Part shown: positions 1 through 64,000 of the stretch, piece by piece
How the letters are laid out: each line of letters starts with the position of its first letter
Numbering within the stretch: the stretch's first letter is position 1
Assembly: GCA_965223905.1 (NCBI GenBank)
Contig: CBDCXV010000002.1
Location: forward strand, 192,001-256,000
Direction: 5' to 3'
Source: Candidatus Latescibacterota bacterium
GTDB taxonomy: Bacteria > Latescibacterota > UBA2968 > UBA8231
DNA length: 64,000 nucleotides
Notes under the pieces: generated by a model
Database searches by the model: none
Told to the model about the DNA's origin: nothing
Seen by the model: only the letters and a program-made list of their open reading frames with translations
Made by a program: the position numbers and the translations under genes

Positions 1-1
1 C

Positions 2-1780
2 GGCGACCAGGTCGACCGCGAACGGCTGCCGCCTGCAAGGGCCGTCCGGGATGATCGACAGCTCGCAGCTGACCTCGCAGCGGGGACCTGCCTGCAGGCT
101 CGCCGACTCTCCCCGCCATCCTTTAGGGCCGACGAGGGCGACCTCCAGCTCTGCCCTCTGCGGCAGGGGGTTGCGCACGGTCACCCTGACCAGCGCCGGT
201 CCGGGCTCGGCAAGGTGCACGCGGTAGGGCCAGATCCAGCCTCCCCAGCTGTCGAGATCGAAGTGGATCTCCTCCTCGCCGAGGGGCATGAGGTTCCTGT
301 GCAGGGTCTCGTAGTCGTGCCGCCACTTCTCGATGTGGACGAAGAAATCCTCGTCGGTGAAGAAGGCGGGCTGATGCCCCTGGATCACCACCTGCGGCCG
401 CCACTCGAGCATCCAGCGGCCGCTCTCCTCGTAGCCGTTGAGCAGGGCGCCGTTGCGGTAGACGTGGTTCTGCAGGCGCTGGTTCTCGCTCCAGTTCCTG
501 AAATCGCCGTCGAAGAAGTACTGGTCGCCGGTGTGGGCGAAGCGCATGCCGTCGGCCTCGAACCCGATCAGCGAGGCGAAGCGGGTGTGGCCGCTCATGG
601 GGGCGAAGTGGAAGCGGTACTCCTCCCACTCGACTTCCTCGTCGAGCCGGATGCGGCGGTCGACGCGGGCCGGCTGCGGCCAGTTGCAGGGGAAGCAGTG
701 CGCTTCCGGGTGGGCGATCAGGTCGGCGAAGTTCTCCGCGGCCCAGACCTCGGTGCCGAACAATCGCTGCAGCAGCGGCAGCCCGCAGACGTGGTCGTCG
801 TGGAAGTGGCTGATGAGGGCGACGTCGATGCGGTCGATCCCGAACTGCCTTTCGAGCGCCTCGAGCCCGTGGAGGAGGGGGCGCCGGTTGGGGGGGCTGG
901 AGTACCCGGGGAAGGCGCTGCCGAACGGGGAGGAGTAATACCCGTAGTCGATGACCAGCGCCTTGCCGGAGTCGCTGATGACGAACCAGTTGTTGCTGCC
1001 CGAGTCGGTGTCGAGGAAGACGTGGTCGGTCACCTTGTCGAGGCGTCCCGGAGGCCCGGGTTCGCCGTAGCGGTAGGGGGCGAGCAGCGCCGACAGGTTC
1101 TCCTCCAGGCCGCTCAACGCCCCGCCGGTGTCGGCGAGGATCGGCTCTCCCAGGCTCGGCATCAGGGCGGCCGGTTCGCGGCCCCGCAGGGAGCGGGCGG
1201 AGTACACGGCGTTCCCGGCGCCGGACATGTCGTTGTAGTTGTACTGGAAGGGGGCGACGCGCGGCACCCGGCCGGGGGAGTGGATGGCCTCGCCGCAGAA
1301 CACCACCTGCCCGTCCATGCCCGGCAGCGTTACCCCGAGCCCGACCTGGGTGAGGGTGCAGCCGGGCAGGGGGATCACCTCCACCTCCAGGCCGGCCAGC
1401 CGGATGCGGTCGTAGTCGCGCAGCAGGCCGGCGACCGCGACCGGCTCGATCGGGGCGAACAGGTTCCAGAGGTTGTCGTAGATGACGTAGGTCTCCCGCG
1501 CCCTGAAATGCTGCCCCGGATCGGCGAGAACGGCCCTCTCGTGCTCGGGCACGTACACCGGGATTCCCCGCGCCGCGGCCGGCACCGCCCCGGCGGCGTG
1601 ATCGCGGAAGTAATGGGTCAGGGCGAGGGCGGCCGGAGGCGCCGGGAGCTCGGAAACGCAGCCGAGCCAGCGCCCGGTGCCGGCATCGATTACGAGCATG
1701 CCCTCGCTTCCCTGCACGGCGTAGACGTTGCAGCTGTCCTCATAGCAGTACACACCCGGGATCACTTCCCGCCAGTTCAT
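2..1780 (-). CDS. Two-domain MBL-fold metallo-hydrolase (runs off the window edge)
   Basis: Not in the ORF track because it has no stop inside the window. Manual translation from ATG 1780: MNWREVIPGVYCYEDSCNVYAV...VIDAGTG...LTHYFRDH, with a second motif ALISHFHDDH near 800. Confidence 0.8.
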   Translation of the reverse strand, partial: MNWREVIPGVYCYEDSCNVYAVQGSEGMLVIDAGTGRWLGCVSELPAPPAALALTHYFRDHAAGAVPAAARGIPVYVPEHERAVLADPGQHFRARETYVIYDNLWNLFAPIEPVAVAGLLRDYDRIRLAGLEVEVIPLPGCTLTQVGLGVTLPGMDGQVVFCGEAIHSPGRVPRVAPFQYNYNDMSGAGNAVYSARSLRGREPAALMPSLGEPILADTGGALSGLEENLSALLAPYRYGEPGPPGRLDKVTDHVFLDTDSGSNNWFVISDSGKALVIDYGYYSSPFGSAFPGYSSPPNRRPLLHGLEALERQFGIDRIDVALISHFHDDHVCGLPLLQRLFGTEVWAAENFADLIAHPEAHCFPCNWPQPARVDRRIRLDEEVEWEEYRFHFAPMSGHTRFASLIGFEADGMRFAHTGDQYFFDGDFRNWSENQRLQNHVYRNGALLNGYEESGRWMLEWRPQVVIQGHQPAFFTDEDFFVHIEKWRHDYETLHRNLMPLGEEEIHFDLDSWGGWIWPYRVHLAEPGPALVRVTVRNPLPQRAELEVALVGPKGWRGESASLQAGPRCEVSCELSIIPDGPCRRQPFAVDLVA

Positions 1781-1809
1781 GGTTTCCGCCTTCCTGTTGG
1801 TTTGGGGTG

Positions 1810-2922
1810 CTATTTCCAGTCCCGGGAATCCGGGACGTCGACCCAGATGGAGCCCGCGGCGATCGACTGCTGGCTCACCAGGCCCGGCAGGGTCATGTCC
1901 ATCGCCTGATCGATGCCGATGGGGGGCTCGCTCCCCTCGCGAATCGCGGTGACGAAATCCTGGACCTGCCAATAGTCGCCGCCGCCGTGCCCGGCCCGGA
2001 CCGCCTCTTCGGGCGGGTTCTTCCAGAACTCCGGCAGGAACTCCTCCTCGAGGTCCTCGAGGGCTTCCCAGACGGGGGCCTCGCTACGGCTGCGCAGCCA
2101 GATCCTGTCGACTCCCCTGAACCGGTCGGAGGACTCGTAGGCGCCGTCGGTTCCCTGCAGGGCGTAGTGGGTCATGTTGTGCGGCCGGTCGGAGAGCATG
2201 TCGACCCGGATGTGGGCGAGACCGCCGTTCGACAGGCGGCACATCATGGTGACGGAGTCCTCCATCTCGTACTCGTCGCCGCGCGGGTCGCGGTAGTGAT
2301 GGCCGCTGCCGACCGCGCAGACCGACGCCACCCGGTGCGGTTCGAACCACTGCAGCACCGGTCCCAGGCTGTGGGTGGGGTAGGTGCAGCCGTTGACGCC
2401 GGTCTGCCAGCGCCGCCGCCACCGGGTGATCTCGTTGAGCTGCTTGAGCTCGTGGATGTAGGCCCCCTCGGCGTAGTAGAGCTCGCCGAACAGGCCGCGG
2501 CGGGCGATCTCCCGGACGATCACGTTCGGCTTCGTGCAGGTGTAGTTCTCCCCCATCATGTAGGCCGCGCTGCTGCGCCGGACGGCGCGCACGAGCTCCT
2601 CGCACTCCTCGAGGGACACGCCCGCGGTCACCTCGCTGAGGACGTGGATGCCGCGCTCGAGGGCCATGACCGCCTGGGGCGCGTGGAGCGGCATCGGAGT
2701 GCCGATCACCACGGCGTCGACGAGCCCGGAGTCGAGCATGGCCTCGGCGTCGGTGAAGGTCCGCTCGACTCCGAGCCGGGCCGCGGATTGGGCCAGCTCC
2801 TCTTCGGCGACGTCGCAGAGCGCGGCGATGGCCGCGGCCGGGTTGGCCTGGAGGCCGCTCGCGAAGCTGCCGCCGCGGCGCACCGCGCCGATGATGCCGA
2901 AGCGGATCGCGTCGTCATCCAT
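1810..2922 (-). CDS. Gfo/Idh/MocA family oxidoreductase
   Basis: N-terminal Rossmann RFGIIGA, DAVVIGTP..LH, HVLSEV, C-terminal GHGGGD. Confidence 0.85.
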   Translation of the reverse strand: MDDDAIRFGIIGAVRRGGSFASGLQANPAAAIAALCDVAEEELAQSAARLGVERTFTDAEAMLDSGLVDAVVIGTPMPLHAPQAVMALERGIHVLSEVTAGVSLEECEELVRAVRRSSAAYMMGENYTCTKPNVIVREIARRGLFGELYYAEGAYIHELKQLNEITRWRRRWQTGVNGCTYPTHSLGPVLQWFEPHRVASVCAVGSGHHYRDPRGDEYEMEDSVTMMCRLSNGGLAHIRVDMLSDRPHNMTHYALQGTDGAYESSDRFRGVDRIWLRSRSEAPVWEALEDLEEEFLPEFWKNPPEEAVRAGHGGGDYWQVQDFVTAIREGSEPPIGIDQAMDMTLPGLVSQQSIAAGSIWVDVPDSRDWK

Positions 2923-3219
2923 CGCTTGCAATTCTCCGGCGGTCGTGTCGGAGCGAACGGCCGATCAGTTGTCGGCCGCAGGTTTCTCCTGGGTAGTATG
3001 CCTCTGCACATGCATGGCGGCTGGGGCGGCGCACCTTGCGCTCACAGGAGGCCGGGCAACCGGTTCGCGCGCGACTGCAGCAACGCCGGGCAGGCTCAGG
3101 GCCTGATGGATACGGGGACGATCCTGCGGCATTTGGCGTGGTCAGGCCCACGGATATTTTCTAGCTTTTACCAGCGACACCAAGGTACAACCGCCTCCCG
3201 AATTTTGTAAGATTCTCTT

Positions 3220-3339
3220 ATGGGCATCGTATACCGACTTCTAGAGATTGAATTTTAGTGGGATGAGAACAAAGCCCAAAGCAACATATCCGCGCGTCGT
3301 GCGACGCGCCGGGAAAGGAAGTCTTATGAAGAAGCTTGA
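3220..3339 (+). pseudogene. BrnT (DUF497) toxin remnant with in-frame stop and internal deletion
   Basis: Translates MGIVYRLLEIEF*WDENKAQSNISARRATRRERKSYEEA*. The BrnT N-terminus (FEWDxxKAxxN) is joined directly to the C-terminus (ISARxATxxER). Confidence 0.75.
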
Positions 3340-3670
3340 AACCAAAAAAAAGGAAGAATTCGGTCTTGCGTTCCGTCCGCGTGCCACGGAAATGGTATCC
3401 ATGGAGATGCCGACGGAGGTGCTCGATTCCCTGAACCAGGTCGCCGCCAACCGGGACATGTCGGTCCAGGCATTACTCAAGTTCTACATTGGGCAGGGGC
3501 TGCGGCAAGATGTAGCCAGCCTTTTCGGCACCCGGGTGCTGGAAACGACGGAGGCCGTTCTGGCAAGGCATATCTCCTCCGAAAAGGAGATCAGCTCGAT
3601 CATCGAGGAGATTCGCGCGGAAACGGGCCCCGGTCGTTCGAAACTCTTTGCGGGTGCTCCAATCCGCTGA
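3326..3670 (+). CDS. CopG/RHH-like antitoxin partner of BrnT
   Basis: Overlaps the brnT remnant; RHH-like segment VSMEMPTEVLDSLNQVAANRDMSVQALLKFYIGQGLRQD. Confidence 0.65.
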   Translation: MKKLETKKKEEFGLAFRPRATEMVSMEMPTEVLDSLNQVAANRDMSVQALLKFYIGQGLRQDVASLFGTRVLETTEAVLARHISSEKEISSIIEEIRAETGPGRSKLFAGAPIR

Positions 3671-3672
3671 TC

Positions 3673-4380
3673 TCACGAGCGCCTCTTCAGCCTCGGTCCG
3701 TCCGGCAGGTCCTCGACCTCGAACCCCGCTGCGAGGATTCGGGCCCTGAGGGCGTCGGCAGTCCCGTAATCGCGCTGCCGGCGGGCCTCGGTTCGCCGCC
3801 GTGCCATCTCCATGACCTCGGCCGGAATCTCCTCACGCGGCGGTTCCCAGTTCGCCAGACCGAGGCCGAGCACGCCGTCAAAGGCCAGCAACGTTCCCTT
3901 TTTCACTTCGTCGGGAAGCTCCGACCGCACCAAGCCCCAGACCACGGCCAGGGCCTGTGGCATGTTGAGGTCGCTGTTCAGGCAGCGTTTGAAAGCCTTG
4001 ATGGAGGCAGGGTTCGGATCCCCGGCAGGACCCCATGCGAGCGCAGCCCGGCGCAGCCGTTCCAGGGCAGCCGTGGCCGCGTCAAGGGCTTCCCAGTTGA
4101 AGGTGAGAGGCCGCCGGTAGTGCGCCCCGAGCAGGAACATCCGGTAGGCCAGCGGGTCGTATCCCGCCTCGACCAGGCGGTCGAGCGTCAGGAAGGACCC
4201 GCTCGACTTGGACATGCGCTCGTCATCGAACACCAGAAACCGGCCGTGCATCCAGAAGCGGGCCAGCAGGGTCCCGTAGCAGGCCTCGGCTTGAGCGATC
4301 TCGTTCACATGGTGAATGGTCAGATGGTCTTCGCCGCCGCAGTGGATGTCGAAGTACGGGCCCAGACGGGATTCCGCCAT
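3673..4380 (-). pseudogene. cysS: C-terminal half of cysteinyl-tRNA synthetase (5'-truncated)
   Basis: FDIHCGGEDH..HH.NEIAQ, RMSKS, DLNMPQAL and DALR motifs; in-frame ECVAM just upstream; the HIGH-containing N-terminal half is absent. Confidence 0.8.
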
Positions 4381-4412
4381 GGCTACGCATTCCGTTGTGG
4401 GAGTGAACGGCC

Positions 4413-4820
4413 CTAAGCGCCCGTCGATCGTCGCTGCACATAGCTGAGGGCAGCGCGTGCGAGCAGCCCGGACCGCGTCTCCCCCTCCCGGGCCGCGGCC
4501 TCGTCCACGATGGCCAGCACCCGGGCCGGCACGGTGATGTTGATCCGCCTTGCCTTGCTCGACAGCTTGGAGATGTCGACTGAAACCAGCGCCCAGATCC
4601 CATCCCCGTCCTCGTTGGCCTGGTGTGTCTCGAGCGGGGCCTGCTCGGGTACCGGCTCGCCGTCCATGAGCAAGCCCTCGATGTGGCAGGCGACGGCCTC
4701 GTGAGCGGATTCGATAGCCTCTTCGAGTGTATCTCCGGCCGAGAAGCAGCCGGGCAGATCCGGCACGGTGACTCCATATCCGGTCTCTTCGTCTTTGTGA
4801 ATCACAACTGGAAAACGCAT
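4413..4820 (-). CDS. hicB: HicB family antitoxin with C-terminal RHH
   Basis: YGVTVPDLPGCFSAGDTLEEA, then RINITVP...RSGLL. Confidence 0.92.
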   Translation of the reverse strand: MRFPVVIHKDEETGYGVTVPDLPGCFSAGDTLEEAIESAHEAVACHIEGLLMDGEPVPEQAPLETHQANEDGDGIWALVSVDISKLSSKARRINITVPARVLAIVDEAAAREGETRSGLLARAALSYVQRRSTGA

Positions 4821-5014
4821 CAGCTATCCTCCCATTTCCATTGAGCCTGCCGGTAAATGTTGCGCAGCGTCCCGATCGGAATGTCCTTGCTCGGATGCTT
4901 TACCGTAACCCGTCCGGGCTTCTCGGGGTGGGTGAAATGATGGTGGCTTCCCCGCGTGTTCCTGAGCACCCAGCCGTCCCGCTTCAACTTCCGGATTATG
5001 TCCGTGCTCTTCAT
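4820..5014 (-). CDS. hicA: HicA family mRNA interferase toxin
   Basis: GWVLRNTRGSHHHFTHP..PGRVTVKHP.KDIPIGTL; stop overlaps the hicB start. Confidence 0.92.
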   Translation of the reverse strand: MKSTDIIRKLKRDGWVLRNTRGSHHHFTHPEKPGRVTVKHPSKDIPIGTLRNIYRQAQWKWEDS

Positions 5015-5016
5015 AA

Positions 5017-5050
5017 GTGTGTAATATACACACCACTTTCCCGGTATCAA
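5017..5050 (-). promoter_or_regulatory. hicAB promoter (TTGATA-16 nt-TATATT) with overlapping palindromic HicB operator
   Basis: Perfect inverted repeat GTGTGTA-ATA-TACACAC at 5017-5033 covers the -10 box, which lies 8 nt upstream of the hicA ATG. Confidence 0.65.
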
Positions 5051-5175
5051 CGATGGGAATTATCCAGTCGTCTCGATGCCGACTTTGCGGCGTACTACCG
5101 CAACAGCGGTCCCGGTTCGCAAACAGTGAGCGAGAAGGGCTGACGGTGCGCCGACATTGACAAGGAGATGCCGCC

Positions 5176-5968
5176 GTGAACGATACCGAATACCTGATGC
5201 AAAAAATGGCCAGGGCCTTCGAGATGAGGGAGGGACGAAAGTTTACCGCGCTCGAGAAGCAGTTCCTGACCGCCGCGGCGCACGGCGCCACCGGCCTGTG
5301 CCACGCCAGCTGCGACGTCCCGCGAATGGAAGCCCTGCTGCGGGAGCGGCCGGCCCTGCTCGAATCGGTCGGTTCGGTCGCCCTGTCGATGGCGGTCTCC
5401 TACTTCGGAACCTGCGAGGCGGTCCGCTTTCTGCTCGATCGCGGCGTCCGCGAGTTCTACGACTGCGAGACCGGGCTCTACCGGAAGCACCAGCACGAGC
5501 CGGCGACCAAGGCGTTCTACCACGGGAACTTCGAAACCCTGCGCGCGGTATTCGAGGCCGGCGTCAGCAATGCCTCCGTCATCAGCACGTCGCACGTGGG
5601 ATGGCCGGCGAACACCTCGCTGCTGTTCTGGGCGGTCGGCAGGCCGGTCGAGTACACGGAATTCGCGCTCGCGTACGGCGCCGACCCGGAAGCGCCGTTC
5701 TCGGGCAACGGCGAGCGCGGCAACACCCCGCTGCAGGAGGCCGCGGCGCGTTTCGGCACCGAGCGCTGGAATTCCGACGTCGCCGATACGGTCCGCGCTC
5801 TCCTCGAGCACGGGGCGCACGCCGCTCCACCGGGCCGCGTACGAGGGCAGGCTCGAGGCGGCCGAGGTGCTCATCGTCCTGGGGGCGGACCGAAGGCTGA
5901 AGACGAAGTCGGGGAAGCGGCCGCTGCAGGTGGCGCGGCTGGATTGCAGGCACCTGAAAGAGCAGTGA
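5176..5968 (+). pseudogene. Ankyrin-repeat protein, frameshift or deletion near 5820
   Basis: GNTPLQEAA...VRALLEHGA, then continues in another frame as TPLHRAAYEGRLEAAEVLIVLGAD...GKRPLQVA. Confidence 0.7.
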
Positions 5969-6061
5969 AGCCGGCCCTTGTCGCGCTGACATCCCTGTCG
6001 ACAGGGTGGATGGGATCGGCCGCAGCCCCCCGGGCAGCCCACAAGGGAGGCGAGAGAGCCG

Positions 6062-7131
6062 TTACTGAGGTGGGGCGCAGTCGAGACCGAGGGCGGCGAG
6101 GATCTCCACCAGGTCGAATGCGGCGACGTTGCCGTCGTCGTGCACCGCGTAGAATGCGCCCCGGCTGAAGGGGCCGAAGCTGCGGCCGGTGAGGGCCACG
6201 CCGTCGGTGTTGGCGGTGACGGCTCCGGAGAAGGCGCCCCGGCCGCCGAGGTTCTCGCGGTCCAACACCAGGAAGCGGTTGTCCACCTCGTCCTGGTCGG
6301 TGGCGAGCCAGTAATTCCAGCAGCGCCACACCCTCCGGTTCGTAGCGGAAGAGCCCGGCGCCGGCGAGTTCGCCGGTGAAGCGCCCCTCGAGGTCGTAGA
6401 CCTTGAGCACCCGTTCCGACTCCTCGGCGACCAGCATCCTGCCGTGAAGGGGCGTCCACCGCGACCGTCTCGACCTTCCTCAGGCAGCCGGCCTCCGTGG
6501 TATCGCCGTAGGCGCCGGCGTACTGCCCGGTCAGCTGGTTCTCCGACACCTGCAGGCGGAATCGCCGCAGACGCTCTCCCATCTCCGCGGCGGGGGCCGA
6601 GGCCGAGGTCGGTTCGTAGTTGTCGGTGACCCAGACGTCCCAGCCGCCGTCGCCGGGGAGTGCGGCGATTCCGTACGGCCGGCGCAGCACCTCCGCTCCA
6701 ATAATGGCGACCGGCTCGAACTCCGGCAGCGACAGGGCTTGCAGGCGATGGTTGTCGCGCTCGACGACGACGGCGAAGTCCCCGATCACGGCGATGCCGT
6801 TGGGGCGCAGGAACTGCCCCGCCTCGGTTCCCGGACCGCCGACCCGGCGGATCAGCTTTCCGTCGGCGGCGTCGTGAACGAGAAGCTGGTGCGCCGACTT
6901 GGCGGTCGAGAGGAGCCAGTGGCGGTCGCCGGGGCCGTGCCAGACCGCCGGAGAGTCGATGTTGTCCGCTTCCCGGCGCTCGGTGAGGAAGCTCTCGGCG
7001 ACGGTGACCGCCCCTTCCCGGGGCGGCGCCTGCATCGACCGCGGACCATCCTGGCACTGGCCGAGAATCAGGGCGGCCCCCAGCCAGGGAGCGGCCCGCA
7101 ACAGCCGCCGCCCGGAATTACAACAGGTCAA
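6062..7131 (-). pseudogene. Beta-propeller (3-)phytase, frameshifted
   Basis: NIDSPAVW, YEPEGVAL, NTDGVALT, GAFYAVHDDG motifs spread over three frames; signal-peptide-like N-terminus. Confidence 0.75.
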
Positions 7132-8960
7132 ACTTGAGCCCGGCAGAGAAGCGGCGGTCGTAGTACTCCGCCTGCATGGTGCGCTCCCTCACACCCTGGT
7201 AGAAGCGCAGCGGCTGATCGGTCAGGTTGCTCGCCTCGAAGAAGGCGCGCAGCTGCGGGGTGATCCTGTAGGAGCCGTTGAGGTCGACGTGGGTGGAGGT
7301 GTCGTAGTAGCGGTCGTAGAAAGCCGACTCGCCGATCTGCCCCTCGCCGGCGTCGAGGTGGGACGCGGCGTAGTTGACGGAGAGCCGCAGCGAGAGGGCG
7401 GACATGTCGTACGACAGGGAGCCGCCCCGCCGAGACCAGGCCGACCGTCGAGAAGTAACGCTCCGCCATGAGGTCGAAGTTCGTCGAAGTGGTCGGATCG
7501 AGAGCGGGGTTCCCCTCGAACAGCTCCTCGTCCTCGATCAGCACCTCGCGGCAGGGCACCAGGTCGTAGTAGTTCGGCCGGGCCAGGGTGTTGGTCCAGG
7601 CGAAACGGAGCGCCGTGGCGTCGTCGAGGCGGTAGCGGGCGTGCAGCCCGGGAAGCAGGTGCAGGTAGCCGTCGTCCCCGGTCACCGGGCGCGTGGTGAT
7701 CTTCTGGTCGGCCTCCGGGTCGATGAACAGCTCGTTGCCGGTGTAGTCGATGCGGGTGTCCTCTACACGCAGGCCGAGCAGCAGGTCGAGCCTGGGACCG
7801 AGCGCCTGCTCGACCATCAGGAAGGCGCCGGCCCACCGTCTCCCGGGCCTCGATAGTTCCCCCCCGGCACGTCACTGCTCGCGGCAGGTCGCTGCGTCCT
7901 CGAATTTTTCCGGGTCGTCGCGGATGTCGCTGCTGCCCCCCTTGGTCTGGCGCCGGATCTGCCCCTCCGGGGTGACGAACCCCGCCTTCCGGCGAGCTCG
8001 AGGTCACCTGACAGTCAGGAAACCGGTAGCGGTTCTCGTAGTCGTCCCGCTGGTTGCAACATCGTCCCGTAAGGTAGAGCTCGTTGCCGTCCTCGTCGAG
8101 GCGGCTAGTACTCGAAGAAATCGTTGTCCCGCAGCTTCTCCTTGCCGCGGTAGCGGAAACCGAGCTGCACCCGGTTGCCGCTTTCTCCCTGCAGCCAGGG
8201 GAAGGAGAAGTCGACGCGGGCGTTGAGGTCCTCCTCCTCGGTGAACTGGTTTTCCTCGGTATCTCGTGCGAATCTCGAACTCCGACAGGGCGATCCCCGC
8301 TTCGTCGGCGGCTCGACCAGGCAGGTTTCTCCGGGTCGCCGATGTCGGAGCCGCACGCCTATGTCCCTGACGCGGTACTGGATGTAGCGCTGGCGATCCG
8401 GCCGTTCCTCGGAGGCCCTGCCGCCGAGGAAGCAGGTCGCCGGCCACCACCGAGGAGAGTCGACCTCGAAGGCTTTCCGGCCCAGGAGATGCTCCCCCCC
8501 GCTTCCCAAGGTCATGCTTGCGGAAATGCGCCTGGCTTCCTCGAGGCGGGCGTCGCGGATGTCGACGAGATTGACTGACCCCCCGATTGCGTCTGGCGTC
8601 CGGATCTGCCCCTCCGGGGTAACCCCGCCTTCGGGGAGCTCGATGGTCCCTGGATCATGTCCGCAGGCGCACGTAGGTCGAGTTCTCGTAGTCCTCCCGC
8701 ACTTCTCCTGGTTGAACATCGCCGTAAGGTAGAGCTCGTTCGCGGTCGTTCGAGGCGGTAGATCGAGTTGCGCCGCTGAGGCTGCTGCGGATGCGGTCGA
8801 CGGATCGTACTTGCGAAGCTGGAACTTCCGACATGTAGACGTTGCGCCGTCCTCCCCGATCCCGGGGACTCCGCCTCGATGTTGTCGGAGCCGAGCGTTG
8901 TGCGTTGTGGTAGCGTCACCGGCCTGGTCGGCGACGCATCGACGTTACGTGAACTGCCGC
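7118..8960 (-). pseudogene. TonB-dependent receptor (fragmented, 5' part garbled)
   Basis: LGLRVEDT, TNTLARPNYYDL, GNPALDPTTSTNFDL, FEASNLTDQPLRFYQG and terminal GLKFDL in several frames. Confidence 0.7.
7915..8760. repeat. Degenerate direct duplication, about 190 bp, offset about 650 bp
   Basis: CCGGATCTGCCCCTCCGGGGT at about 7953 and 8600; CGTAAGGTAGAGCTCGTT at about 8068 and 8723; many indels between the copies. Confidence 0.7.
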
Positions 8961-9028
8961 GGACTCTGTTTCTGCTGATTGAGGGCGCGGGCCTGTCCCT
9001 GTTGCGAAACTGTGACGCCGCTGCGTAG

Positions 9029-9817
9029 CTACAGATTGAGCAGGGCGTCGTCGGGGACCGCCCGCAGCGGGGTGAAGTCGCGGTTGTTGTGGTACCAGTC
9101 GCGTGCACTGCCGGTGCAGGCATTGCTGACGGCGTTGTAGATCAGGTACACGATCGCCCGCCGCCAGGGCGAGACGTTGTCCGCGGAGCCGTGGATGACG
9201 TTGCAGTGGACGAAGCAGACCGAGCCGGCCGGGCCGATCAGCGGCTCGATGCCGTGCTCGTCTGCAAGGCGCTCGAACTCCTCGCGGCCGATGTGATGGA
9301 GCTCGTACTCCTTGCCTTCGGAGTCCTCGTGCGGGTTCGAGTCGAGCAGGCCGCGGCGGTGCGAGCCGGGAAGGATCAGCAGCGGGGATTTCGCCACCGT
9401 GCAGTCGTCGACGAAGACAGAGGCCATGATGCAGCGCGGCTCCGGCATGCCGTCGATGCTGTGCCAGGGCGGGAAATCCTGGTGCCAGGTCCAGGAGGCC
9501 CCGGAGCCGAACCCCTGCTTGGGGTTGAGGCGGCTCTGGTGCAGGTACACCTCGTCCTGCAGCAGCCGGCGCACCGGGTTCAGCAGCCGCGGGAGCAGGG
9601 CCAGGCGCCGGAACGGCTCGGAGTAGATGTGGGCGCCGAAGGCGAGGCGGGCGGCGGTGGGGTCCTCCTTCTCGCGCACGATCTCGGGGCCCTGGCGCGC
9701 CAGTATTTCGGGAAGGGCCGCCTGCAGGGGAGCCGCCTCCTCGGCGGACAGGAGGCCGGGGAAGAAGAGGTACCCCCGGTCGGCGAACGCCGCTGCCTGC
9801 GAGTCGCTCAGCTCCAC
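9029..9817 (-). CDS. Fe(II)/2-oxoglutarate dioxygenase, PhyH family (EctD/proline hydroxylase-like)
   Basis: YLHQSRLNPKQGF, WTWHQDF..W...DGM, HCNVIHGS. Confidence 0.85.
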   Translation of the reverse strand: MELSDSQAAAFADRGYLFFPGLLSAEEAAPLQAALPEILARQGPEIVREKEDPTAARLAFGAHIYSEPFRRLALLPRLLNPVRRLLQDEVYLHQSRLNPKQGFGSGASWTWHQDFPPWHSIDGMPEPRCIMASVFVDDCTVAKSPLLILPGSHRRGLLDSNPHEDSEGKEYELHHIGREEFERLADEHGIEPLIGPAGSVCFVHCNVIHGSADNVSPWRRAIVYLIYNAVSNACTGSARDWYHNNRDFTPLRAVPDDALLNL

Positions 9818-9827
9818 GGATCCCCCC

Positions 9828-10858
9828 TCAGCCTATGCGCAGGGCCGCCTCGAGGGCCGGGCCGCCGTCGCCGGAACAGCCGCGCTCGCCGCTGCCGGCC
9901 ACCGTGGAGATCAGGCCGCTCTCCGCGTCGACGCGGCGGATTCTCCCGTTGCCGCTGTCCTTGACGTAGAGGTTCCCCGCCGGATCGATCGCCATGCTGT
10001 AGCAGTGGTCGAGCTGCGCCTCGGCCGCCGGGCCGCCGTCGCCGGAGAAGCCGCTGCTTCCGGTCCCGGCGACGCGGTGCAGCAGCCCGCTGCCGAGGTC
10101 GAGGCGGAAGATGCTCGAGTTGTTGCCGTCCACGAGGTAGACCCGGTCGCCGCGCACGAGGATGTCCCGGGGCCGTCCGAACTTCGCCTCGATCGCCGGG
10201 ATGCCGGTGTCCGTCGGTCCCATCTCGCCGCAGCCGGCGATGGTGCGCAGGATGCCGGTGTCCGCCTCGAGGCGACGGAAGCGCAGGTTGTCGGTGTCGG
10301 CGATGTAGAGGTCGCCGTTGGCGGCGACGTCGACGGCGAGGGGGGCGTACAGCTTCGACTCCAGGGCCGGCAAGCCCTCCTGCGAGTACCCCTTCTCCCC
10401 GGTGCCGGCGCAGGTGGTGATGACGCCGGTCGCGGCATCGACCCGGCGGATGCGGTGGTTGTGCGTGTCGGCGATGTAGAAGTTGCCGCTGCGGTCGAAG
10501 CGGCAACCGTGCGGCACCGCGAGGCTCGCCCGGCGGCAGGCCCTCCGTCCCCGGCGAAGCCCTCCTCGCCGTTGCCGGCGACCGTGGTGATGATGCCGCC
10601 TGCGGCGTCGATACGGCGCACCCGGTTCTGGTGGGCGTCGGTGACGTAGATATGGCCGGCGCCGTCGAGGCCGACGCGCATCGGGTGGGTGGAGAAGGCC
10701 GCTTCCGTCGCCGGCCCTCCGTCCCCGGCGGCGCTGGCCCCCATCTCCGGAGGGCGGCCGCCGGCCACCGTGGCGATGATCCCGGTGGCGAGATCGACGG
10801 CGCGCAGGCAGTGGTTGCTTACGTCGGTGAAGTAGAGTGTTTCAGCGGATGCGTCCAT
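9828..10858 (-). pseudogene. NHL-repeat protein (frameshift near 10525, possibly 5'-truncated)
   Basis: Repeated GDGGPA / GNLYIADT.NHRIRRVD..TG.ITT.AG units in two frames. Confidence 0.8.
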
Positions 10859-10904
10859 CGGTCGGGGGTTCCTCAAAGTGAACGGGAGGTGCGGCTGTGG
10901 TCGT

Positions 10905-11210
10905 TCAGGCAGCAACAGGATCGCTGACTTCGACTGCAAGGCGCAAACCCAACTCCTGAAGGACGGCGGTCAAACTGAAGAGCTGGGGATTGCCCTGATC
11001 GGACAGCATGCGATACAGCGATTCCCGGTTGAGCCGGGCCCCCTCTGCCAGCCGCTTCATGCCGTGGGCTTCGGCTACGTCACGCAGTGCGAGGAGAAAC
11101 ACCGCGGGGGAGCCATCCTCGAGAGCAGCAGTCAGATACCCGGCGGCTTCGCCGGGGTCCCGGAGATCCTCCAGCAGCTCTTCTTTGTACGGACGAGATG
11201 CTTTGCTCAT
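10905..11210 (-). CDS. Putative addiction-module antidote (HI1420-like HTH), no toxin visible
   Basis: AAGYLTAALEDG...LALRDVAEAHGM..LAE...LNRESLYRMLS..GNP. Confidence 0.85.
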   Translation of the reverse strand: MSKASRPYKEELLEDLRDPGEAAGYLTAALEDGSPAVFLLALRDVAEAHGMKRLAEGARLNRESLYRMLSDQGNPQLFSLTAVLQELGLRLAVEVSDPVAA

Positions 11211-11357
11211 GACGACCCGCCTCCATCATCGGCAAAAATGTAGGCCGGGAAGCTACAATGACGCGAGGATGGATGGTGCGATACCGCTGCGGTCCCGGAT
11301 GACTTTCCCGGGTGCCGAAAGCCTGTGATGCCGGAGGGCGCCGATACCGCGGGAAAG

Positions 11358-12458
11358 CTATCGGCCCTCGGCTCTCTCTGGTTGGGCGGCGGCCCCCGCG
11401 GCTGCGGGATCACCGGAGAGAAGCTCCCGTTTCACCAAACCCCAGCTCCGGTCCACCACCGCGGTCGGGTCCAGCCTTTCCAGGGCCCAGACCTCGTTGA
11501 AGAGGCCGACCTCCGCGGCGCCCCCGATGAACAGGGCGCGGCTCTCTCCCTCGATGTAGACCGCGGCCGCCCCGCTGCGCGCCTCCGGCGCGGCGCCTCC
11601 CGGTTGCAGCAAGGTCCAGGTGCCGGCGGCGAGATCGAAGGCCCAGGTATCGCCGCTTCTGGCTCCGAGGCCCCCTTTCCCGGCGCCGCCGTAAATGACG
11701 AACCGGTGGGTCGCGGGGTCGTACACGCTGGCGGCGAAGGTGCGCTCTCCGGGACCGCTTTCCGGGGTGATGTCGCTCCAGGCCCCGGTGTCGAGGTCGA
11801 GAGACCACAGATCGTTCAGGGCGTTGCCGCCCCCCTGGCCCCCGAAGATGAGCATGCGGTAGCCGACCGGATCGTATGCGGCGGTGTGCAGGCAGCGGGC
11901 CAGGGGCCTGGGGTCGGTGCTGATGTCGGTCCAGACCGATGCCGCCGGTTCGAAGGCCCAGGTGTCGTCGAAGCGGCCGAGGTCGGTGAAGCCGGCGAAA
12001 CTGACGAGGCGGCCGGCGCGAAGATCGAAAATCGACGCGGTTCCGTAGCGAAAGGCGGGCCGGGTTTCGGGGGTGAACTGCCGCCAGGTGTGCTCGTCGA
12101 GGTCGAAGGCCCAGACGTCGTTGAAGAAGTCGCCGAGATGGCGGCCCGACCAGACGAGCATCTGGTGGCCGGCCGGGTCGTACACGGCGTTGTGTGACCA
12201 GCGGGTGTCGGGGGCCGGCCCGGAGTCGGGGGTGATCTTCCTCCAGGCCAGGGGCGCGAGGCCGAGCTCCCAGACGTCGTTGAGGTCGCCGCCGGCTCTC
12301 AGCCCTCCGAAGAGGACGACGCGGTGGCCGGCCGGGTCGTAGATCGCCGCGGCGTTGGAGCGGGGAACAGGAGCTTCCCCCTCCGGATGCAGCTGGACCC
12401 ATTCCAGGGCGGCGGCCCCCTGGGCCAGCAGGAGCAGAACGAGTGCGGTGCGTTTCAT
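11358..12458 (-). CDS. Secreted Kelch-repeat beta-propeller protein with C-terminal PTAV...SWG..K tail
   Basis: Signal peptide MKRTALVLLLLAQGAAA; six R..H.A.YDP...M..FGG....NDxW repeats; tail DPTAVVDRSWGLVKRELL. Confidence 0.8.
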   Translation of the reverse strand: MKRTALVLLLLAQGAAALEWVQLHPEGEAPVPRSNAAAIYDPAGHRVVLFGGLRAGGDLNDVWELGLAPLAWRKITPDSGPAPDTRWSHNAVYDPAGHQMLVWSGRHLGDFFNDVWAFDLDEHTWRQFTPETRPAFRYGTASIFDLRAGRLVSFAGFTDLGRFDDTWAFEPAASVWTDISTDPRPLARCLHTAAYDPVGYRMLIFGGQGGGNALNDLWSLDLDTGAWSDITPESGPGERTFAASVYDPATHRFVIYGGAGKGGLGARSGDTWAFDLAAGTWTLLQPGGAAPEARSGAAAVYIEGESRALFIGGAAEVGLFNEVWALERLDPTAVVDRSWGLVKRELLSGDPAAAGAAAQPERAEGR

Positions 12459-12676
12459 GGCGGTCCCTTTCTCAACAGAGGCGTGGCGCTTCCCGTTGGC
12501 CCGCGACCCGGCGGAAGATGCCGGTTGTTCGCGGCGCTTCCCGGTACGACGCGCGATGCCGGAAGAAGATGCCGGGTTTTTCGAGGCGAGGCGCGTTGCT
12601 GCCGCTTTGGTCCCTGCGCGCGTAAGTAAGCGTACGAACGAGGGCGCCGTGAGCGGGAATGCAGCCGCGGTCGTTT

Positions 12677-13538
12677 TCACGCGGAATTGCGCGTGTCCGG
12701 CTGGAGGATGTGGGCGGCCTCCCTGTCGATGAAGTCCTGGAAGTCCGCGGCGAGGGCGAGGCTCTCGCCGGTGGCGATGCGGACCGGGGAGCGCCGCGTC
12801 AGCTCGGCGAACCCGTCGACGTCCCGGGGCCGCAGGGCTTCCTCGAGGAAATGGACTCCGTACCTGGCGGCGACCTCGGCGGCGCGCACCGCGTCATCGA
12901 CGGAGTGACCGGGATCGAGGTACGCCGGGCAGCCGAAATCGAGCATCAGCAGCATCTCCGGGCCGATCCCCTCGCGAATGGCGGCGAGGGTCTCCTCGTC
13001 TTCCGCGGAGAAGTGGTTGCCCCAGCCCAGCTTCACCGCCTTGAAACCGCGCTCCCGGTAAGTGACGCACTCGGCGATCATCTCTCCGGGCCGTCCGCCG
13101 CCGGGGGGCCTCCGGGTCGTAGTCGTGCGGGAAGGCGCTGGTGCTCGCGTAAACCATGATTTGGTTCTGGACGACGTCGCCGACGAGCCGGTGAACCGGC
13201 AGCCCGGCCGCCTTGCCGGCGATGTCCCAGAGGGCGATGTCGACCGCGGCAAGGGCGTTGACGGCGATCCCTCCCTCGTCGCCGCGGCCGAACCAGCCGC
13301 CGTCGAACAGTCGTTGCCAGAGCTCGGCCGGCCGCGTCGGGTCGGCGCCGAGGAGGAGGCCGCGGAACGGAGGCTCGGGTCCGGGCAGCTCCGGGGAGGA
13401 GTCGAGCAGCGCCGACACCGGGCGGGTCCAGGAGGCGGTGGCGCCGATACCGGTGATGCCGGCGTCGGTGTCGACCTCGACGAGGGGGAAGTCCCGGGGG
13501 AAGCCGCGGCTGACGACGCGGATGTCGGTGATCTTCAT
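12677..13538 (-). pseudogene. Mandelate racemase/muconate lactonizing enzyme family (frameshifted, 3' end missing)
   Basis: VEVDTDAGITGIG, AAVDIALWDIAGK, GFKAVK, LMLD, FLEEAL, IATGE, ILQPD; homology stops after ILQPD. Confidence 0.75.
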
Positions 13539-13596
13539 GGGGGAGGGTGGGGGGTCGGGCTGGGAGGTGGTTCTGCCGCCGTACCGCAGGGGGCGG

Positions 13597-14553
13597 CTAC
13601 GGCATGGAAAGCTTTCTTGTTCCTATCACTTCTACAGAAGTTCCTTCCTGCTCGAAGGCCGGGGGTGGATCTTCGGAATGTGGATCTCCGGAATAATATT
13701 GAGACCAGCGAAGTTCGTACTGGTCCCGATCCATCAGCGTAATGTCGTCCGTTTCACCCTCGTTGCCTTCATCGAGTCCGTATCCAAAGGAGACGCCGCC
13801 CAAATCAGATAGGATATAGCGGTTGTGGAGCTGCTCGCCTCCTTGTTTCTGGCGCAACCTGCGCACCCGGACTTGCCTTTCCTCGGGGACACATCGGGGA
13901 AGCCTCCTCTCGCACTCTTCCCGAAAAAACTCCTCCGTTCCCGTATGATCCGCCGCAGTATGTACCTCAATGCACTTCGGCATCCCGCCGGGACGCTGGC
14001 GAATCATTGCTTCAAGGAAGGCTTCAAAGGGACGCCGGTAACGAGGCTTCTCGGGCCCAAAATAAGGGTCGACGAAAATCACAATCGAGCTGCAGCGGAG
14101 TAAAGAAGCCACAGCCTCGGCCATGTCTGAAGCTTTCCTCGGCACGGTGAGCCCACGCTGCACCGCCCAATGTTCTGTAGCGCTGTCATCCAGGTCGCTC
14201 TCCGTCAGCACCTGAGCGTGGCTGTTCGGGTTGGTTCGGGCAAGGATAGCGTGGAAAGGCCGCTCGTCGTGCTCGCGCTCGGCGTTCTCTCGCCAACTTG
14301 TGGAATCATCCCACTGAACATTGCTCCGCCGAACCATTCGTTCTGATAGCCGGGCGAGGAGTTCCACGAGTCGGGTTTGAGCTAAATCATCGGTAGTTTC
14401 AATGGCGTCCCACACGAGTCTTTTCCATCGCTTTGGGTACCGGGAGACAACTCTTCCCTGGCCAAACTCGAAACTTTGCATGTAATGGCGGCAATCACGC
14501 CGATCCGTCCAGCCCGCTACCAATTGGGGTTCCAGTGCATACTCGTAAATCAC
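13597..14553 (-). CDS. Hypothetical protein with a C-terminal PLD/MIT_C-like motif
   Basis: IFVDPYF and LHNRYILSDLGGVSFGYGLD (HxRxxxxD, an HKD-like variant); starts 3 nt after the ATPase stop. Confidence 0.6.
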   Translation of the reverse strand: MIYEYALEPQLVAGWTDRRDCRHYMQSFEFGQGRVVSRYPKRWKRLVWDAIETTDDLAQTRLVELLARLSERMVRRSNVQWDDSTSWRENAEREHDERPFHAILARTNPNSHAQVLTESDLDDSATEHWAVQRGLTVPRKASDMAEAVASLLRCSSIVIFVDPYFGPEKPRYRRPFEAFLEAMIRQRPGGMPKCIEVHTAADHTGTEEFFREECERRLPRCVPEERQVRVRRLRQKQGGEQLHNRYILSDLGGVSFGYGLDEGNEGETDDITLMDRDQYELRWSQYYSGDPHSEDPPPAFEQEGTSVEVIGTRKLSMP

Positions 14554-14556
14554 GCT

Positions 14557-16389
14557 TCAGAACAGTTCCTTCGAGCGCTCGGGGAAGAAGCCTTCGGGCC
14601 ATGGTCGCTCGAACTCGCCGTCGGCCGTCACCGGGATGTGGAGAATCTCGGTATCCCCTCGCCCGGGCTGGACGTAAAGGACGGAGACCTGCTCCGGGTG
14701 GACTTCGGGGAGGCCCTTTGGAAGCTCGCCATCGGTAGTTTCCCGGATCCGCCGCAGGATGCGCAACAACAGGTGTTCGCTGTGAGTCTCGATGAGGAGG
14801 GTGTTGCCGCTCCCGCCAAGGGCCGATTCGATAAAGACATCACCCAGCTCGGCCTGAAGCGCCGGGTGCAGGTGAATCTCGGGCTGCTCGATCGCCAGGA
14901 GCTTCTTTTGCCAAGCATAGGCGGAGACCAGCACCGGGAGCACTTGGCTGACTCCGATGCCGACATCGCGGTGGCTCACGGGAGTGCCGGTGCGTTTGTC
15001 GATGAGAACGAGATCCTGAAGTACTTCGGGCCGTGCCTCGACCAGTTCTTCGGCCCAGCGTTCAGACAGGGCCTCCTCGTCGCTCGCCGCAGCCACGAGC
15101 TCCTCGATCTCGGGGATGATGTCGTCCGGGTTTTCCGCGTTGTACCCGGCGACTTGCTCGGAAACTTCATCCGCCAGCCTCGCCAGTTCAGGTTCCCCGT
15201 CCCCCTGCCGTCTTCGGAGAAGGGAAGCAGCGAGATCGTAAAGCGCCTTGTGAAGTTTGGACGGAAGCTCCCTTGAGACTACTGAAGCGGGCAGCAGGTC
15301 GCGCACTTCGAGCTGGTAGGGTGTCTTCAGGCGGTCCGGGTTGCCAAGCCACCTGTTCACCCGCTGTCGGACATCCTCGTTGGTGCGCACCACGTCCCAG
15401 GCATAGCCGCCCCCTGCGAACCAATTGGGGTCATGATGTTGTGAGAAAGCCAGATGGCGAGGCGGGTACGACCTCAGCGGACCGAGGTACTGGAGTTGGC
15501 GTATCTCGTTCTCAAGCACCGTGACGATTACCTCGACGAGCTCAGTGAACGCCAGGGCCAGAAACCGCTGGGCAGGGGATGAAAGATCCTCCTGTCCCCG
15601 TCCGCGAGAAGTGATGTCACCCCAGCCTTCCGCATCCTCCCCGATCCGGGGGAACAGGCCGCTGCTCCTGGCGGCAATGTCGGGGACCAGGGCGTCGATC
15701 TCCTTGCGGAGGTCGTCGACCAATTCCCCCTCACGCATTTCCTGGGTGGGTGTCACCCGCTTCAGAACCTCTGGAAGGAGCTCGCGGAATACTGGATGGC
15801 CGGAGTCGAACCGATCCAGGCGCAGGAGCCCGCCCGGCCGTGTGCTCATGGAGAGCAGCGGTGTGCCGTCCACCTCCAGCGCGAAGCGCTCGAGAAGTGG
15901 ACCGCTCTCCCGGCCGAACCCGCGAGCCCGGTCCCCTGACCGGGTCCGGTGATCGCTCGTGATCCCTTCCCCGATCCCCAGTTCCACCGCTATCTCGCGA
16001 GCCCGCTGCAGAAGCTCGGCCGCGCGTTCGGGACTCCGACTCGGGTATCCGTAGGTTTTTGAAAAAGCACCCACCCGCAAAAGCTCCGCCACGCGTTCGG
16101 TGAGGCGCCCCGGATCGAGTTCGAAACCCAGCTCGACCCGGCGGTCTCGGTCGCGCCGGTGCACGTATTGGAGAAAACCTCCGAGGTCTATGGTCTCTCC
16201 ACCGATCCGGGGCCGGTGGGTGTCGAGGTCTCCGGTCTCGATGGCGTGGTGGGCGAGTGCCAGGGCGTGCAGCACGCTCGACTTACCGGCGCTGTTGGCC
16301 CCATAGATCAGTGTGATCGGCCGCAGCGGTATCCTCTGGCTTGCGCCGAATGCCTTGAAGTTGGCGATGCGGAAAGCGGTGAGGTTCAA
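14557..16389 (-). CDS. ABC-type ATPase (AAA_15/AAA_21) with C-terminal DUF3696
   Basis: IANFKAF, Walker A GANSAGKS, signature VGIGVSQVLP, IEQPEIHLHP, ETHSEH, WPEGFF. TTG 16389 is the likely start; the ORF extends to 16494. Confidence 0.85.
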   Translation of the reverse strand: MNLTAFRIANFKAFGASQRIPLRPITLIYGANSAGKSSVLHALALAHHAIETGDLDTHRPRIGGETIDLGGFLQYVHRRDRDRRVELGFELDPGRLTERVAELLRVGAFSKTYGYPSRSPERAAELLQRAREIAVELGIGEGITSDHRTRSGDRARGFGRESGPLLERFALEVDGTPLLSMSTRPGGLLRLDRFDSGHPVFRELLPEVLKRVTPTQEMREGELVDDLRKEIDALVPDIAARSSGLFPRIGEDAEGWGDITSRGRGQEDLSSPAQRFLALAFTELVEVIVTVLENEIRQLQYLGPLRSYPPRHLAFSQHHDPNWFAGGGYAWDVVRTNEDVRQRVNRWLGNPDRLKTPYQLEVRDLLPASVVSRELPSKLHKALYDLAASLLRRRQGDGEPELARLADEVSEQVAGYNAENPDDIIPEIEELVAAASDEEALSERWAEELVEARPEVLQDLVLIDKRTGTPVSHRDVGIGVSQVLPVLVSAYAWQKKLLAIEQPEIHLHPALQAELGDVFIESALGGSGNTLLIETHSEHLLLRILRRIRETTDGELPKGLPEVHPEQVSVLYVQPGRGDTEILHIPVTADGEFERPWPEGFFPERSKELF

Positions 16390-16444
16390 TTCCGGTCTCC
16401 CGCAGGAGTCGCCATATCCGCGGTCATCATAGTGTTCCTTTTTT

Positions 16445-16580
16445 CTACCGCTCGAACTGCTCGAATTCGCTTGCCGCGTGGGAAATCCCTTCAAGGCAAA
16501 GGCGATCGATCAGGTCAAGGGAAGTCGAAGTCCATTCGTCGTCCTGGTGCTGCTGGTAGGTCCGGAAGGTCAGCTTTGCC
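16445..16580 (-). pseudogene. 3'-end remnant of a deleted gene
   Basis: Protein-like frame KLTFRTYQQHQDDEWTSTSLDLIDRLCLEGISHAASEFEQFER* with no start, joined to the PIN remnant. Confidence 0.35.
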
Positions 16581-16670
16581 GGCGCAGCAGATCGCCGTTA
16601 GTATCTCGATTGATGTGGGGAAGTACGCACCGAGTGGTCTCGGCATGGACTCGTCAAACAACAGCTTCAT
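16515..16670 (-). pseudogene. DUF5615 (VapC45-like PIN) toxin, truncated
   Basis: MKLLFDESMPRPL... overlapping the DUF433 gene; similarity is lost after about 30 codons. Confidence 0.7.
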
Positions 16671-16878
16671 CCGGGTCCCCGGTCAGCGCCACCTTCGCCG
16701 CTTTGAGCACCGCAATCGCCTGGTCGCGTGACACCGTCGGATAGCTGTCTAGGAAGTCATCGAGGCGATCCCCTGCTTCCAGGTGTTCGATCAGGATACG
16801 TATGGGGATCCTGGTTCCGGGAAACACCGGGGTTCCGCCGAGAATGCCCGGATATCTACCGATAACTTTGTCGTTCAT
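16654..16878 (-). CDS. DUF433 family antitoxin
   Basis: PGILGGTPVFPGTRIPI..L...L..G..LDDFLDSYPTVS. Confidence 0.9.
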   Translation of the reverse strand: MNDKVIGRYPGILGGTPVFPGTRIPIRILIEHLEAGDRLDDFLDSYPTVSRDQAIAVLKAAKVALTGDPDEAVV

Positions 16879-16917
16879 TTGATTCACCTTAGTTGTTCAA
16901 TTGGCACTTCGGGGCTG

Positions 16918-18126
16918 TTACCGATTTTTTGTGGAATATTTGGCAGGAGCGGTGAGTGTGCCCGAGAAGGCACGGTGCAAGATGCCGATGAACAGTGAAC
17001 TAATTCTGTCATGATTTGATCCCGTCAGATTCAGAATCTCCTTTGTCGCCTGTACCTGCATGGAGAATTCCTGCTGAAGTTCGAATGGCGGCACTGGAAT
17101 TTGGAGGGCCTTTAATCTGACGCCAGTCAAATGCGAGAAAGTCATTTTGGAGGCAGTGTCCCTTAATGCTCCGATATTTGCCAGTCGCCAGAGCAGAAAT
17201 ACGATATACTCAGGAGTCGCGGCATTTTGATAAGGACGCACCCTATGAAGAGCTTTCTGGAAGTAGCACTCCGGCAACTCATCGTTCCAGATCGCGCTGC
17301 GGCCCACTTCCCCGCCCTCACAAATTAGAATATCTCCCCTCCGAAGCCTGAACTCTTCACGGTCTGAGTCATTGAAGTCCATCTGGAGAACTTCCTGTAA
17401 ATCGATCCGATCCCAATAGACGTTTGCGTTTCGGAGGTAAGGGCGGGGATCCTTCCCAGTCTGCTGTTTCTGATCGAGCATTTTGCCGAGTCGAGATTCA
17501 CAAATCATGTCAAAACGTTTAATTGGCCAGCCCATCGGATTCGTTGCCGGGTCGCCGAACATCTTGATGAAAAGTGCAGGGAGGATGTGCCCGGCTTTGG
17601 CGTCGGCCTCCGCGCGGAGGCGACGGAGGCGGTAGGCTTGGTCGAGGATTTCAACGATGCGTCGTTGTTCGGAAAGCGGTGGAAGAGGGATTTCCATTTC
17701 CTTGATGTCGTTGTCGGAAACCGCCGGGTAATTCGCGCCTCTGACGCGTTCTGACAACACAGCGACAAAATCACGTGTGATCGTGAGATAAAACAAGAAG
17801 CGAGGTTCTACAACGGCATTATTTGCTCGTAGAACGCAAAAACCAGTTGAAGCAATTTGGCCATCGAGCTGGGCCGGAACCATAGCGACGGCGTTGAGGT
17901 TCGGACGTACCGTCGACACCAGGATGTCATCTTTTCGAATGTTTTTTCGTGCACGGCTCGGAGCATCAGCCCCTAACATGGTTTGATGTTCTGCAATTGT
18001 CTTATGGATACGGTCGATTCCGGCGATGTCAACGTAATTGAACTCGCCGGAAATCTCGCGTCGAGGATCGCATTGCTCAGTGGGTTCGCAGACGTCACTG
18101 ATAGTTGCGATGTCCCACCCCATCAC
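16918..18126 (-). CDS. hsdS: Type I R-M specificity subunit
   Basis: Two TRDs, IPLPPLSEQRRIV and IPVPPFELQ conserved regions, MFGDPATNPMGW. Confidence 0.93.
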   Translation of the reverse strand: MMGWDIATISDVCEPTEQCDPRREISGEFNYVDIAGIDRIHKTIAEHQTMLGADAPSRARKNIRKDDILVSTVRPNLNAVAMVPAQLDGQIASTGFCVLRANNAVVEPRFLFYLTITRDFVAVLSERVRGANYPAVSDNDIKEMEIPLPPLSEQRRIVEILDQAYRLRRLRAEADAKAGHILPALFIKMFGDPATNPMGWPIKRFDMICESRLGKMLDQKQQTGKDPRPYLRNANVYWDRIDLQEVLQMDFNDSDREEFRLRRGDILICEGGEVGRSAIWNDELPECYFQKALHRVRPYQNAATPEYIVFLLWRLANIGALRDTASKMTFSHLTGVRLKALQIPVPPFELQQEFSMQVQATKEILNLTGSNHDRISSLFIGILHRAFSGTLTAPAKYSTKNR

Positions 18127-18521
18127 GCCCCCTCCATCTCTTCCAACTTCCCCCGTAACTGTTCAAGCAACGCCTCGACAAGCCCGAGCGCCGCTTTGCG
18201 ATAGATCGGCTCGGTACTCGCATCCACACCCCCATACCGGAACTCGACGGCATACGGCGTGTACACGGCCAGCTCTCGAAAAGCCGTCATGTCGACAGCC
18301 CGCGCGGCGAGCAGATCCACCAACCCCTCGATGTTGTGGGTAAGCGGGTAGGTCTCTCCGAGCAGTGCGAGCCAGGCCTTGAAGGATTTCTCGGCGGCCT
18401 GCTGCACGTGAAATCCGAAAACTTCGTCGGAGATTTCGTCCGAGCGGCACATGAATCGAAGTGCTTCGACATCGCGCTCGGCCGCATCGAGCAACATCCT
18501 GGCGCACTTAGGGTCGCTCAT
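18123..18521 (-). CDS. HEPN domain protein (PF05168-type)
   Basis: GFHVQQAAEKSFKAWL...YP.THNI..L...YAVEFRY. Confidence 0.88.
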   Translation of the reverse strand: MSDPKCARMLLDAAERDVEALRFMCRSDEISDEVFGFHVQQAAEKSFKAWLALLGETYPLTHNIEGLVDLLAARAVDMTAFRELAVYTPYAVEFRYGGVDASTEPIYRKAALGLVEALLEQLRGKLEEMEGA

Positions 18522-18843
18522 AAAGCACCCGCCCTTCCCGCAGTGCCCGCGCCAACACATGGTTGAGGGAGTCGCGCCAGTAGTCCACGTCATCTCGAGA
18601 GTAGACAAGGACGTCGGCTGCGACGGGAAAACCCGCCAGCGCGTGGTAGAGTCTGACCATCTCTTTGTGGCGGCTTCGTTCCGGACCGAACGGCTCGGCT
18701 TCCAAGACCACCAGATCGACGTCCGATTCCTCTCGCTCGTCGCCCCGGCCACGGGAGCCAAAGAGGATCACCTGCTCGGGATCGACCTCGTCGACGATGG
18801 CCTGAACCATCCGGTCGATGAGGGTGTCGGTGATCCGGGTCAT
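18508..18843 (-). CDS. Minimal nucleotidyltransferase (MNT)
   Basis: VILFGSRGRGD....SDVDL; start overlaps the hsdM stop. Confidence 0.9.
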   Translation of the reverse strand: MTRITDTLIDRMVQAIVDEVDPEQVILFGSRGRGDEREESDVDLVVLEAEPFGPERSRHKEMVRLYHALAGFPVAADVLVYSRDDVDYWRDSLNHVLARALREGRVLYERP

Positions 18844-20486
18844 TGCTCCACCTCTTCGAGCAGTTTCTCCAGCCCGGCGGTAATCTCCCGCTCGATCGCC
18901 AGCACCTCGCGGATCAGCTCCGCGGGATCCTCGTCCGGAACCGGCTCGGCAACGCGGGGCTTGTAGCGGGAGGCGGCGAGGTTGAAGTCGTTCTCGACGA
19001 GGGTCTCGAACGAGGCCCACCAGCAGCGGGGTTCGTCGCTGCCCGCGTCGAGCACGGCGCCGGCCTCCTCGCCGGGTGGTTTCTCGAAGCGCGATTCCTT
19101 GTAATCGTTCCAGGCCGACAGTAGCCCGGGGATGTCGTTCTCCCCCGGTGTCTCGGGACGGCCGCCTCCCTGGATCTTGTCGGGGTCGTAGCCGTCGTTG
19201 CGGATCTCGTAGAACCACACCTGCTTCGTCGCCGGACGGCCTTCTTCCGGCTCCGTTGCCGGGCGCCGCAGGACGAGCACGGAGGTCTTGACGCCGGCGT
19301 ACGGTTTGAACACGCCGGCCGGCAGCGATACCACCGCCTGCAGCTCGTACTCCCGCAGGAGCTTCTCGCGCAGCTCCTTGTGAGCTCTCGTCGAGCCGAA
19401 GAGCGCGCCCTCGGGCACGACCACGGCGCAACGTCCCCCCGGCGCCAGGGAGCGCAGCATCAGTGCGATGAACAACAGCTCGCTCTTTCTCGATTTTGTT
19501 GGCAGATCCTGGCGAATTGAGTCCCTGGGGATCTGGCCGGCAAAAGGCGGGTTCGAGAGGATCACCGCGTAGCGCCGGTTCAGGTCGTCCTCGGTGAGTC
19601 CGCTCATCTCGGAGAGTACGTTGGCGCGCTTGAGGCGGGCATGGCGGATCCCGTGGAGCACGAGATTCATGACGGAGATCCGCATCATCTGGCGCGATAC
19701 GTCGGTGCCGTACATCGATGCCTCGAGCCGGCTCCAGTCGGGAATCCTTTCCCCCGGTCCCTTCCGGTAGGTCTGGAGATTGGGGATCTCCTTCTTCGCC
19801 TCCTCGAGCGTCTGCCCCCGCTTCTCGAGCCAGTCCTCGCCGTAGACCGGCACTTCCTGAATCTCCTCGCTGTAGCGGGCGAGGATGTGATCGACGACGT
19901 CGATCAGGAAACCGGCCGTGCCGCAGGCCGGGTCGTACACGGTGTCGCCCAGGTCGGGACCGGTCATCTCGACCATGAAGGCGCGGATCTGGCGCGGGGT
20001 GCGGAACTGGCCGTTCAGCGCCGACTGTCCGAGATGGGTGAGCAGGTATTCGAAGATGTCGCCCTTGATGTCGGGCCCGAGCTTGCGGAAGTCGATGGAG
20101 TCGAACATGTCGATCACCTGCTTGAGCACGTTCGGATCGACGATCTCGAGCACGGCGTCGCGAAAGTACTCTGCCACCTGCGGATCGTCCTTGACCAGCG
20201 ACGCCATGTACGGGAAGACCTCGTCGCGGACGAAGTTGCGCAGATCCTCTCCGCTCTTGAAGCGCCACTTGGACCAGCGGAAGCGCTCGGCCTGCGCGGG
20301 GAAGAGGAGGGCGCGGTTCCCGGCGCCGAGCCGGCCTTGGAGCTCGCGGGTGGTTTCCTCCTCGTCGAGGAGTTTCAGGTAGATGAGGTAGGAGATCTGC
20401 TCGATGTAGGTGACGGGATTGGTCACGCCACCGGCCCACAGGATGTCGGTGATCTGGTCGAGTTGGCGCCGCAGTGTCTGGTCCAT
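18840..20486 (-). CDS. hsdM: Type I R-M N6-adenine methyltransferase
   Basis: GQFRTPR, YDPACGTAGFL, ILSNPPF, VVPEG.LFG, GVFKPYAGV. Confidence 0.95.
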   Translation of the reverse strand: MDQTLRRQLDQITDILWAGGVTNPVTYIEQISYLIYLKLLDEEETTRELQGRLGAGNRALLFPAQAERFRWSKWRFKSGEDLRNFVRDEVFPYMASLVKDDPQVAEYFRDAVLEIVDPNVLKQVIDMFDSIDFRKLGPDIKGDIFEYLLTHLGQSALNGQFRTPRQIRAFMVEMTGPDLGDTVYDPACGTAGFLIDVVDHILARYSEEIQEVPVYGEDWLEKRGQTLEEAKKEIPNLQTYRKGPGERIPDWSRLEASMYGTDVSRQMMRISVMNLVLHGIRHARLKRANVLSEMSGLTEDDLNRRYAVILSNPPFAGQIPRDSIRQDLPTKSRKSELLFIALMLRSLAPGGRCAVVVPEGALFGSTRAHKELREKLLREYELQAVVSLPAGVFKPYAGVKTSVLVLRRPATEPEEGRPATKQVWFYEIRNDGYDPDKIQGGGRPETPGENDIPGLLSAWNDYKESRFEKPPGEEAGAVLDAGSDEPRCWWASFETLVENDFNLAASRYKPRVAEPVPDEDPAELIREVLAIEREITAGLEKLLEEVEQ

Positions 20487-20496
20487 CCCGTTCCTT

Positions 20497-23218
20497 TCAG
20501 CTCGCAGTCCTGAAAACGTCCTCGTCCAGCTGTCTCAACAACCTGCCTGAGCCCCTCCTCACCGAACAGCTCTACCCCCCTGCCGGCGGCGTCGAGAATC
20601 GACAGCGGCGGCTCGAACAGGTCGTTCAGGCGCACCCGGCCGGTGGCGATTCCCCGGTTTTTGAGCAGGCAGAGGTACTCCGCTTGCTGCGGGGTGAGGG
20701 CGCGCACTACGAGCCAGGCCCGGAAGGCCTCTTCCAGCTTCTCCTCGCGGCTCTTGATGCGCAGCCGCCCGAGCGCGGCGCGGATGAAGTCGACGAAGTT
20801 GCCTCCCGGGTCGCGGTAGGCGCGGCGCAGGTTCTCCTGGTTGAAGTAGTGCTCGGGCTGGTTGAGGCGGCGGGCAAGCTCCTCCTCTTCGGTCCGGCTC
20901 GAGATGCTCTTCGTCGCGCACCTTGCGGAGGAGCGGATCGTCGGCCGCCCGGGAGCGAATCGTCTCCACCCAGCGGGTTACGTACTCCTCCTTGTCGACG
21001 CGTTCTCCCTCGGGGCCGACCTCGACGTAGGTGACCGCCTCCAACCACTCGTCCTCCAGCCCGAGCTCGACGAGATCCCGCGTCTCCGGCCCTGTCCTGG
21101 GGCCGCTCGGGGCATGTCCTCCCGAAGTGCCGGTGAACACGTCGGTATCGCTGTCATTGAAGTACTGGTGGTTCCTGAAGAAGTCGTAGATGACAAATTT
21201 CCGCTTGTCGATATGCGGCGCAGTGCGCGTGCCCCGGCCTCGCATCTGCTGGTAGAGAATGGGGCTTCGCACCCGCCGGCAGAGCACGAGGTGGAGGATC
21301 TCGCGGCAGTCGAAGCCGGTGTCGAGCATTCCAACGCTCACCGCGACCATGGGCAAGGTTTCGGTCTTGAACCGGCGAATCAGGGTGTCCGGGTCGGCCA
21401 CGTCGGAGGTGATGACCTCGGCGTAGCGGCCCTTGTATTCGGGTGCAGCTCGTTCAAATACTGTGCCAGTCTCGCCGCGTGGTGCTTGGTGATGGCGAAG
21501 ACGATCGCCTTGCCCGGGCCCGGGTCCTGCCCGGGTGCCAGTTCCGCATAGCTCTCCCAGGCAAGCCGGTCGAACTCCTCCATCATCAGGCGGTTGGTCT
21601 CTTCGTTGGTCCAGCGCCGTTCGAACTCGACTGGGTCGTAGTGCTCGTCGTCGAGATCGGCCCCCTCGGCGAGGATCTCGGTGATGCCCGTGGCGAAGCG
21701 GTAGGGCACGAGGTATTCCTCGTTGAAGGCATCCTTTATTGAATAGGAGACGTCCGGTTTGCCCGGCTCGCACTGGTAGAAGTCGTAGGTGTTGCGCTCG
21801 ATGAAGCTTGCCGGCGTGGCCGTGAGTCCGATATGGAGGGCGTCGAATCGCGTGAGCGCTCCCTGCCAGGCGCCGTAGATGGAGCGGTGGCATTCGTCGG
21901 CGATGACGATGTCGAAGTAGCCGGCGGTATACTCGTCGACGCGGCCGATCATGGTCTGCAGCAGGGTAACGGTGATCTGCTGCTCCTGGCGCGCCATGCC
22001 GGGCCGCAGCCAGTAGCTCGAATACGCTCCCAAGACGTCCTGGATGGCTTCCAGGGCCTGCTTGGCGAGCTGGTCGCGGTCCGCCAGGAAGAGAATTCGC
22101 TCGGCCCAGCCTGCCTGCAGGAGTCGCTTCAGGTAGAGGCAGATGAGGTCGGTCTTGCCGGTACCGGTCGGCAGCTCGATCAGGAAGCGCCGCCTGCCGA
22201 GCTCCAGCGCGTGGTCGAGCGCCTGCATCGCGTCGGCCTGGTAGGGCCGCACCGTGCGCGTCTCCCCCTGGCGGATGTAGTGCTCCGGGATTTCGACGGT
22301 GGCGAGCGGCCTGCGCGTCTCCCGCGCCTCCACCATGCGCTCGAGGTCCCGCTGCGAGAAGAAGCCGGCGATGGGGCGGGCGTCGTCGTTCTGGTAGTCC
22401 CAGAAGTAGGTCAGCTCACCGTTGGTGAGGAAGATGAAGGGCGCTTCGAGCGCCTTGGCGTAGGGCAGGGCCTGTTGCTTCGCCACGTAGGGGTTGATGG
22501 CGTTCCTCTTGGCCTCGATGACGGCGAGCGGGCGGCCGCGCTGGTCGTAGAGGACGTAGTCGGCGCGGCCGGTTGAAGACTCGTCATCCGCGGCTTCGAG
22601 CTGGCAGACGAACTCGCCGATGACGCGGAGGTCCCCTTCTGCGCCTGGGTCGAAGACGAGGTCCTCGTAAGCCGGATCCGGATTGAGCGGCTGCAGCCGG
22701 ATTTCGCGATGGCTCCAGCTGTCCCCATCCGGTTCAGCTTCTTTCGTACTGCTGTATTTCTTGACGGAGAACTCGCCTCCGAGCGCCGGATCGGTGCAGC
22801 CGCGGTGCCAGACGAGGACGAGCTTTCCCTCCCTGGTCCCGCCGCGGTCCGTCCGAAACAGACAGTAGGAACCGTCGGGGATGGCCGGCTCCATAGAGTG
22901 CCCTTCGATGCGGGCAACGAAGTGGTCGCGGGTGAGCCGGACGCGGCCCGGCACCGCCATCCAGCCGATTTCGTCATGCTCGGTTCCGACGGTCTGGTCC
23001 GGGCTGAATTTTCCTGCCGCGGCAACGAGACCGTAGACCGGGGCGTGCGTTTCGAATGGCCTCGCTCCCACGCGGTCGACGATTCCGGCGCGACCGGGTG
23101 CGGAAGCCGCCTGGACCTCGGTACCGACCATCGACTGGTCGTCCGCGTCCCAGCCGGACTGCGCCAACAGTTCGTCGATAACTATGCGGGCGTCCGCCTC
23201 GTTTTCGCGCCGGTTCAT
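20497..23218 (-). CDS. hsdR: Type I R-M restriction subunit with inserted S24 peptidase domain (frameshifts near 21440, 20890 and 20535)
   Basis: NEADAR..ID, RADYVL, IEAKR, PTGTGKT, DECHRS, LTATP, VGMLDTGFD, QMRGRGTR; C-terminal part is split across frames. Confidence 0.88.
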
Positions 23219-23252
23219 CTTGTTCTTCCTCGTCCATGGGAAATTAGATGAA

Positions 23253-23268
23253 TGCAAAGCGCGTGCCA
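23253..23268 (-). promoter_or_regulatory. sigma54 (-24/-12) promoter of the hsdRMS operon
   Basis: Minus strand reads TGGCACGCGCTTTGCA, matching TGGCACG-N4-TTGCW; 34 nt upstream of the hsdR ATG, with a GAGGA RBS in between. Confidence 0.85.
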
Positions 23269-24777
23269 TCATTCGCCCACCCCGTAGCGTTTCATCCAGT
23301 TGGTGAGGGTCTGGTAGCTGGGCAGGCCGACGAGGTCGGCCGCCCTGGTCTTGTTGCCCTGCGCCTCGTCCAGGGCCCTCTCCAGGTAGTGGCGGGCCAC
23401 GGATGCCAGAATTCCGGGCAGGTCGAGACCGTCGCCGAGGGGCTTGCCAAGCACCGATCCCTTTTCGGTTTCGCCCGCGGGCAGGAGGGCGTCGCGAAGG
23501 TCCTCCGTCCTCAGCGTGGCTTCCGGGGTCCAGATCGCCGCGCGTCCCAGGGTGTTCTGCAGTTCGCGGACATTTCCGGGCCACGGGTGCGCGAGAAGAA
23601 GGTTTCTCGCTCCGGAAGAAAGTTCCTTCTCCACGAATCCCGGCTGCCCCCGCCCCTCCCGGTTCACGAGGGCGAGAATGTGATCGATCAGGATCGGGAG
23701 ATCGTCGCGCCGGTCCCGTAACGGGGGCAGTGGCAGCACCGCCACCGCCAGGCGGTGGAAGAGGTCTTCGCGAAAGGCGCCTGTCGACACTTCGGACAGG
23801 AGAGAGCGGTTGGTGGCGGCGATCATTCGCACGTCCACCTTGCGGCTGCGCGAGGTGCCGACCGGAAGCACCTCCCCCTCCTGGAGCGCGCGCAGCAGCT
23901 TCACCTGCGCGGGCTTGGGAAGCTCTCCCACCTCGTCGAGGAAGAGGGAGCCCCCGGATGCTTCCTCGAAATGGCCTTTGCGGTCCTTCACAGCCCCGGT
24001 GAAAGCCCCCTTTACGTGACCGAACAGCTCGGATTCGACGATCTCCGGAGGAATGGCGCCGCAGTTGACGGCCACGAAAGGCTTGTCGCGCCGCGGACTG
24101 GTGCGATGGATGGCGCGGGCGAGAAGCTCCTTGCCGGTACCTGTCTCCCCTTCGATCAGCACCGGCACGGAGCGCGGGGCGACCCGGCGCGCCCGCAGGA
24201 TCACGCGCTGCATGGCCTGGCTCCGGTGCAGGATCTCCTCGAATTCCGGCGCCTCCGGGGAGAGACCGGCGCTGAGGCGCTCGAGCTCCTCGTCCGGGCG
24301 GCGCAGCAGATCCGGAAGGAAGTCTGCTGAAATATCGAAGGGGACGGACACCGTGCTGACGCCGTGCTGCTTCGAGGACTCGATCAGCTCCGCGGGAAAG
24401 CGCGTCTTCGCGAGGATGATCCATACCGCGGCCATGGCCGGCGTGCCCGGGCTCAGGTGGAAAGTGAGCTCAGTGTCTCTGGGGCCGCCGGCCAAGGCCG
24501 TCTCGCAGGCGCGGACCGCGGCGACGTAGATCTCGCCGAATTGGGTAGGACCGGTGAGCTCTTCGTGGACCAGGTGAAGGGTGGGGCCTTCACATCGCTT
24601 TTCGAGCCACTGCCGGTAGGGGCGAACGGCGCCGGCCTCGTGGTCGAACAGCAGATAGGCGTCATCGAACTCGCGCTCCATCAGGGCCTGGGCAACCGGC
24701 CCGGCTCCGGTTGTCGGCTCCTCTTCGGGAGCGTCCAGGTCCGTATTTCCAATCCAGGTGATGAGGATTCTGCGCAT
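23269..24777 (-). CDS. sigma54 enhancer-binding protein with RtcR-like N-terminal domain
   Basis: [37 protein letters not shown], Fis-type HTH; N-terminal ITWIGNTD...HLSPGTP.M...W. Confidence 0.9.
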
Positions 24778-25195
24778 GGGAACAATGCTAACAAGAAAAA
24801 TTGTGATTCCGCAAGTTTGTTTATTCTTGATGTGGGGCGTGTGGCAGTAGGTAAGGTCTCTGACAGGGTTAGGCTACCAATTTGGCGAAATACACCGATT
24901 CTGGGCGGAGCACAGTCAGGTTCTACCCTGTAAGGGGAAAGAAGCCACTCACCACCTCGAAATGTCCGGATTGTCTTCCAATGGTGCTCGAGAAAGGGGG
25001 TGCGGAGGTTACAAGGACACGGAAATAGCCGTTATTTTGGCTCGAAATGGGCAATACATGGCTTTATAGCCGAAATATAAAATAATAATAGAAGAATTTA
25101 TCGCGATATAACTATTTATTTTTTGTTGAATCAAGGTATCTTTGATGGCAGGTCCCCAAACCTGGTGCCACAACCTGGAAAGGAGCCACCTCCTC

Positions 25196-26227
25196 ATGAA
25201 AATCGACCCCGAGAGCCTTCGATGCCTTCGCCAGAAAAAAAAGCTGTCACGCGCCCGGCTTGCCGAACGGTCTGGAATCGCGGTACGAACCATTCAGCGT
25301 CTGGAAAACGAACCGCAGCGATGTCAGAAATCGCGAGAGGACACGCTGAACCGGCTAGCCAAGGCACTCGATGTCGAAACGGATGTGCTTACCGGCCAGT
25401 CACCACTTCCCGAGTTTGATAAGCCCCCTGCCTCTGCCCCCAAGGGGGTCCAGATCGGCGCGCAGGTCGCTCCTTTGACCCGGCTCTTCTACGACCTCGT
25501 TAAGCGCCGATACGGCGTCAGCGTCACTGAGATCATCAACATGGCGCCGCTTTTCTTCGCGCTTCTGGCCGAGGGAAGTCTTGCTTGGAGGCGCATAAAA
25601 ATAGAGGAGGCAGAAGAAGCGAAAGGTCATTTGGAGGGGATCGAAGGGTTCTGGATTGGGAGCCTTGTATCTGCCTCAATAGTCATGGAAGAAGGGATTG
25701 GGGCGGAAATTGATTCCATCGAAAAAGCCGACCTTTTCGGAGAGCATCTCTTCAGGGTCGAATCTAGTTGGATGGATGATTTGTTCGACCCCTCCGCCAC
25801 CAACCCGTTCGCAAGCCATTTGCGTGGGTTGAAAGATGAACTCGCCAAACCCGGCGTCGTCGACGTGGGGGAGGGCGCTCTCGATTTCAGATCGTCGCTA
25901 AAATTCCCCGACTACGACATTTGCCGTGACGAACTCGACGACATGGCCAACGGTTCTTTCAACGCAAAGAAGGCTCTTGAAACTGGCTACGCGCGGCTCT
26001 CCGAAATTCCCGAGGAACTGATGGGAGAAGACGCCGGCGAGGAGCGCGCGAAATGGCTCGAAGACAGACTGCCGGATCAGTTTCAGAAAATCCTGAAGGA
26101 TGAGAAGGTTGGAGACGAGATCGTAGAAATCGTGGCAAAAGACCCAGAAGGCACTTGGAAAAGGGTCTTGGAAAAAGCGGGTGCCAATGAGGCGGATACC
26201 AGTAGTAAGGTGGGAGACAACCAATGA
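25196..26227 (+). CDS. XRE-family HTH protein with a large acidic C-terminal domain
   Basis: LRQKKKLSRARLAERSGIAVRTIQRLEN...LAKALDV; AGGAG upstream. Confidence 0.8.
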   Translation: MKIDPESLRCLRQKKKLSRARLAERSGIAVRTIQRLENEPQRCQKSREDTLNRLAKALDVETDVLTGQSPLPEFDKPPASAPKGVQIGAQVAPLTRLFYDLVKRRYGVSVTEIINMAPLFFALLAEGSLAWRRIKIEEAEEAKGHLEGIEGFWIGSLVSASIVMEEGIGAEIDSIEKADLFGEHLFRVESSWMDDLFDPSATNPFASHLRGLKDELAKPGVVDVGEGALDFRSSLKFPDYDICRDELDDMANGSFNAKKALETGYARLSEIPEELMGEDAGEERAKWLEDRLPDQFQKILKDEKVGDEIVEIVAKDPEGTWKRVLEKAGANEADTSSKVGDNQ

Positions 26228-26523
26228 GCATCGTCTATACACAACATGCCGAGACGCGCATGCAGCAGCGGAGCATTCGCGAAAAGGATATTCCACTCAT
26301 CCTCGCCTTGGGAACGCAAGTTGAGGACGAGACCTGGATTTTGCTCAGAAGAGATGTTGCGCGGGAAATCGAGATTCGCAAACGGGAGATCCAAAAGCTG
26401 AAACGGCTTGAAAACTGCAAGGTCGTCATGCTCGGCCGACACGTCATCACTGTCTATCCCTCACGGCCTGCGGATCAGAAACGAACACTACGCCGCGCCA
26501 GGCAGAACGGAATGGTGAAATGA
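26224..26523 (+). CDS. DUF4258-like small basic protein
   Basis: YTQHAETRMQQRSI...VITVY; ATGA overlap with the XRE gene. Confidence 0.7.
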   Translation: MSIVYTQHAETRMQQRSIREKDIPLILALGTQVEDETWILLRRDVAREIEIRKREIQKLKRLENCKVVMLGRHVITVYPSRPADQKRTLRRARQNGMVK

Positions 26524-26593
26524 CAAAGCAAGTGGGCGTTGAAGTCGTTTCCGGAAGGCCGCCTCGAAGAATACCTGTGGCAAGCAGGGCATT

Positions 26594-28207
26594 TCACCCC
26601 CTTCCCAGCATGCGCACATCCCGCACCGTCTCGACGAGGCGGATGAACTCGCCCCGGTAGCCCCTCGGGTCATATCCCTGACCCCTCTCGGCAAGTCCGA
26701 TGACGCCCTTCAGCGTGTAGCCGCCGATATGGGGTGAGTCGCGGAGCAGCATGCCGAAGCCCGCCACCGCCGCGGCGAAGCGGAAATCGGTGGAGGGACC
26801 GGCAGGCGCGTCCACCACCGGCTGTGTAAGGAGGCGGCTCGCCGAACCGTCCGGGTCCTTGTAGCGGACCTTCACGTACATCAGCTCCTCCTCGAAGCCG
26901 CTGTCGACGGCGGTGTCGTCCTCGTCTTCCGGTTGGTAGCGGAGGTCGTCCACCGTGCCTCCGGGGACCGGGACGCCCGCGGGCACGACCTCGTACAGGG
27001 CGGTCACCGTGTGTCCGGCCCCCAGCTCGCCGGCGTCCTCGCTGTCGTCGTTGAAGTCCTCCGGGTCGAGCAGGCGGTTTTCGTAGCCGATCAGCCGGTA
27101 TCCGGCCGCCCGGGCAGGATTGAACTCGACCTGCACCTTCACATCCTTGGCAAGGGTGAGGAGGGTTCCGCCCATCTCCTCCACCAGGACCTTCCTGGCC
27201 TCCAGCAGGCTGTCGACGTAGTGGAAGTTGCCGTTCCCGTGGTCGGCGATCTGCTCCATCTTCGAGTCCTTCAGGTTCCCGGTGCCGAAGCCGAGAACCG
27301 TCAGGAAGATTCCGCTCTCCCGCTCCTTCTCGATGAGCCGGATCATCTCCTCGTCGCTGGATGCGCCGACGTTGAAGTCGCCGTCCGTCGCCAGGATGAC
27401 GCGGTTGTTGCCGCCGTCGATGTGGTGCTCGCGCGCGACCTGGTAGGCGAGCCTGATTCCCTCTCCGCCCGCGGTGCTGCCGCCGGCCCGGAGCTCTTCC
27501 AGGGCGGCGAGGATCTCCTCCCGGGCGTCTCCCGGCGTCGAGGGCAGAACCAGCCCGGCGGCGCCGGCATAGACCACGATCGCCACCCGGTCCTCGGCCC
27601 TGAGCTGCTCGACGAGGAGCGCGAAAGCCTTCTTGAGCAGGGGCAGCTTGTCGGGTGACTCCATCGACCCGGACACGTCGATCAGGAAGACCAGGTTCCC
27701 CGGCGGCAGGTCATCGGTGTCCATCGACCGCGCCCTGAGGCCGATGCGCACCAGCCGGTGTTGCGGTTTCCAGGGCGCCTCCCACACCTCGGTGGCGACG
27801 GCGAAGGGGTGCTCTCCCACAACCTCGTCCCACTCGTAGGGGAAGTAGTTGATCATCTCCTCGATCCGTACCGCGTCGATCGGCGGCCGCTGTCCATTCT
27901 CGATGAAGCGGCGCACGTTGGCGTACGAGGCCCGGTCGACGTCGATGGAGAAGGTCGACAGCGGCGACTCGCTCACGAGCTGGAAACCGTTCTCGCCGAT
28001 GGGGGCGTACGACTCGGTGTTGGAGTAGGAGGGGGGAGATATGTGCCTGTAGTCCGCGGCGGCCTCAGGGGCGGAGGACATCGACTCGGACGCCGGCGTC
28101 ATCGGGGAATTGCGGGTGCATGAGGCAAGGGCGAGGAAGCAGAGAAGGGACGAGGCCAACCCGGTGGTGGTGGCGGACCTGTTGGGTCGGGTGGGGTTCG
28201 AGTTCAT
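26594..28207 (-). CDS. YfbK-like VWA lipoprotein (vWF_A + VWA + DUF3520)
   Basis: PLSTFSIDVD.ASY, VRIEEMINYF, DVSGS MIDAS, TDGDFNVG, YRLIGYENR; LASC lipobox. Confidence 0.9.
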   Translation of the reverse strand: MNSNPTRPNRSATTTGLASSLLCFLALASCTRNSPMTPASESMSSAPEAAADYRHISPPSYSNTESYAPIGENGFQLVSESPLSTFSIDVDRASYANVRRFIENGQRPPIDAVRIEEMINYFPYEWDEVVGEHPFAVATEVWEAPWKPQHRLVRIGLRARSMDTDDLPPGNLVFLIDVSGSMESPDKLPLLKKAFALLVEQLRAEDRVAIVVYAGAAGLVLPSTPGDAREEILAALEELRAGGSTAGGEGIRLAYQVAREHHIDGGNNRVILATDGDFNVGASSDEEMIRLIEKERESGIFLTVLGFGTGNLKDSKMEQIADHGNGNFHYVDSLLEARKVLVEEMGGTLLTLAKDVKVQVEFNPARAAGYRLIGYENRLLDPEDFNDDSEDAGELGAGHTVTALYEVVPAGVPVPGGTVDDLRYQPEDEDDTAVDSGFEEELMYVKVRYKDPDGSASRLLTQPVVDAPAGPSTDFRFAAAVAGFGMLLRDSPHIGGYTLKGVIGLAERGQGYDPRGYRGEFIRLVETVRDVRMLGRG

Positions 28208-28299
28208 GAGATCGCCTCTGGAGGAAGGGGTTGTTGAGAGGGAGCTGCCGCAACGGAGTCAGGATTCCCGGTGCGCGGGGCGCTGGCGGTCAGTCATCG

Positions 28300-29290
28300 T
28301 AAACGCAGGTCGCGCGGCCCGGAGGGCGCGGGCGGAAGGGCGCCAACCGGGAACATTGCTGGCTGTCGATTTTCTCACCCTGGTCGAAGACGAGACGCGG
28401 CTCGGCGCGCTGCGGTTCAAGGAGGCCGGCGGCGGCCCGTTTCTCACCTCGACCGGCAGGCAGGTGCCGCCGGTTGTCGACCTGCCGCGGCTGCTGTCCG
28501 CCACCACCCGCGTCATCGATGCCAACGAGACCGACGACGACCTGCGGTTGATCCTGGCCCCCGGCGCCTCGCTGGGGGGGGCTCGTCCCAAAGCCACGGT
28601 CCGCGACCGGGACGGGCACCTGCTGATCGCCAAGTTCCCGCGCCGGGACGACGACTGGCCGGTGACGCGATGGGAAGCGGCCACCATGGCCCTGGCCGAG
28701 GCGGCGGGGGTCCGGGTCGCGCCGTTCCAGCTCCTGCAGGTAGCGAACAGCCCCGTACTCATGGCCCGCGCTTCGACCGCAGGCAGGGCCGGCGTATCCC
28801 TTTCATGTCGGCGCTCACCGCAATCGAGGGGTCCGACAACGAGATGCGAAGCTATCTGGAGGTCGCCGAGTTCCTGCGGCGGGAGGGACTGAAGGTGAAC
28901 GAGGACCTGGGTCAGCTCTGGCGCCGGATCGTGTTCAACATGCTGGTGTCCAACACCGACGACCATCTGCGCAACCACGGCTTTCTCCGGGAGCAGAACG
29001 GCTGGCGGCTTTCACCGGCGTATGACCTCAACCCGGTGCCGGCCGACGTGAAGCCGCGCGTCCATGCGCTCGCGATCGACGAGACGGACGGCACGGCGTC
29101 CCTCGATACCGCATTGGAGGTCGCGCCGATGTTCGGCATTACGGGGCAGGCGGCGCGCGCGACAGCAGCCGAGGTGGGCAGGGCGGTCCGTGGCTGGCGG
29201 GATGCGGCGGCCGGCATCGGCATTTCGGCGAATGAAATCGAGCGGATGTCCAGCGCCTTCGATCACGACGACCTCGAGGCGGCGATCTGA
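28300..29290 (+). pseudogene. HipA-like kinase toxin, 5'-truncated and frameshifted
   Basis: SLGGARPKA, IAKFP, NTDDHLRNHGF, LSPAYDLNP; N-terminal part and hipB are absent. Confidence 0.8.
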
Positions 29291-29476
29291 AGAAAGCGAT
29301 GATGGCACCCGTCGGAAGTGGTGTTTGCCGGGGAGCGCCATCGGCTTCGGGCGCGCGAGGCCAGGGAGCCGCAGTGCAGCCCGCTGCACCGGGTAGGAGT
29401 TGGGGGGAAACCGTCCGTAACTTGGGGCAGCGGCCGCCCGAGCAGGAGCGAACCCGAAAAACGAGAGGAGATTGAG

Positions 29477-30451
29477 ATGAAGGTCTGTCTGGTGGGAGAA
29501 GGCGCTCAGGGCATCACCCACATGAGGGCGCTGCGCGGGATGGAGGGCGTCGAGGTGGTCAGCCTGGCCGGCGGCATCGAGGCGGACGCAGAGGCCTTTG
29601 GCCGCGAGCACGGCATCGGCCACGTCTCCACCGATCTCGAGGAGTGTCTCGACCGGCCCGGGGTCGAGGCCGCGGTGATCACCAGCCCGAATCAGCTGCA
29701 CTGCGGGCAGGCGGTTACCGCCCTGGAACGGGGCAGGCACGTCCTCCTCGAGCTGCCGATGGGGCTGTCGCTGGCCGAATCCCGGCGCGTGGTGGAGGCC
29801 GAGGAGAGGTCGGGGAAGGTGGCGATGATGTGCCACACCCAGCGCTTCAGCCCGGCCTTCCGCAGGTTGCACCAGATGATCGCGGACGGCGGCCTCTACG
29901 TGCACCACATCGTGCAGCAGACCTACTTCTTCCGCCGCGTCAACGAGAACCGCTTCGGCAGGCCGCGCATCTGGACCGATGACCTGCTGTGGCACCAGGC
30001 CTGCCACATGATCGACATGGTCTACTGGCTTCTCGGCGACCCCGGCATGGAGGCGTGGGGGCGCTGCGGGCCGGTGCACGAGCGCCTGGGGGTGCCGATG
30101 GATATCTGCATCTCGCTGCGCTCGGCCGACGGCTGCCTGGTGAGCGCGGCCCAGTCGTTCAACAACCACGGCCCGATCCGGGGGGAATGGCGGTTCATCG
30201 GCGAGGAGGAGACGTACGTGACCGACGGGTCCGGGCTGCGCGATCACCAGGGGAATGAACTGCCCCTGCCGGAGGGCCCCTCCGGGGTCGAGGCCCAGGA
30301 CGGCGAGTTCTTCGCGGCCATCCGCGAGGGGCGCAAAGCGCTGACCAGCTGCTCGGAGGTGCTGCCGGTGATGGGGATCATCGACCGCGTGCAGAGGGCG
30401 ATGGACGGGCGGGAGGGGGCCCCGAGCGCCGGCATGGTGCAGTCCTCCTGA
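29477..30451 (+). CDS. Gfo/Idh/MocA oxidoreductase (LigC-like)
   Basis: CHTQRF, TYFFRR.N.N..GRPR.WTDDLLWHQACH, SFNNHGP. Confidence 0.8.
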   Translation: MKVCLVGEGAQGITHMRALRGMEGVEVVSLAGGIEADAEAFGREHGIGHVSTDLEECLDRPGVEAAVITSPNQLHCGQAVTALERGRHVLLELPMGLSLAESRRVVEAEERSGKVAMMCHTQRFSPAFRRLHQMIADGGLYVHHIVQQTYFFRRVNENRFGRPRIWTDDLLWHQACHMIDMVYWLLGDPGMEAWGRCGPVHERLGVPMDICISLRSADGCLVSAAQSFNNHGPIRGEWRFIGEEETYVTDGSGLRDHQGNELPLPEGPSGVEAQDGEFFAAIREGRKALTSCSEVLPVMGIIDRVQRAMDGREGAPSAGMVQSS

Positions 30452-30455
30452 CCCG

Positions 30456-32402
30456 ATGGACGGACCGGCAGCGGTTTCATCCTCTAATTCCACTGCCGTC
30501 AGGCTCAGGGGCCTGCTCCGCGGCTGGCAGCAGCGCTTCGGCCTCGACCTGCGGGCCCTGGCGCTCTTCCGCATCCTGCTCGGTCTGCTTCTGCTCGCCG
30601 ACCTGGCAGCGCGGCTGACCGATCTGCGCGTCTTCTACTCCGACGCCGGGGTGCTGCCGCGAGTCGACCTCCTCGGCAGGGTCGCCACCGGCGCGACGCC
30701 CTGGAAAGTGTCCCTGCACATGGTGAGCGGGCTCTGGGGGGTGCAGCTCCTCCTCTTCGCGAGCGCGGCGTTCTGCGCCTTCTGCCTGCTGATCGGCCAC
30801 CGGACCCGGCTCTTCACCTTCCTCAGCTGGGTGCTGCTGGTGTCGCTGCACAACCGCAATCTCACCATCCTCAACGCCGGCGACCTGCTGTTCCGGGTGC
30901 TCCTCTTCTGGTCGCTGTTCCTCCCCCTCGGGGCGCGCTGTTCCGTCGACGCGGCGATGAGGGATCCGTCAGGCGCCGGCCCGGCGCAGCGCAACGACCG
31001 CACCTGGTCGGTGCCTGCCTTCTGCTTCATGGCGCAGGTCACCATCCTCTACTGGGCGACGGCGCTTCTGAAGAACCACCCGGTCTGGACCGGGGACCGG
31101 ACCGCGGTCTGGTACGCCCTCAAGCTCGACTACATGGCGCTGCCCCTCGCGGTCCTGATGCGCGAGCTGCCTGCCGCATGGCTCGAGCTCACCACCCGGA
31201 CGACGCTCCTCGTCGAGCTCCTGGTGCCGGTGCTGATCTGGATTCCGTTCCTCGTCGGCCCGCTGCGGCTGGCCGCCTGCGTCGTCATGATCGGCATGCA
31301 CCTGGGGTTTGCCGCGACCCTGCAGATCGGGCTCTTCTCGTACATATGCAGCGCCATGTGGCTGGCTCTCCTGCCGCCATGGGTATGGGACCGGCTCTTC
31401 GCGCGCTTCCGGCGCGACTCCAGGCGGCTCGGGCTCACGATCCACTACGACGCGGACTGCGGCTTCTGCCGCCGCATGGTTCTCCTGCTGAGAAGCTTCT
31501 TCCTGCTTCCCGAGACGCGTATCGCCGAGGCCCAGGAAGACGCGGAGATCGAGCGCGACATGCGGGAACTGAACTCGTGGGTGGTCACCGACTGCGAGGG
31601 GAAGCGCCGCTACAAGTTCGAGGCTCTCAGCTACGTGCTCTCATGCTCGCCGTGGGCGTGGCCTGCCGGGAAGATCCTGGGGATGGCGCTGTTCCGGAAA
31701 ACGGGCACCTGGCTGTACGAACAGACCGCGAACCGCCGCGAGCTCATGGGACGCCTGACCGGCTGGATCCGTGCGCGACCGGATAGACCGGTGCGCAGGC
31801 CCCTCGTCTGGTTGCGGAACGGCTTTCTGCTGGCCACCCTGGCGTACGTCGTCCTCTGGAACGCCCGCATCTTCCACAACAAGGAGGTCTTCGCGGCCGA
31901 CTCGGTCGTCGGCCGGTTCTCGGCGGCGTCCGCAAGCTGGATCTACAGCCGCGACGACGAGGAGGGGAATCGAGTCGACCGCCGCTGGTACGGCCGTCTC
32001 CTGCGCGTCGGCCAGTCCTGGCAGATGTTCGCGCCGTATCCGCCTCGCATCATCGGCTGGTACGTAGTCGTCGGCACCCTGGAGGACGGATCGCAGGTCG
32101 ATCTCTACCGCCACGTCGTCTTCGGAGAGGAGTCACCCGAGGTGTCCTGGGATCGCCCGAACCGCCTTGTCGAGACCTTCCGCGGTCCGCGCTGGCGCAA
32201 GTACATGATGTCGCTGCGCAAGAAGGAGAAGAAGGACTACCGCCCCTTGCTGTGTAAGTACCTGGCGCGCGAATGGAAACGGGAGTTCGGCGACGCGGCG
32301 CCGCTGACGCTGGTCGAGCTCTTCTTCAACGAGGAGCGGGTCAGGGCGTACGAGCCCAACACCGAACCGAAGAAGCGCCGCCTCTGGTATTACACTCCGT
32401 AG
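30456..32402 (+). CDS. HTTM-domain membrane protein with inserted DCC1/DUF393 thiol-disulfide domain
   Basis: DLRALALFRI, FYSDAGVLP, HNRN, YDADCGFC, QSWQMFAP. Confidence 0.85.
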   Translation: MDGPAAVSSSNSTAVRLRGLLRGWQQRFGLDLRALALFRILLGLLLLADLAARLTDLRVFYSDAGVLPRVDLLGRVATGATPWKVSLHMVSGLWGVQLLLFASAAFCAFCLLIGHRTRLFTFLSWVLLVSLHNRNLTILNAGDLLFRVLLFWSLFLPLGARCSVDAAMRDPSGAGPAQRNDRTWSVPAFCFMAQVTILYWATALLKNHPVWTGDRTAVWYALKLDYMALPLAVLMRELPAAWLELTTRTTLLVELLVPVLIWIPFLVGPLRLAACVVMIGMHLGFAATLQIGLFSYICSAMWLALLPPWVWDRLFARFRRDSRRLGLTIHYDADCGFCRRMVLLLRSFFLLPETRIAEAQEDAEIERDMRELNSWVVTDCEGKRRYKFEALSYVLSCSPWAWPAGKILGMALFRKTGTWLYEQTANRRELMGRLTGWIRARPDRPVRRPLVWLRNGFLLATLAYVVLWNARIFHNKEVFAADSVVGRFSAASASWIYSRDDEEGNRVDRRWYGRLLRVGQSWQMFAPYPPRIIGWYVVVGTLEDGSQVDLYRHVVFGEESPEVSWDRPNRLVETFRGPRWRKYMMSLRKKEKKDYRPLLCKYLAREWKREFGDAAPLTLVELFFNEERVRAYEPNTEPKKRRLWYYTP

Positions 32403-32423
32403 CCTTCGAATCCAGGGGGGACT

Positions 32424-32696
32424 TCAGCTACGACCCTTACGGTGCTTCAGCATCAGGGCCATTGCTACAAGCAGCGCAACAAGGATGGCCAGACCGCCAA
32501 GGACGGCACCTTTGAGCAAACGTCTGTCTGCCTCCAGGGAGGGCACTTCCGTCAGGATGAACAAGACCGCGGTAGCCGCCAGGAAGATCCATGCTGCCAG
32601 CCGCAGCCGATGAACCGGTTTGGGAAGGTTGCTCCTGAAGAGCGAGGGAATGCCGTCGGAAGCTATTTCCATGACACCGTCCAATATTGGATTCAT
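32424..32696 (-). CDS. Small two-TM membrane protein
   Basis: Two hydrophobic stretches; fills the intergenic gap. Confidence 0.4.
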   Translation of the reverse strand: MNPILDGVMEIASDGIPSLFRSNLPKPVHRLRLAAWIFLAATAVLFILTEVPSLEADRRLLKGAVLGGLAILVALLVAMALMLKHRKGRS

Positions 32697-32757
32697 TCCA
32701 TTCCTGTACGAGGGCGCGTGCCGTCCCGGGAGCGGGTCGAGTCCCTGAACGGACGGC

Positions 32758-33936
32758 TCACCCGGTTCCGGCCGCGGTCCGGCCTTCCCAGCTGGCGGTG
32801 AATCCGTCGACGTCGATGCCGGGCATCTCCTGGAACCTGTACCTCGACGGCTGCTTGCCCTGGAAGCCGGGAACGAGGTGCGGCTCCTCGACCTGAAGGA
32901 GGCGGTCGAAGCTCTCGAAACGCCGCCACAGCAGCCCGGCTTCGGCGGCAGTGAACCGGCTGCCCACCGGGCCTCTTCCCCGCAGGGCCGCCCTGGCAAT
33001 CTTGGACAGTTGAATCAGGCAGGAAACGCGGCCCACCTCCCCTGAGTGGAGCTCGTGGAGTGCCTCGCAAAAGGCCGCGGCATCCCGGCCGCTCATGGCG
33101 CGGAAGGCTCGCTCCATGGCGTCGCATTCCCTGTCGCGCAGATCGAGCAACCTCCGGAACCTCGAGGCGTGGCGCGGGGGCAGGACATCGACCAGCCGCG
33201 GGGTCCAGTGGAATATATAAGCGTGGGTCAGGCTGCCGTTGTTGAACGCGCGGTAGCCGAAGTGGAGGGTGCGCCGGTGCTTCGCGCTGTAGTTGCTGCC
33301 CCAGTGGAGGATCGGCGTCAGGTAGACGATGCCGTCTCCGGCAGCCAGCTCGATCTGCACGCCGCCGTCGATTTCCCGGTGCTCGCTGACGGCGAGCTGC
33401 CGGTTTTCCGCCTCGGTGTTGAAGCGGCGATGGCTCCCCGGAACGAGCCAGAGGACGTCGTCGTCGTAGAGCGGGATGTTCCACTGCGTGTAGTTCGGAG
33501 GGTTGGCCAGGAAGTCGGTGTAGAACGCCTCAACCGGGCCATGGGACTCCGGGCGGATGTCGCGGTGCCAGTCCGCCGGCCCGCGATCCCTTCGCGGGTT
33601 GCACAACATCCCGAACTGGGTCGGGGCGACATCTTCGGTGCCCATGACCTGCCGGCAGATTCCGTGCGTGTTCTCGTGGAAGACGAAATCGACAATTTCG
33701 CAGGCTTCGCGATCGACGACGCGGTCGAACAGCACCCGCGGCTGAATGCCGGTCTCCCACTCGCCACCCGGCGGCTCCCCCGTCTCGCGGTGGTCCGCCC
33801 ACCATGTCCTGTGGCGCGCGAGCATCTCTTCGCAATGCGCCCGCAGCGAGTCGAGCTGCTGCGGAGGAACGCAGTTGCGAAGGATGCAGTACCCTTTCTC
33901 CAGCAGCTCGCGTCGACCCGGAGCGCCTGAAATCAC
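32758..33936 (-). CDS. PhyH family dioxygenase
   Basis: WHRD, WNIPLYDD..LWLVPGSHRR, LHWGSNY; start uncertain. Confidence 0.8.
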   Translation of the reverse strand: MISGAPGRRELLEKGYCILRNCVPPQQLDSLRAHCEEMLARHRTWWADHRETGEPPGGEWETGIQPRVLFDRVVDREACEIVDFVFHENTHGICRQVMGTEDVAPTQFGMLCNPRRDRGPADWHRDIRPESHGPVEAFYTDFLANPPNYTQWNIPLYDDDVLWLVPGSHRRFNTEAENRQLAVSEHREIDGGVQIELAAGDGIVYLTPILHWGSNYSAKHRRTLHFGYRAFNNGSLTHAYIFHWTPRLVDVLPPRHASRFRRLLDLRDRECDAMERAFRAMSGRDAAAFCEALHELHSGEVGRVSCLIQLSKIARAALRGRGPVGSRFTAAEAGLLWRRFESFDRLLQVEEPHLVPGFQGKQPSRYRFQEMPGIDVDGFTASWEGRTAAGTG

Positions 33937-34130
33937 TCGTCCGGGATCTCGACGGAGGCCCGGCGGTCGCCTTCGCGGCGACTGGGCACCGGGAGCCGAT
34001 CAACACCCCCTTCGAGATCGTCCGGCCTCAAGGGAGGGTGGTGCTCGGCCAGCACGCCCGGCAGCAGGGAAGTCGATGGCTCAGCAACCGGGACCCGTCC
34101 CTGGTGGGTGTACTGCTCGAGTGGGGGGAT
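33910..34130 (+). pseudogene. Possible Zn-dependent (MDR) dehydrogenase C-terminal remnant
   Basis: GGPAVAFAATG....TPFEIVRPQGRVVLG...GVLLEW. Confidence 0.35.
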
Positions 34131-34166
34131 GTGGGGCGATTTGAAACGGGCTCCCTCCCCGGGATA

Positions 34167-34448
34167 CTACCCTTCCCGTGAAGGTTGCTTCAACCCCAAC
34201 TCACCGATCGGGATCGCCTCGTCGATGAGCATGATCGGGATGCCGTCCTCGACCGGGTAGAGAAAGGCGCCGTCCTCCCGGACCAGCCCGCCGTCCAGCT
34301 TCTTCTCCAGCTTTTCGCCTCTCCGGTTGGAGACCTGTCCCTGTTCTATCAGGGCGTTCAGCCCGTCGATCAGTCCGGCGTCGGCCAGATGCACCGGTTC
34401 CTTGGTCTCCGGGCAGGCCAGGATGTCGAGCAACTCCTTGTCTATCAT
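34167..34448 (-). CDS. Trm112-like (YcaR/UPF0434) protein
   Basis: MIDKELLDILACP...YPVEDGIPIMLIDEA. Confidence 0.9.
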   Translation of the reverse strand: MIDKELLDILACPETKEPVHLADAGLIDGLNALIEQGQVSNRRGEKLEKKLDGGLVREDGAFLYPVEDGIPIMLIDEAIPIGELGLKQPSREG

Positions 34449-34815
34449 GACGTTGCAAATTCTCCGCAAGAAACTGGGTCAGGGGCTTGGGGATGGGTGT
34501 GAAGATAGAAGGGCCCATCCCGGGGAACAAGCAACGGAAAATCCTTCCCCGAGGGGGGGTTGGAATTTCCCCCTTGAGGGGATAGCGCTGCAAACAAAGG
34601 CTCCCCTGCAAAGGCAACCCGGCCACTGGAGGATATTGCTTATATATAAGTAAAAACAACTAGTTAAAGTAAAAAACCAGATCGGGATCCCCCGTTTTTG
34701 GATCGAATCGACGTCTTCGGTCCGAACCTTGCTGGCCTCCTTGCCGCGGAGGTCGCGGTCAGGCCGCGGCTTCCGCCGAAACACAGCCAATCCACTCGTT
34801 GGAAAGGGGCCCGCG

Positions 34816-35121
34816 GTGGAACCGGTCGACCAGGATGCAGCGGAGGTTCGCAAGGAGCGCCTGGCGCTCATCGTCGATCGCTGTCTGGAAAGCGAGGCGG
34901 CCTACAAGCTTTTCGACATGCTCGGATCGATTTGCCGGCTGGACGCCGGCGCGAGGCGCGAGTACATGAAACTGGTACGGGAGTCGGGGCTGTACTCCGA
35001 GGAAGAGATTTTGGCTGTCGAACGCCTTATCGCCACCGGGGCGGCGCAGTGTTTCAAGGAGGTGATCGACCAGGTCCGCGAGGAGCGGATTGAGCGCGAG
35101 ATCACGGACTTGGTTTCCTGA
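34816..35121 (+). CDS. Hypothetical acidic helical protein
   Basis: Protein-like composition; GTG start after AAAGGGG. Confidence 0.6.
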   Translation: MEPVDQDAAEVRKERLALIVDRCLESEAAYKLFDMLGSICRLDAGARREYMKLVRESGLYSEEEILAVERLIATGAAQCFKEVIDQVREERIEREITDLVS

Positions 35122-35262
35122 GGATGGGAAGAAGGTGCCCCGCGGTCACGCCGCGGCCTCGAGGTTCCCGATTTCATGGAATATTCGGGTGCCGGCGACG
35201 AGACCGAGCCTGCGCGGGGTACCCGAATACGCGGGAGCGTCCCATCGCGGCGTGCGAGACGC

Positions 35263-35300
35263 AAAAAAAAGCGGCCCGAGAACCGGTATCCTCGGGCCGC
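35263..35300 (-). terminator. Rho-independent terminator downstream of rpmB
   Basis: GCGGCCCGAG-10 nt-CTCGGGCCGC followed by T8 on the minus strand. Confidence 0.85.
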
Positions 35301-35339
35301 AGACAATTTCAGAGACGAGCCGGAACCGACCCGCCGCAG

Positions 35340-35567
35340 TCACACTTTGATTCCATTCTCCTCGAGATACCGCAGAGCTCCCTTCTTGTTCATCGTCCGC
35401 AGCGCCCGGGCCGAGAGCTTGAGGGTGACGGTGCGGTTCAGCTCAGGTATGTAGATCCGCTTCTTTAAGAGATTCGGTTGCTGAACGCGCTTTGTCTTGC
35501 GCTGGGAGTGGCTGACGTGGTTGCCAACCATTCTCTTCTTGCCGGTTACCTGGCACACACGAGCCAT
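35340..35567 (-). CDS. rpmB: 50S ribosomal protein L28
   Basis: MARVCQVTGKKRMVGNHVSHSQRKTKR...PNL. Confidence 0.97.
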   Translation of the reverse strand: MARVCQVTGKKRMVGNHVSHSQRKTKRVQQPNLLKKRIYIPELNRTVTLKLSARALRTMNKKGALRYLEENGIKV

Positions 35568-35874
35568 GATCGACCTCCTGAATGGGGCAGAAACATAGAG
35601 CAGACAAGAAGATACGTCAAGGAGGCGACTTGACAGGCCGTGTCTTCTGGACATACGTATTCAAGGCGCAAACAGCCGTGCACGGGCAGGCTGGAAGCCC
35701 CGCGGCGAGCCGCTTCGAGGCGGAAACCTTTCGGGCTGTCGACGCGATCGGACCCCGGCGGAATCTGCCTTTTCCGGAGGCGAGCCGGCAACTGAGGATC
35801 CCGCGCAAGGCTCGAGCGTCCTGTCGAGGATGCATACCGGCAACTCTCCCCCAGACATCTGAATTCCAACGCAA

Positions 35875-38800
35875 GTGATCTTCAACCGTACCCCGTGGGT
35901 CGGGATTGCGCTCCCCCTCTCCGTCGCGGGGCTGGCTGTGGCCGCGGGAGCGCAGACCCCTTGGGCCGTTGCGGACCCGCCCGGTCTCGGTGCGCCCCGC
36001 ATTCACGCGGAGTTTGCCGCTCAGCTGGCACAGGCCCGCGCCGACCTGGCGAATTCCTGGACGGCGACTGCGGAAATGGTTGGGCAGACTTCCAACAGCG
36101 TGCGCCTTGTGTACGAGGCCGGACCGGCGACACCGTCCGGTCGCGCTTCCGTTGAGTCGATCGCCTTGGATCATCTCCGCGACCTCAACCGCAGTTGCAC
36201 CGTCGGGATTCCCCCGGACAGTGAAGTCGAGATGGAAGTCGTCGAGGCCCGAGTGGCCGCCCGAGTGAACGCCCCGGAAGCCGCCGAGTTGTTCGCGGGC
36301 ATGGCGCATGGCCCGGTGGAGCTCGGGGAACGCGGCCTCCTGCGCAGGCAGGAAGTGGTGGCTCTCGGGTTCGGGCCGCGGCTGGACGGGGAGGAGCTCA
36401 TTGTGTTCGACCGCATCGAGGTCGAGCTGCGTTTTTCATCGCCCTCGACATCGAAACGGCGTTCCCGGGCTGACAGGTGGGGGGAGGTGCTGTATCGCAA
36501 CACCCTGGTCAACTACGAGCAGGCGAAATCCTGGCGTCTTCCTGCCATCGGTCCCGCGGCCGGAAAGATGGCCGATGGCTCGGCGCTGAATGGCGAGATG
36601 CTGAGGGTCACGGTTCGAAAGAACGGCATGTACAAGGTCACAGGGGCCGACCTTGTCGACGCAGGCATCGCCCTCCAGACAATCGCCCCGGAGCATCTCC
36701 GCATGCTCTACGGAGGAGGCAGGGTTCTCGGTCTCCAGCGCGCGGTCATTCCAGGTTTCTACCGCCGCGAAATACCGTTCGTGGTCGAAGACGGGGGCGA
36801 CGGCCGCTTCGACGCCGGCGACTTTCTCCTCTTCTACGGCGAGGCGACTCAACGCTGGGACTACCACCGCGGCGATGGCCGCTATTTCTGGCGGGCGAAC
36901 CCCTTCACCGAGGAGAACGTCTACTTCCTCGATACCGGCGCCGAAGTGCAGGGACGCAGGATGCGTCAACGCAGCGGGTCCCGCGATCACGGTTCGCCGC
37001 GACTTGTCGACAGCTACCGCCAGCGGCTCCATCTCGAGGACGATCGCCTGATCCGGAACCAGTCATACGGCATCAAGTCGGGTTACGACTGGTACTGGGA
37101 GGACTTCGGGGGGAACGCGCGCAACTTTTCCGCCATCGTGCGCGACGCGGTTTCCGGAATTCCCGTCGACATCCGGGTCCGCTTCTGGGGCTCGAGGAGA
37201 GAGATCCACAGGTTCGATCTGTACTGGAACGAGGAGCTGGTGGGGGAGGTCTCGATGGATAGCATGTTCGTTGCCACCCTCAAGGCGCAGGCTCCGCAGG
37301 GCGCGAAGGAGGGCCTGAATCAGCTCGGGGTTTTCCACCGCGACGACAAGGCGACGCGGCTCGACTGGATCGAGCTCGAATTCGATCGCCGGCTGTCGGC
37401 CGAGGGTGGGGAGCTGGCCTTCGCCTGGCCTCCGTCGGCCATTTCCGGGGAGGGAGACGGGGTAACGGCGGAGTTCGTGCTGACCGGGTTCGCCGAAGAG
37501 GGGAAACCGCGGATCTTCGAGATCTCGGCTATCGACGAGGCAAGTGAAATCGTCGGATTCGACTACGACGAGACCACCGGAACCGCGGTCTTTCAGGACC
37601 GGTTCGACGGCCGCGGGGTTCCTCCGCGATACATCGCCAGCGTGCCGTCCCGCTGGAAGCGGCCGGCGAAAATGGAGCTCGGTACCCCGAGCCGGCTGCG
37701 CACCCCGGACAACGGGGCGGAGTACGTCGTGCTCACCCATGCCGATTTCCGCGCAGCTGCCGACCGTCTGGCGGCGTGGCGCGCCGCCGGCGACCGTTTC
37801 GGACCGATGCGGACGATTTCCGTCGACGTCCAGGATGTGTACGACGAGTTCTCCGGGGGCCTCGTCGACCCGATGGCGATCCGGTCGTTCGTCAACTACG
37901 CGGTCGACAACTGGGATCCGGCGCCCTTCTTCATCTGCCTGATGGGTGACGGAACGTACGATTACAAGAACAACACCGGCACCAGCCACCCGAACTGGAT
38001 GCCTGCGTACCAGGAAGGCATCAGCATGTTCGACGAATGGTACGTGCGCGTAGAGGGAGAGGACCGGATTCCCGACCTGGCGATCGGCAGATTGGCGGTG
38101 CAGTCGGCTGCCGAGGCGGAGGGGGTGGTCGACAAGCTGATCTCGTACGACGCAGATCCGGAGGTCGGTCCCTGGCAGAGCCGGGTGCTGCTGGTGGCGG
38201 ACGATCTGCGCCATCCGTCGAAACTGGAATTGAGGGAATCCTATTTCATTCGCGACGCCGAGTCGCTTGCGAGTTACTACCTCCCCACCGACCTCGATCT
38301 CGTCAAGCTCTACATCGCCCAGTTTCCGCTCGAGGGGAGTACCAAGCCGCAGGCCAGGGATGCCTTCGTTCGCCGATTCAACGAGGGGGCGCTGGTCCTC
38401 ACCTACATCGGGCACGGGAGCTTCAACGTGCTCGCCCACGAGAGTATGTTCCTTCTCTCCAGGGACGCCGACAAGATCGACAACGGCAGGAGGCTGCCGT
38501 TCATGTACACGGCTGCGAGCCAGGTGGGGGTGTTCGACAAGCCGGACCAGCAGTCGATCCCGGAGGTCCTGATGAACCGTCCCGACGGCGGGGTGATCGG
38601 GTTCATCTCGGCGGCCCGGGTAGGCTTCCACGTCAGCAACATGTACCTCGCCCAGGAATTTCACAGGCTGATGTACCGGTCGGAAGAGGATCACATTCCA
38701 CTGGGACTGGCGCTGACGATTGCCAAGCAGAACGTCACCGGTCACAAGGATGACCGCACCAACATGCAGCGCTATTGCCTTATCGGCGACCCGGCCATGC

Positions 38801-39813
38801 GCCTCGCCAGACCGCGGTACGCCGTCGCCTTGGAGGTTCCGGACTCGATGCGGGCGCTCGAGGAGATCCGCGTGGCCGGCCGCATCCTGGACTCCGAGCG
38901 GAGGCCGGTGGAGGACTTTACCGGTACCGCCCTCGTGCAGGCGTTCGACTCCAGTACGGAGAGCAAGTTGGATCATATCACCTACACCCGCCTCGGGGCT
39001 CCGATTTTCCGCGGCCGGGTGGAGGTCGCCGCCGGCCGCTTCGAAACCGCCTTTCGCGTTCCCAAGGACATCAGCTACAAGGAAGACAAGGGCAGGGTCA
39101 GTGCCTATGTTTGGAGTGACGACGCCCCGGCCGCTTTCGGGGCCGTCGGCAGCCGGGTGCTCGCCGGCACGGCTTCCGGCGTCGCAGCGGACGAGACCGG
39201 CCCGGAGATCAGGGTCCGATTCAAGGGGCAGGATGGTTTCAGCAGCGGTGACTTCGTCCCCAGCGAAGCGGTCCTCGAAGCTGTGATCAACGATCAGAAC
39301 GGCATCAACATTACCGGGGAAACCGGGCACGAAATGGAGCTTCGGGTGGACGACCGCCTATTCATCGTCACCGAGTTCTTCCACAATACAGGCGACTACC
39401 GCAGGGGCCTTCTCGAGTTTCCCCTGCCCGCCATGGAACCAGGTACCCACACCTTGCGTCTCAAGGCCTGGGACACGTTCAACAATTCGTCGCAGGTCGA
39501 GGCGGAAGCGCGCGTCTCCGAGGGAGACGACTCGGGGCTCTCCCAGCTGCTGTTCCACCCCAACCCGATGCGGGACGGGGGAGACTTCACATACACTCTC
39601 GAGATCGCTACGGAGTACGTTCATATCAGGGTGTTCTCTCTCGCCGGAAGGCTCGTCGACGAGCTATCCGGTACGGGAAATGCCGACTTCAACCAGGTCG
39701 CCTGGACCCCGCCGAGCGAGCTCGCCAACGGCACCTACCTGTACCAGGTCGAGGTCGAGCTCGCCGATGGACGGCGCGTCGAAAGGAAGGCGGCCATCCA
39801 GGTGATGAAATGA
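35875..39813 (+). CDS. porU: Type IX secretion sortase PorU (peptidase C25) with C-terminal CTD
   Basis: GMYKVT, VYDEFSGG..DP.AIR, GDGTYDYKN, LAIGRL, YIGHG, LIGDPA, LKAWD.FNN, HPNP...LANGTYLY; adjacent to porV. Confidence 0.88.
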   Translation: MIFNRTPWVGIALPLSVAGLAVAAGAQTPWAVADPPGLGAPRIHAEFAAQLAQARADLANSWTATAEMVGQTSNSVRLVYEAGPATPSGRASVESIALDHLRDLNRSCTVGIPPDSEVEMEVVEARVAARVNAPEAAELFAGMAHGPVELGERGLLRRQEVVALGFGPRLDGEELIVFDRIEVELRFSSPSTSKRRSRADRWGEVLYRNTLVNYEQAKSWRLPAIGPAAGKMADGSALNGEMLRVTVRKNGMYKVTGADLVDAGIALQTIAPEHLRMLYGGGRVLGLQRAVIPGFYRREIPFVVEDGGDGRFDAGDFLLFYGEATQRWDYHRGDGRYFWRANPFTEENVYFLDTGAEVQGRRMRQRSGSRDHGSPRLVDSYRQRLHLEDDRLIRNQSYGIKSGYDWYWEDFGGNARNFSAIVRDAVSGIPVDIRVRFWGSRREIHRFDLYWNEELVGEVSMDSMFVATLKAQAPQGAKEGLNQLGVFHRDDKATRLDWIELEFDRRLSAEGGELAFAWPPSAISGEGDGVTAEFVLTGFAEEGKPRIFEISAIDEASEIVGFDYDETTGTAVFQDRFDGRGVPPRYIASVPSRWKRPAKMELGTPSRLRTPDNGAEYVVLTHADFRAAADRLAAWRAAGDRFGPMRTISVDVQDVYDEFSGGLVDPMAIRSFVNYAVDNWDPAPFFICLMGDGTYDYKNNTGTSHPNWMPAYQEGISMFDEWYVRVEGEDRIPDLAIGRLAVQSAAEAEGVVDKLISYDADPEVGPWQSRVLLVADDLRHPSKLELRESYFIRDAESLASYYLPTDLDLVKLYIAQFPLEGSTKPQARDAFVRRFNEGALVLTYIGHGSFNVLAHESMFLLSRDADKIDNGRRLPFMYTAASQVGVFDKPDQQSIPEVLMNRPDGGVIGFISAARVGFHVSNMYLAQEFHRLMYRSEEDHIPLGLALTIAKQNVTGHKDDRTNMQRYCLIGDPAMRLARPRYAVALEVPDSMRALEEIRVAGRILDSERRPVEDFTGTALVQAFDSSTESKLDHITYTRLGAPIFRGRVEVAAGRFETAFRVPKDISYKEDKGRVSAYVWSDDAPAAFGAVGSRVLAGTASGVAADETGPEIRVRFKGQDGFSSGDFVPSEAVLEAVINDQNGINITGETGHEMELRVDDRLFIVTEFFHNTGDYRRGLLEFPLPAMEPGTHTLRLKAWDTFNNSSQVEAEARVSEGDDSGLSQLLFHPNPMRDGGDFTYTLEIATEYVHIRVFSLAGRLVDELSGTGNADFNQVAWTPPSELANGTYLYQVEVELADGRRVERKAAIQVMK

Positions 39814-39974
39814 CCGCTTCGCCGGGGCGGAAGCCCGGAGCGCACGGCAGCAGGAGTGAAAGGAACGCGGAGTCCGCCCTGCTGCGGGCTGCAGGCAACG
39901 AATGCGTCGCCGTCGCCGGGCCGAAACGAAGCGGCAGCAGATTCTCGAAGTGAAACCTCAGGAGGTAACGACAA

Positions 39975-41027
39975 ATGCTTGACAAACTCACCGCCTGGTG
40001 CGTGACCGCGGCCCTGCTGGCCGGGGCCGTCGGGCCCACCTCGGCAACCTCGGAGAGCCGCGCCACCGTCATTTTTCTTTTGATCAAGCCGGATGCGCGC
40101 GCCATCGCGATGGGGGAGTCGTACGTCGCCGTCGCCGACAATGCCAGCTACTTCAACCCCGCCTCGCTGGCAGGACAGACCGAGCGCAAGCTTCACCTGA
40201 CCCATGCGAAGTGGCTTCCCGGTCTCGCCGACGACATGTCGTACGAGTTTGTCGCCTACTCGCAACCGGTCGAGGGATGGGGGAACGTCGGTCTCAACGG
40301 AGTCTGGATGAATCTCGGAGAGCAGACGCGAATGGGGGAGCGGCCGGACGACGTTCTCGGGACCTTCTCGAGCAACGAGTTCGCGATCAGCGTCGCCTAC
40401 GGGGCCGACGTCGCCGACAACATGAAGGCAGGCGTCGGCCTGAAGTTCATCCACAGTCGCCTCTCCCCCGAACAGGGTGCGGGCATCGAGCGCGGCAAGG
40501 GAGTCGGAAGCAGCTTTGCCGCCGACCTCGGTATCCTGTGGGACCTCACACCGGCGCTTACATTCGGCTCGGCACTCCGCTATCTCGGTCCGAAGATGGC
40601 CTACATCGACCCCAGTCAGGCCGATCCGCTTCCGCAGCATATCGTCGCCGGCTTCGCGTATGAGCTCCTCGACGCCGAGTACCACGATGTCCTGCTCGCA
40701 TTCGATCTCTACAAACCCCTGATCGCGGACGGCTCGTTCGCGGGCAACCTTGTGAAGGCGTGGGCGGACGAGAGCATGGCGAACGAACTCAAGGAGATGG
40801 ACTTTCACGCCGGCGGGGAGTACCGGTACGGCCTGTCGGCCCAGCAGGACCAGTCGTTTCTGGCGCTGCGGGCCGGATACAGGTGGGACCACGACGGCGA
40901 GCTGAAATTCCCCACCTTCGGGATGGGTCTGAAATACGACATGTTCCAGGTCGACGTGGCGTACGTAACGGGTGACGACACCCCGATGGAGGACAACACC
41001 CGTTTTTCCCTGAACCTGACGTTCTGA
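39975..41027 (+). CDS. porV: PorV/PorQ family outer-membrane shuttle
   Basis: FLLIKPDARAIAMGE, YFNPA.L, H.KWLPGL, DPLP, terminal Phe. Confidence 0.88.
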   Translation: MLDKLTAWCVTAALLAGAVGPTSATSESRATVIFLLIKPDARAIAMGESYVAVADNASYFNPASLAGQTERKLHLTHAKWLPGLADDMSYEFVAYSQPVEGWGNVGLNGVWMNLGEQTRMGERPDDVLGTFSSNEFAISVAYGADVADNMKAGVGLKFIHSRLSPEQGAGIERGKGVGSSFAADLGILWDLTPALTFGSALRYLGPKMAYIDPSQADPLPQHIVAGFAYELLDAEYHDVLLAFDLYKPLIADGSFAGNLVKAWADESMANELKEMDFHAGGEYRYGLSAQQDQSFLALRAGYRWDHDGELKFPTFGMGLKYDMFQVDVAYVTGDDTPMEDNTRFSLNLTF

Positions 41028-44000
41028 GGAGGCTCCGAGGACATTCGGGCGGACGCGCGTCTGCCCTGGCCCTGGCGGCTGCCCTTCTCCTCGCGGTAGG
41101 GGCCGGGGGACAGGAGGCCGGGACGTGGCGCGTTCTGGCGATCCGGGTCGATTTCCCGCTCGAGGAGCCGGACGAGCCTTCGACTTCAGGCAGGGGGAAA
41201 TTCGACCTCCGTACGAGCGCTGAAGCGCTCACCGACTACACCTTTCCCTACGATCTTCCGCCTCACGATCGCCTCTATTTCGAGCGCCATCTCGACGCTC
41301 TCGGCCGCTACTACCGGACCGTTTCCGAGGGCCGCGTCGACATCGAGCACGAAGTTTTCCCGACCGGCCTGAACGACGCCTACACCCTGCCCGAGCCGGC
41401 GCTGCAGTACGGCAACGGCCGCTCGCCGCAAGAGATAACCGAAAAGTGGGTACAGCTGGTGCGCGACGCGGTCGAGCTGGCCCGGGCGGAGGCCGGCGGT
41501 CCGGATTTTTCGCAATTCGAAAGCTACCTGTTCCTGCACGCCGGCTACGGGCACGAGACCGGCCAGCTGAACGACATCCGCTCGGTGTTCCTGCCAGCGG
41601 CAGACTTCACGCGTGAGGCAGGCGGCCCCGTCCTCGCCGACGGCGTCGAGATTCGCGAGGCGTGGATCCTTCCCGAGGCGGTCGACAGCAGCGGCCGCGC
41701 CGGGCTCAACGGCCTGATGGCGAAGTTCTTCGGCCACCAGCTCGGGCTCCCCGGGCTGTCGAACTTTGCCGCCCACCTGCCGGGGGCCGGCGGCTGGAGC
41801 CTGATGGACGTCGGTCCCAACCGGATCGGTTTCCTGCTGCAGGGAGGGGAACTGCAGACGCTGTTCGGGTTCGTGCCTCCCCACCCCATCTCATGGAGCA
41901 AGGCCCGCCTCGGTTGGATCGAACCGCTCGTCGTGCGCAGGGATACCTCGGTGGCGGTCGCGGCGACCGACCGCACGCCTGCGCCGGGGCAGCACAAGGC
42001 GGTGCGGGTGCCGGTCTCGGCGACGGAGTATTTCCTGATCGAGAATCGCCAGCGCCGCGGCAACGCCGCGCTTCCGGAAGGGGTGGAGCCGCCGTTTCAG
42101 GGGATCGACGTAACCTGGATCGAACCCGACGAGGTGGAATTTTCCGGGTCCGGGGACCCCGGCAGCGATCCGGATGCCGCACCCGAGACCGGGGTCTGGC
42201 TCGAGGTCGAGGAGTACGACGCTTTCGTTCCCGGTTCCGGGATCCTGATCTGGCACGTCGACGAGGCCGTCATCGCGGCCGGGGAAGCGGAGGGAGGAAT
42301 CAACAACGATCGCATCAACCCCGGAATCGCGCTGGAGGAGGCGGATGGCGAGCGCGACATCGGCAACGCCTTTTTCGATCGTCAGGACGTCACCGAGGGC
42401 AGCCCTTCCGATCCCTTCTTCGCCGGGGAAGGGCGCGGAGGCATCCTTTCGAAGACCCTGTTCGGGCCCGGCACGGCGCCGAGCACCGAGGCCAACACAG
42501 GGGTTGCCAGCGGCATTCGCGTCGAAGTGCTCTCCAACCTTGCGGACGTGATGACGGTCGGCATCCGCTTCGACGGCCCCCTCCCGGGCTGGCCGGCCAG
42601 CCTGCCGGCGGGGGCGCGGCTGCAGGCGGTAGATCTCGAGGGCGACGGGGCCGCGGAGCTGCTGGCGGAAAATGACGGTGGCGTTCACCTGTTCGCAGGC
42701 GGCGAGCCAACCCTTTCCGGTTCCTTTTCCGGCACCTACCTCGCCGCGGCTGCCGGGGGACCGGCGGAATCCGGCCTGGTTTTCGTTGCCGTGGGACGGG
42801 ACGTCGCGGCCTACCTCCCGGATGGGGACGCGCCGTTTTGGTCGGCGAGCCTTGCCGGGGAGGCGGTTCTCGGGCTCCACGGCGGTCCGGGAGACCTTGC
42901 GCAGGAAGCGGCCCTCGCCGTGGCCACCGCCTCGAGAATCGAGCTGCTGAACGCCGGCACCGGGGAGGTGCTGGCCGGTTCCGACCTTCCCGGAACCATC
43001 GCCCTCGGCCTGCTGCCGGACGCCGGGGGGGGGGGATCGCAGCTGCTGGTCACCACGTCAGACGCGGTCGCGGTTCTGGGGCCTGACGGCCCCCGCATGC
43101 TCTGGGAACACACCGGGGAAGGCCCGCTTTTGGCGAGCATCTCCGGGGACCTGGGCGGCGGCCGCGGCAGCGAGATCGTCTCCGTCTCCACCGACGGCAC
43201 GGTTTCCGTCCTGAACGGGGAAGGGGAAGTTCTCTGGCAGGTGATGCTGCCGGAGGGAGCCGCCGCCCCTGCGGCCATCGGGGACGTCGACGGCGACGGT
43301 TCCCTGGAGATTGCGGTCGCCACCGGGGCCGCGGTCGATCTGCTGCGGGAGAACGGCAATCGAATGCCGTCGTTTCCGGTGGAGTTCCGGGAACACCGGA
43401 AGCTCGGGAGGACAGCGGGAGAGCCGCTGCTGGCCGACCTCGACGGCGACGGCAGGCAGGAGATCCTCGTTGCGGCCAGCGCCGGCGGGATCGCCGGCAT
43501 CGACGACGACGGCAGTCAGCTCGGCGGCTTTCCGGTTCTGACCGCAGCCGCGGTCGGTTCGACGCCGGTCGCCGCGGACCTGGACGGCGACGGGGGGCTG
43601 GAGGTCGCGGTCCTTGCCGGAGACTTGGCCTACGCCTGGGATGCCGGGAGCCTGTCTCCGGGGCTGGGCGGGAGCGGAGTCGCCGCCTGGGGCCAGGGCG
43701 CCGCCGATGCACAGGGGAGCCGCGCCTACCGGGGGGAACGCCTTCCCGCCCCGCCGCGGGTCGCCCTGCTGCCGGCCGACAGGGCCTACTGTTACCCCAA
43801 TCCCGTCGGCCCGCGGCAGCGCGCCCACCTGCGCTACTACCTGAGCGGTTCGGCCGCCATCGAGCTCGAGGTGTTCGACGCCATCGGAAGGCGGGTCGAA
43901 AGGCGCCGGTGGAGCGCCGGCTCGCCGCAGTCGGAGCCGGGGGAGAACGAGATCACCTGGGCGACCGGCGACTACGACAGCGGGCTCTACCTCTGCCGGC

Positions 44001-44065
44001 TCGAGGCGAGCGGCGCCGACGGCAGCCGCGGCCACGTCATCGTGCGCATGGCGGTCGCCCAATGA
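41024..44065 (+). CDS. M6/immune-inhibitor-A-like domain + FG-GAP repeats + T9SS CTD; probable CTG start
   Basis: Frame is open upstream of 41459 (VLAIRVDFP); HAGYG, WSLMD.G, EYFLIENR, GILIWHVDE, DLDGDG repeats, YPNP...SGLYLCRL. Confidence 0.75.
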   Translation: MRRLRGHSGGRASALALAAALLLAVGAGGQEAGTWRVLAIRVDFPLEEPDEPSTSGRGKFDLRTSAEALTDYTFPYDLPPHDRLYFERHLDALGRYYRTVSEGRVDIEHEVFPTGLNDAYTLPEPALQYGNGRSPQEITEKWVQLVRDAVELARAEAGGPDFSQFESYLFLHAGYGHETGQLNDIRSVFLPAADFTREAGGPVLADGVEIREAWILPEAVDSSGRAGLNGLMAKFFGHQLGLPGLSNFAAHLPGAGGWSLMDVGPNRIGFLLQGGELQTLFGFVPPHPISWSKARLGWIEPLVVRRDTSVAVAATDRTPAPGQHKAVRVPVSATEYFLIENRQRRGNAALPEGVEPPFQGIDVTWIEPDEVEFSGSGDPGSDPDAAPETGVWLEVEEYDAFVPGSGILIWHVDEAVIAAGEAEGGINNDRINPGIALEEADGERDIGNAFFDRQDVTEGSPSDPFFAGEGRGGILSKTLFGPGTAPSTEANTGVASGIRVEVLSNLADVMTVGIRFDGPLPGWPASLPAGARLQAVDLEGDGAAELLAENDGGVHLFAGGEPTLSGSFSGTYLAAAAGGPAESGLVFVAVGRDVAAYLPDGDAPFWSASLAGEAVLGLHGGPGDLAQEAALAVATASRIELLNAGTGEVLAGSDLPGTIALGLLPDAGGGGSQLLVTTSDAVAVLGPDGPRMLWEHTGEGPLLASISGDLGGGRGSEIVSVSTDGTVSVLNGEGEVLWQVMLPEGAAAPAAIGDVDGDGSLEIAVATGAAVDLLRENGNRMPSFPVEFREHRKLGRTAGEPLLADLDGDGRQEILVAASAGGIAGIDDDGSQLGGFPVLTAAAVGSTPVAADLDGDGGLEVAVLAGDLAYAWDAGSLSPGLGGSGVAAWGQGAADAQGSRAYRGERLPAPPRVALLPADRAYCYPNPVGPRQRAHLRYYLSGSAAIELEVFDAIGRRVERRRWSAGSPQSEPGENEITWATGDYDSGLYLCRLEASGADGSRGHVIVRMAVAQ

Positions 44066-47000
44066 AGCCGGCGGCGCCGGCCCTCCTCATACTGCTCTTC
44101 TGGCAGGGAGCTACCCAGGCGCAGAACCACCCCGAGCTTCAGTGGGAGGTCCTGCAGACCCCCCACTTCGATGTCTTCTACCACGACGGGCTGCGCCGGG
44201 CTGCCGAGAGAGCCGCCGAGATCGCCGAGGCGGCGTACGGTCCGGTGACCGAGCTCTACCGCTACCGCCCCGGCGGCAGGGTGCGCATCGTCCTCAAGGA
44301 TTACGACGACTACGCCAACGGGGCCGCCTTCTTCTATCACGACGCGATCGAGATATGGACCACCCCTCTCGATCACGACTTCGACCTGCGCGGCACCTGC
44401 GACTGGCTGGCCAACGTCATCACCCACGAGTTCGTGCACATCGTCTCCCTCGGGGCCGCGCGCAAGGCATGGCAGCGCACACCGGCGCTGTATCTCCAGC
44501 ATTTCGGCTACCAGCGCGAGCGCAACCGCCCCGATATCCTGACCGGGTTTCCCGACCTGGTGGTGTCGTATCCCCTGGCGGCCACGGTCTTCCCGATGTG
44601 GTTCGCCGAGGGGGTGGCCCAGTACCAGGTGGCCGCGGCCAGGCACGACCGCTGGGACGCCCACCGCGACATGGTGCTGCGCGTTGCCGCGCTCGAGGAG
44701 GAGTTGCTGTCCTTCGATCAGATGGGGGTGTTCGCCAAGGCCGGTTTCGGCAACGAGTTCGTCTACGACCACGGCTACGCCCTGGTCCGCCACATCGCCG
44801 CCGAGCACGGCGACGACGCACTGCAGCAGCTATGCGCCGCCCTGTCCGACTGGCGCACCCTCGAGATCGACGGCGCCGTTGAGGAGGTTCTCGGCATCAC
44901 CGCCGACCAGCTCTACGAGGGGTGGCGGGGACAGCTGCGGGAGCGCTACGGCAGACAGCTCGCCGGTATCGGAGAGCTGCGGCAGGGTGAGGAGATCACC
45001 GATGCGGGGTTCTCCAACATCCACCCGGTGTACGCGCCCGGAGGGGACCGGCTCGCCTTCCTCTCCACCGGAACCAGGGAATACGGACCCCACCGGCTCG
45101 TCATCCGCGACTTGGAGACCGGCGAAGACGAGGTCATCGCCGCCGGCGTCGTGTCGCGGCCGGCATGGTCGCCGGACGGACGCAGGATCGCCTACGTGCG
45201 CAAGCATAGCGCCGACAAGTACGGCTCGCGCCAGGCCGACGTGTTCATCTGCGACCTCGACGGCGACGAGCCGGGGTTGCTGTCGAAACTGGCCTGGGCG
45301 CTGCCGGGGATGGTGGTCTCCTACGCCCCGGAACCGGAGCGGGTGAAGCAGCTTTCGGCCGGACTGCGGGCGCTCTACCCTGTCTGGTCCCCGGACGGCG
45401 AGTGGCTGGCGTTCGTCAGCAACCAGGGCGGCTCCAACAACCTCGGCCTGCTCAGCGCCGACGGGAATGTCGTCCTCCACCTCACCGACTTCGCCGACGG
45501 TACGGAGCTCTACACGCCGAGCTGGTCCCCGGACGGCGGGACCCTGGCCCTGTCCGTCTCCCGCAAGGGGCAGCGGGACCTCGTCATGGTCGACCTCGAG
45601 CGCGGCCGGATCGACGCCGTTGCCGGGGAGCTGAGGAGCGGCAGCGGGGAGCAGGGGAGCGGTCCGGTAGTTCATACCGATACGAGCCTCGCCGGCTCCA
45701 TGCGGCCCCTGGTGGCCACGGATGCCACCGAGCGGGATCCGGCCTGGACGCCCGGGGGTGAGATCCTCTTCGCCTCCGACGCCACCGGCATTTTCAACAT
45801 CTACGCGATCCCGGCCGGGAAGGGGGAGATCCGCCGCATCACCAACGTCGTGGGCGGGGCGATCCATCCCGCGGCCGGTCCCGAGGGCAGCGTGGTCTTC
45901 TCCGCCTACGGAGCGGACGGGTTCCGTCTGCGCTCCATGGCGGACCGCGGCGGGAACCAGGCGGAGTTCATGCTGGCCAGCACCGAGGCGGCGACCGCTT
46001 CGAAGCTCTGGGCAGCTGCACCGGAATCCCTGCCAGAGCCGGCAGCCCGCCCGGACCGGACGGACGGGGGTGTCCTTGCGGAGCGGACCTCCGCCGCGGC
46101 CGCTCCGGCAGGGATTTCCGCCCCGCGGGCGTACGGAGGGGAGCTGCTCAGGACGATGGTTCTGCCGCGCCTGATGTGGGACGAGGGCCGCTTCAAGGGG
46201 GGAGCGTACGCCGCGTCATCCGACGTCCTGCGGAAGCAGAGCCTCTTCGGGGGCTTCGGCATCTCCCCGGGCAACGGCGACCGCGAGCTCTTCGCCCTGT
46301 ACGAGCACCGCGGCTGGCGGCCGACGGTGTTTCTCGAGTACTACCACCAGAAACGCCACACCAGCCGCGGCGACAGCAGCGACGCCAGGGACGCCATCGT
46401 CACGGGGATGAACTTCAGCCTCAACCAGGTCTCGGCAGGCCTGAGGATCGGGGACGAGCTGCCCTCCCTGAGGCGCCAGCTCACCCTGTCGCTGACCTAC
46501 GACCGCTACGACGCCGGCCTCGACTGGGAAGCCTTCGTGACCCGCAACGACGGCGCCCCCGGTTTCGAGCGCCGCCGCATGAAACCGATCGGCTACACCT
46601 ATCTCAACGGGTTCACCCTCGGGGCCCGCTACGATTACGAAACGGTGGAGCGCCGCCGCGACAGGCAGATCAGCCCTCGCGGAGGGCGCCGCATCCGCTT
46701 CCGCTACGACCGGGCGTTCAACTTCTTCCTCGAGGAATTCAACCGCAACAACGCCTCCTTCCTCGAGGAGGTGTACCTCAAGCTGTTCTACAACCAGTGG
46801 ACCCTCGACTGGAGGGAATACCTCGGCGCGCCGTTCGACACCGCCCTGGAGCTGCGTTTCTACGGAGGTTGGATCGACAGCGACAAGGTCGACCGGGACG
46901 ACGTCAACGACTTCTTCGACTACCACCTCGGGGGCCTGCAATACATGAAGGGGTACACCTTTTACAGCATCGAGGGCCGCAAGGCGGCGATGGGATCGGC

Positions 47001-47304
47001 GCTGTTTCGCTTTCCGCTGCTGCCCGACATGCGAAGGCGGCTCTTTCACATCTACCTCGACAAGCTGTACGGAGCGGTCTACGGAAGCATGGGCAAAGCC
47101 TGGGACGAGGAGTTCGGGGATCCCGACCGCTTCTACGGCCGCTCCGGACCGTTGCGCGACATCGGCGTTCAGTTGCGCCTCGATTCGATCTCGTATTACA
47201 GTTTGCCGACCCGGGCACAGGCCGATCTCGCGCGCGGGATCGACGAGCTGCCCGGCCGCTCCCACTGGAAATTCTACCTCACCGTGCTGTTCGGATATCT
47301 GTAG
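44062..47304 (+). CDS. Gluzincin-like domain + TolB/PD40 propeller + Omp85-like beta-barrel protein
   Basis: TPHFDVFY, ITHEFVH...WFAEGVA, WSPDG repeats, C-terminal FYLTVLFGY. Confidence 0.8.
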   Translation: MKPAAPALLILLFWQGATQAQNHPELQWEVLQTPHFDVFYHDGLRRAAERAAEIAEAAYGPVTELYRYRPGGRVRIVLKDYDDYANGAAFFYHDAIEIWTTPLDHDFDLRGTCDWLANVITHEFVHIVSLGAARKAWQRTPALYLQHFGYQRERNRPDILTGFPDLVVSYPLAATVFPMWFAEGVAQYQVAAARHDRWDAHRDMVLRVAALEEELLSFDQMGVFAKAGFGNEFVYDHGYALVRHIAAEHGDDALQQLCAALSDWRTLEIDGAVEEVLGITADQLYEGWRGQLRERYGRQLAGIGELRQGEEITDAGFSNIHPVYAPGGDRLAFLSTGTREYGPHRLVIRDLETGEDEVIAAGVVSRPAWSPDGRRIAYVRKHSADKYGSRQADVFICDLDGDEPGLLSKLAWALPGMVVSYAPEPERVKQLSAGLRALYPVWSPDGEWLAFVSNQGGSNNLGLLSADGNVVLHLTDFADGTELYTPSWSPDGGTLALSVSRKGQRDLVMVDLERGRIDAVAGELRSGSGEQGSGPVVHTDTSLAGSMRPLVATDATERDPAWTPGGEILFASDATGIFNIYAIPAGKGEIRRITNVVGGAIHPAAGPEGSVVFSAYGADGFRLRSMADRGGNQAEFMLASTEAATASKLWAAAPESLPEPAARPDRTDGGVLAERTSAAAAPAGISAPRAYGGELLRTMVLPRLMWDEGRFKGGAYAASSDVLRKQSLFGGFGISPGNGDRELFALYEHRGWRPTVFLEYYHQKRHTSRGDSSDARDAIVTGMNFSLNQVSAGLRIGDELPSLRRQLTLSLTYDRYDAGLDWEAFVTRNDGAPGFERRRMKPIGYTYLNGFTLGARYDYETVERRRDRQISPRGGRRIRFRYDRAFNFFLEEFNRNNASFLEEVYLKLFYNQWTLDWREYLGAPFDTALELRFYGGWIDSDKVDRDDVNDFFDYHLGGLQYMKGYTFYSIEGRKAAMGSALFRFPLLPDMRRRLFHIYLDKLYGAVYGSMGKAWDEEFGDPDRFYGRSGPLRDIGVQLRLDSISYYSLPTRAQADLARGIDELPGRSHWKFYLTVLFGYL

Positions 47305-47317
47305 AAAGGATGTCGCG

Positions 47318-48277
47318 ATGCTGATGTTTCCGAGTACCGGAGTAGATGCCATTCGCAGAAGCGTCCCGGTTCTGGCGATCTGCTGCGTCCTCGCCAGCGC
47401 CGCCCGGGCGCAGGAAGGGACCGCGAGCCCCACTCCGTCGCAGCCCGCGCAGTCCTCCCTGACCGTGGACGGCCAGCTGCCGCGGCTGTTCGAGTACACT
47501 TCGGACGGGAGCCTCGGGCCGCGGATGCTGGCGCAGGCGGACAGCGCAGCCGGTGCCGAGGGAGTGTCCCCGCCGGCGCCGCAGCCGCTGAAGTCGCCCG
47601 GGCGGGCGCTGCTCTATTCCGCCCTGCTGCCCGGAATGGGGGAGTTTTACGCCGGGGCCAGGAAAAGGGCGGTCCTGTTCCTGGGTCTGGAAGCGGCCGC
47701 CTGGGGCCTTTACTTCAGCTGGAACGGCCAGGGGAAGGAGATCGAGGAGGATTTCAGGGGGGTAGCCGACGAGCAGTGGGACGTGCTCAGGTACGTGGAC
47801 TGGAGGGGGTCGGCGATCTCGCGCAATTCGTCGATCACGCACGCCCTGCCGTGCAGCACGTTCGTCGTCGGCGGGGAGGGCATTTCCGGGTGCCCGGAGA
47901 CCGAGAAGCAGCAGTACTACGAGCTGATCGGGAAGTACGACCAGTTCGTCTCGGGATGGGAGGACGCCAGGGACCAGGACGGCAACCTCGTTCAGCCGAC
48001 CGAGATCGACTCGGCCGAGAACTTCGTTTCCAAGCAGCGCTTCGCCTACGAAGATCAGCGCAACGACAGCAACAGGTTTCTCAAGAGAGCGACCAACGTC
48101 GCCGGCCTGATTCTGGTCAACCATGTCATCAGCGCCATCGACGCCGCCCGGGCGGCTCGCGCCACGGCAGGCGGTGCCGACCAGGCGATGCTTCAACGAC
48201 GGACGCGGTTCGCCTTCGTCCGCGGCGGCCCCTCCGGAAAAACCCCGATGATCCTGGCCTGGAGGCCGTTTTACTAA
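47318..48277 (+). CDS. Hypothetical envelope protein (DUF5683-like)
   Basis: KSPGRALLYSALLPGMGEFY...NHVISAIDA. Confidence 0.7.
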   Translation: MLMFPSTGVDAIRRSVPVLAICCVLASAARAQEGTASPTPSQPAQSSLTVDGQLPRLFEYTSDGSLGPRMLAQADSAAGAEGVSPPAPQPLKSPGRALLYSALLPGMGEFYAGARKRAVLFLGLEAAAWGLYFSWNGQGKEIEEDFRGVADEQWDVLRYVDWRGSAISRNSSITHALPCSTFVVGGEGISGCPETEKQQYYELIGKYDQFVSGWEDARDQDGNLVQPTEIDSAENFVSKQRFAYEDQRNDSNRFLKRATNVAGLILVNHVISAIDAARAARATAGGADQAMLQRRTRFAFVRGGPSGKTPMILAWRPFY

Positions 48278-48279
48278 AG

Positions 48280-48930
48280 ATGGGGCTGCGCACCCTGGTT
48301 CCCGGCGGCCTGGCGCTGCTGCTGCTTGCAGGCCCCGCGGTTGCCGGGACATCCGCGGCCAGGGCCTTCTGGTCGTCGCTGCTGCTCCCGGGAGCCGGCC
48401 AGTACCTCAACGGCCACGCGACCGCGGCCGCTCGCTTTCTCGGTTTCGAGGCGGCGCTGTGGGGGAGCTACCTGGGATTTCGAGGGATCGCCGATATCCG
48501 CGAGCGGAACTTCCGAACCCACGCCGCGGTTCACGCCGGAGCCAGTACGCCGGGAAAGTCGAAGCAGTACTTCGACGACCTCGGATTTTACCAGAGTTTC
48601 CATCAGCACAACCGCTACGCGGCAGTGGAAGAGGGGGCGTCCGCCGAGCTGTATCCCGACAGCGAGGAGTTCTTCTGGGAGTGGGACCGGAAGGAGTCGC
48701 GACTGCGTTTCCGCGAGCTGCGGAATTCCGCCCGGGGCGCCGATCGCAACGCCGTCATGGCTACCGGGCTGATCATCGCCAACCACCTCGTCGCCGCGGT
48801 CCACGCCGCCCGCCGGGTAATGGCGCCGCCTGAGGCGGAGGCTGCCGCCGCGGGGCAGGAGCGAGCCCTGCAGCTTCAACTGGTCGCCCTCCCGCAGCGG
48901 ACGACCGTGGCCCTCCTCCACCGCTTCTGA
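48280..48930 (+). CDS. Hypothetical envelope protein, paralog of the upstream gene
   Basis: SLLLPGAGQY...EAALWG...NHLVAAVHA. Confidence 0.7.
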   Translation: MGLRTLVPGGLALLLLAGPAVAGTSAARAFWSSLLLPGAGQYLNGHATAAARFLGFEAALWGSYLGFRGIADIRERNFRTHAAVHAGASTPGKSKQYFDDLGFYQSFHQHNRYAAVEEGASAELYPDSEEFFWEWDRKESRLRFRELRNSARGADRNAVMATGLIIANHLVAAVHAARRVMAPPEAEAAAAGQERALQLQLVALPQRTTVALLHRF

Positions 48931-48942
48931 CCCATCCCCGCA

Positions 48943-50631
48943 ATGCCGGCCGCGACGGACCGACCAGGAGTCATTTTCACATTCGCGGTTGTCCTGTGCG
49001 CCATCGGCATGAGCCCGGATCCCGGGGCCGCCGCGGCGCCGTACCTGTGCGGCACGCGTCTGATCGAACGGCATGCCGGGGAGCTCCCGTTGCCGGACCC
49101 GCCGCTACAGGCGGCCAAACCCTCGTCCGGCGCGGACGTCGAACAGGATCCCCCCGCAATCGGCGTCGGGACCCGGCAGGAGTTCGCAGTCGCAGGCAAC
49201 CCGCAGCTGATGCCGGCGACCTGCCGTTACGCCGGAGAGCGGGTGTTCGTGTTCGTCGAGGATCGCCAGTGGGATACCAACGGCGGCTCGATACTGCAAT
49301 CGCACGTCGACGGTCTCGGGGACCTGTTCGAGCGCTCCACCCCGGCCGATCCCGGGCTCGGGATCCACGACCTCTGCACCGAGGCCTTCGGTGTGGTCCC
49401 CGACGTCGACGGTTACCCCCAGGTGTTCCTGCTGATTCTCGACATCCCCGATTCCCGGCTGGTCGGCTATTTCGACGCCCGTGTCGCAGGGCACGAAGTG
49501 CCCGAGCTGCGCAAGGACATCCTCTACGTCGACGAGTGGTTCGTGCGCCGTCAGACCTACCTGGCGCGCGGCACCCTGGCGCACGAGTTCCAGCACCTCA
49601 TCCACTGGGGCCACGACAAGGACGAGGAGACCTGGCTGAACGAGGGGATGTCGGGGTACGCCGAGGCCCTGACCGGGTTTCCCGAGGCGGACACAACCGT
49701 CGTCGGGGCGTTTCTGCAGCGCCCGGGGGCCGGCCTGACGGGGTGGGAAAACCAGGCCTGGAACTACGGATCTACCTACCTGTTCTCGGCCTTTCTCGCC
49801 GAGCGCTACGGCGGCGATATGATCCGCTCCATAGTCGCAGAGCTCGAAAACGGCAGCGACGGCATCGACGCCGCCTTTGCCGGTCTCGGCCTCGAAGGGG
49901 ACTTTGAGGAGGCCTGGTCGCGCTGGATAATCGGCAATTACGCCGCCGATGAGGATGGATTCTCCTACGGGGCGCTCCAGGGGCGGCGGGCCCTCTGGTA
50001 CCCGACGGAAGGCCTGCCGCTGGAGAATCTCGGCGGCCGCGTCGAGGACCAGTGGGGGACGATCGCCATCCTGTTGCGAACCCCGGGGAGTGTCGAGGTG
50101 GAGTTCGCCGGAGAGGAGGGGGGACGGCACCGGGTCTGGGCCTGGTCTATGCGTGCCCGCGGGAGCGAGCTTCGCGAGCTCGAGCTCGATGCCTCGAACC
50201 GCGGCTCCGCGGTGGCCACGGAGATCGACAGCATGGCGCTGATCGTCGGCAGAACCTCCATCGAAAAGGGGGGATTCGAGGTCTCGGCGCGCCACGTCGA
50301 CCCGGAGACTGCGGTCGAGCAGCCGGTCGCCGCGGCCAGCCCGGTCTTCCGGCTCGGGGCCGCGTACCCCAATCCCTTCAACGCCGCGGTGCGCATCCCC
50401 TTTTCCGGGGGTGCCGCAGGGCTGGAGGTCTTCTTGTACAACGCCGCGGGCCAGCGCCTCAGGAGACTGACCCCGCTGTCCGGCTCGCGCGAGATATCCT
50501 GGGACGGTCGCGACAGCCGAGGACGGCGGGCGGCGAGCGGAGTCTACTGGATCGTCGCGCGAACGAAGGGCACAGGAGACCGCGGCGGCACTGCGACTGG
50601 CCGCCGCACCGCGGTGACGCTCATCAGATAG
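48943..50631 (+). CDS. Secreted Zn metalloprotease (M30-like) with FlgD-Ig/T9SS CTD
   Basis: TLAHEFQHLIH...WLNEGMS; TAVE...YPNPFN...WDGRD..G...ASGVY. Confidence 0.85.
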   Translation: MPAATDRPGVIFTFAVVLCAIGMSPDPGAAAAPYLCGTRLIERHAGELPLPDPPLQAAKPSSGADVEQDPPAIGVGTRQEFAVAGNPQLMPATCRYAGERVFVFVEDRQWDTNGGSILQSHVDGLGDLFERSTPADPGLGIHDLCTEAFGVVPDVDGYPQVFLLILDIPDSRLVGYFDARVAGHEVPELRKDILYVDEWFVRRQTYLARGTLAHEFQHLIHWGHDKDEETWLNEGMSGYAEALTGFPEADTTVVGAFLQRPGAGLTGWENQAWNYGSTYLFSAFLAERYGGDMIRSIVAELENGSDGIDAAFAGLGLEGDFEEAWSRWIIGNYAADEDGFSYGALQGRRALWYPTEGLPLENLGGRVEDQWGTIAILLRTPGSVEVEFAGEEGGRHRVWAWSMRARGSELRELELDASNRGSAVATEIDSMALIVGRTSIEKGGFEVSARHVDPETAVEQPVAAASPVFRLGAAYPNPFNAAVRIPFSGGAAGLEVFLYNAAGQRLRRLTPLSGSREISWDGRDSRGRRAASGVYWIVARTKGTGDRGGTATGRRTAVTLIR

Positions 50632-51169
50632 GGAGAGAGCCGGCCTCCGGGATGCCCCCGGCCACGGCTCCCCTGCGCGGAAGTCTTCCCGCCGGGCGGA
50701 CCCCGGAACAGTCGCACCTGCCGAGGCAGTCGGAGAGCCGTTCCCCGGTCTCGGGATGCACGAGCCCGGGTGCCAGCTCCAGCATGGGCCTGAGCACGAA
50801 GCAGCGCCCGGTCATGCGGGGATGGGGAACCTGCAGGTCGGTATCGGCGACGATCCGGCTGCCGTACAGCAGCAGGTCGAGATCGAGGGTGCGCGGACCA
50901 TCGGGGATCAGCCGCTGCCTTCCGTGCTCCCGCTCGATGGCCAGCAGGGACCGCAGCAGCCGGGAAGGAGGGAGGCTGGTGCGCACGAGGGCCACTGCAT
51001 TGAGGAAGCGGGGCTGGTCCACGAGGCCGACCGGGTCTGTTTCGTATAGCGATGAGGGCTTACAGAGCTCGACCCCGCGCAGCCTGCAGATCGCCGCCAC
51101 CCCGGAGGCGATGAACCCGCGCCGGTCTCCCATGTTGGAGCCGAGACCGACGAAAACGTCCTCAGGCAA
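50624..51169 (-). CDS. folK: HPPK (2-amino-4-hydroxy-6-hydroxymethyldihydropteridine diphosphokinase)
   Basis: VGLGSNMGD, SSLYET.P, FLNAV, GPRTLDLDLL, PHPRM..R.FVL.P. Confidence 0.95.
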   Translation of the reverse strand: MPEDVFVGLGSNMGDRRGFIASGVAAICRLRGVELCKPSSLYETDPVGLVDQPRFLNAVALVRTSLPPSRLLRSLLAIEREHGRQRLIPDGPRTLDLDLLLYGSRIVADTDLQVPHPRMTGRCFVLRPMLELAPGLVHPETGERLSDCLGRCDCSGVRPAGRLPRRGAVAGGIPEAGSLPI

Positions 51170-51518
51170 AGGATTTCGAGATCTCGACTTCGACACTGTC
51201 GAGCTGTCCGGCGATCGGCGGGTGCGGCTTGCGCACCCGCACCGTCACCAGCGGGGGGGTGAAACGCTTGCCGATGCGGCGGACGATCTCCGCGGCCAGG
51301 GCCTCGATAAGTTTGAAGCGCTCCTCTTCCACGGTTTCCTCGACCAGCCTGAAAACCTCGACGTAATCCAGGGTGCTCTCCGGCGAATCCGGATCCGCAG
51401 GCAGCGGCAGTTTCAGCTCGACGTCGACCTGGAACTCCTGGCCGAGCACCTGCTCCTCGGGATGGACCCCGTGATGGCCGAAGAACCGCAGGTCGTGCAG
51501 ACGCAGGAAGTAGGTCAT
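51162..51518 (-). CDS. folB: Dihydroneopterin aldolase
   Basis: GHHGVHPEEQ.LGQ.F.VD, TLDY, LIEALA, VRKP.PPI. Confidence 0.93.
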   Translation of the reverse strand: MTYFLRLHDLRFFGHHGVHPEEQVLGQEFQVDVELKLPLPADPDSPESTLDYVEVFRLVEETVEEERFKLIEALAAEIVRRIGKRFTPPLVTVRVRKPHPPIAGQLDSVEVEISKSFA

Positions 51519-51846
51519 GAATCGCGACGTGCCGGTTTCGGTTTCGAGTGCGTTTTGAATCGTGGAGGAGTCGTTCACCAAGCCGTTGCCGCCCAGAGAC
51601 TCAACGACATTCTGAAGCGGCACGAAGGACCATGCTTCATTCCGATATCCATGGTTCAGGCCGTGAAAGGATAAGGAAGGCAGCCATCGTCGACAGGGTG
51701 ATGGGTACGGGTACAGCCAGGAAGTGGCAAATCCTTGGGGAACCGCTTGCCCATGAAGTCCGTATCCGAGGAAGGCGCAGCGACGATGCGCAGGCGGAAT
51801 GGTGCCCCCCTGAGGGGAAGCGGTGGAAGCCTGCGGCGGTCAACCG

Positions 51847-53229
51847 CTACAGCGAGTTGAGAAAGGCGATCAGAGCCCGGCGTTCCTCCGCGCTCATCTC
51901 CCTCACCGCCTCCCTCGCCTGTTCAGCTTCGCCTCCGTGGAACATGACCGCTTCCATCAGGGTGGCGGCGCGGCCGTCGTGTAGGTAGGCGGGGACGCCG
52001 TTCACCGTTGCCGTCAGGCCGATGCCCCAAAGAGGCGGGGTTCGCCACTCGCGGCCGTCCGCCTCGTAGTCGGGGCGGTGATCGGCCAGCTCTTCCCCCA
52101 TGTCGTGCAGCAGCAGGTCGGTGTAGGGATGGATGACCTGGTTCGACAGAGCGGCTACCTCGTGCGGCCCGGTGTGCAGCGTGGGGACGTGGCAGGCGGC
52201 GCAGCCTGCGTCCGCGAACAGCTTTTCCCCCTTCAGCGCGACGGGGTCGTCGAGGTCGCGCCGCGCCGGAACGGCAAGGGTGACGACGTAGAAGACCGCG
52301 TCGTCGAGAATCTCCTGCGAGAGCTCGGGATCGTCGGCGAGGCCGTCGGCCTGCGGCTGGCCGGCCGTGGACTCGCGGGGGAAATAGGGGGTGGTGACGC
52401 CGATGTCCTCCCTGTAGGCCGCGGCCACCTGCTGCAGCAGGGTGGGGTTGTTCGCCTTCCAGCCGAAGCGGCCGAGCACCGTGCGCCCGGCCCGGACATC
52501 AAAAACGTGGTTGGGCCTTCCGGAGATGCCGTCCCCGTCGGCGTCCCCCGGGTCGGCGAGGGCGAGAATCTCCGACTCGTCCACCGCCTCGAGTAGACCG
52601 CGGCCGAACGCGGGGGGTGCCATGCGAACCGAGGTGAGAACCCCCGCCGGCAGGTCGATGTAGGTGTCGGTCAGTTCGTAGGTCGGATGCCGGAGGGTGT
52701 AGGTCCCGCCATCGGCGAAGCGGCCTTCCTCCTCGAACCAGCTCGTCTCCACCCGCCCCTCGGGGGCCACCCCGAAAATCGCCCGGTCCCCGATCTGAAG
52801 GCCGAACCCGGGAACCGGCGCCGGTGCCCCGGGATGCTCGCCGGCGCCCGGCAGGCTGACCTGCATCAGGGAAGACCCGAGGAAGGGCGCCGCTTCGCCG
52901 AACCCGGAGCGGCCGCGGCCGTCGCGCCCGTGGCAGCCGACGCAGGAGGTCTGGTTGAAGACCGGACCGAGCCCGCCGTTGACCTCGGCAGGGGCGCTGA
53001 CGAACACCGCTTCGAAGTCGGCGTCGCCGGCGAGGAAGCGGGCCATCTGACCCGCCTCCAGGCCGGGTACCGGATTCTCGAAGGCGGTGCTGGCGGCGTC
53101 GAAAACCGTCGCGTCGCCGCCTGAAAGCGCCTTGTCGTCCAGGGGGCCCGGGGGCGCGGTTGGGCCGCCGTCGCCGCAGCCGCAGAGAAGGAGCGCGGCG
53201 ATGGCGCCGGCGTACTGACCGCGGTTCAT
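51847..53229 (-). CDS. Di-heme oxidoreductase family lipoprotein (DUF1111/DHOR)
   Basis: GLGPVFN..SCVGCH, GRFGWKA, CAACH, YTDLLLHDMG, WRTPPLWG, LHDGRA. Confidence 0.92.
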   Translation of the reverse strand: MNRGQYAGAIAALLLCGCGDGGPTAPPGPLDDKALSGGDATVFDAASTAFENPVPGLEAGQMARFLAGDADFEAVFVSAPAEVNGGLGPVFNQTSCVGCHGRDGRGRSGFGEAAPFLGSSLMQVSLPGAGEHPGAPAPVPGFGLQIGDRAIFGVAPEGRVETSWFEEEGRFADGGTYTLRHPTYELTDTYIDLPAGVLTSVRMAPPAFGRGLLEAVDESEILALADPGDADGDGISGRPNHVFDVRAGRTVLGRFGWKANNPTLLQQVAAAYREDIGVTTPYFPRESTAGQPQADGLADDPELSQEILDDAVFYVVTLAVPARRDLDDPVALKGEKLFADAGCAACHVPTLHTGPHEVAALSNQVIHPYTDLLLHDMGEELADHRPDYEADGREWRTPPLWGIGLTATVNGVPAYLHDGRAATLMEAVMFHGGEAEQAREAVREMSAEERRALIAFLNSL

Positions 53230-53260
53230 GTCACCTGAGCCCGGTACCTACTCCCACCTC

Positions 53261-54334
53261 TTACTGTCGGAGCACCAGCGGTAGGACGTCCCCCTCGAGA
53301 GTCTGCTGCACCCTGGCGATCGCCTGCTGCGCCTTCTCGATCTGGTCGGCGTCGCTGGCGATGGCGTCGCGGAAGGGGTTGCTGATCATGCCGATCTCGT
53401 CGATGGCGGCCTGGATCTCCCTCTTCAGCCGGCTGTCGAGGTCCGGGTTCAGGGAAGCGATGAACTCGTCGAGGCCGCGCCCCTCGCTGCCCCCGTAGTC
53501 ACCGGTGTAGGCGTTCCAGACGCTGCGCAGGTTGTTCTGGAAATCCTCGAGGGAGTTGAAGCTGAACTGGGATTCCACGAGCCGCGGGTCCTGTTCGCTG
53601 AAGGGGTCGGCGATCTTGCCGTTGGCCACTTCGTCGCAGATCCCGACCATGCCGTTGACGATCTCCTGGACCGCGGACTGCTGAGAGGGGTAGATGTCGC
53701 TGCCGCTGCCCGCCTCGACGACCTTGGAGACGAAGTTCCCGCCCGAGGGGACCCAGCTGTCGTGCAGGTCCGAGGCCGTCTGTTCGAGGACGCGCGTGCT
53801 GGCGACGAGGTAGTCGAACTGGCGATCGGAAAAGTCCGCCGGGGACTTGCCGCCCCCCTCGCCGAACAGCAGGTACTCGATGGTGTGGAACCCCTTCAGG
53901 GTCCCGTCCAGGCCGTTGACGTACTCGGCCAGGAGATCGTTGTCGCTGGCCATCACTCCGTCGAGGTCGGTGCGGTTGACGGGCCAGCTGTCCAGGGCGG
54001 GATCGTAGCCGTTGAAGTCGACCGGACCGAAAAGGAACCCTTCGCTCGCCTCCCAGGGGACGCGGGCGGCGACCCATGCGTCGCGCGCCGCTTTCAAGGT
54101 GGGGTCGGTCGGATTATCCCGCAGGGCGGCCACGGCGTCGGCCAGAGCCCCCGCCGCGGCATCCAGATCCCGGTAGGTGGGGATGACGACGTTGTTGCCG
54201 AAGTCCTCCAGGATCGGTCCGAAGTCGAAGGACTCGCTGCCGGGGCCGGTGACGCTGTCGTCGTCGTCTCCGCAGGCCGCCAGGCCGAGCATGGAGGCCA
54301 GAAGGGCGGGAAGGAGTTTCGTACGGTGTGGCAT
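53261..54334 (-). CDS. Imelysin (Peptidase_M75/IrpA) lipoprotein
   Basis: LAAC lipobox, WEASEGFLFGP, DSWP, GFHTIEYLLF, EVANGKI. Confidence 0.92.
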   Translation of the reverse strand: MPHRTKLLPALLASMLGLAACGDDDDSVTGPGSESFDFGPILEDFGNNVVIPTYRDLDAAAGALADAVAALRDNPTDPTLKAARDAWVAARVPWEASEGFLFGPVDFNGYDPALDSWPVNRTDLDGVMASDNDLLAEYVNGLDGTLKGFHTIEYLLFGEGGGKSPADFSDRQFDYLVASTRVLEQTASDLHDSWVPSGGNFVSKVVEAGSGSDIYPSQQSAVQEIVNGMVGICDEVANGKIADPFSEQDPRLVESQFSFNSLEDFQNNLRSVWNAYTGDYGGSEGRGLDEFIASLNPDLDSRLKREIQAAIDEIGMISNPFRDAIASDADQIEKAQQAIARVQQTLEGDVLPLVLRQ

Positions 54335-54365
54335 GGGATACTCTCCGGTTGAGGGGAAGCCAAAT

Positions 54366-55595
54366 TCAGAACTGGAATCCAAGGGCCAGTCCGAGGGTGT
54401 TTTCGTCGTTGAAGCGCGCCGCTCCGAGCCGGCGCATGGCGTAGTCGGCCTTTACCACGAGCTTGCCGGCAACGGCGTAGTTGAGGCCCAGCGTGTATAC
54501 CCGACGGTCGAATCGGGGATTGTCGAAAAACCCGTCCGGCACCTCTGCCATGGTGTCGTAGTCGTCGTAGCGGGCGAACAGGTCGAGCCGCTCCCACGGC
54601 CGGGTGGCCAGCCACGGAAGGATGTCGTAGCCCGCCTCGAGGTAGAGGGCGTTCGCGGCGCTTGCCACGGGGCTGCGCAGCACGTCGAGGTTGTTGGAAA
54701 GGGTGCGGTTGCGGGCGCTGACCGCGGCGGCGTTCCCGAGCCTGCCGTAGAGGAAGAGGCCGCGGGCGCGCAGACGACTGCCGGTGAAGTGGGCGTGGAT
54801 GTCGGAGATGGTGACGTGAGCGGAGGTCCCCTTCATGTCCGGCTTGGGGCGGTTGCCGGCGCTGTCGCCGCGATACAGGGAGAGCCCGATCAGGGCTCCC
54901 GGGGCCGGTTCGAAATCGACTCGACCGGCGAGGGCGAGGTCGTCGGCCCTGACCTGCTCGAAACGCAGCTGATGCCCCCCGGCGACCCACCTCTGGGAGC
55001 TGAAACCGGTGGCGTCGAGTCCGTTGATCACCTGCAGGCGCCAGCGCCAGAGCCGAACCCGGCCCGAAGCCTCGATCCCGGTTTCGTGCCACAAGGCGGG
55101 GATCATCGAGGTTTCCGCCTCCGAGCGCACGGTGCCGTAGAAGTCGAGGGGATGGTAGAGGCTGGAGAGCAGGCCGACGGCGACGTAGAAGTGGCCGGCA
55201 CTGACGTTCAGGGTCTCGCCGAAGGAGCGCTTGATGAACAGCTCCTCAACGATCACCTCGCCTCCTTTCTCGACCTCCTGCTCGAACTCGCCGAACTCCT
55301 CGTACTCCAGCTCCAGGGCGCCCCCGGTTCCCCCGTGCTCGAACTCCACTTCCGCTTCCAGCTCCAGGTGGGGCAACAGCTCCGCCTCGAGCTCCAGTGC
55401 CAGCCTGGTGACGTCGATCAGGGCGCGGCTGTCGGGAGCCGAACCCTCGGGCAGGCTCTTCTGATCGGGTCCGTAGTCGAAGCGCCAGTAGTTGATCTCT
55501 CCGTAGCCGCTCAACCGCATCGGCGTCTCCCCCGCGGCCGCAAGCACCGGCAACAGGAAAAAAAGACAGGCGGTGGCGGCGCCCCGGGCTCCCAT
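54366..55595 (-). CDS. Outer-membrane porin of the iron-uptake cluster
   Basis: SGYGE, EVEFEHGG..LELEYEEFGEFE.EVEKGGEV, IPALWHETG, terminal FQF. Confidence 0.85.
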   Translation of the reverse strand: MGARGAATACLFFLLPVLAAAGETPMRLSGYGEINYWRFDYGPDQKSLPEGSAPDSRALIDVTRLALELEAELLPHLELEAEVEFEHGGTGGALELEYEEFGEFEQEVEKGGEVIVEELFIKRSFGETLNVSAGHFYVAVGLLSSLYHPLDFYGTVRSEAETSMIPALWHETGIEASGRVRLWRWRLQVINGLDATGFSSQRWVAGGHQLRFEQVRADDLALAGRVDFEPAPGALIGLSLYRGDSAGNRPKPDMKGTSAHVTISDIHAHFTGSRLRARGLFLYGRLGNAAAVSARNRTLSNNLDVLRSPVASAANALYLEAGYDILPWLATRPWERLDLFARYDDYDTMAEVPDGFFDNPRFDRRVYTLGLNYAVAGKLVVKADYAMRRLGAARFNDENTLGLALGFQF

Positions 55596-55770
55596 TGACC
55601 TGTGATCTCGTCTCATCGATCGCCTGACATCCGGCCGCGGATCCTTCCCAGTCTCTCCAGTGCCCGTACATCCCGCCCAGCGGCGTTGCCTTTGCGCAGT
55701 ACGTCCTTCGGATTGCCTTCTTCCGGCAGCCCAGGCCCGCGGCGGTCCCGTTCGGTCGATCGAACGGCGG

Positions 55771-56130
55771 TCAATTGAGCCGTACGTGCGGGATGGGATG
55801 GTGCACATGCCGGTCCTCATCCTGGTCGGACTCCTCCAACTGGGCCAGGCACTCGATGCGCGCCGCGGCGTCGCTCAGGGTAAGGGCGATCTCCCGCAAA
55901 TGATCCGCCCTGATGGCTACGGTGGTGCTGCGATAGTGGAGAGACACGCAGGCCGGGAACTGTTCGCCGCCATCGCTTCGCGCCGCGACCTCCTGCACGC
56001 TCCGGTTCAAGGCGAGGAACTCCGGGCGTGTCATGCCGATGTTGACGTTCTGGTACACCAGGTGGATACCGCCCGCTTCACAGCGGTAGATCGCTATCCA
56101 GCGACGGGCGTTTTCGCAGATGACATTCAT
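55771..56130 (-). CDS. Hypothetical Cys/His-containing protein heading the iron operon
   Basis: Protein-like ORF with an internal two-fold repeat and an HVHHPIPH tail. Confidence 0.5.
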   Translation of the reverse strand: MNVICENARRWIAIYRCEAGGIHLVYQNVNIGMTRPEFLALNRSVQEVAARSDGGEQFPACVSLHYRSTTVAIRADHLREIALTLSDAAARIECLAQLEESDQDEDRHVHHPIPHVRLN

Positions 56131-56485
56131 CCCAGCGGACCTTTTGTCCGGGCGGTCGGTGCGCAAGCGTTCCATACAGGGCGCTCCCGGCGGTCGGCAT
56201 TCGCAAGAAGCCTGGGGTGAGGTGGAGGATTCCGGGATGAAACGGGAAAGCGGGGGAACCGGAGGGCGTTTCCCACAGGGGCGGGAGGCATTATGTTGCT
56301 CACGAGAGCATGAAGGGGCTGTCTGAAAAATTGCAGGCGCACGGCTCCTGGTCGTTCTCCGGGGCTATCGGTGGTTCGCTGGCAGGCTGCAACCGATAGC
56401 CCTTTTTCGTTCTGGCGATCAGCCGGTGAATCCGTTCGTCGACGGACTCCTGCAACCGGGAGGGAGTGGCTCGCTCCCAAACCGG

Positions 56486-56579
56486 TTGCCTTCCCAATCA
56501 CTTGATTCGTATGCCAAATATACGATTGGGAAGGCAATCGTAAGAATTGGTATGCAATCAAAAGTTTGGCAAGTCAAAC
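56486..56579 (-). promoter_or_regulatory. AT-rich regulatory region with alternative hairpins and a palindromic operator candidate
   Basis: 14-bp perfect inverted repeat 56486-56499/56524-56537; 8-bp hairpin 56521-56542; GTTTGGCAAGTCAAAC at 56564-56579. Confidence 0.5.
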
Positions 56580-56736
56580 AAACGGATGTCAAATGAAACC
56601 CCGCCCGGCGGGATTGTCAAGTCAATTTTGCGGCCTGTCGCCGCTCGATGCTGCTTTCTGGTTTGGTTTACAACCGGGCGAGCGCCCGGTGTGCGATGTC
56701 GCGGCGGTAGTACTTTCCCAAACTGGCGGCTCGGCG

Positions 56737-58245
56737 TCAGTCGATCCAGAAACCGTAGAGCGAGGCATTGCGAAGGTGGAATCTAAAGGCGAGAAGGCGA
56801 TCGCTGAGCCCGGCAATGTCGGTGCCGTGAGTCCATCGCACGGCGTGGTCGGTCGAGTCAGCTGTCAAGGGCAGACTCGAAGAGAGGTCGAACCCCGCGA
56901 GCGGCTCTCCGTACTGGATGCCCCAATCCTGCAGCTGGGCGTCGGGATCTTCCGTGACGGTGATGATTTCAACCTGAAGCGAACCGCGTGACGCATCGAC
57001 ATTGACGCGCAGTTCGCGTCCGGCTGGAAAGATTACCGGTCTCGTCCGCAGCACGCCCACCTCGTCGCCCGCACCATACGACACAAAGCCATCCCGTCGC
57101 AAGGTCGCCAGTCCGATAGCCGCCCGCACCTCGTCGTTTCCGGTCGCGAAAAAGCCTTCCTGAAAGTTGTGGTGCTTCTGGCGGCCGCCGTAATAGAACC
57201 ACAGCTCATCACCCTTTTCAAAAGGACCGTTGGAAGGGGTATCGATCATGAACGCGTCCCATGTTCCGGGTCCACCGATCGGTATGAACGTCTCCCGGTT
57301 GCCCGCCCGAAACCAGTGCTCACCGTCTCGACTGGAGACGAGCTGGGTGTCGCGACACATCGGCATGGTCGGGTTGTGACGGGAGCTGTAGTAAGGCTCG
57401 ACGAGGCCCAGGTACATGCCCTCGTAGGCCCACCCATTCTGGCGGTAGAGCTGCATGTCCGCCGGATCGAATTCGTCCGCATACAGACAGGTGACGGGGT
57501 TGCTCCACTTCACGAAGTCTTCACTGAAGGAAACGCCACGGGCGCGGTGGTGGATATCCTGGTCGCCTATGCTGTCGCCGCGGGGGATGTGACGCTTTGT
57601 AAAGGCGATGAAGCGGTTGCCGAGGGGATCGTACATGCACGTGTTGCAATCGCTCATGCGCGGGTCGTTGTCGCGTTTCGAGAGCACCGGCGTATCGGCG
57701 CAGCACCAGTGGATGCCGTCGGCTGAGGTGGCGGTGTAATAGCCGTATTCGCACCGCCCGCCGAGCTCCTCCTGCACCTGGATGGGAGCCGTGCAGAACG
57801 TGAAGAGCTTGAAGCGCTCATGCGCAACCAAGGCATGCTCGTCGAGGATGACGGAAACGCCCTGGATGATCACCTCGTGCGCGGCGTACTGCTGCGGCCA
57901 AGCCCCCCGAAAAACCGCATTGTCGGGGTGACGGCGGTCGCCGAAGACACCGAGGTCCGGTTTCTCCCAGGTCAGGCCGTCCTTGCTGGCGGCGTAGTGA
58001 TAACCCTGGTCCCCCATGTACCAGATTTTGTAGAGGTCATCCTCGGGATCGTGGAGGACGGTTCCATGGAGGACGACGTAGTCCCCTTCGTCACCTTCTC
58101 CAACGAGAAGTGGATTGCCTTCGTGTTTCGTCGGTTGATGCAGCTGTTTCGATAGATTCAGCGCTTCCCCCACGTAGTAGTCGTCGACGAAGAGGGCGCG
58201 ATAGGTGCCGAGGGTTCGTTTGAAATGTTCGTGCAGAGAGATCAT
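56737..58245 (-). CDS. GH32/GH43-like five-bladed beta-propeller protein with C-terminal beta-sandwich
   Basis: YAASKDGLTWEKP, SADGIHW, SEDFVKWS, SRDGEHW, IGLATLRRDGF, LYGF. Confidence 0.75.
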   Translation of the reverse strand: MISLHEHFKRTLGTYRALFVDDYYVGEALNLSKQLHQPTKHEGNPLLVGEGDEGDYVVLHGTVLHDPEDDLYKIWYMGDQGYHYAASKDGLTWEKPDLGVFGDRRHPDNAVFRGAWPQQYAAHEVIIQGVSVILDEHALVAHERFKLFTFCTAPIQVQEELGGRCEYGYYTATSADGIHWCCADTPVLSKRDNDPRMSDCNTCMYDPLGNRFIAFTKRHIPRGDSIGDQDIHHRARGVSFSEDFVKWSNPVTCLYADEFDPADMQLYRQNGWAYEGMYLGLVEPYYSSRHNPTMPMCRDTQLVSSRDGEHWFRAGNRETFIPIGGPGTWDAFMIDTPSNGPFEKGDELWFYYGGRQKHHNFQEGFFATGNDEVRAAIGLATLRRDGFVSYGAGDEVGVLRTRPVIFPAGRELRVNVDASRGSLQVEIITVTEDPDAQLQDWGIQYGEPLAGFDLSSSLPLTADSTDHAVRWTHGTDIAGLSDRLLAFRFHLRNASLYGFWID

Positions 58246-58278
58246 GGATTCCTGAAGAGAGAGACCGCCGCTCGATCT

Positions 58279-59963
58279 CTATTCGGGCAGTACCCAGAAG
58301 GTGCCGCCGACGTAGTAGCGGCTGAACATCTGATAGTAGTACGTCGTGAAGATGGTAGTGCCAGCCATTTCCACTGACGAGGCATAGCCGTTGTCCCAGT
58401 TCGGAAAGTCCTGGCGCAGGACCAGCGGCGTGCCCCAGGTCTCTCCGTCGTCCTCGCTGAGCACAGCCCGGATACCGCCCGGGTCGGTGCGCCGCCTGAA
58501 GCGAGGCGCAGGAAATTCGGCGGATTGTGAGCGTAGATGTCGGTCCGCCACGGCGGCCGCCAGGTGTGACCGCCATCCTCAGAGATCGACTGCCAGAAAT
58601 GACCGTCGGGAGGATCGGTGCGCATAAGCATGACGAGACGGCCCGATCCCGTGTGCACGAGAGCCGGCTCCGTCGGTCCTTTCTCCAGCAGTGTGGCGGG
58701 ATCGCGCCCGTCCATGACGGTGGCGCGGTGGTCCCAGACGCGCCCACCGTCCGTCGATGCGTATACGGCTGCCACCGCGTCGCGGTCGCCGTAGTTGAAG
58801 TAAACAGGCATCAAGAGCTCACCGCCCGGCAGTTCAACGATCTTTTCGGTCGAACAGGCACAGCCGCCTCCCGATGCGTCACCTGGGTCGAGCACTGCCG
58901 GCTCGGACTCCCAGGTATGGGCGAAGTCGTCGGAGCGCAGGGTCTTGACGTAGAACAGGCGCCCTTCTGGTGGATTGAGCATGCCCGAGCTGTCGTAGCG
59001 GTCGGAGTGAATCCAGTGCAGCAATACGGTCCCACCCCCGAGTTGGGTGATCGTCGGGTCCAGGTTGTCTTCCGCTTCCCGTTCGTAGACGATGGTCGGC
59101 TGGCTCCAGCTGCGCGCATCATCGGTCGAACGCACCAGGGTGATCCGACCGTTGATCTCGGGAGAGAAGCCGACCGTATGCTCGGGACCCTCTCGAAAGC
59201 TGACGACGAGGTCGCCGTTTGCCAGGCGCGCCATGTCCTGGGGCAGGACCGAGTGGTGTCGGCTCGAGTACACCACAGTGTGCTGAGTCCGCCCACGTTC
59301 GGGGTAGTGGTTGGCGTAGGCGATCTCCGACAGGGTGTTTACAGTGTCCTTGAGCCTCGCCAGGTCCGACTGCAGCGTTCGGACTTCGTCATTCAGCGTG
59401 TCGACGGTGAGTGACAGCGTATTCGTGCGCCCGACGACCATGAACCAGGCCCGATGGTCCGCGGCCTGATCCAGGAGCTTCACCTCGACGCGCTGGCGGC
59501 CGTCGCCTACCCGATCGGCCGGCACTGTCAGGCGGTAGAGGCCGCTGTTGCCGTTCGCCTCGAAGAAACGGTGGTATCCCTCGAAGGGCGTCTGGGTCCG
59601 CAGCGGCGTGAACGCGAGCTTCACATCCCCGGCGCGCCATGTGACAGGGCGACGCACGCCGAGCTCGAAGACGATCGCCGGCTCGCCATTCAGGATGAGC
59701 TCGGCCTCGCTGCCGTGGGGAACGCCATAGGGGAGATTGGTGCTCGTCCCCATGAAAGCGAAGGCCGTCCTTACCGAGCGCGTACACCTGGCGGTGAACC
59801 ACGCGAGCGTTTCCTGCGAGCCGACTTTCCAGTACAGCTCCGTGCTGAACGCCTGCACCATCCCGCGAGCATCGATGATGCTGGGAGAACTCTCCGCGGA
59901 TATGATCTCGTCGAAGCCCTCGACGGTCTGGGTTGGCGCCGGTTCCGAAGCTTCACTGCTCAT
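58279..59963 (-). CDS. Sialidase/BNR-repeat exo-glycosidase with N-terminal extension (frameshift near 58500)
   Basis: Asp-boxes STDDARSW, SDDFAHTW, STDGGRVW, SEDGGHTW, SEDDGETW; GYAS. Confidence 0.75.
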
Positions 59964-60258
59964 GGGTCGGCTCTGTGTCCATCAGTGGCGGCGGGGTGCG
60001 AAAGTTGTGTGAGCAGGATGAAGTGGCTGTCGAGGGGCGGGAAAAGCATGTAACGGCGGTGCTATCGTGGCGGGGGGTGCAGGGCTGTTACATTGTATGG
60101 AGACAGAAAGAATGGCGGGAGGTTTTGAGGAAAAAGTTCTCCGGGGACAGCCTCGGCAAAATGCTGGTCAAGCTCGCAGGACGGACGGAAATGCAGTTTG
60201 GCCAGTCATGATCGTCGCATGACGGACTTTCTGAACCGACCAGGACACCTTTCAGATT

Positions 60259-62055
60259 TCACCCCTGCACGGGTTCAAGCCCCAGCATCACCAGCAACCA
60301 GGTGCGATGCCAGTCCGCCGTATTGATGTACGCATTCTCTTCCGTAGGCCAGCCCTTCCAATACGTCTCATTCGTCGGGATCCGGTGATACCAGTGCACG
60401 ATCGGTATGGCCGGCAGGTCGTGCAACCATATTCTCATCGCCTCCCGGAACAGCGACACCAGGTGCGGATCATCTGGCGAGATCTGGCTCATCTGGTCGA
60501 CGACCTCGTCGAATTCTGGATTCTTCCAGCGCCAGAAGTTCGTCGCTGCAGTACCGGTGGGCTGGACGTAGCGGCCGTGATACAACCGCAGGGTGAAGTA
60601 GGGATCACGCACCGAGCCTCCGTTCCCCATCATGTAAGCCTTGGCGATGCCCTGGGTCATGCGGGAGTACGAGTCGCTTGTCATGCGAAAATCAGCGTCG
60701 AAGCCCGCCCGCTTCAACTGAGTCACGAGCACGGGGGTCAGGTCCTGGAAGCTGGGGAAGACATCGATTACGGTGGACAAGTGTTTCCCGTCTTTCGTCC
60801 ACAGCCCTTCAGAGTCGAGTTCCCATCCCTTGCGGGTCATGATTTTTGCTGATCGTGCCGGATCGTGCAGTCCGACGGGGAATTCATCCAGCAAGTCCTG
60901 TATCTGGCTGGTATACTTGCGCAGTGGCGGGAAATCCGGAAAAGGCAGCAGCGTGTAGCGCCCCGCCCCCTGCCATCCGACATCGACGAGCTGCTCGCGG
61001 TCGATGGCGTAGTTGATAGCCCAGCGGATCTCCGGGTCATTAAACGGCTCTTCTAGATCGTTGAAGCCAAGGGATATGGGCCACCAGTCGAGATAGCCGT
61101 AGGGCGGCTCTTTGCCGGTCCAGGTCGTGACATTGGGGTTCGCCTCCATCACCACCTCGATATTCGGCGGTCTCAGCTCGACGCAGGAGTCGATGTCGTT
61201 GGCGATCAGGTGCTGCACCCGTTTGTTCTCTTCAAACCACGGCAGGTAAATCAGACGCTCGACTTTCGGGAGTGCTTTGAAACCAATCTTGGCTGCCCAC
61301 CAATCCTGGCGCAGGTCCCAGATTCTCTGCTCCGGAACCGAATAAGCGAGCTCGTACGGACCGCTCACCACTGGCCAGCCTTTGGAGGCATCCAGGTTGG
61401 CGAAGGTGGTCGGATCCTTGCCCTCCCAGATATGTTTGGGCACGATCGGAATGCCGTTGTCGAAGTTGTGCGTGAAGTAGTTGAACACGAAGCGTGGATT
61501 CCGCTCTTTCAGGCGAATGCGAAGGTGCAGATCGTCGATGACGATGGTCTCGTCCACCCACATATCGACATCAGTCGAAAAAGTCAGTTCCGGGGCATGC
61601 GCCTTGAGCATCTCGAGCGTGAACGCGATGTCGGCTGCGGTCCAGGGAGTGCCATCGCTCCACTCAACCCCCTCGCGAATGTCGATTTCGACTTCGGTGA
61701 AATCCTCGTTGTAGCGGTAACCCGTACCGATCCATGGTATCAGCGTATCCTTGTAAGCGTTGTAAAAATAGAGGGGCTCATAGAGGAATTGATATCCTGT
61801 GCGGGATACCCCTCCCGGTATGTATGGATTGAAGGAACCATAGTCGACAATCTGCCCGAGGCAGTTTTGCCGATCGACGCAGTCCGTTATGAGCGTGCGG
61901 TTTCGCGGAACGATCTTCAGGCCTCCTTCGGCACCGTCGCCATCCTCCGGACCTGAGCCGCAGGCGCCGGCAAAGAACATCGCCATGACGAGTGTTGAAG
62001 TGCGGGATACAATGACCGCTTTGAACCATAGTGGAATCACGGTTAGGATAGCCAT
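60259..62055 (-). CDS. ABC transporter substrate-binding lipoprotein (family 5)
   Basis: AGAC lipobox, YEPLYFYN, GVEWSDG.P.TA.D, RWAINYAIDRE. Confidence 0.9.
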   Translation of the reverse strand: MAILTVIPLWFKAVIVSRTSTLVMAMFFAGACGSGPEDGDGAEGGLKIVPRNRTLITDCVDRQNCLGQIVDYGSFNPYIPGGVSRTGYQFLYEPLYFYNAYKDTLIPWIGTGYRYNEDFTEVEIDIREGVEWSDGTPWTAADIAFTLEMLKAHAPELTFSTDVDMWVDETIVIDDLHLRIRLKERNPRFVFNYFTHNFDNGIPIVPKHIWEGKDPTTFANLDASKGWPVVSGPYELAYSVPEQRIWDLRQDWWAAKIGFKALPKVERLIYLPWFEENKRVQHLIANDIDSCVELRPPNIEVVMEANPNVTTWTGKEPPYGYLDWWPISLGFNDLEEPFNDPEIRWAINYAIDREQLVDVGWQGAGRYTLLPFPDFPPLRKYTSQIQDLLDEFPVGLHDPARSAKIMTRKGWELDSEGLWTKDGKHLSTVIDVFPSFQDLTPVLVTQLKRAGFDADFRMTSDSYSRMTQGIAKAYMMGNGGSVRDPYFTLRLYHGRYVQPTGTAATNFWRWKNPEFDEVVDQMSQISPDDPHLVSLFREAMRIWLHDLPAIPIVHWYHRIPTNETYWKGWPTEENAYINTADWHRTWLLVMLGLEPVQG

Positions 62056-62063
62056 CCTGTTTT

Positions 62064-62936
62064 TCAGTCAACGATTTCGTACTCGATACGCGTTATGTCC
62101 CGGAGGGCGCTTCGCGCTGCTTCACCGTCCGCGCCCTGGGAACGCGTCATCAGGTCGATCAGCGCCACCTCGGCATCTTCAGCCTGCCTCTTTCCCAGCG
62201 CCATGGCGGCCTGCTCTCTGACCCCGGCGTGTGAATCCTGGAGCGCGGCGATAAGTGGCTGGACAACAACCGCGTCGTCGCCATGGCGGCCGAGCAACTG
62301 TACGGCGATGAAACGCACGGTGTCATCTTCATCGCCGACGACACGCAGCAGAAGACTGTCCAGCCTGTCGTACTGCAACCGCACGAGAGCGACGAGCGCT
62401 TCCTTGCGCACGTCCGGCGACCAGTCTTCGAGGGCTCGCAGGAACGGGCGCGGGCCGATGGAATCCACCTTCAGTGCATCCATATCGTCGTAGCGTATGT
62501 TCGCCAGCGCGCGAACGGCAGATCTGCGCACCGTCACCTCGGCATCTGCGCAGGCTTTTGCCAACGGGTGCAGCGCCTTTTGGTCGGCGAGCTTCCCCAG
62601 GGCTACAACCGCCTCCTCGCGAATGGCGACCTCCTGGTCGCTCTCCAACACCCTGATAAGAGGTTCTGTCGCCCGCCGGTCGCCGATCTTGCCCAGCAAC
62701 TGCGCGGCGATAAAACGAGCCTGATCGGGCCCATCTTCGAGGACCTGCAGCAGCTCTGGAACGGCGGATTTTCCGAGGAGGAGGAGCTTGTGTGCGGCGC
62801 TTCTGCGGACCTCGCCGTCGGCATCATCCAACAGCTCGACGTAGCGTTCGCTCCGGTCGCAGCCCGGCGCGCAAAGACCGGCGCAGGCGAGGAAGAAGAT
62901 GAGTGCTCTTGAACTGCCGCTCGGCGACGTCGTCAT
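62064..62936 (-). CDS. HEAT-repeat (lipo)protein
   Basis: Repeated D....VR..A...LG units; hydrophobic N-terminus ending APGC. Confidence 0.8.
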   Translation of the reverse strand: MTTSPSGSSRALIFFLACAGLCAPGCDRSERYVELLDDADGEVRRSAAHKLLLLGKSAVPELLQVLEDGPDQARFIAAQLLGKIGDRRATEPLIRVLESDQEVAIREEAVVALGKLADQKALHPLAKACADAEVTVRRSAVRALANIRYDDMDALKVDSIGPRPFLRALEDWSPDVRKEALVALVRLQYDRLDSLLLRVVGDEDDTVRFIAVQLLGRHGDDAVVVQPLIAALQDSHAGVREQAAMALGKRQAEDAEVALIDLMTRSQGADGEAARSALRDITRIEYEIVD

Positions 62937-62964
62937 AGCGCTGTCCCCTTGATCGAGCGGGTGT

Positions 62965-63906
62965 TCAGTATCCCCGGCTCTGATCGAAGCGGCTGAGCAC
63001 AACCTCTCCCCCCGCCATGTAGCTCTTCAGATTCTCGCAGAACGTGTCCATCCACCGCGAACCGCGCATTGACGAGTTGCCGGCGCTGTGGGGGGTGATG
63101 CAGACGTTCGGCATGTCCCACAGTGGATGGTCATCCGGCACCGGCTCCACCGGCACCGCGTCCAGTCCGGCGCCGGCGATCTGGCCTGTCTCCAGTGCCT
63201 CCATCAGCGCTTCCATGTCGATGATCTTGCCGCGGCTGACGCTGATCAGCAGGGATTCCGGCTTCATGTGGCTGAAGGCCTCCCTGTTGAACATCCCCTT
63301 GGTCTCCGGTGTAAGGGGCGCGCAGATGACGACGAACTCGGCCTCTGCGAGCAGATCGTGGAAGCGATCGATTCCCCAACACGCTTCTACAAAGTCGGGA
63401 ACTTCAGCCGGCGTCGGGTCGATCGCCAGCACCCGCATGCCGAAGGCGTGCGCCCGTTTCGCGGTTTCACGACCTGACCCACCCAGGCCGATGATCCCCA
63501 TGGTGTGATCCATGAGCTCCCGGCACATGAGACGGTTGTCTGTCCAGCTGCGATTGCGGGTCACGAGCGCGATATCGCGCGTCAATCCCAGGATGAGCGC
63601 GAATGCGTGCTCGGCCAGATGGACACCGACAAAGCCCTTGGCACACGTGATGATGAGGTTGCTTTCCAGAATCTCCGGACTGATGAGATGGTCGATCCCG
63701 GCAGAGTGGTAGGCGACCCAGCGCGCGTTTTTCGCCTTCGCGAACTGCTGCGGTGGCAGCTCGCCGATGATGATTTCTGCCTCAGGGAGTTTTGCAGCGA
63801 ATTCCTCCTCGGAGTCGACTATCACGAGCTCGACCTGGTCTGACAGGGAACGGATCCGCCTGGCTTCCTTATCGTCCATTCCCTGTACGAGTACTCTTGT
63901 TGTCAC
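62965..63906 (-). CDS. D-2-hydroxyacid dehydrogenase
   Basis: GIIGLGGSG, PLTPETKGM, SRG, AGLD....EP, ITPH.AG. Confidence 0.92.
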   Translation of the reverse strand: MTTRVLVQGMDDKEARRIRSLSDQVELVIVDSEEEFAAKLPEAEIIIGELPPQQFAKAKNARWVAYHSAGIDHLISPEILESNLIITCAKGFVGVHLAEHAFALILGLTRDIALVTRNRSWTDNRLMCRELMDHTMGIIGLGGSGRETAKRAHAFGMRVLAIDPTPAEVPDFVEACWGIDRFHDLLAEAEFVVICAPLTPETKGMFNREAFSHMKPESLLISVSRGKIIDMEALMEALETGQIAGAGLDAVPVEPVPDDHPLWDMPNVCITPHSAGNSSMRGSRWMDTFCENLKSYMAGGEVVLSRFDQSRGY

Positions 63907-64000
63907 GATCCCAGATTGAATCCTCGCTGCCCGCTAGTGGGACTTGTCGCCTCGCGGCGCATCATCCGATGTGCGTTCCCTTCGCGAATTCCCTGCACTA

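Follow-up and report, generated by a model that had tools for sequence, protein, structure and literature searches.

Restriction-modification (R-M) is usually treated as constitutive innate immunity. Among activators of the sigma-54 polymerase, the rtcR gene is divergent from rtcBA. PspF, which lacks a sensor domain and likewise lies divergent to its target pspA, has sites overlapping its own promoter and is thereby autoregulated. In the part of PMC9650030 that deals with the regulator, RtcR deprived of its CARF domain is described as constitutively active in vitro, with CARF being an inhibitory sensor. CARF-AAA+-HTH regulators have been predicted to activate downstream R-M genes via sigma-54 upon a signal sensed by CARF, as set out in the accessible section on these proteins (Makarova, 2014; PMC4012209). 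In the corresponding section of a later paper, an RtcR homologue heads defence superoperons that contain type I R-M, Druantia, Shield and CoCoNuT, and sigma-54 activation of the neighbouring R-M and defence genes is likewise predicted (Bell, 2024; PMC11090510). The original prediction for the locus studied here, which regarded the regulatory logic as uncharacterised, was too strong in view of these two papers. Our literature searches returned no experimental test of the predicted sigma-54 gating of R-M, no relevant paper linking RpoN, hsdR and an enhancer-binding protein (in titles and abstracts), none joining sigma-54, anti-phage and enhancer-binding protein, none joining CARF7 and RtcR, and none relevant on HsdR and S24 among the matches listed.

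The locus lies in a 64,000-nucleotide stretch of a Candidatus Latescibacterota genome, referred to as the window (contig CBDCXV010000002.1, positions 192,001 to 256,000), and all genes described are on its minus strand. The first of them encodes a 502-residue sigma-54 activator (23269-24777) with a CARF domain (residues ~1-170, 24268-24777), an AAA+ domain (residues 183-346, 23740-24231) and an HTH_8 domain (residues 461-498, 23284-23397), as judged from Pfam, PADLOC, a structure model and Foldseek. Pfam matches were Sigma54_activat (E 1.2e-68), HTH_8 (E 5.7e-6) and AAA_lid_14, and the KGAFTGA motif was seen intact in the alignment. The protein thus combines the GAFTGA-bearing AAA+ domain and the C-terminal HTH of NtrC-class bacterial enhancer-binding proteins (bEBPs). 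The PADLOC profile RtcR_PspF2--CARF_AAA_HTH matched over the full length (residues 3-500, E 2.1e-196), which together with the R-M neighbourhood places the activator in the R-M-linked CARF_AAA_HTH group of the RtcR_PspF2 family. The postulated RtcR-like bEBP with intact GAFTGA was thereby confirmed.

As the full-length structure model was poor (pLDDT 62), the N-terminus was folded alone, giving a model with pLDDT 77.9 and pTM 0.74 that was built on 11 sequences only. Foldseek found 34 matches to this model at E<=0.001 (best E 8.8e-8); the list was headed by Csm6, Can2, Card1, Cami1 and ring nucleases, and the top matches were all CARF proteins. The strand order of the model is that of a Rossmann-like six-stranded fold with a beta5/beta6 hairpin. 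According to the model, the N-terminus is a CARF fold and the architecture of the activator is RtcR-like. The suggestion of an RtcR/CARF-type N-terminus therefore held for CARF and not for the Pfam RtcR domain, PF06956, which had no match in the activator at E<=0.01 and none across the whole genome at E<=0.001. The rtcB gene sits on another contig and the genes downstream of the activator are R-M genes, so that neither mark of RtcR proper, PF06956 or adjacent rtcB/rtcA, is present. Because PF06956 is unmatched and rtcB lies elsewhere, the ligand of RtcR, 2',3'-cyclic-phosphate RNA, cannot simply be transferred to this activator by analogy. The sigma factor demanded by the prediction is available: the genome holds one rpoN copy (Sigma54_DBD E 1.2e-59, 509-aa open frame) alongside about 16 strong Sigma54_activat matches.

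The activator gene ends with TGA, and on the very next base (23268) begins the sigma-54 -24/-12 box TGGCACGCGCTTTGCA (23253-23268, minus strand). It matches TGGCACG-N4-TTGCW exactly, with GG and GC elements at canonical spacing, just as a near-perfect sigma-54 promoter had been announced behind the bEBP stop codon. The exact pattern occurs once in the window, with 0.01 expected and one of 100 shuffles containing it. Genome-wide it occurs twice in 7.9 Mb, about the number that composition leads one to expect by chance (2). The case for the box is accordingly made by its position and conservation and not by the match itself. From the usual 12-nt spacing, transcription is predicted to start near 23242. 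Terminator-like sites in the region were as frequent as expected (9 versus 10.4), and the scan placed none between the activator gene and the box and none at the borders of the operon genes.

We therefore rest the promoter assignment on comparison with related loci. The first genome profile scan used a full-length alignment and was dominated by generic activators, owing to a generic AAA+ motif among its two patterns, and only two of the loci (L003 and L004) covered the activator N-terminus. The later genome and metagenome scans relied on an alignment of the N-terminus only. Within the phylum 30 loci were fetched, 26 of them full-length, and the box stands behind the activator in 20 of these 26, the window's own included. 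The metagenome set comprised 80 loci, 67 of which could be evaluated for the box. A stricter pattern was found in 35 of the 67 (background, 0.0056 per window), and a relaxed pattern, written after viewing the misses of the stricter one and with its background measured on the same loci, in 60 of the 67 against 0.039 expected per window. In 41 of these 60 the box starts at offset +1 from the activator stop. Conservation of the box between bEBP and hsdR, put forward as a check of the original prediction, thus came out strongly positive. No box was detected behind the activator in six of the 26 full-length phylum loci, and five of the six adjoin HAD, enolase-like or GH3 genes rather than defence genes; the activator can thus persist without a sigma-54 promoter behind it. 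What follows the box varies. Among 59 loci the first open reading frame was of HsdR type in 45, an AAA_15 ATPase in five, HsdM or another methylase in three, HATPase_c in two and without a family in four. Cargo units can each carry a box of their own, with three boxes in one locus (L124) and two in another (L125).

The related loci also share a 15-bp dyad with the consensus ACAAGAATTCTTGTA, which is likely the activator binding site. In the window, O1 (ATAAACAAACTTGCG, 24810-24824, minus strand) lies 47 nt before the activator start codon and is weak (6.2 bits), its position being homologous to the -45/-47 site seen across loci, and O2 (ACAATTTTTCTTGTT, 24790-24804, minus strand) lies 27 nt before the start codon and scores 11.4 bits. 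O2 overlaps a -10-like TAGCAT. As this element ends 7 nt from the ATG, a leaderless activator mRNA is probable. At 11 bits, 64 of 66 loci had at least one site upstream of the start codon, and at 9 bits both were present in 49 of 66, counted with a matrix that was trained on these same sites; the background was 0.002-0.006 per 80 nt. The internal sites and the codon test described below constitute the independent part of the evidence.

An internal dyad pair, I-A and I-B, is situated in the activator coding sequence (23596-23630, minus strand) at codons K384-S387 and A390-L394, respectively, and is the candidate enhancer. An internal dyad was present in 40 of 68 loci at 11 bits and in 52 of 68 at 9 bits. 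The window's copies are weak (1.5 and 4.8 bits), yet the rare codons AGA, CTT and TCT are kept. Codon use at these positions was examined in 40 non-redundant activator genes with GC>=0.60, which are relatives (<90% identity), so that the binomial p-values are overstated. At the internal dyads GCA was used in 36 of 40 cases (8.8% elsewhere), AGR in 31 of 33 (8.2%), TCT in 32 of 39 (6.7%) and CTT in 26 of 34 and 31 of 36 (12.4%). A family-wide synonymous scan in 15-codon bins yielded only shallow dips in diversity and no marked constraint in the last 60 codons; the constraint became apparent only when codons 384-394 were tested singly. The enhancer had been expected inside the 3' end of the bEBP gene. 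Its placement within the gene is supported by the dyad pair with rare codons, which is found ~340-360 bp ahead of the box rather than at the extreme 3' end. The secondary boxes are accompanied by a single dyad, 132 and 145 nt upstream. A conserved CACGGYGTGGAARTTG upstream of the secondary boxes was considered as an enhancer and rejected, as the same codons abut the box in the window; it is more plausibly a leftover of the activator 3' end.

Downstream of the box, a Shine-Dalgarno sequence GAGGAAG (23230-23224) precedes the ATG of hsdR at 23218. The hsdR gene (20497-23218; EcoEI_R_C type, delineated by Pfam, comparison with an intact orthologue and contigs of other runs) is followed by hsdM (18840-20486; HsdM_N plus N6_Mtase by Pfam and PADLOC), which is intact. 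The start of a gene for an antitoxin-like MNT nucleotidyltransferase (18508-18843) overlaps the hsdM stop (ATGA), the gene for a HEPN-domain protein of a toxin-like RNase family (18123-18530) starts 23 nt inside MNT, and the GTG start of an intact hsdS with two target-recognition domains (16918-18126) overlaps the HEPN stop (GTGA). Matches to Polbeta/NTP_transf_2 and HEPN in overlapping genes identify a HEPN-MNT pair. The order, ribosome-binding site and overlapping junctions of the proposed coupled operon were all recovered; its hsdR, however, contains three frameshifts, and the locus as assembled does not encode a type I system with HsdR, HsdM and HsdS all intact. An island tail on the same strand (13597-16887) comprises a DUF433 gene (16654-16887), an AAA_21/AAA_15/DUF3696 ATPase (14557 to ~16388) and its 318-aa partner (13597-14553); the search of this tail revealed no separate sigma-54 box.

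The N-terminal nuclease domain of HsdR is interrupted by a LexA-type S24 peptidase insert (residues 60-204, 22607-23041, minus strand; Pfam and alignment). The Peptidase_S24 match reached 32.3 bits with a cut-off of 23.3, so that the insert claimed originally is real. It carries the Ala-Gly motif and a Ser-Lys dyad (Ser in GHSMEP, Lys in SVKK). Across 18 relatives, A71/A73/G74, S113 and K158 show conservation of at least 90%; we take their roles to be those of the equivalent residues of LexA. PDB sequence searches with the S24 region and with an HsdR profile found no LexA or UmuD, and the assignment to Peptidase S24 is based on Pfam and the motifs. The insert may act as a post-translational switch of HsdR.

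Several other explanations were weighed against a functional, activator-driven switch. A box matching by chance is the least credible of them, and we give it hardly any weight: the agreement between matches seen and expected genome-wide speaks for it, and it is contradicted by the comparative data, with 0.01 matches expected per window and the box at the same place in 60 of 67 unrelated loci. The box could also be a genuine sigma-54 promoter served by another activator, the adjacent one controlling something else. The roughly 16 Sigma54_activat matches in the genome and the six family members of the phylum without a box leave room for this; nevertheless, in different phyla the activator is accompanied by the box with single-base spacing, and the dyads occupy fixed places within the same cassette, and we consider this very unlikely. 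A more serious alternative is that the operon is always on by read-through from the sigma-70-type promoter of the activator, and that the box only modulates, either as a boost or as a roadblock of RpoN-polymerase, so that restriction is not truly inducible. In its favour, the box directly adjoins the stop codon, and the scan placed no terminator-like site there or at the gene borders of the operon. Moreover, in type I systems a silent methylase would leave the chromosome unprotected once hsdR is switched on. On the other side, the precisely placed, conserved box and the fixed dyads speak for a role of activation, as does secondary cargo that has its own box and dyad far from any activator gene. 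We regard constant expression as a real possibility that falls somewhat short of an even chance.

Evenly balanced, in our estimation, is the question whether the module in this genome is a decaying remnant, with an hsdR pseudogene, an orphan methylase/specificity pair plus MNT-HEPN, and eroding switch sites. Compared with the intact 910-aa orthologue of a genome of the same genus (L112), hsdR is not one open frame: one base is lost at 21443 and one gained at both 20892 and 20533, and translation of the assembled gene ends at 21380 after 612 aa. The three frame-breaking indels all fall within hsdR (2.7 kb), and the remaining 7.2 kb of island genes are free of them. Contigs from four runs of four studies have the unshifted form at all three places, whereas a contig from run X1 (depth 8.4) has the window's form at 21440, though X1 may be the window's own source sample and so not independent. 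Dyad scores of just 1.5 to 11.4 bits in the window, and HsdR proteins of <650 aa in seven of the best 120 relatives, fit with decay as well; on the other hand, truncation at contig ends may account for the short relatives, and the indels all touch short same-base runs and could be consensus errors of the assembly. A broken cysS (3673-4380), considered as a test of assembly indels, was dropped as uninformative, being a truncated fragment beside a HicAB pair.

Our preferred explanation, which we hold with considerable confidence, is a portable regulator-promoter cassette set before defence genes. The activator would be a sigma-54 enhancer-binding protein with the CARF domain as sensor that, by analogy with RtcR, would keep the AAA+ motor inactive until its ligand is bound. 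As the sensor hardly differs between loci with different cargo, the signal is probably a generic infection or damage cue and not something made by the cargo. The activator probably binds the 15-bp dyads via its Fis-type HTH: the pair over its own promoter would bring about autoregulation, and the second pair, inside the coding sequence, would, judging from its conservation, serve as enhancer. The active protein would remodel RpoN-RNA polymerase bound at the box, and transcription would then proceed through hsdR(S24)-hsdM-MNT-HEPN-hsdS and possibly into the ATPase pair. With no terminator between the activator gene and the box, basal read-through expression is expected; we infer that it may suffice for methylation of the genome, and that the signal would add a sigma-54 boost instead of operating a strict off/on gate. 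Because of the three frameshifts in hsdR, the restriction arm in this genome looks dead, judged from the assembled sequence, with methylase, specificity subunit, MNT-HEPN and switch intact.

More tentatively, and with rather more doubt than belief, the cassette can be viewed as indivisible and mobile, with one CARF sensor commanding swappable defence cargo. The enhancer would then be a second code in the activator coding sequence that is kept by rare codons, and the promoter would be fused to the stop codon. Cargo would be swapped or stacked by recombination at the conserved activator 3' end, and each stacked unit would retain a piece of this end together with one dyad and a separate box. In the S24-HsdR lineage, RecA-triggered self-cleavage in the nuclease domain might add restriction alleviation.

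If the cassette works as proposed, R-M here would be sensor-gated, and restriction, HEPN and ATPase effectors would be raised only when the CARF domain detects trouble. The locus and its relatives supply a base-exact promoter, a predicted start and candidate sites that can be removed by synonymous recoding, and the sensor domain is conserved enough for ligand screening. This genome's copy is a poor bench choice because its hsdR is frameshifted. The value of the system is that of a well-mapped test case and not of a new principle.

With RtcR-rtcBA of E. coli and Salmonella the locus has in common a CARF-AAA+-HTH activator and a sigma-54 promoter. It differs in that the activator is devoid of PF06956, its target is not rtcBA and its gene is co-directional with the target and abuts it. 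As in PspF-pspA, candidate activator sites overlap the activator's own promoter; in contrast to that pair, one pair of candidate sites is inside coding sequence and the activator has a CARF sensor. The HsdR insert shares the Pfam S24 match and the conserved Ala-Gly, Ser and Lys with the self-cleaving domains of LexA and UmuD, but sits inside the N-terminal nuclease domain instead of forming a C-terminal tail, and its self-cleavage is putative. The superoperons, as portrayed in the accessible part of their description, share with our locus an RtcR homologue 5' of a train of defence genes in the same direction that includes HsdR, HsdM and HsdS (Bell, 2024; PMC11090510), whereas our locus has a single R-M system, MNT-HEPN and an ATPase pair as cargo. 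None of the genes scanned by Pfam at 1-32400 encodes the McrB/McrC-like CnuB/CnuC or the CnuH helicase of CoCoNuT. Closest are the RtcR_PspF-type regulators (PADLOC PDLC01995), which have the same domain order and R-M neighbourhood and whose profile matches our activator over its full length; the prediction made for them, in the section available, names no promoter, binding sites or test (Makarova, 2014; PMC4012209), whereas here the box, its placement to the single base and the candidate sites have been mapped.

Alignment and domain searches bore out the predicted order of activator gene, sigma-54 box and restriction operon on the minus strand, with the qualification that hsdR itself is frameshifted. 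The activator (23269-24777, 502 aa) matches the Pfam families Sigma54_activat (E 1.2e-68), AAA_lid_14 and HTH_8, and its GAFTGA motif is intact in the alignment. On the base after its TGA stop codon begins an exact match to the sigma-54 consensus, TGGCACGCGCTTTGCA (23268-23253, minus strand), followed by a Shine-Dalgarno sequence and the hsdR ATG at 23218. The genes hsdM, MNT, HEPN and hsdS come next with overlapping stop and start codons, and the same-strand tail of the island comprises a DUF433 gene, an AAA_21/AAA_15/DUF3696 ATPase gene and the gene for a 318-aa partner. Sigma-54 gating presupposes rpoN, of which the genome carries one copy, and about 16 strong activator matches were counted genome-wide. 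The segment 23219-23237 (minus strand), which runs from an upstream ATG (23237) to that of hsdR, differs in length among relatives, with 1-4-base indels in contigs of other runs; some homologues have it in frame, as an annotated N-terminal extension (MDE...). The DUF433 gene and a short, apparently truncated ORF that separate hsdS from the ATPase gene (16510-16887, minus strand) may be a decayed toxin-antitoxin pair. Elsewhere in the window (3673-5100, minus strand), a C-terminal cysteinyl-tRNA synthetase fragment adjoins a HicA/HicB-like pair that occupies other reading frames, an arrangement that looks like an insertion scar.

Compared with the intact 910-aa orthologue of a same-genus genome, hsdR has lost one base at 21443 (CCCC to CCC) and gained one each at 20892 and 20533. 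The frame as assembled stops at 21380; the remaining genes of the island, 7.2 kb in total, are intact. The frameshifts may mark a pseudogene or may be assembly errors. In contigs of four runs, each from a different study, the sequence is unshifted at all three places, and one contig of a further sequencing run, X1, has the window's form at 21440. X1 may be the window's source sample, so that this agreement may not be independent. As assembled, the copy in the window carries a broken hsdR.

The N-terminal sensor (residues 1-180) has no Pfam match. The PADLOC model RtcR_PspF2--CARF_AAA_HTH covers the whole activator (E 2.1e-196), and a structure model of residues 1-180 built from 11 sequences (pLDDT 77.9, pTM 0.74) contains four Rossmann strands plus a hairpin. 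The proposed CARF-like character of the sensor was substantiated by a Foldseek search against the PDB, in which the 34 matches at E<=0.001 were CARF proteins, led by Csm6 (E 8.8e-8) and followed by Can2, Card1, Cami1 and ring nucleases. Because the Pfam RtcR domain was matched neither in the activator nor anywhere in the genome, and the genome's only rtcB is on a different contig, the activator is not RtcR proper. Residues 1-180 are matched by 3466 proteins at E<=0.001, the best 120 of which are 64-96% identical and come from sources whose names span several phyla; the sensor is very conserved and widespread.

Shuffling of the window gave 0.01 exact sigma-54 matches, and the two found genome-wide are about the number predicted by base composition; what makes the case is therefore where the box lies and that it is conserved, not the match itself. 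The sensor is present in 33 of 168 genomes of the phylum. Thirty loci were fetched, from which two truncated ones and two in which a regular expression did not find the N-terminal motif were dropped, and a box lay within -20 to +80 of the stop codon in 20 of the 26 full-length loci, the window's own counted. A metagenome scan by alignment of the N-terminus only yielded 80 loci, of which 67 were evaluable after removal of eight running off the contig end, four with frames <=430 aa and one with <100 nt downstream. The stricter box pattern was found in 35 of the 67 (background 0.0056 per scanned interval) and a relaxed pattern, written post hoc after inspection of the misses, in 60 (0.039 expected per scanned interval), at offset +1 from the stop in 41 of these 60. 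In many sites gained by relaxing the pattern, TTGA replaces the consensus TTGC at -12. Among metagenome loci L138-L195, DUF4145-type HsdR cargo mostly goes with TTGA, a lineage-specific promoter variant. Conservation of the box, the check that the original prediction called for, thus holds in both samples.

Ahead of the activator start codon, at about -45 and -25, stand two copies of a 15-bp dyad (matrix consensus ACAAGAATTCTTGTA) spaced 20 bp apart. Of 66 loci, 64 have at least one copy (11 bits) and 49 have both (9 bits), at a background of 0.002-0.006 per 80 nt. The 3' halves fit a -35-like TTGTGn and a -10-like TAnnnT element separated by a 17-bp spacer, the -10-like element ending about 7 nt ahead of the ATG; from this overlap we infer that the activator is autoregulated and its mRNA leaderless. 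Further copies of the dyad occur within the activator gene, at -362 and -342 relative to the stop codon (40 of 68 loci at 11 bits, 52 at 9 bits), where they form the codons for K-K-L-S and A-R-N-L-L. In 40 non-redundant activator genes with GC>=0.60, the internal dyads use GCA for Ala in 36/40 cases (8.8% elsewhere in the same genes), AGA/AGG for Arg in 31/33 (8.2%), TCT for Ser in 32/39 (6.7%) and CTT for Leu in 26/34 at codon 386 and 31/36 at codon 393 (12.4% for both). Rare codons are thus fixed at these sites, a large effect even though the p-values are overstated because the genes are relatives. The internal dyads are candidate enhancer sites, now mapped; the window's own copies are weak (upstream O1 6.2 and O2 11.4 bits, internal I-A 1.5 and I-B 4.8 bits). 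The AT-rich gap between the activator and its upstream neighbour, a divergent XRE-family HTH gene (25142-26227, plus strand, 361 aa), holds a perfect 10-bp palindrome, TATCGCGATA (25099-25108). A same-genus relative has no such neighbour, and homology stops at the activator start.

The cargo behind the activator varies. Of the 67 metagenome loci, 59 have a downstream ORF that reaches 120 aa; the first such ORF was of HsdR type in 45, an AAA_15 ATPase in five, HsdM or another methylase in three, a HATPase_c protein in two and without a family at E<=1e-6 in four. HsdR-type cargo comes in three forms: one of about 912 aa that contains the S24 insert, one of about 1140 aa that contains DUF4145, and a plain one of about 760 aa. 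Extension of 20 phylum loci placed type I restriction-modification next to the activator in two, a large methylase/specificity/AAA_16 set in one, a truncated activator in one, and HAD/enolase-like/GH3 neighbours with no box behind the activator in six. The commonest cargo in the phylum, in ten loci (among the homologous loci L120-L131, including L124 and L125), is an AAA_15(/DUF3696) ATPase and, after it, an unannotated protein (about 320 aa). Every such pair has its own box, with three pairs in L124 and two in L125; the window's pair (13597-16388, minus strand) lies behind hsdS without one. Of the PADLOC models, NsnB, PDC-M55A and HEC-03B come nearest to the pair. The partner matches nothing in Pfam or PADLOC, and its Atlas look-alikes are hypothetical proteins, with MIT_C in 13% of the members of one cluster. 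Upstream of the secondary boxes of L124 and L125 lie a single dyad, 132 and 145 nt away, and degenerate copies of the activator 3' end (L124:7434-7755, L124:10738-11059, L125:8794-9115), whose scores were matched or exceeded by 0 to 1 of 500 shuffles. These remnants suggest that cargo units were stacked by recombination at the conserved activator 3' end. A truncated enolase-superfamily gene (MR_MLE_C; 12677-13252, minus strand) flanks the island. Six related genomes have an intact HAD/MR_MLE/GH3 set as the immediate neighbour of an activator without a box; the site therefore looks like a conserved chromosomal place of cargo gain and loss.

The S24 insert (HsdR residues 60-204) separates the first helix of the nuclease domain from its core, and exactly this piece is missing from aligned plain relatives. 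S24-inserted HsdR is widespread: the best 120 matches are at least 72% identical, and 112 of them carry precomputed PF00717. Contigs of matching size in both match lists suggest that it often shares a contig with the activator. Conservation reaches at least 90% at the Ala-Gly motif, at the Ser of G-x-S-M-E-P and at the Lys of S-V-K-K. LexA undergoes RecA-stimulated cleavage; by analogy, such a cut at the insert would split the nuclease domain and might act as built-in restriction alleviation. A literature search found no paper on S24-bearing HsdR.

The regulatory logic had been taken as uncharacterised, but its principle is not new. Passages of Makarova et al. (2014, PMC4012209) describe RtcR-like CARF-AAA-HTH proteins not linked to Rtc as often associated with restriction-modification systems and predict them to be sigma-54 activators of downstream genes, responding to signals such as 2',3'-cyclic-phosphate RNA or a phage nucleotide. 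In passages of Bell et al. (2024, PMC11090510), RtcR homologues stand at the head of co-directional runs of defence genes, type I restriction-modification among them. No experimental test of the predicted sigma-54 control of restriction-modification genes by RtcR-like activators was found in the literature search. The wiring is supported as far as sequence alone permits: the box is conserved, and candidate enhancer sites are mapped.

Follow-up and report, generated by a model that had tools for sequence, protein, structure and literature searches.

The nuclease domain of an EcoAI-like type I restriction subunit (HsdR), encoded in the 64,000-nucleotide stretch of DNA analysed here (hereafter the window), is interrupted by a peptidase module of the S24 (LexA/UmuD/cI) type. 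Our results suggest that (i) this HsdR very probably holds a real and catalytically competent S24 module; (ii) the S24-in-HsdR design is conserved and apparently undescribed; and (iii) self-cleavage within the nuclease, triggered by RecA* and leading to restriction alleviation, has about an even chance of being the full explanation. To our knowledge, how bacteria are protected from their own restriction enzymes after DNA damage is understood for only a few Escherichia coli systems, which are ClpXP-based. Here, an HsdR family of several phyla carries an SOS sensor-protease within its nuclease fold, and hundreds of other restriction enzymes end in the same module. If RecA* does trigger its cleavage, the SOS signal would act on restriction directly and at the level of protein, and the family would offer an uncommon example of a catalytic fold controlled by a regulatory protease domain inserted in it.

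An S24 module with conserved catalytic residues

The Pfam profile Peptidase_S24 (PF00717) matches residues 60–204 of the HsdR product above its cut-off (E 9e-8, 32.3 bits versus 23.3) and is covered whole (positions 1–116 of 116). The residues of the family are in place: a Ser nucleophile in a G-x-S-M motif, a Lys general base 45 residues downstream (S108 to K153; the family range is ∼37–45) and an Ala-Gly bond 39 residues before the Ser (A68-G69 to S108; Ala/Cys-Gly at ∼35–40), the last being predicted to lie in the active-site cleft. Both spacings are similar to those of LexA, cI and UmuD. This layout had been read from the sequence in the initial annotation, and its residue numbers (A68-G69, S108, K153, D220, E235 and K237) are all reproduced by counting from the ATG at 23218 on the minus strand, a start backed by the N-termini of homologues and a GAGGA site.

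The layout is strongly conserved. Homologues of ∼906 aa, 71–99% identical and from many phyla, carry the module in 120 of 120 cases among the matches listed, with Ala68 in 115 and Gly69 in 119 of them. It also occurs at the same place in 15 genome loci of different phyla, 11 of which have an uninterrupted frame of 688–706 codons downstream of it. Among 139 cluster representatives of the same S24 subtype, the Ser is kept in 139, the Lys in 138, Ala or Cys at P1 in 134 and Gly at P1' in 126. Because all 120 listed homologues carry the module and the 15 genome loci have it at the same place, it is neither chance nor chimera.

Structure prediction gave the LexA fold that had been anticipated. In the AlphaFold2 model of residues 1–310 (mean pLDDT 74.5), 10-residue blocks between residues 51 and 210 mostly average 86–95, with dips at 61–80 and 141–150, and pLDDT falls below 50 at the linkers that flank the module (residues 35–41 and 211–217). 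The top Foldseek matches of this model in the PDB are LexA (1jhe_A, E 6.9e-7), lambda cI (8gmu_A, TM 0.79 on the target) and UmuD; matches to these three proteins span E 7e-7 to 4e-3, TM 0.72–0.79 on the target and 15–24% identity, and the HsdR fragment 3h1t ranks after them. The module therefore has the fold of the LexA C-terminal domain in the AlphaFold model. With a sequence profile, the closest S24 entry in the PDB is lambda cI (E 0.067), and a single-sequence PDB search with the insert returned no S24 entry (best E 0.11, an unrelated transaminase). Complex prediction sets residues 54–68 against residues 99–110 and 150–152, which places the Ala68-Gly69 strand, in the model, in the Ser108/Lys153 cleft of its own module.

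No PADLOC model matches the S24 insert, and our literature searches turned up no description of an S24 domain in HsdR or in any other restriction enzyme, in line with the earlier statement that none was known within an HsdR nuclease; the supplements of Makarova et al. 2014 and Bell et al. 2024 may list such proteins. The occurrences of 'S24' in Millman et al. are table numbers and were rejected as a domain report.

Table 1. Features of the restriction cassette and of the HsdR protein, with coordinates in the window.
Feature	Coordinates	Strand	Basis
CARF-AAA+(GAFTGA)-HTH sigma-54 activator, RtcR_PspF2 type (P0274, 502 aa)	23269..24777	minus	Pfam, NCBIfam, PADLOC, AlphaFold
Predicted sigma-54 promoter, TGGCAC-N5-TTGCA	23253..23268	minus	Consensus match and conservation in relatives
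hsdR, EcoAI-type type I restriction subunit (ATG 23218, stop 20497)	20497..23218	minus	Pfam and NCBIfam
N-terminal nuclease piece, residues 6–38 (helix 7–20, strand ∼29–34)	23105..23203	minus	Conservation, HsdR-model matches, contacts
S24 (LexA/UmuD/cI-type) peptidase module, residues ∼57–208	22595..23050	minus	Pfam PF00717, Foldseek
Predicted scissile bond Ala68-Gly69 (VAAA↓G)	23012..23017	minus	Homologue conservation and structure model
Ser108	22895-22897	minus	Kept in 120/120 homologues among the matches listed
Lys153	22760-22762	minus	Kept in 120/120 homologues among the matches listed
PD-(D/E)xK nuclease core past the insert (D220, E235-x-K237, Q249xxxY253)	22370..22579	minus	Pfam HSDR_N, 3h1t alignment
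hsdM, 548 aa, intact	18840..20486	minus	Pfam HsdM_N, N6_Mtase; no indel versus related locus L009
HEPN-domain gene between hsdM and hsdS	18123..18761	minus	Pfam HEPN, E 2.6e-12
hsdS, 402 aa	16918..18126	minus	Pfam Methylase_S, PADLOC Specificity_I

The nuclease fold is split around the module

The initial annotation had placed the module inside the HsdR nuclease, and split alignments, N-terminal matches to HsdR models and complex prediction all bear this out. Pfam HSDR_N matches residues 203–279 with only positions 114–196 of its 198, and the HSDR_N, EcoAI and 3h1t alignments all pick up again at residues 203–214 (the 3h1t alignment begins at profile position 210). The N-terminal 40 residues by themselves match HsdR nuclease models only (Pfam HSDR_N positions 3–34, E 0.18; NCBIfam NF008521 positions 232–256, E 0.003); a PDB search with the same 40 residues gave no match. 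Residues E7, D9, A10, R11, I14, L18 and W23 are invariant in 23 of 23 sequences. D220, E235, Q249 and Y253 show no variation either, and K237 is kept in at least 90%, so that the PD-(D/E)xK and QxxxY signature is present in a fold that the insert interrupts.

Residues 6–38 are predicted to contact residues 217–224, 233–239 and 285–289, and in the uncleaved model their placement on the nuclease core has a low expected error. As modelled, the nuclease is made of residues 6–38 and 217–289, with the S24 domain looped out between them. The complex prediction of residues 1–68 with residues 69–310 scored 0.73 (best control 0.00). Of 80 solved complexes 58 attain that mark, as do 2 of 110 mismatched pairs; contacts are at least 81% concordant between runs, and partner pLDDT is at least 73. 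Because the two partners are halves of one protein and resemble solved LexA and HsdR structures, this score speaks to fold continuity and not to binding after cleavage. The predicted interface of the two cleavage products comprises 215–229 contacts, which suggests that they would keep a large interface and that cleavage alone may not split the nuclease.

State of the hsdR gene in the window

The gene has the hallmarks of a type I hsdR: an SF2 motor, an EcoEI_R_C tail and adjoining hsdM and hsdS genes (Pfam). Its product matches the NCBIfam EcoAI/FtnUII family (E 6.4e-56). The NF046051 (EcoAI) score of 190.2 bits was obtained on the 612-aa first frame, i.e. the truncated window product; because this score, from the truncated product alone, lies under the cut-off of 550, we label the gene by sequence as EcoAI-like and do not call it an equivalog.

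The window copy contains three frame-breaking single-base indels, at ∼21443 (−1), ∼20892 (+1) and ∼20533 (+1), all downstream of the S24 module, and a Pfam scan of the window finds ResIII, Helicase_C and EcoEI_R_C spread over three frames. It is therefore a pseudogene or an assembly error, and nothing operates in the window as assembled. One open frame is nevertheless kept across the N-terminal helix, the S24 module and the nuclease core, and the whole frame is intact in 11 of the 15 related loci. The earlier interpretation thus holds for the S24 layout, the LexA fold and the nuclease-internal site, but not for an uninterrupted frame. The frameshifts, which the initial annotation had missed, reduce the value of the window locus; intact homologues exist.

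Logan contigs from four metagenome runs, which are short pieces, contain many variants of the hsdR stretch, and at each of the three indel sites some contigs have the frame-restoring version. No contig among these runs was shown that is identical to the window over the indel sites, and for this reason they do not separate a pseudogene from an assembly error. One contig in one run omits 22569–23168, the insert region, with only 34 letters fitting on one side; it may be an insert-free relative. Two plus-strand open reading frames over the region (22709–23251 and 21833–22576) were rejected as GC-rich shadow frames. A 1014-aa minus-strand frame reaching up to 24424 was also rejected as the gene; upstream, it runs across the sigma-54 activator gene in a different frame.

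Organization of the cassette

The cassette is best explained as a horizontally spreading EcoAI-like type I restriction-modification system. It begins with the CARF/sigma-54 activator and the sigma-54 promoter, which are followed by hsdR, hsdM and hsdS; a HEPN gene stands before hsdS in some cases and is present in 4 of 15 related loci. The initial annotation did not mention that the operon stands behind such an activator and promoter.

The activator, which immediately precedes hsdR in 10 of 15 loci, contains Sigma54_activat, AAA_lid_14 and HTH_8 domains (Pfam). It matches NCBIfam RtcR with E 2.6e-100, at 336.8 bits below the cut-off of 650, and RtcR is the model that reaches furthest into its N-terminal domain among the best 25 of 29 models (bare AAA+ models start at ∼175–183). 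The PADLOC model RtcR_PspF2--CARF_AAA_HTH fits it over the full length (E 2.1e-196). A structure search with the AlphaFold model of residues 1–180 found the CARF domains of Csm6, Can2 and Card1; the CARF assignment comes from this prediction, and the Pfam match of the same domain to DUF5441 was rejected as chance-level. The protein thus has the RtcR architecture (CARF, sigma-54 AAA+ with GAFTGA, and HTH). It has neither the RtcR equivalog score nor adjacency to rtcBA; hsdR follows it, and it falls in the RtcR_PspF2 group.

The predicted promoter, TGGCACgcgctTTGCA, was located by consensus and conservation only. It has the −24 GG and −12 GC elements at the correct spacing with 0 mismatches, begins on the base after the activator stop codon and ends ∼35 nt before the hsdR ATG. 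Among the 18 sigma-54 matches in the window it is the sole one with 0 mismatches. TGGCAC-N5-TTGC recurs at −46/−49 with 0 mismatches and a variable spacer sequence in 10 of 15 loci; it has 1 mismatch in locus L011 and 2 in L012, and is absent in 3. The genome also encodes recA, a canonical lexA (with a VAA↓G site), clpX and rpoN.

The same S24 subtype on other enzymes

S24 fusions to other defence helicases had been said to exist, and the same subtype, at 40–55% identity, is indeed found on Type ISP enzymes, SLFN/DUF2075 helicases, McrBC and ResIII/SNF2 proteins, as well as on PLD-helicase, DEAD-MZB and MTase-HNH proteins. In 133 of 151 domain rows no other domain follows the module, and in 61 of 80 genome loci it is C-terminal. 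Copies internal to HsdR group together in a single clade (27 rows; SH-like support 99 in a 161-row FastTree). The genome of the window encodes four S24 proteins and has two further defence enzymes with the module at the C-terminus. A second, independent internal insertion occurs in another HsdR family (locus L067), after the nuclease and ahead of most of the motor; the Pfam SWI2_SNF2 match begins there at 507, and the position relative to the ATP-binding motifs is our own reading.

Possible functions of the module

We propose that HsdR would cut itself at Ala68-Gly69 on a signal, which for LexA, cI and UmuD, and most likely here too, is the RecA-ssDNA filament. This would release a 68-residue piece that holds the first nuclease helix and strand and ends in ...VAAA-COOH. 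The nuclease would be disabled while methylation goes on, amounting to built-in restriction alleviation. Because the two products are predicted to remain packed together, inactivation would probably need the freed tail to be pulled out; speculatively, this could be the work of ClpXP, which acts in this way on the LexA N-fragment. By analogy with the family, we lean slightly towards RecA* as the trigger of self-cleavage; that the net effect is to switch restriction off is, in our judgement, evenly balanced. Alleviation would suit a signal-induced system, because every induction is akin to the system establishing itself in a cell that is under-methylated. Four points weigh against it: (i) cleavage of a C-terminal module, the arrangement in 61 of 80 loci, would only remove the module, so that the common logic may not be nuclease splitting; (ii) with so large a predicted product interface, cleavage may by itself change nothing; (iii) RecA* dependence is assumed from membership in a family to whose LexA, cI and UmuD the module is only 15–24% identical in structural alignments; and (iv) the hsdR copy in the window carries three frameshifts.

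A broader reading, which we consider doubtful, is that the module is a portable damage-triggered degron switch, in which RecA* cleavage would expose an ...AAA-COOH end for ClpXP to pull on. Such an end resembles the ssrA tag and the end of the LexA N-fragment. If so, C-terminally tagged enzymes would be destroyed whole, whereas HsdR would lose only its first nuclease helix and strand, so that cutting is disarmed and the motor and methyltransferase are kept. This would be a self-contained counterpart of ClpXP alleviation, in a restriction system induced via a CARF/sigma-54 sensor.

Alternatively, the insert could hold the nuclease inactive and self-cleavage, in response to RecA filaments or phage-replication ssDNA, would turn restriction on in infected cells only, with the N-terminal helix and strand then settling into place or a steric block being removed. 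S24 cleavage can activate, as in the conversion of UmuD to UmuD'. The low-confidence linkers on both sides of the module (35–41 and 211–217) also speak for this reading, and an operon that is itself signal-gated by a CARF activator and a sigma-54 promoter would fit a system that is off until needed. However, the uncleaved model already has residues 6–38 on the nuclease core, one shared inhibitory contact is hard to imagine for a module that sits C-terminally on many unrelated enzymes, and a nuclease turned on while host DNA is damaged would put the cell at risk. We therefore regard activation as improbable.

Equally unlikely, in our view, is that there is no regulated self-cleavage and that the module serves in dimerization or RecA-filament binding, cleaves or is cleaved in trans (with other S24-tagged enzymes or LexA as partners) or undergoes constitutive maturation. 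The C-terminal domains of LexA, cI and UmuD do dimerize, and UmuD cleaves in trans; a type I complex has two HsdR subunits, and the genome offers four S24 proteins. By contrast, pure binding would not keep the Ser, Lys and Ala-Gly near-invariant in the 120 listed homologues and the 139 representatives, and the model puts the scissile strand into the cleft of the very module that bears it. Lastly, that the insert arose by chimeric assembly, or from a mis-called frame, and lies outside HsdR has a negligible probability and is already refuted: the three indels of the window gene, the many metagenomic variants and the contig that omits the insert region would fit it, but all 120 listed homologues, from several sources, and 15 loci of different phyla (11 with the long frame after the module) share the architecture, and the window's own open frame spans helix, module and nuclease core.

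Comparison with known systems

Self-cleavage with consequent disabling of the HsdR nuclease, the reading that we prefer, can be set against known proteins. LexA, lambda cI and UmuD share with the module the fold, the G-x-S-M serine, the downstream lysine and the upstream Ala-Gly at similar spacing, and its VAAA↓G site is similar to VAA↓G in the LexA of the same genome. In these proteins the S24 domain is joined to a DNA-binding or polymerase-accessory domain, whereas in HsdR it is spliced into a catalytic fold. The enzymes with a C-terminal module have the same S24 subtype, but theirs stands at the end and that of HsdR is N-proximal, inside the nuclease fold; cleavage would free a piece of the catalytic domain in HsdR, while the C-terminal S24 enzymes would lose the module itself.

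The HsdR subunits of EcoAI and EcoEI (type IB) share the PD-ExK and QxxxY nuclease, the DECH motor, the EcoEI_R_C tail and the hsdR-hsdM-hsdS operon. From its first strand to its PD motif the window HsdR has ∼145–165 residues more than they do: the strand with the D begins at residue ∼74 of the 3h1t chain and near profile position 53 of the EcoAI model, versus residue 220 here.

RtcR-like CARF-AAA+-HTH regulators beside restriction-modification and CoCoNuT systems have been described (Makarova et al. 2014, PMC4012209; Bell et al. 2024, PMC11090510), and the pairing of a CARF/sigma-54 regulator with a restriction-modification operon is already predicted in print there; that prediction bears on the regulator and not on the S24 module. 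As far as the available portions of these papers go, their regulators have the architecture and family of the activator that heads the type I operon here, and an S24 domain in the regulated HsdR is not mentioned.

According to the available portion of PMC3874165, it is through ClpXP that DNA damage alleviates restriction by type IA and IB enzymes, and the function proposed for this HsdR, i.e. turning restriction off after DNA damage, would be the one that ClpXP has for those enzymes. Self-cleavage of LexA exposes motifs for Lon and ClpXP, as the available part of a preprint reports (bioRxiv 10.1101/2020.07.07.191791). In the known type IA/IB alleviation, ClpXP recognizes the translocating HsdR without self-cleavage; the HsdR described here would instead begin by cutting its own nuclease.

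S24 peptidase module within the HsdR nuclease

The hsdR gene starts at ATG 23218 on the minus strand (MNRRENEADARIVIDELL...). A 1014-codon frame reaching to 24424 was rejected as the gene: it is a GC-rich extension overlapping the gene further upstream. Numbered from ATG 23218, the motifs of the initial annotation (i.e. PVYGLVAAA68G69, IEGHS108MEP, SVK153KY, GRAD220YVL and IE235AK237) are placed exactly as it had reported, and the S24 layout that it read from them is recovered by Pfam, where Peptidase_S24 spans residues 60–204 over the full profile (E 9e-8; 32.3 bits versus a cut-off of 23.3). Matches to HsdR models resume late: HSDR_N covers residues 203–279, merely profile positions 114–196 of 198 (Pfam); the EcoAI/FtnUII HsdR family begins at residue 214, i.e. 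profile position 47 (NCBIfam); and the Vibrio vulnificus HsdR fragment 3h1t aligns from profile position 210, i.e. chain residue 69 (PDB profile search). ResIII follows at residues 322–470 (Pfam). The first 40 residues alone match HsdR nuclease models only, at the N-terminal ends of these models (Pfam HSDR_N positions 3–34, E 0.18; NCBIfam NF008521 positions 232–256, E 0.003). Both sets of matches indicate that ∼145–165 residues have been added between the nuclease-domain start and the PD...ExK core.

Table. Features of the hsdR region and of related loci
Feature	Position	Strand	Remarks
hsdR	23218–20497	-	type I restriction gene
S24 module	22595–23050	-	hsdR residues ∼57–208
Sigma-54 activator, 502 aa	23269–24777	-	directly upstream of hsdR; Sigma54_activat, GAFTGA motif, HTH_8
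Predicted sigma-54 promoter, TGGCACgcgctTTGCA	23253–23268	-	starts on the base after the activator stop codon, points into hsdR
HEPN-domain gene, 212 aa	18123–18761	-	between hsdM and hsdS; in just 4 of 15 related loci
XRE-type HTH gene, 361 aa	25142–26227	+	within low-GC 24500–26500
YfbK/VWA gene	26594–28207	-	
HipA_C kinase gene	28271–29290	+	
DEAD/Helicase_C/MZB helicase, 1980 aa	L007:1266–7208	-	own genome, contig C9; C-terminal S24; adjoins Eco57I-like methylase
Second HsdR, 1180 aa	L008:1155–4697	-	own genome, contig C2; HSDR_N, SWI2_SNF2, T1R_D3; C-terminal S24
HindI-like HsdR	L067:5927–9673	+	residues: HSDR_N 51–258; S24 module 369–499; SWI2_SNF2 507–733; T1RH-like_C

We modelled residues 1–310 of HsdR with AlphaFold2 and an 85-row alignment (mean pLDDT 74.5, pTM 0.55). 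The 10-residue block means of pLDDT between residues 51 and 210 are mostly 86–95, with dips at 61–80 and 141–150. The S24 fold expected for the insert is indeed predicted: Foldseek against the PDB ranks the LexA C-terminal domain first (1jhe_A, E 6.9e-7), followed by LexA on the RecA filament (8trg), lambda cI (2ho0) and UmuD (1umu, 8gmt); lambda cI 8gmu_A has a TM of 0.79 on target, and the HsdR fragment 3h1t ranks 33rd.

The expected cleavage products (residues 1–68 and 69–310) were co-folded as separate chains. The complex scored 0.73 (best of three controls 0.00), a mark that 58 of 80 solved complexes and 2 of 110 mismatched pairs also attained; contact agreement among runs was at least 81% and partner pLDDT at least 73. 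Because the chains are halves of one protein that resemble solved LexA and HsdR structures, this predicted pairing points to fold continuity, not to post-cleavage binding. Residues 6–38 (a helix and a strand at ∼29–34) are predicted to contact residues 217–224, 233–239, 252–257, 265–270 and 285–289, i.e. the nuclease-core strands that carry D220 and E235xK237, and the expected error is lowest where residues 30–33 pair with 220–224. Residues 54–68 are predicted to contact residues 81–110, 113–120, 135, 150–152 and 177, which form the cleft around Ser108/Lys153. The predicted contacts therefore describe a nuclease made of two pieces, between which the S24 domain loops out, and place the scissile strand in the module's own cleft, in agreement with the location inside the HsdR nuclease that was first proposed.

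Conservation and distribution of the module

With residues 1–300 as the query, 1687 proteins were found at E ≤ 0.001 (8000 candidates scored). The best 120 are 71–99% identical over the query region, mostly 905–933 residues long, and come from Acidobacteriota, Nitrospiraceae, Planctomycetota, Gemmatimonadota, Gammaproteobacteria and one Thermoplasmatota archaeon. All 120 contain the module according to an HMM built from it, and they retain the proposed Ala-Gly/Ser/Lys set: Ser108 and Lys153 are each present in 120/120, Ala68 in 115 (Gly in the remaining five) and Gly69 in 119. In a 23-sequence alignment, D220, E235, Q249 and Y253 never vary, nor do E7, D9, A10, R11, I14, L18 and W23 in the N-terminal piece. 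The nuclease fold of these enzymes encloses a full S24 module whose catalytic and scissile residues are conserved.

A module-only query of 1.84 billion cluster representatives gave 1545 matches at E ≤ 0.001 (866 at ≤ 1e-10 and 43 at ≤ 1e-30). Just a few of the 150 representatives listed are HsdR-embedded copies, and 133 of 151 domain rows in these proteins finish within 25 residues of the C-terminus. In a Pfam scan of 20 of the 150, the partners were Type ISP, McrBC, SLFN/DUF2075 helicases (one of them with GIY-YIG), ResIII/SNF2 helicases, PLD-helicase, DEAD-MZB-REase, methyltransferase-HNH and MmeI-like enzymes; Peptidase_S24 alone was matched in three. The helicases among these partners bear out the remark of the initial annotation that S24 fusions occur on other defence helicases. 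Among 139 representatives (12 partial-coverage rows dropped), Ser is present in 139 and Lys in 138; at the predicted cleavage site, 120 have Ala and 14 have Cys at P1, and 126 have Gly at P1'. The host genome encodes two additional defence enzymes that carry this S24 subtype, with AAAG, GRSM and TVKRY motifs, at the C-terminus (L007 and L008 in the table).

A FastTree analysis included 161 module sequences (every sixth, i.e. 20, of the 120 HsdR homologues, the 139 representatives, the window copy and one own-genome tail). All HsdR-internal copies form one clade (27 rows, SH-like support 99); because the tree is unrooted, we claim no direction of transfer. Relatives are encoded in 148 stretches of species-representative genomes, and 80 of these stretches were kept. 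Fifteen loci (L009–L023, 64–96% identical) have the helix and module at the hsdR start and originate from Latescibacterota, Aminicenantes, Thermoanaerobaculia, Vicinamibacteraceae, Spirochaetaceae, Ectothiorhodospiraceae and other Gammaproteobacteria MAGs. The module is followed by 688–706 open codons in 11 of them; of the remaining four, two are truncated and two run to the end of a contig. It lies at most 27 codons from the stop in 61 of the other 65 loci. The HsdR family with the internal module is monophyletic and has been widely transferred.

One of the exceptions among these 65, the HindI-like L067, has a second internal S24 insertion, here in an HsdR of another family whose single open frame spans 1249 codons. 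Its module (LKAAAG 371–374, S410 and K455) follows the nuclease domain and a YHQFHAV helix, ahead of the motor bulk (Pfam SWI2_SNF2 from 507), and is independent in origin from the L009–L023 type.

Operon organization

The best NCBIfam model of the sigma-54 activator is RtcR (E 2.6e-100, under the equivalog cut-off), which among the 25 of 29 models shown extends furthest into the N-terminal domain; bare AAA+ models (such as PspF and NifA) begin near residues 175–183. The PADLOC model RtcR_PspF2--CARF_AAA_HTH matches the full length (E 2.1e-196), and an AlphaFold model of residues 1–180 (pLDDT 73, pTM 0.72) matches the CARF domains of Csm6, Can2, Card1, Cami1 and ring nucleases. The predicted promoter TGGCACgcgctTTGCA is the sole 0-mismatch sigma-54 consensus of 18 window matches, with a GAGGA site and the hsdR ATG ∼35 nt beyond it.

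In the 15 related loci, the activator precedes hsdR in 10 and hsdM follows it in 12. TGGCAC-N5-TTGC occurs with 0 mismatches at -46/-49 in 10 (spacer variable), with one in L011 and two in L012, and is absent from three gammaproteobacterial loci that are also without the activator. Most related loci, across phyla, retain both the activator and the putative promoter. Pairing of an RtcR-like regulator with R-M genes is among the predictions of Makarova et al. 2014 (PMC4012209) and of Bell et al. 2024 (PMC11090510), and is known context, not a new result. The candidate HEPN RNase could in principle supply cyclic-phosphate RNA ends sensed by RtcR-type CARF domains. GC content is 0.50–0.58 in 24500–26500 and in 16500–18000 (hsdS), versus ∼0.65–0.70 around.

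Integrity of the hsdR gene and host genome

Compared with homologues and L009 (96% identical), the window's hsdR lacks a G at ∼21443 and carries an additional C at ∼20892 and an additional A at ∼20533, all outside long homopolymers. Among 12 shorter homologues inspected from the 120 listed, nine (P0004, P0007, P0009, P0036, P0043, P0050, P0073, P0109 and P0118) apparently end out of frame, at differing places. Together, these observations suggest that the window's hsdR is probably inactivated (R- M+). Alternatively, assembly error could account for the indels. Contigs of four public runs (metagenomes with many variants) have the frame-restoring version at all three sites, and none identical to the window across them was found. 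No frame-breaking indel was found in the window's activator gene or hsdM, and the 1980- and 1180-codon genes elsewhere in the genome are also open.

Two further sequences differ in structure. P0005 (453 aa) has the HsdR N-terminus and S24 module followed by HTH_3 sequence, as would be expected of an interrupted gene. In one contig of run X13, 22569 is joined to 23168; the 598 bases skipped correspond to the linker and S24 module, and the contig may represent an insert-free relative.

The host genome (7.92 Mb, 11 contigs, 93.6% complete, 5.1% contaminated) encodes RecA, LexA and ClpX: it carries recA and clpX (two matches each), rpoN and a canonical lexA with a VAA|G site. The paired recA and clpX matches are near-equal, full-length and on different contigs. 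Given the estimated contamination, a second organism may have contributed some of the assembly.

Possible function of the module

By analogy with LexA, cI and UmuD, HsdR would cleave itself at Ala68|Gly69, most likely stimulated by RecA–ssDNA filaments. The main rival concerns polarity, i.e. that cleavage activates restriction on infection. We favour restriction alleviation because (i) type IA and IB enzymes are reported to be turned off following DNA damage (PMC3874165); (ii) the presence of the module on many unrelated nucleases calls for a generic effect; and (iii) an R-M operon turned on by a signal would encounter under-methylated DNA of its host whenever it is induced. For alleviation, a further step after cleavage seems to be needed, since the two products are predicted to remain tightly packed.

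Full-text searches of article main texts revealed no account of an S24 domain within HsdR or other restriction enzymes. What appears to be new is a type I restriction subunit with a predicted built-in SOS-type autoprotease inside its nuclease fold, whose appeal is that it allows a direct and cheap experimental test.

The LexA N-fragment has a VAA end, by which ClpX takes it. The N-product of HsdR would finish in ...VAAA-COOH and, speculatively, ClpXP extraction of residues 1–68 would strip the helix and strand from the nuclease core. Self-cleavage of LexA is reported to expose Lon and ClpXP motifs (bioRxiv 10.1101/2020.07.07.191791).
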